From the NCBI GenBank assembly GCA_964016885.1, contig OZ024740.1, positions 354,454,001 through 354,518,000 on the forward strand: 64,000 nucleotides of DNA. Direction: 5' to 3'. The position numbers were made by a program, and so were the translations under genes. Shown here piece after piece: positions 1 through 64,000 of this stretch (the stretch's first letter is position 1; each line of letters starts with the position of its first letter). Below the pieces are notes generated by a model. That model had not been told where the DNA came from, searched no databases, and saw only the letters and a program-made list of their open reading frames with translations. Source of the stretch: Eledone cirrhosa. Its lineage: Eukaryota.

Positions 1-54
1 ATTGATTGATGAAAAACTCAAACAAAAATTGACCTCGTATTTAATGATAATAAC

Positions 55-215
55 TAGTTCTATTTAGGCATGAGACCAGTAATTTGGGGATAGGAGACAG
101 TCAATTAAATAAACTCCAGTACTCTATTAGTAATTTATTTTATTGACACCATAAAGATGAAAGGCAAAGTTAACCTTAGCAGCATCTGAACTCAGAACAT
201 AAAGATCTAGAATAA
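55..215 (-). mobile_element. tRNA-derived SINE fragment
   Basis: Reverse complement of the B-box/body GAGTTCAAAT...GGTYAACTTTGCCTTTCATC...AATAAAA motif that recurs at 743, 24750, 32160 and 36170. Confidence 0.6.
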
Positions 216-676
216 ATACTTAATGATAACATCATTTATATTATATAGTATATCATGATGTGAATTTAATTTAGGGTTGCCATGAAGCCAAAAGTTCAGA
301 GATATATACCTCATCTACTTTGAATAATTGAAAAACCAGAAATACTGATTTCATATAGAATGTTTCGAAAGAGATGTCCATTGATGTTTATGAAAATATG
401 GTGAAATTTATTGGCAATTCTATGAAAATTAAAAATAGCCACTTTCAAAGTATTCTTTGATTGTGTCTATTAATATATCTCCAATTACAGTTATTTTATA
501 AATGCAATACTTTTTAAATGTTAAGATAATGAGTAAACAAAAATGGTAAAATGCTAAGCTACATTTTTACAATGTTTACTTTCATCCAACTAGTTTCTAA
601 GTTCTCTGGCCAGAATTAATTTTAACATTCATTTCTCTGGGGTTGATAATTAAAAATAACTACCAGTTATGTTCAT

Positions 677-830
677 AAGCAGCAAATTGGCAGAGTCATT
701 AGATAGAATGCTTTATGGTATTTGTTCCAGCTCTCTGCTCTTTGAGTTCAAATCCCGCCGAGGTCAACTTTGCCTTTCATCCTTTCGAGGTCAATAAAAA
801 TAAAAGTATCAGTCTAGTACTGGGGTCGGT
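677..830 (+). mobile_element. tRNA-derived SINE
   Basis: A-box-like TTGGCAGAGTC, B-box GAGTTCAAATCCC, body GGTCAACTTTGCCTTTCATCCTTTCGAGGTC. Confidence 0.7.
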
Positions 831-1947
831 TCTTCCTCCATATCTCTTTCTCATTTCCTCTCTCTCACTTTCTATCTTTCTTTGAAAGAAATCTGCTGTA
901 CTCAGGCCTGGAGAGGGATGGGCTCCGCCAGGCTTTAAATGCTCAATGGTAATACAGTATCCCTACAACTCCCCCAGGAGTTACGGGACGATATATATAT
1001 ATATACATACCAGTAATGTTCAGAGGTCAATTAGATCAACTATCCCTTCTCTCCTTTTAAAAAAAATGGATATTTGTTAAATATTGTTGCTACTAAGCGG
1101 CTTTTAAATCAACTCTTAACAGCAGCAGAGTTATTTAACATTTAACTAGTCATAAGTAACCCATCTACATTATACTAAGATTCAGAAGTTAAAACACGAG
1201 ATCCTAATTTTAAAATTACAGAGATTTTCATAATGGGGATTTGGGGTGCTAAATCACACATGTCAATTATTTCCATAATATTACACAATATACATCAGCT
1301 ACTTAAATAGGTCAGTTTATACAACATAATATATCTCTTACCCCTGAGTAATCATCAGGCTGTTCATGTTTATATATGGTTGATTCAGAGGAAGGATAAT
1401 TATGCTACACACAAACAGAAGTTAAACACATTTGCTCAAGATGCCACACAGTAGGATAGAAATTAAGACGTTTTAAACCCACAGCTATGCACACATCTGA
1501 TTAATAAGCCAAAAACGGATAGTTACCAGGACTGGATTAAGTTCTTTTAAGGCTATAAGAAATTAAAAGATATGGCACTTCCCATATATAAAGTCTGAAA
1601 AAATGTATATTTCTGGAATGACAAATACATTTAATTTGAATGAAATGGTGTCCCCCTCCCCTTGATGCTCTCTATATGTATTTTGCTTATTAGTTAATCT
1701 AGCCTTGCTTACTACCAATAAAAGCCATATGTCCCAGAGATTACTCCAAATCATCTTTAAAAAGGGGATGAGACATTGCATGATATCATCTTAGTGTGAA
1801 ATAAAGGCAGGATGGTGAAAGCTGGAATGCCTTTCATCATATATCTAAGTCTTAAAAACAACTATATATATATATATTCACATGCAATAAGTTATTTAAA
1901 AGAAATCAATCATATCATGAATTATAAAAGAAATCAGTTTTACTCAC

Positions 1948-2013
1948 AAAATTTCTCTTGTGTAAAGTTAAGTTCTTCCATGTCAGTAAGGTTAAAAATT
2001 TAAAAGATTCCAT
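1948..2013 (-). CDS. ABCA: First coding exon of an ABCA-subfamily ABC transporter (exon 2050-1948; encodes MESFKFLTLLTWKNLTLHKRNF)
   Basis: Strong acceptor TTTTCTTTTCATTTTTCCAG ends at 2051 and donor GTGAGT starts at 1947. The peptide matches the ABCA N-terminal LLxWKN.TL.KR motif. It has 22 codons with a phase-0 intron, like the first coding exon of ABCA1. Too short for the ORF track. Confidence 0.72.
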
Positions 2014-2109
2014 CACAGACTTCTTGATTTATATCATAGTGAGAAAATTCCTGGAAAAATGAAAAGAAAATGACATATAAATTATGTATATATGTGTGCC
2101 ATATATAGT

Positions 2110-2162
2110 GAGATTCCTGATGATTTCTCACGAATGAAACAGTTCTAGTCCTGTAGAATCTC
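2110..2162 (+). ncRNA. Type I hammerhead ribozyme (monomeric, full stem III)
   Basis: Stem I GAGATTC/GAATCTC, core CTGATGA (2117-2123), stem II TTC-TCAC-GAA, GAAA, stem III ACAG/CTGT, GUA cleavage triplet ending at 2155. Confidence 0.8.
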
Positions 2163-2173
2163 TTCTATATTAA

Positions 2174-2221
<48 letters not shown>

Positions 2222-2224
<3 letters not shown>

Positions 2225-2798
2225 ATCAGATTAGGAAGGGAGGAGGAAGCTCCAAGGCCATAGTATCTAAAATAAGGACAGGATGTAAGAAGTTTAGGGA
2301 GCTGCTTCCTCTGTTGACAACAAAGGGTTCTCCCTATGAATGAAAGGTCAGTTGTATGATGCTTCTGTGAGATGCACAATGCTGCATGGTAGTGAGACAT
2401 GAGCAGCAACTGCAGAGGATATGCGACGGCAGGAGAGAAATGAAGCAAGCCTGCTCCGGTGGATGTGCAATGTCAATGTGTGTGAATGACCAGGCATGGA
2501 AGAGTTGAGAATGAAACTGTGTATAAACTGTAGTGTGTGGGAGAGAAACTGTGTTGGTATGGCCATATGATACGCATGGAGGACTGCTGGGTGAAGAAGT
2601 GCCAAGAAATCCAAGTGAAAGGAAGATGCAGTAGAGGAAGACCACAAAAAACATGGGCAGAGGTGGTGAGAGCTGACCTTAGATCGCTGAAGCTCACAGA
2701 GAAGATGATGAGGGACCGTGACGAATGGAGAGATGCTGTGCTGAAGAGGATCCAACCCACCCTTGCAAGCAGGGAAAAGCGTAAAATAATGATGATGA

Positions 2799-2800
<2 letters not shown>
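2222..2800 (+). mobile_element. RTE LINE 3' fragment (PHD lineage)
   Basis: Degenerate RT C-terminus (WYGHM.RMED..GRPQKTW) and (TGA)n tail, with (TA)n on both sides. Confidence 0.85.
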
Positions 2801-2840
<40 letters not shown>

Positions 2841-2854
2841 TGAAAGAGAGAGTT

Positions 2855-3270
2855 GTCACCATAGGAGTTGGAGCCAGAGGCTTTGTGGGAAAATTTGCCT
2901 ACAATCTCATGAAACAATTCTCAGTCTCAGGGAAGAACTGGACCAAAGCCCTAAAGGCAATATCAGAGAAAGCTGATATGAGTTCCAGCTGAATCTGGTC
3001 AAGGAGGAACAAACACATCCTCCATTTGAAAGTAAAGGGAACGGAGAGGAGTGCCAGCTAGATCTCATCAACAAAATCTTCATAAAATGTAAATATATAA
3101 GTCTCTGATAGCCACGTGGCATAAAATGTTGGCAGCATTCACAAGTCATGACCTGGATGCAGCCCAGCTCCCTTCGAGTGTAAGAAGCTTAGGGCCAAAA
3201 CACTTGTATGAGGGGAGTTTCTTCTCAAAAGACTTTCTACGGTCCAACTCTCCTGAAAGTTTCTTACCAC
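2855..3270 (+). mobile_element. 3' fragment of an RLE-type non-LTR retrotransposon (Hero/NeSL-like)
   Basis: Translation IGVGARGFVGKFAYNLMKQF...KALKAISEKADMSSS resembles the C-terminus of Hero/NeSL restriction-like endonuclease domains. Confidence 0.55.
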
Positions 3271-3278
3271 ACTATATA

Positions 3279-4156
3279 TCTATATATATAAAATTCTTTG
3301 TCTCTCTGTCTGTCTATTCCTATGCATTCTCAAACAGGTGGACCAAATCAAATCAAATTTTACAAGGTAATAGTATTAGACCCCAGGAGTGTCAACGTGT
3401 AATTTTTATTTTCATTTGGATTAAAAAATATAATATTTTATCTAAAATAACCTTTCTATAATGAACTATAGTAAACCACCACCATGACGACAACCACGAT
3501 GACATCACATTGTATATGAGTGTGTATGTGTCTGTGAGTGTGTCTGTGTTTGCGAGTTTGTTACATAATTAAGGCTTCAGAGAATTAAACACACACATAC
3601 ATCTACACATATGTATGACCGATAGGTGTGTTGAATGTATGTATGTGTGTCTGTCTTAGTATATGTATATGAGAGTATGTGTGTGTGAGTGTATGTGTGA
3701 TAATTTTTATTTTAATGTTAGGCCTCAGAGAATTAAATGCAAACATACATATAGCGTTAGTAAGTTGCATACACATTATTTTCACACACAGACAATTAAA
3801 CATACACACACATCTACACATACAGATACATCTGTGATGACAGACAGGTGCGCCTGAATGTATGTCTGTGTGTGTGTCTTAGTATATGTATGTGAGTGTG
3901 TGAGAGTGTGTGTGAGCAACAATTTATTCATTTGGACACCAACAAAAAATGACACAATGAATATTGTTTACTCTAGGGTGCTCCAAGATTGACAGATTTT
4001 GGATTTCTAACTTCTATTATTACTATTTTGATATTTTTTTTATAAAATATAGATATTTTAAAATAATTATGAGGAAAAAAAAACATCTTCATATTTATTG
4101 TTTACTAATCTGAATAAAAACAACAGTAACCTGGTCAACGCCGGGTAATTCAGCTA

Positions 4157-4157
<1 letters not shown>
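3279..4157 (+). mobile_element. Non-autonomous Helitron
   Basis: 5' TCTATATATATAAA; 3' hairpin ACCTGGTCAACGCCGGGT followed by CTAG|T; internal duplicated (TG/CA)-rich units. Confidence 0.75.
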
Positions 4158-4202
<45 letters not shown>

Positions 4203-4256
4203 TCGTTTTTAGATCTGCCTTTCCATGCTTGCATGGGTTATATATATATATATATA

Positions 4257-7200
4257 CTAGCTAAACTACCCGTGCTTTGGAGGGTTCAAGTAGCTTTCGA
4301 TGTAGCTCATTAAACTAAACAAAGTAAATTTGAATAGATAGAAGAAAAACGTACTTTATGTAAACATGAAGACCTTAGGCACTATTCCAGTAAAATAATT
4401 AATATGTGAGCTCGGTGTCATCCGTTATACCATGTAACAACAGAAATCCAGTCTAGGTATAAATTTTTTTGACAACAGTAAAAGCGCATCATGAAATAGA
4501 GAAGTGAATTGAATAATAGACACTATTATGTGAATAATAGACACATTATGTCAGGCCACTCTCGAGTGCTACTGGTAACATGTAACCCAGTACAAACTGT
4601 CGCATGGTCGGGTCATCAGCGATTAAACCGGCAACCCCATCAAGTTTACTTGGTGAGGAGGGTGATTTTGGACATCCTGCAGGACAAAAACAAAACCTGA
4701 TAAAAGGCGGAAGAACTCATAAGAGTCAACGGCCATCCAAAAATTGTGTAAATATGTATATAGTGTATATTTGGTAGCCTTGGTCGGCAATCTGTCTAGG
4801 AGAGGCACCACTCTGATTTCAAAGCCGGGGCAGACAGAGCTCTTTGGCCGTTAAACGACGACATTGGTAAGCAGGATGTCGGATCAGTAGATAAGGCAAT
4901 GATCAAGTAACTGTGAATTTGGTTCATACTACTAGTGGCAAAGCGATCATATCAACTATTGTTGGATGTTTCGGTGAGGCACAACAGCTCTAATACAGAG
5001 TACTGCTTTCACGTGCATGGAGTAGTGACCGCAAGTGTATATCCAGCTATTGAAAGTTAAATATGACACAAATCCTTCGATGTTTATCCCGCAGCGCTTG
5101 TCGCGCGGTTAAACAAGCAGCGCGTCCTGCAACGGATTCCCAGATTGCAGTCGAAAAATCAGATACTGGGAAACATACACGGAAAAAACAATCAACCCGA
5201 CTTGTACACGGAAAGAAAGACATCTTTGCTGGTACACTCAATGTTCAAACACTCCAGAAAGACCATAAAATCCCTGAACTGATTGCTTCAGCAGGAGCGA
5301 CCAACCACGATGTTATCTGTCTTCAGGAGCACCAGTTCATACATGAAGAGCTTGTAACAAAGGAGCAAATATTTGGCAATTGGAGGCTGCTAACCTGCTG
5401 AGCTTAGAAAAACAACAAGAATGCAGCAAATGGTGGAGTTGGAATGCTTTTCAGCCCGCGAGCCTATGATGCACTTGCGAGTGTTGAAATGATAACATCA
5501 AGGATAATGATAGCTACGTTTAACGGGAATCCTAAAACCAACAAATGCATGTGACATCGCCGAAGTAGAGAGGTTTTACATGGAACTAACATCACTCACT
5601 AGACAAATCCCGAAATATAATGTTCTCATCATTGGCGGAGACTTCAACGCGCGTCTTGGACAGCTTGATGGATTCAAATTCTCATAGCACTCACAAACCA
5701 ATAGAAACGGTTGTATGCTAAAAGATGACTTGTGTGTGAACAATTTGCAATGTCTCAACGCCATATTCCAAAAAAGACCAGGCCAGCGGTGGACACACAA
5801 ATCTCCAAATGGCGTCAAGACACAACTGGATTATATCATAATCAATTGAAAATGGAAGAACAGCGCAAAAAACTGCAAAGCATATGACTCATTTGTTAGT
5901 GTTGACTCGGATCATGGCATTGTCTTGGCCAAGATATGATTAAGTCTCCGAGTGGATAAAAAGAAATCTGCAAATGCTACTCCTTACAACTGGGCAATTC
6001 TGAATACCAATCCTGAGACTTACAAAACCTTTGTAACCCAACTGAGCAACTGATTTGCTGCCCTACAAGACTCTACGCCAACAAAATCGTCAAATTCTAT
6101 TTAGCCACTTTCAAATGGCATTCAAAGCGGCAGCGGCCGACACCATACCTTTAAAACCCAAGGTTAAAAAACGAAAACCCTGGGAAATAGAGAGGATACG
6201 CCAAAAGCGCAAAGAGTTGCGAAAAGCTGCAGAATTGAAAGACACTCAACGATCTCCAGAAAACATTAGTAACTTCAATGCTGTTTGTACAGCACTGAAA
6301 AGTGAGTATGAAATTGAGCAAGCCGAATACATGCAGAAAAAGATCAATCATATCTCAAGTACTGTCAGTAATAAGAGGTCTGCTGAAGCCTGGAAAACTG
6401 TCAATGAAATTATGGCAGAAAAAGTAGTGACCGAGCAAACTGAAAGCCTCCAGCCAAGACGAACGTTTAAAACTGTGGCAACAACAGTTTCAGAACCTAC
6501 TTGGCAAAGCACCACAGATCATTGAAGAAGAAATAAAACCCGTTTTTACAGAGGAACACCAAATACAGAAAGGTCCTTTCACTATGGAGGAACTACAGAA
6601 AGCAGTGAAAAGCGTGCGGACTCGACGAGATCCCAACTGAAGTGTGGAAGGTACCTGAATTTCACCCAATCCTACTAGATTTGTGTAATGGTGTCTATAA
6701 TCAAGACCCCCATAGACAAATGGACTGAGGGATGTATACTCCCTTTTCCCAAAAAGGGCGATCTTGGAATGGCTAAAAACTACCGTGGCATAACACTAAT
6801 GGCAATTGCCGCAAAGATATACAATCTCATGTTGCTTGACAGAATAAGACCTGTCATTGACCCCTTGCTGAGAAAAAACCAAAATGGCTTCCGCACCAAC
6901 AGATCAACATCAGGGCAAATACTTACTATTCGGCGTATCTTGGAAGACGTAAAGGCCAAAAACCTCCCAGCAACTCTCCTGTTTATTGACTTTTCAAAAG
7001 CATTCGATTCCATCCATTGTGGGAGGATGAGAGATACTTCTAGCCTACGGCTTGCCAAAGGAAACAGTAAATGCCATCATGATGTTATATAAAAACACCC
7101 GCGCAATGGTGCGCTCACCTGATGGAGATACCAACTTCTTTGACATCATTGCAGGAGTACTCCAAGGAGATACTCTTGCACCATATATTTTTATCATCTG

Positions 7201-8524
7201 AGAAAAGCCCTGTACGAAAACTTAGAGCTTGGTTTCACTCTCACAAAGTGAAAGTGTAGACGCCAGAAAATCACCGATGTTGACTATGCGAATGATGTAG
7301 CAGTCCTCGCTGACTACCTTAAGGATGCAACATCACTACTTCACAGCATCAAATCAGTTGCAAAGGAAATCAGACTCTATGTCAACGCAGGCAAAACAGA
7401 ATATATTTGCCTGAACCAAGACTCCTCAGTTGGTATGCGAAGTCTAAACGGCGATATAATCAAGCAAGTCGACGATTTCAAATACTTGGGTAGCTATATC
7501 GCCTCCACAGAACATGATGTTAACATCAGACTGGAAAAAGCCTGGGGAGCATTGAATGCAATGGAAAAAATATGGAAATCAAACCTGCCGGCCAAACTGA
7601 AAAGGAATTTCTTCAGAGCTGCTGTGGAATCTGTGCTTGTTTAAGGCTCTATCACTTGGATGCTAACATCAAAACTGGAGAAAAAGCTAGACATGAAAAA
7701 GCTATACACATGTATGCTCCGTGCTGCTTTAAACGTATCTTGGAGGGAACACGCAACAAATAAGGATCTCTGTGGCAATATACCACCTATCAGCAAGTCA
7801 ATACGTAAACAGAGACTCAGATTTGCTGGCTATTGTTGGTGCAGCAAGGAAGAAATAGCAGGCGATGTATTGTTATGGAATCCATCTCATGGAGCAAGAA
7901 ACGCTGGTCGTCCCAAGAAGATATACGTCAAGCAACTTGAGGACAATACTGGATGCACTGCGGAAGAACTGGCAAACGCTATGAGAGACAGAGATGGATG
8001 GAGGAAACGTGTCGTAGAAGGCTGAGCAAGCTCGACCTGATGATGATGATTATGTACAAAGCATAATATTGTAAAAGTTATTACATCACTTAATGTATGA
8101 ACATCAAGCTTGAAACGATAAATTATACAATGTCAAATCTATAACTTAACTTAGTAATCTGTTAGAAATTGCAGGTTGTGAAATATACAAAATGATATTG
8201 TTAGTCTCAAGGAAGTGTACCGTTTGTTTCAAGTACAAAGAGTAAATTAAAATCCGAATGAGCCGAATTATGAAAGATAACTCTTGTCGTACATAAAGAT
8301 AACTCTTATCTTACTTAATCACGAAAATTGACACAAATAACCGAAACTTTTTATATCTCCAAAGGCCCCAATATCGATTTTTGAAAGCCTTTGTAAATCA
8401 TGTACAGGTTTTGTGCAAGGAGAAGCTCTGTAAAAAATTTCAAAGAAATCGCATGAATGGTTTAGAATATTTGAGCCCTCATTAAAAATTGTCCACACAC
8501 ACTTCGTCTTTATGTATATACAGA
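4257..8524 (-). mobile_element. Non-autonomous Helitron split by an RTE insertion
   Basis: Minus-strand 5' end TCTGTATATACATAAAG at 8524; 3' hairpin plus CTAG at 4257-4285. Confidence 0.6.
4552..8050 (+). pseudogene. Near full-length degenerate RTE LINE (APE + RT), second lineage
   Basis: ORF pieces GTLNVQTL, GDFNAR, NYRGITL, QNGFR, FIDFSKAFDS, YAND, FKYLGS; (TGA)n tail; possible TSD ATTATGT. Confidence 0.9.
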
Positions 8525-8529
8525 TATAT

Positions 8530-9225
8530 ATAATCTGAATTTTTCGAATATTAATAATAACATTCGATTTGTTTGCAATGATGCAAACAAGCCTCATTTT
8601 TAAAGCCATGTCAGCAGAATGAACCCTTCATTCTTGCTCTTGTGTTGGCATGAAACAGAACTGCAGATACTAATGTTTCTGGGTATCACTCTTCATCAAT
8701 ACAGCTCACTGTTCATCTGTCAAAGCTAGTGAAAATATATGCTAAAAAATATATTTTCACTTTACATGGCTGAATACAATAAATGTAATCTGAGTTTTTC
8801 GAATATTAATATTTGAAAAACTCAGATTACATTTATTGTATTCAGCCATGTAGAGCGAAAATTTTTTAATTTTTTATTTGAATGTGGCAAAGCCGGCCAT
8901 TTATCGCTCGTATACAGGAAACTGACTGGTTAGTAATCAGGCTGATCAGTCACTGTATATTTTAGAAAATAGCTTATATTTTCACTAGCTCTGACAGTTG
9001 ACAGGTGAACAGTGAGCTGTACTGATGAAGGGTAATACCCAGAAACATTAGTATCTGAAGTTCTGTTTACATGCCAACACAAGAACAAGAATGAAGGGTT
9101 CATTCTACCGACTTGGCTTTAAAAATGAGGCTTGTTTGCATAATTGCAAACGAATCGAATGTTATTATTAATATTCGAAAAACTCAGATTACATTTATTG
9201 TATTCAGCCATGTAGAGCGAAAAAA
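8530..9225. repeat. Fold-back inverted repeat of a ~362-bp unit with a hammerhead-like core
   Basis: 8530-8810 is the reverse complement (with a deletion) of 8811-9200; CTCAGATTACATTTATTG directly repeated at 8821 and 9183; CTGATGA-GGGTAATACCC-GAAA at 9022-9045. Confidence 0.75.
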
Positions 9226-9619
9226 AAAATTGTTTAATATATATATATATATATATATATCAAGAATAAGTGTTATGTACAAATATAAAATAAAATATTC
9301 AAATTCTTAAAACATGAAAATTTTCACCTAATACCTTTAATTTTCCAAGATTGTATGTCTTTATTTCAGAGAATAATTATTGAATATTTAATTCAAATTC
9401 TAAAAGCTTTTATTCAGTAAGTTAGATAATTATTAAAATAACAGATTCTTGAATAAAAATTCAAACACACAATTTTCAAATTTATTTCATAAGCAAGTGA
9501 AAATGTCATAATTAAAATGTAATAAAATCAATTAATAAAAAGTTCAACACACACACATGCACACGCAAACATACATACATTTATTTTTGTCTACTTTCCA
9601 TGATGCTTTGGGTAGAATG

Positions 9620-10500
9620 GAATTAAAAGCCTGAGAGTAAACTCAACCAAAACTTAAGTGCTAGTAAGTAGGAAAAAAGATAGGACCCTGATTCGTTCAG
9701 GGATGTGGCCCTGCTCAATATGTAGAAAAAGAGTAGGTATAAACTCTATATAGCATACACAATGTAAATCCTGAGTACACAAGAGATGTAGTGGATTAAC
9801 AGGTAGACTAACAAGAAGGGAAGACTTTGTATGTAAAAGATGCACAGGGCTAATCAAGGAGAAGAGTGTCAGTGATATAAACCTTTTCCAATCACAGGAA
9901 GGCTCCATAGAAATAGCTGATAGCTTCTGCTATCTAGACGAACTAATTACCAGTGTTGAGTGTGCTCCAAGAGCATAATAGCTAGAATGGAAGATTAGAG
10001 AGCTACTCCCACTGTTGACAACAAAATATTTCTCCCTATGAACAAAAAGATGGCTGTATTACACCTGTGTGCAAAGTGTGATGCTGCATGTCAGTGAAAC
10101 ATAGGTAGTGACTTCACAGGACATGTGTAGGCTGGAAAGAAATTAAGCTACTATGCTTTGTTGGAAGTCCAATGTAAATGTGAGAGAAAGGCAGAGCCTG
10201 GATGAACTGAGGGAGAAGTGGTGTGCATAAGAGAAGTCTGCATTGGTATGGACATGTGATGTGTACCGGATGTTGGCCGTTGGGGGAAGAAGTGCCAGGA
10301 AATCTGAGTAGTAGGAAGCTGCAGTAGAAGTAGACCAAAGACCTGGGTAGGGGCGGTGAGAGCTGATCTTAAATTGCTGACACTTACAGAGGAGATGATG
10401 AAGGAATGTGACAAGCGGAGAGATCCTGTGCTGAAAAGTACTCATCCAACCCATGCAAATGTGGCAAAATGGATGTAAAAACGATAATGATGATGATGAT
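9620..10500 (+). mobile_element. Degenerate RTE 3' fragment
   Basis: Homologous to the 15009-16298 ORF region (KTKVL, WPCSIC, HKRCSG); (TGA)n tail. Confidence 0.8.
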
Positions 10501-11001
10501 ACATACATACATATATATGTACATACACACATATATAAATACACATATACACACACATACAGATGCACATGATAAATCACATTTGTGGCACCTTAAAATC
10601 ATAGCACCAGTCAAATCTATAGTTATTAGCCACATTGATTATGCCTCCAGACTCCGGAAACCAATTCTAATCCTAAATGAGTAAAACAACTACTAATTAG
10701 AAAGAGTAGTTAGAATATTTAAATATCCTTACTTCTATCCAAGTCAGATTATTTGGAAATTGGAAAAATAAATTAATAGTAAAACTGATTTAGTGTTGTT
10801 GTTTAAATACAATATATTGATTTGTGGTATGAGGTCTTCAATTGATAAATTTAGAGGAATAGGATTTTTGGTACACAGAAGTACTTCCAAAGGGCATTAG
10901 CAAGGTTAGTGAAGTAAAGTAACTTCAATTTTTGCTAAAGCTAAAAATGAAATATAAAACATATACAATATGTGAAAAAAAAATGTAAAATCGTGAATAT
11001 C

Positions 11002-12725
11002 CATCATCATCATCATCATCATCGATTAACGTCTATCTTCCACATTAGCATGAGTTAGACAGGTTTGTCCCATTTAGAGGCAAGTTGGGTCAGGTGACCG
11101 TGTCTCGCTCATATAGGAGTGTTTCTGGCTGGGTTTCTACAGCTGGATGCCCTTCCTAATGCCAACCACATTGATAGTGTGCGCTGGGTGCTTTTTGCCG
11201 TGTCTTTTACACGTCCACTTTACAGTGTGGGCTGGGTGTTTTGGGGCTGGTTTTCTAAAGCTGGATGCCCTTCCTAATGCCAACCACATTGACAGTGTGC
11301 TGCATGTTTGTGGTACCAGCATTATATTCACACACACACATATATATATATATATTTATAAACATGCACATATCATAATAATGATATACACATATATATA
11401 TTTGCGTGCATATACATATACCATATATGTTATATGCATACACATATCATACATATACATACACACTTCATATATATACATAAATATATCATCAACCTCA
11501 TTGATTAGCGTCCATCATTCATAGGTAGGATGGATTAACCCTTGTTTAGCTCACCCGAGGCAGATATTGGCTTGATTTCTACTTGGTTTTGGGTAATTTT
11601 TGTTGTGTCACCTACACGACCACATTACAGTGTGGACTGGGCACTTTTTGTCGTGGCACCTACACGACCACTTTACAGTGTGGACTGGGCATCTTTGTCA
11701 TGTCACCAGCATGACCACTTTACAGTGGGGCCTGGGCACTTTTGTCTTGGGACGAGGGAGAAGGAGGAGGCTTGAGGAAATGTGGACAGGGTATTAGGGG
11801 AGGTATTGCTACCACTAAGGGAGGTAAATAAAAGGGGATAGAAGGTTGAGGAAGGTGTTGCCTACTAAGTATAAGCCTCAGCCTGAGAATAATAGAGGGC
11901 GGGTATTCAGTAAAACTGCATAGCGGTTGCAGTCCTAAGAGGTGTAATTGTGCAAGGTCAGCTTTTACCTCATCCCCAAGTCTTCCTAGACCTGCCCACA
12001 ACATGGCTACCATCGACTTTGAGTGCTCTGCACCTTATTATACAGCTGTCATCTTTCATACACATCACATGTCCATACCAACGCAATCTCCTCTCCTGCA
12101 TGCAACAACTGATCCCTCTTCATTTATGTATATTGCTTTGCACATCCAGTGAAGCATGGAAGCTTCATTTCTTTCCAATCTTTACAAGTCCTCAGCACAT
12201 CATGCCCAGGTCTCACTGCTGTGCAACATTGTTGTTCGTACACATGCTTCATACAGTCTGCCTTTCATTTTGGGGAAAAAACCTTTTGTAGTTAGTAACG
12301 GTAGTGGCTCTCTGAATTTTCTCCAATCCGATCTCACTCTGGTTACTGTGCTTTCAGAACACCCTCCCCAACTACTGATTTGGTCACCCAGGTAACATAA
12401 ACTATCTACCACTTCAACCAAGCCTTCTGAGCATTTGAAGGTGATTGTATCCTGAGGGTTCTTGCTACTTACTGCCCCTGTGCACCTGCCACAAGTAAAT
12501 CCTACATTCTTTGTTAGCTGTCTGAGAACCCACTACATCTCATGAACCCATTGCTTGCATTTGGTAGATAGAATAGAATTTCTACCTACTCCTTTTTTGC
12601 ACACAGAGCAGGGCCATTTCCGAGAGTAGATCTGGGCCCTGTTATCACTTCTACTTACTAGGACTTTAGTCTTTGCCAGGTTGACTTTAACTCCTTTAGA
12701 TTCTAGGTCTTGCTTCCAGAAAACA
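11002..12725 (-). mobile_element. Degenerate RTE 3' portion with long repeat-rich 3' UTR and related short elements
   Basis: ORFs 12200-12421 and 12533-12766 match the RTE RT C-terminus; (CAT)n tail at 11002; GGATGCCCTTCCTAA motifs. Confidence 0.8.
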
Positions 12726-12967
12726 CGATAATAATAATAATGAGCCATATCCAAGTTTATAAACAAATTATATATAAATATAGAAAAAAAAAATCATCTA
12801 GGAAAAGTAGATGCAATTTCATATTAGATATGCTATTGTGCTTACAATATTTCAGATATTTTTATGGTTATAATCGTGATAAGATAATAAAATTTTGGGA
12901 GTTGTACTTATCTGACAAATGACTTGATTTGAGATTGTGTGTTGAAACTAAAACAATTACTGCATGG

Positions 12968-13192
12968 AAGAGTTATTTAAGTCATTTAAAAACACACAAA
13001 AACTATTAACAATACTTAATATTTATTTCTTAGTGTCAAAATGTTTGTCACACAGTCTGCAACCTGATTGCTGACTCAGTTCTACTTGTCACATACAGTG
13101 CAACAGACATTTTGACACCAGGAAATAAATGATAAATATAAAAGTAAAGTTAATAGTTTTTGTGTGTTTCTAAATAGCTAGAATGACTCTTA
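12968..13192. repeat. Old inverted repeat, probably from a Penelope-type repeat
   Basis: AAACACACAAAAACTATTAAC / GTTAATAGTTTTTGTGTGTTT arms; the centre has a decayed TGTGTGAC-AAA-CATTTTGAC resembling the 35889 hammerhead. Confidence 0.55.
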
Positions 13193-14045
13193 TACAAAAT
13201 AAATAATTCTTCATCATATATATCATTTGTAATGTTACCTACTTCATGACATCATGTTAGGTCTACATGGGCAACAATATATCACCTTCCAGAAATAATC
13301 CCACTTGTGTAAAAATGAAGTTATGTAAATGTCCTAGCTAGTTTCTAATCAATACTTGATACTCCAATCAACAGTTTATATCTAATTTTACTCAGTGTGC
13401 TGTTTATTCATGACATGTTTGTTATATATGGCTATAATATAATAAAAGGCAGTGAACTGGCAGAGTTGTTAGGGCAAGTTCAACTTTGCCTTTCTTATAT
13501 AAGTTCAATAAATAAAGAACCACTACAACACTGGGGATTGAGTATCCCATCTCTCTCTCTCTATTTATCAATTTCTCCTGGAGAGGGATGGGCTCTGCTA
13601 GGATTAAAATGCCCATGACATGTCATGTGTCAAGAGGGTGCCCCTATGACTAAGAGATGTTAAGACACTTTTTATACCCAGAATTCAAATCAATACATGC
13701 AAGGAAATGTCATTTTTAGTTTGGAATGGACTATTTTTTATATTCTTTTATTCTTTTACTGGTTTCAGTCATTAGACTGCAACCATACTAGGACTCCAGC
13801 TTGAATAGATTTAAATTAATCATATCACCCCAGTATTTTTAAAATCTGGTACTTATTTTATTAACGTTTTATTGTTACAGATCATATATATAGTAAACAT
13901 AAACACAGATACAAATACAGACACAGACACACATATATGCATCATCATCAACATCATTGTTTAACATCTATTTTCCACACTAGCACGCATATACATATAC
14001 ATCATACATATATACACACACATATATACACACACACGCGCGCGC

Positions 14046-14116
<71 letters not shown>

Positions 14117-14117
14117 G

Positions 14118-14503
14118 CAAAGGGTGGAAGAACTCATAAGAGTCAACGGCCATCCAAAAATGTGTAATATGTATATACACATGTACCACACGGTTAAACT
14201 ACTGGGAGTGAAGGACCGCTAGCCTTTGTCAGGGCATTCTTCTGGGAGAAGGCAACTCAGGAAACTGGGATGACTCTGACATAAAACCTGCGGCTCAGTA
14301 GTTACATATGATGTTGATCTTTTCTTCTTTTCGGGTTAAAGCTACTGTCGCTCAGAGAGTGGGATTGGCTCAGTGCACAGTCTTTCCTGACTTTAAAAAA
14401 TATCTTCACGCACAGGCATTGCACGATAGAATTAATTAATAATTATTAATAATGGTATATCGTGCATTGGCCATACTTGATAACGAGGGCGCAGCCATCA
14501 TCA
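14118..14503 (+). mobile_element. Short element sharing an RTE 5'-UTR segment
   Basis: GGAAGAACTCATAAGAGTCAACGGCCATCCAAAAA is identical to the RTE 5' UTR at ~4710-4745; partial third copy at 14628-14690. Confidence 0.55.
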
Positions 14504-14701
14504 TATATATAGCAATAATAATAAATGTGAAGACTAAAATCTGAAGAGGGCTTGATAAGGATAATATATATATCAAAATACATTCTTTGCTTAAACTTTA
14601 ATCTGTAATTTTAATATATATATATACAAAGGGCGGAAGAACTGATAAGAGTCAACGGGCATCCAAAAATGTGTAAATATGTATACACACGTATATGTAT
14701 A

Positions 14702-16322
14702 TCATCATCATCATCATCATCATCACCGTTTTACGTCCGTTCTTCCACGCTAGCATGGGTTAGACGGGTTGTCCTGTTGTGGGCAGTGTCTGGTCGGCTG
14801 ACCATGCCTTGCTCATACAGGAACTGATCTGGCTTGATTTCTACAGCTGGATGCCCTTCCTAACACCAACCTCATTTACAGTGAGTGCTGGGTGCTTTTT
14901 CGTGGCGCCTACACGGCCACTTTACAGTGTGGGCTGGGTGCTTTTTTGCCGTGGCACCTCCACGGCCACCTTGCGGTGGGGGGGGGGGGGGCATATTGTT
15001 TATATGCTTCAGCATGTACCCATGGGAGGTCGGGTACCCTGTATTACTGCGTGACGCCAGAAGTCACGGTCGCGTGTCATTGACTTTGAGAGGTGTAGTT
15101 GGGTAAGGTCGGCTTTTATCACCTCATCCCAAGTCATCTTGGGTCTCCCCACTCCGCGGTTTCCATCAACTTCTAGTGCTCTGCACCTTTTTATGCAGCT
15201 GTCATCCTTCATACGCATCACATGTCCATACCAGCGTAACCGCCTCTCCTGCACGCAGCATTTGATTCCTCTTATGCTCAGTCTCTCTCTCAATTCCTTT
15301 ATGCTTTGTCGTTCACGTATATTACTGTTACACATCCATCGGAGCATGCAGGCTTCGTTTCTCTCTAATCTACGTAAGTCTTCCACCTTCAGCGCCCAGG
15401 TCTCACTACCATGCAACATCGCTGTTCGGATACACGCATCATACAGTCTGCCTTTCATTCTGAGGGAGAAGCCTTTTGCAGCTAGCAGTGGTAGTAGTTC
15501 CCTAAACTTCTTCCATCCCGTTCTTACCCTAGTTATTGTACTTTCTGAGCACCCACCTCCGTTGCTAATTTGGTCACCTAGGTAGCAGAAGCTGTCTACT
15601 GTTTCTACAGGGCCCTCCCAGAGATTGGTGGTACTTGTTTCCTGTGGCTGTTTGCTTGCTGTTTCAGCACAGCTGCTGCATGTGAATCCTACATTCTTAA
15701 TTAAGCTTCCTGAGATCCCGCTACATCTCTTGTGTACCCATTGTTTGCATTTGGGGCAGAGAATGGAGTTCCTACCTACACCTTTCCTACATACTGAGCA
15801 AGGCCATTTCCCTGAGGGGATCTGGGTTCTGTTTTCTCGTCTACTTACAAGGACCTTAGTCTTTGTCATGTTGACTTTGAGGCCCTTTCTCTCTAGTCCC
15901 TGCTTCCAGGTTTGGAATTTATTCTCTAGTTCTACCATAGATTCAGCTATGAGTGCGAGGTCATCAGCATACAGGAGTTCCCATGGGCATCCGGTCTTAA
16001 ACTCCTCCGTTATTGCCTGCAGGACTATGAGGAACAGGAGAGGGCTAAGAACAGAGCCCTGGTGGACCCCAACCTGTACGCTAAATTCCTCGCTATACTC
16101 ATTGCCAATCCTAACTTTGCTGACTGCTCCCCTATACATGGCTTGTACCGCTTTCACAAGCCATTCATCTACTCCTAGTTTTCTAAGAGCCCACCAGATT
16201 ACTGCACGTGGAACTCTGTCAAAGGCTTTCTCAAGGTCGACAAATGCCAAGTAGAGTGGCTTACTTTTAGCTAGGTACTTTTCCTGTAATTGCCTCACAA
16301 GGAAGAGGGCATCAGTGGTGTC
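14702..16322 (-). mobile_element. 5'-truncated RTE LINE with an intact 429-aa RT C-terminal ORF (15009-16298) including a PHD-like finger
   Basis: FVDLEKAFD, GVHQGSVLSP, LYADD, CSVC..CPKC..HKRC..CSSC; (CAT)n tail. Confidence 0.93.
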
Positions 16323-16325
16323 TTT

Positions 16326-16972
16326 TTCTTTGAACTGAGTCCTGTATATCTCCTTATATATATTTAGTCAGTTTTGCTGATAGATGAACAGTTTAAACAA
16401 TGGGATACATTTCATGCATTAGGTAGAAAAGAAAAAATTTCATCTTTCACTGAAAAAGGGTTTTGCCGAAAACTAGGCTGTTCTTTTTTCTCAAGGCATT
16501 AAATTTATTCTACGTGTGTATATGCCTGGGGTGTCAGGGAGGGGCATGTACCTCTGTAGGGGAGGCTAGCCATGCCCTTTTCAGGACAGCTCGTCCTGCA
16601 TTGGGTCCCATCTGACACTCAGCTCTCACCTGTGGCCCCAAAAAGCTGTAGCATGCGACAGCAGCCACACCCTGGTAAACCGCCTTGGCTGGCAGGCCGA
16701 ACCCGGTTGAGGGTAACCGGACGGATCTGGCAGGGAGAAAAATAACAAGTCCATTCATGTTGCCATCTCTAAAGTGTTCAAATAGTAGAATAAATTTAAT
16801 GCCTTGAGAAAAAAGAACAGCCTAGTTTTCGGCAAAACCCTTTTTCAGTGAAAGATGAAATTTTTTCTTTTCTACCTAATGCATGAAATGTATCCCATTG
16901 TTTAAACTGTTCATCTATCAGCAAAACTGACTAAATATATATAAGGAGATATACAGGACTCAGTTCAAAGAA
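16326..16972. repeat. ~187-bp near-perfect inverted repeat (16326-16513 / 16785-16972) around a GC-rich spacer
   Basis: Direct reverse-complement comparison. Confidence 0.9.
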
Positions 16973-19900
16973 CTATATCCCTTGCCTGTCAAAATAAATC
17001 ACTAAGTCATACGGAGCAATTATCATTAAGTGATCATTTTGTAAAGTTCCTAACTAGATATTTTATTGTCATGAATTCAATAACTCACTGAATTAGTTTC
17101 AATTCCTACATTGGGCATCTTTGCCTTTCACCTTCAATGATCAGCTATATAAGTATCAGTAATATTAAAGAAAAAGAAAATTCTTCACAAAAGATTTTCA
17201 TTGTCACTGTACTTATCTAAGATCAGATCACTCTTCACTGCATGTCTACATTTAATCTTTAATTAATATAAATTTCGTAATTTTCTTCATTGATAAGAAT
17301 TGTCATTAACCCTAATGATTTTCTTCTCAATATGAGTGTAATTTTAATTGATCAAAATTCTTTTTTACTTCGTATATTAAGTACATTAGCTCAGATTTAA
17401 CTATATGAAGACGTCCCTGGGAAATATTTCAATGATAATATGGAATAGATGCAATCAATAAATAACATTCCCAACATTTCAAACTGACCTTAACAAATCA
17501 AATGAAACCAGTATTAAATAGTTACACATATACATACACACAAACAAACACACACACCACAAACACACACACAAATACACACACACCACAAACACACACA
17601 CAAATACACACACATTAATACATATGATTGTAGTTTTTAGAATGAAAGTTGCAATTTTATATAAAATAATTTGATAATTACAAGTGTTGAAATAAAGCCA
17701 AAATCATTTGACATACATTTCATGTTTATATTTCAATTATTAACAATATATCACATTAAGGTAGCAATTATCAAACAATTATTGTTAATCCTCATCATCG
17801 CCATCATTTTCATCTATATTTTCCCAACAAAGCTTGTCTCCATTTGTCTTGGTCTTATGAGGCCTAAACCTTCTTAGATCTTATTTCACCACTTTTACTG
17901 AATTCTGAAAAGACAAAGGTAGCAGTAGCAATGAAGCTAAATGATGATGGTTGAGATTGTTCCCACATGTGTACTAAATACACTATGTCAGTGTAGTTAA
18001 ATTTCATCTTGATGTATTCCATGCATTTCGATATCTTGATAACCATCCTACCTTTAACCCAGATGTGTTTCTAGGTGTATGTATCATATGACCAATGATA
18101 GAAATGTTGTCTTCCCATTCAAACCTCTCATCTCCATTTCTTTACAGGAGAGAAATAACTGAAATTATTTCATCATCAGCATCATTTTTAGGTTAACTTT
18201 ATCATGCTGAGATGGATTGAATGAAAATTTTAGAAGCAATGTTTTATAGCCAGATTCCCTTCATGGCACTAACCCTTTTAGTTGCCTCTTATGACATGCA
18301 GGGATACAGTATACTTATTTTAAACTGAAAACACAGTTATTTTGATATGCTTACAGCACCTAGGTTTCCAAGATGTTGCTTAAATACAGTGATCGGGCAA
18401 GAACCAGTGTTTTTAATGTGATACGGCCATAACTTCATATGATACAGATAAAATCTCAAATATTCTAAAACAGCGTGCTATTAACATATTTATTATCATT
18501 AGGCTCCAATAACCATTCAATTTTATAAATTGTTTTATGTTAAATGAACACAACAAAGATAGATTAGATTCTGGCTTTACTTCAAATAGAATTCCCAGCA
18601 TGCTTTAAGAAAAAAATATGGGTGAGGGCATGACAAGAGCCATTCTATCTTGAAATATTGCCAATTGCATCAATATGATAGTGAGCAGCAGCAATACACA
18701 ACATGAAACGTACAAACTTCATATTAATGTACTACTTCCTGTAAATTTAACAACTGTTAACTTACAGCTCCATCATATATGATCTCCAATCAATACTCTT
18801 AAATTTTTCTTAGTCTTATTCCAAAGGGAGAACTAGTATTTGAGGAATGCAGTAAACACAACAACAAAAAGAGCAAAACAATGCAGTAAATAAATATACA
18901 AAATTGGTATAAAAGAAATACTAAGAACTGCAAGTTATGTGAAAATTTAATCTAAAATCTTGAAGGGCAAAGTAAAATGGAAAATCATTCTCTTCATATT
19001 CTATTCAAGGACTACAAAAGCACATAGTATTCATTACAATTCATTTTCTTCTAGTTCAGGCTACTTATGAAAAAAAGATATTGTTGAAAATATGAAAACC
19101 AGTTAGGTAGATACCTGTGATGAGATGTTTCTACTCTTATAACAAACTGTTACTGCCCAGTTGCTTTACAATTTGAAGCAAGCAAAGTTAAATTACTTGT
19201 GTTAAGAAATCAATGTAAATTATAAATATGAACTTGCTAGAAGGGAAAACAAATGTTAAACGATGATGATGATGAACTAAAATAGTTTCATGCATTAACT
19301 TAATTGTTGCTCTCTTTTTCTTCTTCGATATTCATGTTAAGATGCTGGGTGACTGGACTCAACACCCTGAGTTTCTATATCTACTTCATAGATGAGTAGT
19401 TAGCAATGGAAACATCTAACAATAAAAACAGTAGGTCTAACAGCATATCTTAATTATATTTGTGGAAATATAGATATAAAAACGAAACAAACACTCTACT
19501 GTTACGGGGGTTTATAAAACAAAACTTCACTGTCTTACCCAGTTATACCACATTTTCTGTTGAATGTTACAATCCAGTTACAGAGACAACACTGAAAAAC
19601 TTTATCTTCACATAATGAAGGAGAAGTCGGGTCAGAAGAGACCAATTTGCTCGATGCTATACTTACACGAGAAGACAGCAAGTTACTCCTGAATTCTAGA
19701 GCATTTCTTACAATAAGTTAATCTTACAAGAAATATCCTGTTTATAGCTAATTTTATTGGATCATTGGAGAGATAAATGCCTGGCAACACACACAAAGGA
19801 AGGAAACAGGATACAGATTTCCAAACTTTTGCATAGCCAAGCCTATCTCTCTTTTTAGGAGATAGGATAGGTTCTGGCACAGGTTAAATATTATAAGCAT

Positions 19901-20661
19901 TTAGTTTCGGGGGGGGGGGGGGGGGTAAACAATATATAAAAGAAACAAACAAAACAGATATAATATATTGTGATGACATTAAATATTATCTGGCAAGTAT
20001 CAATGCACAAATCACATCATTGCTTATCATCCCTTATACAGGTGGACCAGTGTCATAAATCATGACAACAATAACATTGAATGTATTTAATTTTTAGAGT
20101 CCAGACTTGCCATAAATAGCAGGGTTATCAGATATACAAATGATCATACAAACTGGGAAATTTGAGTTTTGATAAACCAATGGTTTGTATAAGAGAAACC
20201 CTATAGTTTTGTTGATTACTGATATGCTGAGTGATTAAAGATAAGAATGATATTTTAATAATTTATTTCTAGGATATAATTACATAAATGTTCGGCATAT
20301 ATGTACAAATGACATATGTGATTAAATGTATGAGTAATTTAGGAGAAATAACTATTTATGAGGACAAATGCAGAGTTAGAACCCAAGATCTTGAGATTGG
20401 AAAGTGAACTTATAGCATTGATTGTGTGTAAATTTTAAAGAGTTACAGATTGAGATATATATAAATATACAAAATGCATGGTTGATTCATATTGATCAAT
20501 ATGTGAGAGTGAAGAAATATTTCAGAGGTTTCACAATACTAACATCAAATGGACATAAACTATTAAATCACAGGTGTCAAACCCTTCTGAGAGCAAAGGA
20601 CAAAATTTACAGTCACAATCTCTATTAACCCATTGAGTATCTTAAACTAAATGTCCTACTG

Positions 20662-20985
20662 GAAGGCACTCCGTTGGTTACAATGACGAGTGTTCCAGTT
20701 GATCTGATCAATGGAAAAGCCTGCTCATTAAATTAACAGGCAAGTGGCTGAGCCTTCCAAAGACACGTGTACCCTTACTGTAGTTCTCAGGGAGATTCAG
20801 CTTGACACAGAATGTGACAAGGCTGATCCTTCAAATTAAAGGCACAACTCATTTTTGTCAGCTGAGTGAACTGAAGCAACATGAAATAAAGTATCTTGCT
20901 CAAGGACACAACGCACCGCCAGGAATCAAACTCATAAACTTACGATTGTGAGTCGAATACCCTAACCACAAAGCTACATGCCTAC
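20662..20985 (-). mobile_element. tRNA-derived SINE with CORE-like central domain
   Basis: Minus strand has a tRNA-like head followed by GTCCTTGAGCAAGATACTTTATTTCA. Confidence 0.75.
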
Positions 20986-21237
20986 TACATTCACACAAAA
21001 CACAAGTAACATATGAGAACAATACTACTTTATTACTGGGGTAGTGAAAAAGCATCTATGTCATTATTCAACCTGTCTGATGTAACATCTAAATCTCCCC
21101 CAATACAACTCCTAGCATCTTTAAAATGAGGGACAAAGAGCAGCATGTTTTAAATGCTAAATCCTAGATTATAAACAGAACCTCCCATCATTAGACATAT
21201 ATTCTCTTGTATAAGATGTTATTCACAGATTCTTTAA

Positions 21238-21457
21238 CCCTTTAACATTTACATTACTCTATATATACTATTGTATTTTCACAGTAAAGGCTTCATCTCA
21301 CATAATATCTCACACAATATCGAATCTATGAGATTTTGATATTATTTATTTTGAGAACAATACCTTAACACCAGTATGAGCAGCCAGCTATGGCCAGTTT
21401 GAACAGAAGGAAGTGAGAGAATTCTGGCTGGATATAGCCGGTTTAAATGCTAAAGGG
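21238..21457. mobile_element. piggyBac-like MITE
   Basis: TTAA|CCCTTTAACATTTA ... TAAATGCTAAAGGG|TTAA: terminal inverted repeats with TTAA target duplication. Confidence 0.75.
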
Positions 21458-21852
21458 TTAACTCTTAACATCCTGTAAAGATTTAGCAAAAATTATATAA
21501 AAAGATGTTTGTTAATTAATATGTTTATAATATATTTACTAGTGGTTAGATCGTTGTGAAAACTAGCAGTATTAATTCTTAACATCATATAACTTTTTGG
21601 CAGAAAATATCAAAAAATCGGTTTGTTAATTATAGTATCTTTACTAATGGATTGATTGTTGTGGAAATTTGCAGTATTAGAGTAACGACTTGAATTGTTA
21701 ATGTGATGCAGTCATTGTTTTCTAAATGTTGAATTTGCAAATTTATTAATATCTTGTATTCCTTTAGCAGAATACTGTCTAAAAACCATCTTGTTAATTT
21801 ATATATCTACAATATGTAGGAAATCCTGAATGCATAAAATAACTGAGCACAG

Positions 21853-23260
21853 TTCTTCTTCTTCCCCCACTTATTCCTTGGAGGGTCATGGGGGAAGTGT
21901 CCCCAGGCATGCTTTCCAGTTGGTCTTGTTTGAAGCAACCGTCTCCAATTAATCCTGCTGGATCCCAAGACTTAGCTGAGCTCATAGGTGTTATCCGACC
22001 ATTTTGTTTTGGGTCTACATCTGGGTTTCCTGCCGGTCTATCCATCAATTCTTTCCTGAGACATTCTAACTACATGTCTGTAATACTGAAGCTGTGATCT
22101 TTTACTTCAGAAAAGTATTGGCTTTATCTGGAGAGATTCTCTTACCTCTGAGGTATGCACTCTATCGAGTAACAGTGCACCAAAGCCCCTTTGCAGGAAA
22201 CCCATTTCGGCTGCTTGTATTTGCAATATTCTTTCAATCATTACCATAAGAAAATGTGTTGGCATGAATATCAAATTGAAGATAGCAAGTTTGGCTTTTA
22301 CACCTACCTCCCTTTTTCTGATGATCGTATACTGAAGCTAGCACATTACTGCACCAGCTCCTTCAATTGTTGCCCTTAATTCAGCCTCTTGCCTTCCATC
22401 ACTTGTGAACACAACCCCAAGATACTTAAACTTCTCTAGTTGCTTCAGGGGAATTCTATTCACATGGAGAATGCACTGTGCAAGTTTCCTTGAGAGGACA
22501 AGTGTCTCAGTCTTTGCAGCACTGATTTTCATTCCAGCCATGCAGTATTCGGCAGCAAACCTATCAAGTGCTTGTTGTAGATCACCTGATGCAGTGTGAA
22601 TATTTAGTCAACTGTGCTGCATCCAGGATGAAAACACACTGTTTATCAACTAGCTTGAACTCAACTATCTCCCTACTTCTCTTTGCCAGACACTTAGCAT
22701 AGTCGTATAGATTTTACCGGGGGGGAGGGGGGGGGGGGGCTTAACAAGGAGATCACTTTATAATTAGAGTAATCTCTTTTGTCTCCCTTTCTGGAAATTG
22801 AGATTTTCACTCCTGATTGCCACCCAGCACTCACAAGTTGGCCAGAGAATGCCTTCTCTATATATGGCTTTTAACATTCTAGACTAAATTTCATCCTTCC
22901 CAGCAGCCTTGCCACATTTGAGCTCTTGAATTGCTCTTTTAACCTCAGCCTCTGAGAAGTTAGTATTGCTTCTTGATGCATGTCATGTACATCAGAAAAT
23001 GCTGTTATGACCAGGTTTAGGAGATCAGCAAAGTATTCTCCCCACCTCACAAGGATGCATCTCTCTGAAGAGAGGAGAACTCTTGATAGCAAGCATGGAG
23101 GAGGACTTCTTATTATGAAGTTGGTAGATTGTCTGCCAGAACACAGTTGACTGCTATAAATAAGAGCTTAGAAAATTGGGTAAAATACCCCTATAGACAG
23201 AAAAATGTGGCCAGCAGCCAGAGAATTTGTTTCTTTGTAGCTACTGCTTGCCACTTCTTT
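21853..23260 (-). mobile_element. Old degenerate RTE-clade LINE, third lineage with (GAA)n tail
   Basis: GMKISAAKTETL..LEKFKYLGVVF and RWGEYFADLLN fragments. Confidence 0.7.
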
Positions 23261-23319
23261 TCCATCTATAGGAGTATTTTATTCTATTTGTATTTAGCAA
23301 TCAACTGTGTTTACAGTTA

Positions 23320-24140
23320 TTAATGGGAAAATACTCCGAAAGTAAAATAACCCTGAAATGGGAATGCAAATGGAATAAAACAAGTTTGGCATAAATCGGA
23401 CATAGACAGTATTTTCATTATTCAAAAAATATTTTTAAGTGAATAGGATTTAAAAAATACATTAAAAGATTTTTTTTCAGTGATTTGTCAGTGAATATGA
23501 TTTCAGAAATACAAGTTGTTTGTACTTTAAGTATCTATATTTCAGCTTTCTTTAAACAGACGATATTTTAATTATTACAAAAAACATTTTTAAGTGAATA
23601 TGACTGAAAAATACGAGTTGTTTTTACAGTAAATGTTTATATTTTTGCTTTTGTTAAACAGAATATTTTAATTATTTAGAAATATTTTTAAGTGAATGTG
23701 ATTTTGAAAATACAAGTTGTTTGTACAGTAAGTATTTATATTTTAGTTTTCTTTACACAGACAATATTTTAATTTTTTTTAAAACTATTTTCAAGTGTAT
23801 AAGATTAAAAAAAATTGTTTTGGCATATTCAAAAAATATTCTTTAGTGAGAATGATTTTCCAATTTCATTGTACATTAAATACATGTCTGTTTATATTTT
23901 AATTATTCAAAAATTATTTTTAAGTGAACGTGATCCGTTGGGTCAAGGGTGGTCTAGTATATTACTAAAGTTCTGTGATTACTTGCTTGCTTGTCTGTAA
24001 TGTAATACAGTCAAAAGGGTGCATAATGGGAAAATACTTTGAAAGGAAGTTGGCCCTGAAATGGGAATACAAATGGAATAAAACAAGTTTTGCATAAATC
24101 GAAGCACGGGTTCTCGAGATATGGGATTTTTCCGGGTACC

Positions 24141-24197
<57 letters not shown>

Positions 24198-25083
24198 AGA
24201 CAGAGGAGAAACGAAAAGAGAGAGAGCTGATGGTGTTGTATATATATATATATGTGTGTGTGTGTCTATGACCAGTGTATATAGATCACAGACACCCCCA
24301 TACATATGTAGTGACATGGTTAGTGGGTCTGGTCACTACTTCTGATCGGATCTGAGAATAGCCCTTAAAAGGACTGTTATCACACACGGTAAGGAGGAAC
24401 AGACGAAGGAAGAAGTTAAAAGGATGAGCAGGCACGAAATGTAGTTTCGTTCAGCGATTTATTCCAAACATGAAGCGACGATACAGAAGTACAAGGCGTG
24501 TGTGAGTGGCATGTGTGACAGAGGAGAGAAACAACGATACACTAGGTGACTCTGCCTAAGGTCGACTGGCGAAAGCGTTTGGAACCACTCTATTTATGCA
24601 AAAATAATCGTTTGATGTCTAGCCGCTTTATTTTGGTGGCCTAATAGTTGTTTGTTTCACTGGGGTGAGGTAGCTAGGTAGGCAGATAGATAGTTGTTTA
24701 ATTCACTGGTAAGGACAGATGTTATTTCCAGACGTCCCTTTACGATCTGAGTTCAAATCCCGCCGAGGTTGACTTTGCCTTTCATCCTTACGGGGTCGAT
24801 AAAATAAAGTACCAGTAATGCACTGGGTAATTGCTGGCCTTGTGCCTAAAGTAGAAACAGTTATTTCCAGTGACTGTACTCATTTATATTTATATCTATA
24901 CAAACACACACATTTATATATATACATACACACACGTATATATATATGGGCCTTCCAGTTTCATTTTAAATTATATACATGTCTGTGTATATTTTAATTA
25001 TTTAAAAATTATTTTTAAGTGAACATGATTTTAAAAAAATATTTTGAAGTGAACGTGACCCAACGTGTCATGGATGATCCAGT
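23320..25083 (+). mobile_element. Two tandem Helitron-like non-autonomous elements with an internal AT-rich minisatellite
   Basis: Duplicated segment at 23321 and 24025; hairpin plus CTAGT/CCAGT ends at ~23958 and ~25083; degenerate tandem units at 23410-23930. Confidence 0.5.
24732..24859 (+). mobile_element. 5'-truncated SINE with 11-bp TSD
   Basis: GTTATTTCCAG at 24721-24731 and 24860-24870 flanks the B-box and body. Confidence 0.85.
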
Positions 25084-25547
25084 ATATATATATATATAAT
25101 TAAAAGGAACTTTTGAAAAGGGAATACCGAGAAAAATGTGGAATGATATGCTGATGGCAGACGCCATTCACCTACCCCCTCACCTCATCTCTCAGCCTTG
25201 CAAAGTCTATACCCTAGCTACAATCTCCACTAATGACTTCTCAGCCAAGCCAAGGACACAGAGCACCCTAGTGTTGTAATAAGGTAGTGCTGGGGTAATG
25301 ACAAAAATCACCCAGTCAACCCTGTAAGGTGGTGTCAGAGTCATAATAAAATGCACCCAGTACATGATGTAGAGTGGTTGGCATTAAGCATTGGGAAGGG
25401 TGTCCATCCATAGAAACAAAGAAGCATACAAACAGAACCTAGTCACCTGAACAGTCCAACTTCAGCATACCACAACCATCTAACCCATGCAAGCATGCAA
25501 AGTAGATGTTAAATCATGATGAAGATGATATAATTATATATACATAT

Positions 25548-25890
25548 ATCATCATCATTTCATTTTACGTCCGCTTTTTCCCTGCTTGCAAGGGTGGGAC
25601 GGGAACTGATTTTGGCTTGATTTCTACAGCTGGATGCCCTTCCTAACACCAACCTCATTTACAGTGAGTGCTGGGGGCTTTTTTGCCGTGGCACCTGCAC
25701 GACCACTTTGCAGTGGATATGATATGGACCCCAGTCCCTATCATCTCATTTCTACAGCTGAGTAAACTGGAGCAATGTGAAATAAAGTGTCTTGCTCAAG
25801 GAAACAACACATCACCTGGTCTGAGAATTGAACTCACAACCTTTCGATTGCAAGTCCAATGCTCTAACCACTAAGCCATGTGCCTCCATA
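25548..25890 (-). mobile_element. Full-length tRNA-head/CORE-like/RTE-tail SINE
   Basis: Close reverse complement of 56643-56981. Confidence 0.85.
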
Positions 25891-27664
25891 CATATGTATA
25901 TATATATTTATTTACTCAGCTGTAGAAATGAGTTGCAACATCACTGGTGCCAAGCTGTATCGGCTAACGCTTTTCCTTTGGACATCATCAGTGGCACGGA
26001 GAGGGGAGGCTGGTATGCATAGGCAACTGCTGGTCTTCCACAAACAGCCTTGCTCAGACTTGCACTTCAGAGGAAAACTTTCTAGGTGTAAATCCCATCA
26101 TCATTCGTGACCAAAGGGAGTCTTTTAAATATATATATATCATCATCATCATCGTTTATATATATATAAATATCAGAGACCACCCACTTGTTTTAGGGTC
26201 ACCCTCATAACCCAGCACTTCCTTCGCACACAGTGGCCTCTTTCCGGACAATTGGTATATAGCTTATGCCCTATGTTCAGACTAGTCACAGAACACGACA
26301 GTCAACCTAACCTAGACATAGAAAATAGCCATTTAACGATGATGATGATGATGTATTCCCTCTTGCTCTTATCCTGTCCAACCCATGCATGGAAAGCCGG
26401 GCAAATTCTACAACATACTGCTATGTGCAATCCACTCTCTTGAAGCCAAACTCCTCGGATACATCAATTGTTTTCTCACTGTGGTCTCTCATAACAATAG
26501 CATGTAGCTCAAAAGGATAAAAGGCAAAATTGACCTCCATAAGATTTGAACTTAGAGTGCAGTGAATGAGAACAAATACTGTAAAACATTTTAGCCAACG
26601 CTCTAACACATAACTATTTTCCTTATATAAAGATAATATTGATATTGGGCCATGTACATTAGTTTACTAGAGATAACAATAAAATAGTTTATTGTCAATA
26701 AATAGATCTTGACCCTCCAGTAGGGTCATAATAATATAGTTTATTTTGACAATACAAAGACACAATGATTGCACATATCAAGGAAACAATCTTGTATATG
26801 ATTCTCTCTGGTTTTGGATAACATGCAATTAAAATCCTCAAAGTCACTACAAATGCTAGGCTTCAAACTCTCTGATCTTTTCTGATGACCCCCAAACACA
26901 TAACATAACAACAACTATATTTCATACACTAGAAATCCTCTTCAAAACCAAAAGATACTTTAGCTCGAATCAATTGCTGACCCTCTAAAAAGCTCATATA
27001 AGAACGACATTTGTTGAACTATTTGATTTCCCTACAGAAAGATAATAAGTCTTGACATGCACTCATGATCATTAGATTACTTTATGCACACATATATACA
27101 TGCACATACACACATATACAAGCACACAAACACACACACAAGCATGTAAGAAATACACAACACACATGAATGCACACATGCACTAAAACATGCATGCATG
27201 CACAGGAGATCCTTCTGTAGCTCATCATGGAACATATGATGTGAAATCAATCTGTTTTCTGAAAGCCATATGAAATGAAAAACAATTCCTGCTGTTAACT
27301 GAAAATACATTTTTTTCAAAGCTTTCCAATTACAGTTTACACGTGAATACCATAAAAAAAAAAAAACAGACCAAGCAGGCTTCATACTAATTAATCAATC
27401 AATATATATTATCTTGTGTGATTGTGATCGAATCAGTTGTTTGATTTTTTTCATAAGAGTCATCCAATAATGGGTAGTTTTAGTTCTATTGCCAAATATA
27501 TAAATGGGGGTTATGATGTTGTCTTTCTCAAATTAAATGAAACAATAACAAACATGAATTGAACAAAATGTTGTGTACTCACTAAGAGTTTAGATTCTAC
27601 TCTACAACACTAAGCAATTAATTATACCAGCAATATGGTTGAAGGAAAATACTACAGTGGGACA

Positions 27665-60449: not shown

Positions 60450-60725
60450 CTAAAGTCTGTCTTAAGCCAGAAGGCTCATTTGGCCGGTGCTTATCCCGGT
60501 TTCATGGCGTGAAGCGACTGAGAGTACAAGACTCCCCCCTGGACAGGACGCCAGTCCATCGCAGGGTTAAACCTCCAGCTATTGCTGGTACTCATTTTCA
60601 GCTGAGTAGACCGGAGCAACGTGAAGTAAAGTGTCTTGTTCAAGGAAACAACACATCACCCGGTCCGAGAACTGAACTCACAACCTTTCAATTGCAAGCC
60701 TACTGCTCTAACCACTAAGCCTTCA
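60450..60725 (-). mobile_element. tRNA-derived CORE-like SINE with a different tail
   Basis: Head homologous to 25790-25880. Confidence 0.75.
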
Positions 60726-60729
60726 CATA

Positions 60730-61022
60730 TCTATATATATATAAAACTGAGGATGTCTGTCTGTGTGTGTGTGAGTTTGAATCCCTAAAACTCAAGAACC
60801 ACCCAACCGACTGTTTTCAAACTTTACACATGTAATACTTATGTTTCAGGGAGTGTTCTGAGCAAACAGAATTTCAAATTTTCAATGCCCTAGGGACCGC
60901 ATTAGGCGATTTAGCGATCTCTCTCTATAATCTTAGTCTTTCTCTTTTTAGATAGATACATACATATAACGTCCCGCCCTTATAATATCTGTCTGTATGT
61001 CTGGCTGTCTGCATTACGTCAC

Positions 61023-61096
<74 letters not shown>

Positions 61097-61713
61097 GTGT
61101 GTGTGTGTGCGTGTGTGTGTGTGTGTGTGTGTGAATCCCTAAAACTCGAGAAGTACCCAACCGATTTTTTTCAAACTTTTCCTGTGTATTACTGATGTTT
61201 CAGGGAGTGTTATGCACATTAAAAAATTCAACTTTTTGATCTCCTAGGGCCCGCATTAGGTGAAAAACTGCGTTTTTTAAGCTTTTGTTGAGGTGTTACG
61301 TCAGACCGATTTCCTTGTAATTGTAACTGTATTCGTCAGTCTCTTCTTCATACCGTGAGCAAAGAAAATCCAACTTTTTTTATGGCCCAGGGCCCGCATT
61401 AGGTGAAAAACTTCATTTTTAAAGCTTTTTAGGGCTTTTTGGAGGCGTTACGTCTAGCCGATTTTCCCCGAAATGTCAAGGCAAATTATGCACATAAAAA
61501 AAATTATTTTCTTGATCCCCTAGGGCCCGCATTAGGTGAAAACCTACATTTTTCCTGCTTCATCGAGGAAAATCTTAAAGATTATCCAGCCAACAGAGTA
61601 TTCGGTTTATTGTCTTTACATATTGTCCAGGCATGCAGTTTTTCCACGATTAGGTCTGTTGGAGGCCCGCGTTCCAAAATACCTTATCCGTGCAACGCCG
61701 GGTACCACTGCTA

Positions 61714-61714
<1 letters not shown>
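60730..61714 (+). mobile_element. Non-autonomous Helitron
   Basis: 5' A|TCTATATATATATAAAA; 3' hairpin ATCCGTGCAACGCCGGGT plus CTAG|T; internal repeats GGG(C/A)CCGCATTAGG x4. Confidence 0.8.
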
Positions 61715-61749
<35 letters not shown>

Positions 61750-61753
<4 letters not shown>

Positions 61754-63195
61754 TGTGAGGTTTTTGATATGAAATCGTCTGTCGAAACAAATATTGTTAT
61801 ACTTAGGGAGGGTCATATTTGTGTAATAATATTGCCAGAATTAATAACAGAACACACTCACTGTTTGGTTGGTTTTCGCTTCTGTATCTTTTATATCAGT
61901 TAATTTATTCGGTCCTCAATGTTTACCATTGACTGACCAACGGTCAAAAATACAAATATAATATAATATAGATATAAACACATATATATAGTCTAACAAA
62001 GTTCTTTCGTTGCACATCTGCAACATCATCAGTGGTAGTATTATGTTCCTCCTGTTGTATTGTATATCTACGCCATCTTTATTTAATCTGTTTATATATT
62101 TATTTATTTATTTTTGTCTTCTTCTCTGCGCATGCGTTTGCGTGTGTGTATAGTGTTTGGTGTGTATTTGCGTTTGGGTGACTGTGTTTTGGTTATTGTA
62201 TTCTATCTTAGTTTACTAGTGTGTGCTTGTATGTGTTTGTGTATATATTTATTTATATTTCTCTTAGGTCAGTATTGTTTGTTTGGGTGTTGTTATTCCA
62301 TTCATTTTTTCTGTTTAGCTTCTAAGTTCTATTTCACTTGCCTCTCTGATTTGCCTATCTGCTGGGTAATTTCTATGTTTAGATATTATTTTAATTTCTA
62401 TGTTGTCTATGTTACCGTCATGTTGTTGTCTGGCGTGTTCGTATAGTACTGAACCGTTTTTTCATCCTTTTAGTTCGCCCCAGTGTTGGTCTATATTTTC
62501 ACCTATGCTACGAGCTGTCTCACCTATGTATGTTGTTTCTGCAAGTACCCCCTGTACATCTTATGCTATAGACTACGTTTCTAGTTTTACAGTTTATTCG
62601 GGGGTTTATTTTACATATAATACATTTCTTATTAGTACAGTGGGTTTACTTATGGTAGTTCCTGGCTTTTCTACCACCTTAATCTTTAAGTGGGTCTTTC
62701 TCAGGGCCTTTCTACACTGGTTAGCTAATTTCCCTCCAGGGGTAGCGTCCAAGAACATGACATTCTGGTATCTCTGGTTGTCGTACCATGAGGTGGCTTT
62801 CCCTGTCTTATGTTTAGTCCTATCTAAGCTATTCCATGATTTGCTCCTGTATAATGGGCAAATTCCTTTCATGTCCAGTTCTATGAGGGTCTTATACTTC
62901 TCCGTGGCTCCTTCGTATACTCTGATTCTGTCTCTTTGGTTGTAGCCAGAGAACTGCATGCAGTTGATGAAGTGTTGGATGTGTCTTTCCATTTCTGTTG
63001 AGTCGCACATGCGGGACACGTTCTTCATCACTCGTACCATGTCTGCTATCAGAATATTAAACTTAGCACTACTGGACATTGTTGAGTTTTTGAGTATTTG
63101 GAGGCCATGGGTTTAGCGTAGTGTGAGTGGAGAATTTGGGCCCTCTCGTCTATAGTGTTAATCCAGAGTTCCGTGTCTAATACAGGTAGTCTTAA
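61750..63195 (-). mobile_element. 5'-truncated Penelope-like element (RT thumb + GIY-YIG endonuclease + hammerhead-bearing 3' repeat)
   Basis: Minus strand reads RLPVLDTELWI..HYAKPM.., ORF 62606-63079 (AKFNIL...FSGY), then after frameshifts CIIC..NCKTRNVVYSIRC..C and TYIGETARSIGE..QH (GIY-YIG). Confidence 0.85.
61993..62038 (-). ncRNA. Minimal type I hammerhead ribozyme in the PLE 3' repeat
   Basis: CUACCA-CUGAUGA-U-GUUGCA gaug UGCAAC-GAAA GAAC UU^UGUUAG (one stem I mismatch). Confidence 0.72.
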
Positions 63196-63227
63196 ACTAC
63201 CTGTATTAGACACGTGTATATATATAT

Positions 63228-63276
<49 letters not shown>

Positions 63277-63278
<2 letters not shown>

Positions 63279-63447
63279 CTAGATGAAATGTAGTTTGGGT
63301 TTGTGTCAGGTAAAAGTACCACAGACGCTCTTTTCCTTGTACGACAACTACAGGAGAAGTACCTAGCTAAAAGTAAACCCCTATACTTAGCTTTTGTTGA
63401 CTTGAAGAAAGCCTTTGACAGAGTACCCCGCTCCATTATCTGGTGGG
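63277..63447 (+). mobile_element. Internal RTE RT fragment
   Basis: GKSTTDALFLVRQLQEKYL..FVDLKKAFDRVPRSIIWW. Confidence 0.9.
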
Positions 63448-63591
63448 TTATTATTTCTCTGAGGAACTGGAATCATATTATTCCAGTTCCTCAGAGAAAT
63501 AACAACCCAACCAGGAGCTGGACATATCGGAGTATTGACTGAGTAAAACACTTCAACAACATGTATAGCTGTCTCTACCACACCAATTCGG

Positions 63592-63646
63592 ACTGCCTGA
63601 AGAGGTCACAGCCAATGATGGCTGTCACCGAAATATATATAGCAGT
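63592..63646 (+). ncRNA. Minimal type I hammerhead ribozyme in a probable PLE/retrozyme fragment (63444-63790)
   Basis: ACTGC-CTGAAGA-GGTcACAGCCA atga TGGCTGTcACC-GAAA TATATA TA^GCAGT; palindromic stem III ATATATAT. Confidence 0.8.
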
Positions 63647-63798
63647 ACATATTTAATAAACGAAGCCAAATTTTAAATATTTGACTTAATTATTTTACTC
63701 CAGAGTAACCAAACCAACCTGCGTACTTCGTTGAGTGCTCCAATTTGCATACTGAGGTGTCGGTAAACAACCAACATATACTCAATATATATATACTC

Positions 63799-63829
<31 letters not shown>

Positions 63830-64000
63830 GTATATATATATATGTAAAGAGTGAGGACCCCAACGGCTGAGCTCCGGCCGTCGGGGTCTTGACTTTTTTT
63901 ATATTACCTACTCTACTACCCTAAGTATTGAGTACTCTGGTGCGTTATGGTCTACCTGGTATCTTACCATACCCTCTTTGTTATATATATATATAGTGCT

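Follow-up and report, generated by a model that had tools for sequence, protein, structure and literature searches.

The window analysed here, the whole stretch of 64,000 nucleotides, is AT-rich animal DNA with many repeats and (TA)n tracts. Its minus strand from 63214 to 61752 is the 3' third of a Penelope-like element (PLE) that carries a hammerhead. A preliminary description had placed a PLE at 61750..63195 and had read in it a reverse transcriptase (RT) motif, a thumb, a CxxC linker, a VVY...YIG endonuclease and a 3' repeat with a hammerhead ribozyme (HHR). The locus was right and every one of these parts was found, on the minus strand; the true extent is slightly wider, at 61752-63214. 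The 157-amino-acid open reading frame (ORF) mentioned there is also real, starts from an ATG at 63079 and lies inside the thumb piece. The remnant and its junctions comprise the following features, in the direction of the element; identities refer to P0002, a predicted Octopus vulgaris protein.

63217..63276, unstranded: interrupted (TA)n at the 5' junction, then an RTE-type fragment (63277-63446)
63193..63214, plus strand: fold-back copy of the insertion's first ~21 bases, marking the 5' truncation (palindrome 63172-63214, with 20 bases paired in an arm of 21)
63094..63192, minus strand: RT motif 7 and start of the thumb (RLPVLD...), the first coding piece kept (73% identity to P0002 556-588)
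62651..63097, minus strand: RT thumb, containing the 157-amino-acid ORF (60% identity to P0002 590-738; HMM E 4e-67)
62535..62645, minus strand: Cys linker C-x4-CxxC-x7-C and first half of the GIY-YIG core (VVY, two cysteines; 57% identity to P0002 751-787)
62324..62533, minus strand: second half of GIY-YIG (YIGET, H...H, catalytic E region), from hhalign and from tblastn pieces in alternating frames
62250..62321, minus strand: ORF end (LN.K.EW motif) and stop, from the consensus of relatives
61993..62038, minus strand: minimal type I hammerhead, from a descriptor search (core 62032-62026, predicted cut after 61999)
61752..61816, minus strand: 3' end of the pseudo-LTR (pLTR), holding the PLE 'tail', in which the next ORF opens with its start codon and runs for 21 codons (assigned by peptide ranking; 80% identical to the 35.5-kb tail)
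61715..61751, unstranded: (TA)n at the 3' junction, common to a Helitron-like 3' end at 61714

P0002 is the closest named relative of the remnant's ORF, with 60% identity across 89% of the query at E 2.9e-54, in a search that gave 8 hits from 121 candidates; it makes an octopus the probable host. Comparing the peptide with PLE relatives by tblastn and profile, as the preliminary description had suggested, placed P0002 on the window in three collinear minus-strand pieces (63192-63094, 63097-62651 and 62645-62535; E 1.3e-71) and aligned the nuclease half with a profile of 36 relatives in hhalign (probability 98.3, E 2.4e-14). Other relatives carry the match on through YIGET to the ORF end near 62253. 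A phmmer search gave 783 relatives at E <= 0.001, of which the best 150 are listed. A family HMM built from 79 fetched relatives of at least 250 residues matched the window at the remnant locus (E 4e-67, 2e-19, 2e-12 and 1e-3) and, beyond it, only at 35954-35718 (E 1e-14), the next match standing at E 0.27. Pfam GIY-YIG is found at E <= 0.01 in 10 of the 36 relatives in the nuclease profile, and the remnant itself retains both cysteines and both histidine positions of the CCHH type.

Structural comparisons were made on models of relatives. The modelled nuclease of P0003 (pLDDT 84) superposes on I-TevI with Z 10.9 and rmsd 2.0 over 88 aligned residues; Foldseek also ranked I-TevI and UvrC at the top for this model, yet with E values of at least 0.008 and nothing at E <= 0.001. 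For the modelled RT of P0007 (pLDDT 88), the top three structural matches are telomerases (Z 15.1, 14.3 and 14.2), followed by a DGR RT at 13.6, that is, within 1 of the second and third telomerases, and in Foldseek a group II intron RT leads the ranking, with Candida TERT in third place. The kinship with telomerase concerns P0007, the remnant itself keeping just motif 7 and the thumb. Relative P0027 gave nothing useful in a PDB sequence search, and an RT profile matched two bacterial defence RTs weakly. In the ESM Atlas, the first hits of the thumb scored 0.90-0.88, with recognition under the trusted level, and serve as a lead only.

Could the protein and ribozyme motifs have arisen by chance, or belong to a non-PLE element? 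Curated libraries gave no match on the window's own pieces (in Pfam, neither a GIY-YIG nor an RT family), as such an origin would lead one to expect. However, the homology is collinear at E 1e-71, full-length relatives hold RT and GIY-YIG within one ORF, and the structures match, leaving this alternative a negligible probability. The identification of a PLE with its own hammerhead stands on tblastn, HMM and hhalign, together with a type I descriptor match at 62032.

Truncation and lesions of the remnant

The remnant begins about 54-60 residues past the catalytic YVDD of its relatives and keeps about 30% of the full ORF. RT motifs 1-6, including YVDD, are absent, and since the copy starts after YVDD and covers so little of the ORF, it is unable to encode an active RT. 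It had been proposed as an autonomous element; this part of the proposal fails, the truncation having removed the RT catalytic motifs and the copy having four frameshifts and one stop.

We aligned four public sequencing runs, possibly from species other than that of the window, to the remnant at 85% likeness. All 30 bins of the remnant are covered in each of the four runs, with 16,086 contigs aligning in run X1 and 668,896 of 12.5 million reduced-representation reads in run X13; these depths do not equal copy numbers. In X13, 83% of the reads are under 95% like the remnant, a figure that possibly overstates its age because the runs need not come from the window's own species. A contig in run X4 extends 192 bases past 63192 with a different sequence, so the homology ends there and 63192 is the truncation point.

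Family contigs and reads have 7 extra bases at the frameshift near 63093. Around 62650 the remnant has lost ~31 bases; the joint is located at 62650-62652 in three of the four runs and a contig marks it at 62650 in the fourth. The in-frame stop at 62464-62462 is replaced, at 62464, by another letter in 99% of the X1 depth. The 7-base gap, the ~31-base gap and the stop are lesions peculiar to this copy. Two further frameshifts lie near 62534 and 62322. A stop at 62317 is apparent only, as it is out of frame, beyond a fourth frameshift. Long palindromes are present also in non-hammerhead repeats of the window, at 33.8 kb (102/105) and 8.8 kb (52/55), and a fold-back is therefore not specific to PLEs.

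Hammerhead, tail and neighbouring PLE fragments

The type I descriptor sets C3 of the remnant's hammerhead at 62032 and the cleavage base at 61999, on the minus strand. The window holds 10 motifs of this kind, compared with a mean of 0.2 in 30 shuffles that approximately preserve dinucleotides within 1-kb blocks: the one at 62032 (minus), those at 35893, 63597 and 2117, and six in a tandem array. Rfam at the gathering score returned no hammerhead in the whole window, and a tRNA-like SINE head only. Hammerhead-like cores at 25991, 2741, 9022, 63459 and some other positions, from a loose scan, fail the strict descriptor. The stretch 25908-26128 has sequence in common with the tRNA-SINE (z 7.5).

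In the remnant's hammerhead, an unpaired base stands after A9 and before helix II, helix II has 6 bp and helix III has 2 bp. The minimum-energy fold of the motif retains helix II only (z -1.0). Helix I pairing may be partly fortuitous, because most family reads differ from the remnant at the outer positions of this helix (62037-62038). The minimal PLE hammerheads of Cervera and de la Pena 2014 (PMC4209133) resemble it: helix I is short, helix II is long with an unpaired base at its 5' end, helix III is nearly absent, and pairs occur on opposite strands within a few hundred bases; the remnant's predicted motif differs from them in the 6 bp of helix II and in a non-palindromic helix III loop. 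Monomeric minimal hammerheads are described as cutting poorly or not at all (PMC4209133), and the anole PLE ribozyme as dependent on its protein (PMC11167929). The remnant's predicted hammerhead is of the usual minimal PLE type and, as a lone RNA, probably does not cut.

Downstream of the ribozyme, an ATG at 61816 opens 21 codons and is followed by (TA)n. When the 1194 ATG-started peptides of the window are compared with residues 1-22 of three full-length relatives, the tail at 35590 ranks first, that at 35225 eighth and that at 61816 tenth, the three N-terminal references having been picked after a resemblance had been seen. Unanchored tests of tails against ORF starts were mostly not significant: whole proteins gave no significance; with the first 30 residues as target, a single comparison out of nine gave 26 of 2000, and with the first 70, all 18 comparisons stayed at 64 of 1000 or above. 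In a metagenome scan for relatives we found two loci. One (L001), an independent relative, has, in this order, the ORF, a minimal hammerhead that lies 34 bases beyond its stop, and (TA)n, 57 bases downstream of the cut; the other (L002) ends at its stop codon.

Several other pieces of PLE are present in the window:

56987..57362, plus strand: second copy of the remnant's family, in which an internal deletion brings the nuclease end next to the hammerhead pLTR; the 3' end is of the short form (91.9% identity to the remnant in 333 aligned columns)
35509..36072, unstranded: PLE insertion from a related subfamily in head-to-head arrangement, flanked by (TA)n; inverted arm with tail, direct hammerhead pLTR (C3 35893), arms 95% identical
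35715-~35890, minus strand: RT motif-4 fragment inside the 35.5-kb element (tblastn E 2.6e-16)
34916..35305, unstranded: palindromic solo pLTR of the same subfamily as the 35.5-kb element, with a decayed hammerhead (35074) and a tail on the direct end only

After masking of the CUGANGA core, the 3' region of the remnant scores z 126 against 56987-57362 and z 11-18 against the 34.9- and 35.5-kb elements (none of 60 shuffles reaches these scores). The hammerheads at 57135 and 35074 fail the strict rule, yet align with those at 62032 and 35893. Long and short 3' ends lie on opposite arms of the 34.9- and 35.5-kb elements, that is, the tail is on one arm only. A tail confined to one end was described in PLEs by Craig 2021 (PMC8557442) and Arkhipova 2013 (PMC3846280), and the latter also reports junction palindromes and a pLTR-plus-tail holding 12-22 codons. 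The elements at 34.9, 35.5 and 57.0 kb are truncated or deleted PLE copies, not retrozymes.

Retrozyme array and (TA)n contacts

Three further hammerhead elements complete the inventory:

40051..41821, minus strand: non-LTR retrozyme of 5.7 tandem ~310-bp units (34.5% GC), flanked by (TA)n and containing six canonical type I hammerheads
63447..63784, plus strand: hammerhead element of unrelated sequence (C3 63597) that has a 5' fold-back of 35 bp, is joined to an RTE fragment and ends in (TA)n
2100..2176, plus strand: short hammerhead element of unrelated sequence (C3 2117) with (TA)n at its end; a fold-back at 35331-35385 repeats its 3' half

The array consists of non-coding tandem units with a hammerhead each, and falls within the bounds of non-LTR retrozymes (170-400 bases, low GC). 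Its units measure 310, 296, 310, 309 and 310 bases and differ by indels only, no substitution being found in any of 10 pairwise comparisons. The array looks much younger than the remnant, although homogenisation could also make monomers uniform. Tandem units of ~310 bp, low GC and a type I hammerhead per unit are shared with published non-LTR retrozymes (PMC7229834; bioRxiv 10.64898/2026.07.22.740005); the remnant, being coding PLE sequence, differs from these. In the bioRxiv study, Xenopus retrozyme families match 21 Repbase PLEs, whereas our array has no pLTR match among the PLE pieces of the window. The elements at 2117 and 63597 match neither the remnant's family nor the array.

According to the preliminary description, the PLE machinery of this genome drives the hammerhead elements seen here. 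This holds for three of them, at 34.9, 35.5 and 57.0 kb, which are PLE products with the remnant's 3' end; the array and the elements at 2117 and 63597 show no similarity. We consider it quite improbable that the remnant or its own family was the autonomous trans mover of all local hammerhead elements, the 310-bp retrozyme included. The family is many-copy, remnant and array both sit in (TA)n, and the array terminates within a unit, 129 bases beyond the cut site at an AT-rich spot and without an RTE tail, like PLE internal priming. However, the remnant has no RT active site, and the array, compared with its 3' region, scores 28 where the null is 23 +/- 3 and 8 of 60 shuffles do as well, which amounts to no similarity; with the shorter pLTR piece the value is z 3.0, reached by 1 of 60 shuffles. 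In addition, the array has no 5' fold-back, unlike the remnant, and its monomers are identical whereas the remnant's family is diverged.

Most hammerhead elements were also said to abut (TA)n. Of the 16 hand-set ends of eight hammerhead-related elements, 12 are indeed at most 15 bases from (TA)4+, compared with 5.8% of random positions. The contact is nevertheless non-discriminating and gives no pointer to PLEs: five of the eight RTE-type 3' tails, and all three Helitron-like ends, adjoin (TA)n as well, against a background of ~4%, and for this reason (TA)n contact cannot name the mobiliser. The RTE-type count is 4/6 under a narrower first rule and 5/8 under the final one. An automated count of non-hammerhead repeat ends (19/62 near TA) mixed in internal fragment ends and counted some twice; it was set aside and true 3' ends were used. 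The labels RTE-type and Helitron-like are presumptive, assigned by end motifs, and a Pif1 helicase ORF lies nearby. Target-site duplications are unreadable inside (TA)n.

An RTE or other LINE, with no PLE involved, might then have moved the array, (TA)n being a general landing ground of all elements. RTE-type elements are abundant in the window and have the (TA)n contacts just given, and LINEs are among the candidates named in PMC7229834. This is unlikely, however: the array junctions present no (TGA)n tail, and the array scores 15 against the RTE 3' end where the null is 17.5, whereas the tRNA-SINE, used as a control, shares that end at z 19.9. The preliminary description had held that RTE-type tails at retrozyme junctions would speak against its own view; none appeared at the array.

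The array might also have expanded locally as a satellite, starting from an old solo pLTR and through unequal exchange or circular DNA, without recent reverse transcription. Monomers identical save for indels fit this route, which is offered in bioRxiv 10.64898/2026.07.22.740005. Yet both array ends are partial units lying cleanly within (TA)n, and the extended helix I is intact in all six ribozymes, as one rolling-circle cDNA predicts, so that we grant satellite growth little likelihood. On balance, we lean towards a PLE as the mover of the 310-bp retrozyme; if that is so, it was probably another, younger family that is still active. PLEs were proposed as retrozyme partners in 2020 (PMC7229834, which names LINEs or PLEs as candidates), the link was argued in 2026 from Xenopus pLTR homology (bioRxiv 10.64898/2026.07.22.740005), and 31 PLE families are reported to have been active recently in O. 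vulgaris (PMC13282606).

We favour, with a probability of roughly 85%, a joint explanation in which the remnant is a dead, 5'-truncated copy of a many-copy PLE family with a C-terminal nuclease, its PLE neighbours are of the same kind and the retrozyme is separate; under this explanation, the array is very probably a distinct element, younger than the remnant's family. From the anatomy, homology, truncation point, lesions and shared ends observed in the window, we infer the following order of events. The GIY-YIG nuclease of an intact family member would have nicked a (TA)n tract, and its RNA would have been reverse-transcribed with priming within the first codons of the next tandem ORF, giving the tail at 61752-61816 (nicking and internal priming are taken from PMC11167929). 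Synthesis would have ended after ~1.44 kb, and the new strand would have folded back, copied ~21 bases of itself and then joined the target (self-priming palindromes are taken from PMC3846280). The copy would thus have been born without an RT active site, and four frameshifts and a stop would have been gained later. The elements at 34.9, 35.5 and 57.0 kb would have the same origin, from the remnant's family and a sister subfamily.

The locus itself is an ordinary transposon fossil, and the window neither proves the PLE-retrozyme partnership nor names the partner. Its value lies in bringing together PLE remnants, a uniform retrozyme array and RTE controls, with which a mobiliser is assignable by fixed internal 3' ends and shared tails, not by (TA)n. 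PLE hammerheads, fold-backs, tails and the (TA)n bias are already known, and the PLE-retrozyme partnership has been proposed before; a lineage with a long fingers insertion may be new.

Clade placement and the RT fingers insertion

All 16 fetched relatives with RT motif 3, P0002 included, have 127-134 residues between the D of motif 3 and the G of motif 4. The region is missing in the window copy, and a long insertion in the remnant's family is hence deduced from these relatives. The additional residues (about 83-155 of P0007) are conserved, and the P0007 model shows them as a folded module, with a pLDDT of 87-94 at residues 81-120 and of 66-67 at residues 121-140. Two relatives carry Pfam PF28514 (DUF8422), a domain that may extend over the insert. 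Our hand counts on Fig. S1 of Craig 2021 (PMC8557442) put the same interval at 61 residues in Penelope, 63 in Nematis, 60 in Neptune, 84 in a Naiad and ~118 in human TERT, assuming the same D column for TERT. According to that paper, canonical C-terminal-nuclease PLEs are without such an insertion and regions like the insertion in fingers (IFD) are sporadic in Coprina; the motifs GGAIG, GGPIG, CPTR and LPVLD, which are characteristic of the remnant's family, have no occurrence in its supplement. We found no description of a long insertion in C-terminal-nuclease PLEs in the literature covered on Penelope and IFD, namely Craig 2021 and telomerase papers; the lineage may already have a name in Repbase or Arkhipova 2006.

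The spacer after CxxC counts 7 residues in the remnant and in 28 of 47 relatives; it spans 5-12 residues in 42 of the 47, is never longer, and the remaining 5 are without the pattern. A Cys linker is present in the remnant and in 31 of 35 relatives with Y.GET, and the DK motif of long relatives reads DKS in most and DKT in one. Neptune, our first guess for the remnant, is ruled out by linker spacing. The Penelope/Poseidon clade is without the Cys linker that the remnant has; the Hydra clade has no CCHH, a CxCX5C linker and DKT, where the remnant has CCHH-type residues and CX4CxxC; and Naiad/Chlamys have an N-terminal nuclease and no canonical hammerhead, where the remnant's nuclease is C-terminal and a hammerhead is present.

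Does the remnant come from an undescribed, widespread PLE lineage, with a C-terminal GIY-YIG, a Nematis-type linker, a minimal hammerhead and an RT bearing a folded, telomerase-sized fingers insertion of ~70 residues? We put this forward tentatively, and regard it as doubtful. The family's long RT insertion bears on whether the IFD was inherited from a PLE-telomerase ancestor or gained several times. If the insert were homologous to the telomerase IFD, the IFD would be ancestral in PLEs and this lineage would serve as a model nearer to telomerase than previously studied PLEs.

With canonical C-terminal EN+ PLEs (PMC8557442, PMC3846280), the remnant shares the order RT-thumb-linker-GIY-YIG, a CCHH-type nuclease, a hammerhead in the pLTR and AT-rich targets, as well as 5' truncation, an inverted 5' arm with a junction palindrome and a one-end tail with the first ORF codons. 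The difference lies in the RT3-RT4 interval, ~60-63 residues there and 127-134 in the remnant's relatives, the short interval being a trait of the canonical clades and not of all PLEs. Nematis has a similarly reduced linker, C-x(3-4)-CxxC with 5-7 residues to the next C in the rows of Craig 2021 Fig. S2 versus 7 in the remnant; in the three published rows compared, it departs from the remnant's relatives by an RT3-RT4 interval of 63 (C. remanei row) versus ~131 and by DKRG/DKGG versus DKSG. Neptune, as published, has a CX2-5CxxC linker and a hypothesised (TA)n bias in common with the remnant, but a spacer after CxxC of ~22-25 residues versus 7, and an RT3-RT4 interval of ~60. Finally, telomerase RT and Naiad/Chlamys have a long insertion at the same RT3-RT4 place, a likeness of position and length, and telomerases are the top structural matches of the P0007 RT; the family stands apart from both by its C-terminal nuclease and its canonical hammerhead.

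Hammerhead elements beside the Penelope-like copy

Three further hammerhead loci were recorded in the window:

63442-63784, an element whose hammerhead has 10 bp in helix II and an AT palindrome as helix III; its 5' fold-back spans 35 bp
2100-2176, member of a third hammerhead family; its 3' half again at 35331-35385
40051-41821, non-LTR retrozyme array of 5.7 units with six hammerheads, embedded in (TA)n

The element at 63442-63784 is fused to a truncated RTE fragment; we found no similarity between it and the other hammerhead families of the window, and a search for a Penelope-like element (PLE) protein match in it returned none. The retrozyme array is highly uniform, with no substitutions among whole monomers and a single 14-base deletion, and helix II of its hammerhead has a basal U-U pair.

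Helix III is longer in the hammerhead of 2100-2176, a type that might be able to cut as a monomer. The repeated 3' half is a fold-back form and sits between two PLE insertions, at 34916-35305 and 35509-36072. In the inverted arm of the latter, at 35690-35740, an RT fragment meets the pseudo-LTR close to where the hammerhead is predicted to cut, and a short microhomology is duplicated there. Either a template switch to the end of a cleaved RNA or mere coincidence could account for this junction.

Other repeats

25544-25908, 56623-56986, 60591-60743 and 20845-20990, tRNA-derived SINE family
58434-59177, ORF of a Pif1-type helicase
4157, 60323 and 61714, Helitron-like 3' ends
33670-33977, 8744-8876, 12968-13191 and 25483-25595, long palindromes in hammerhead-free repeats
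46600-53200 and 39430-40050, interrupted (TA)n satellite of several kilobases
45969-46168, N gap of 200 bases

The SINE family, whose two long copies carry the RTE 3' end and the (TGA)n tail, served as a control of RTE type. (TA)n immediately follows all three Helitron-like ends. The long palindromes may stem from fold-back insertion, from a MITE or from assembly.

Relatives of the Penelope-like copy

L001, an independent, intact-looking relative from the metagenome scan, has a predicted minimal hammerhead (region 1683-1789) located 34 bases 3' of the stop codon. Helix I is 5 bp long, helix III contains a palindromic UUAA, and (TA)n lies farther downstream.

Between RT3 and RT4, an insertion of about 70 residues in the RT fingers is conserved in 16 of 16 relatives (including P0002, from Octopus vulgaris, P0004-P0007, P0024 and P0027); this feature is seen in the relatives, the corresponding region being absent from the window copy. 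Modelling predicts that the insertion forms a folded module, comparable in size to the insertion in fingers (IFD) of telomerase.
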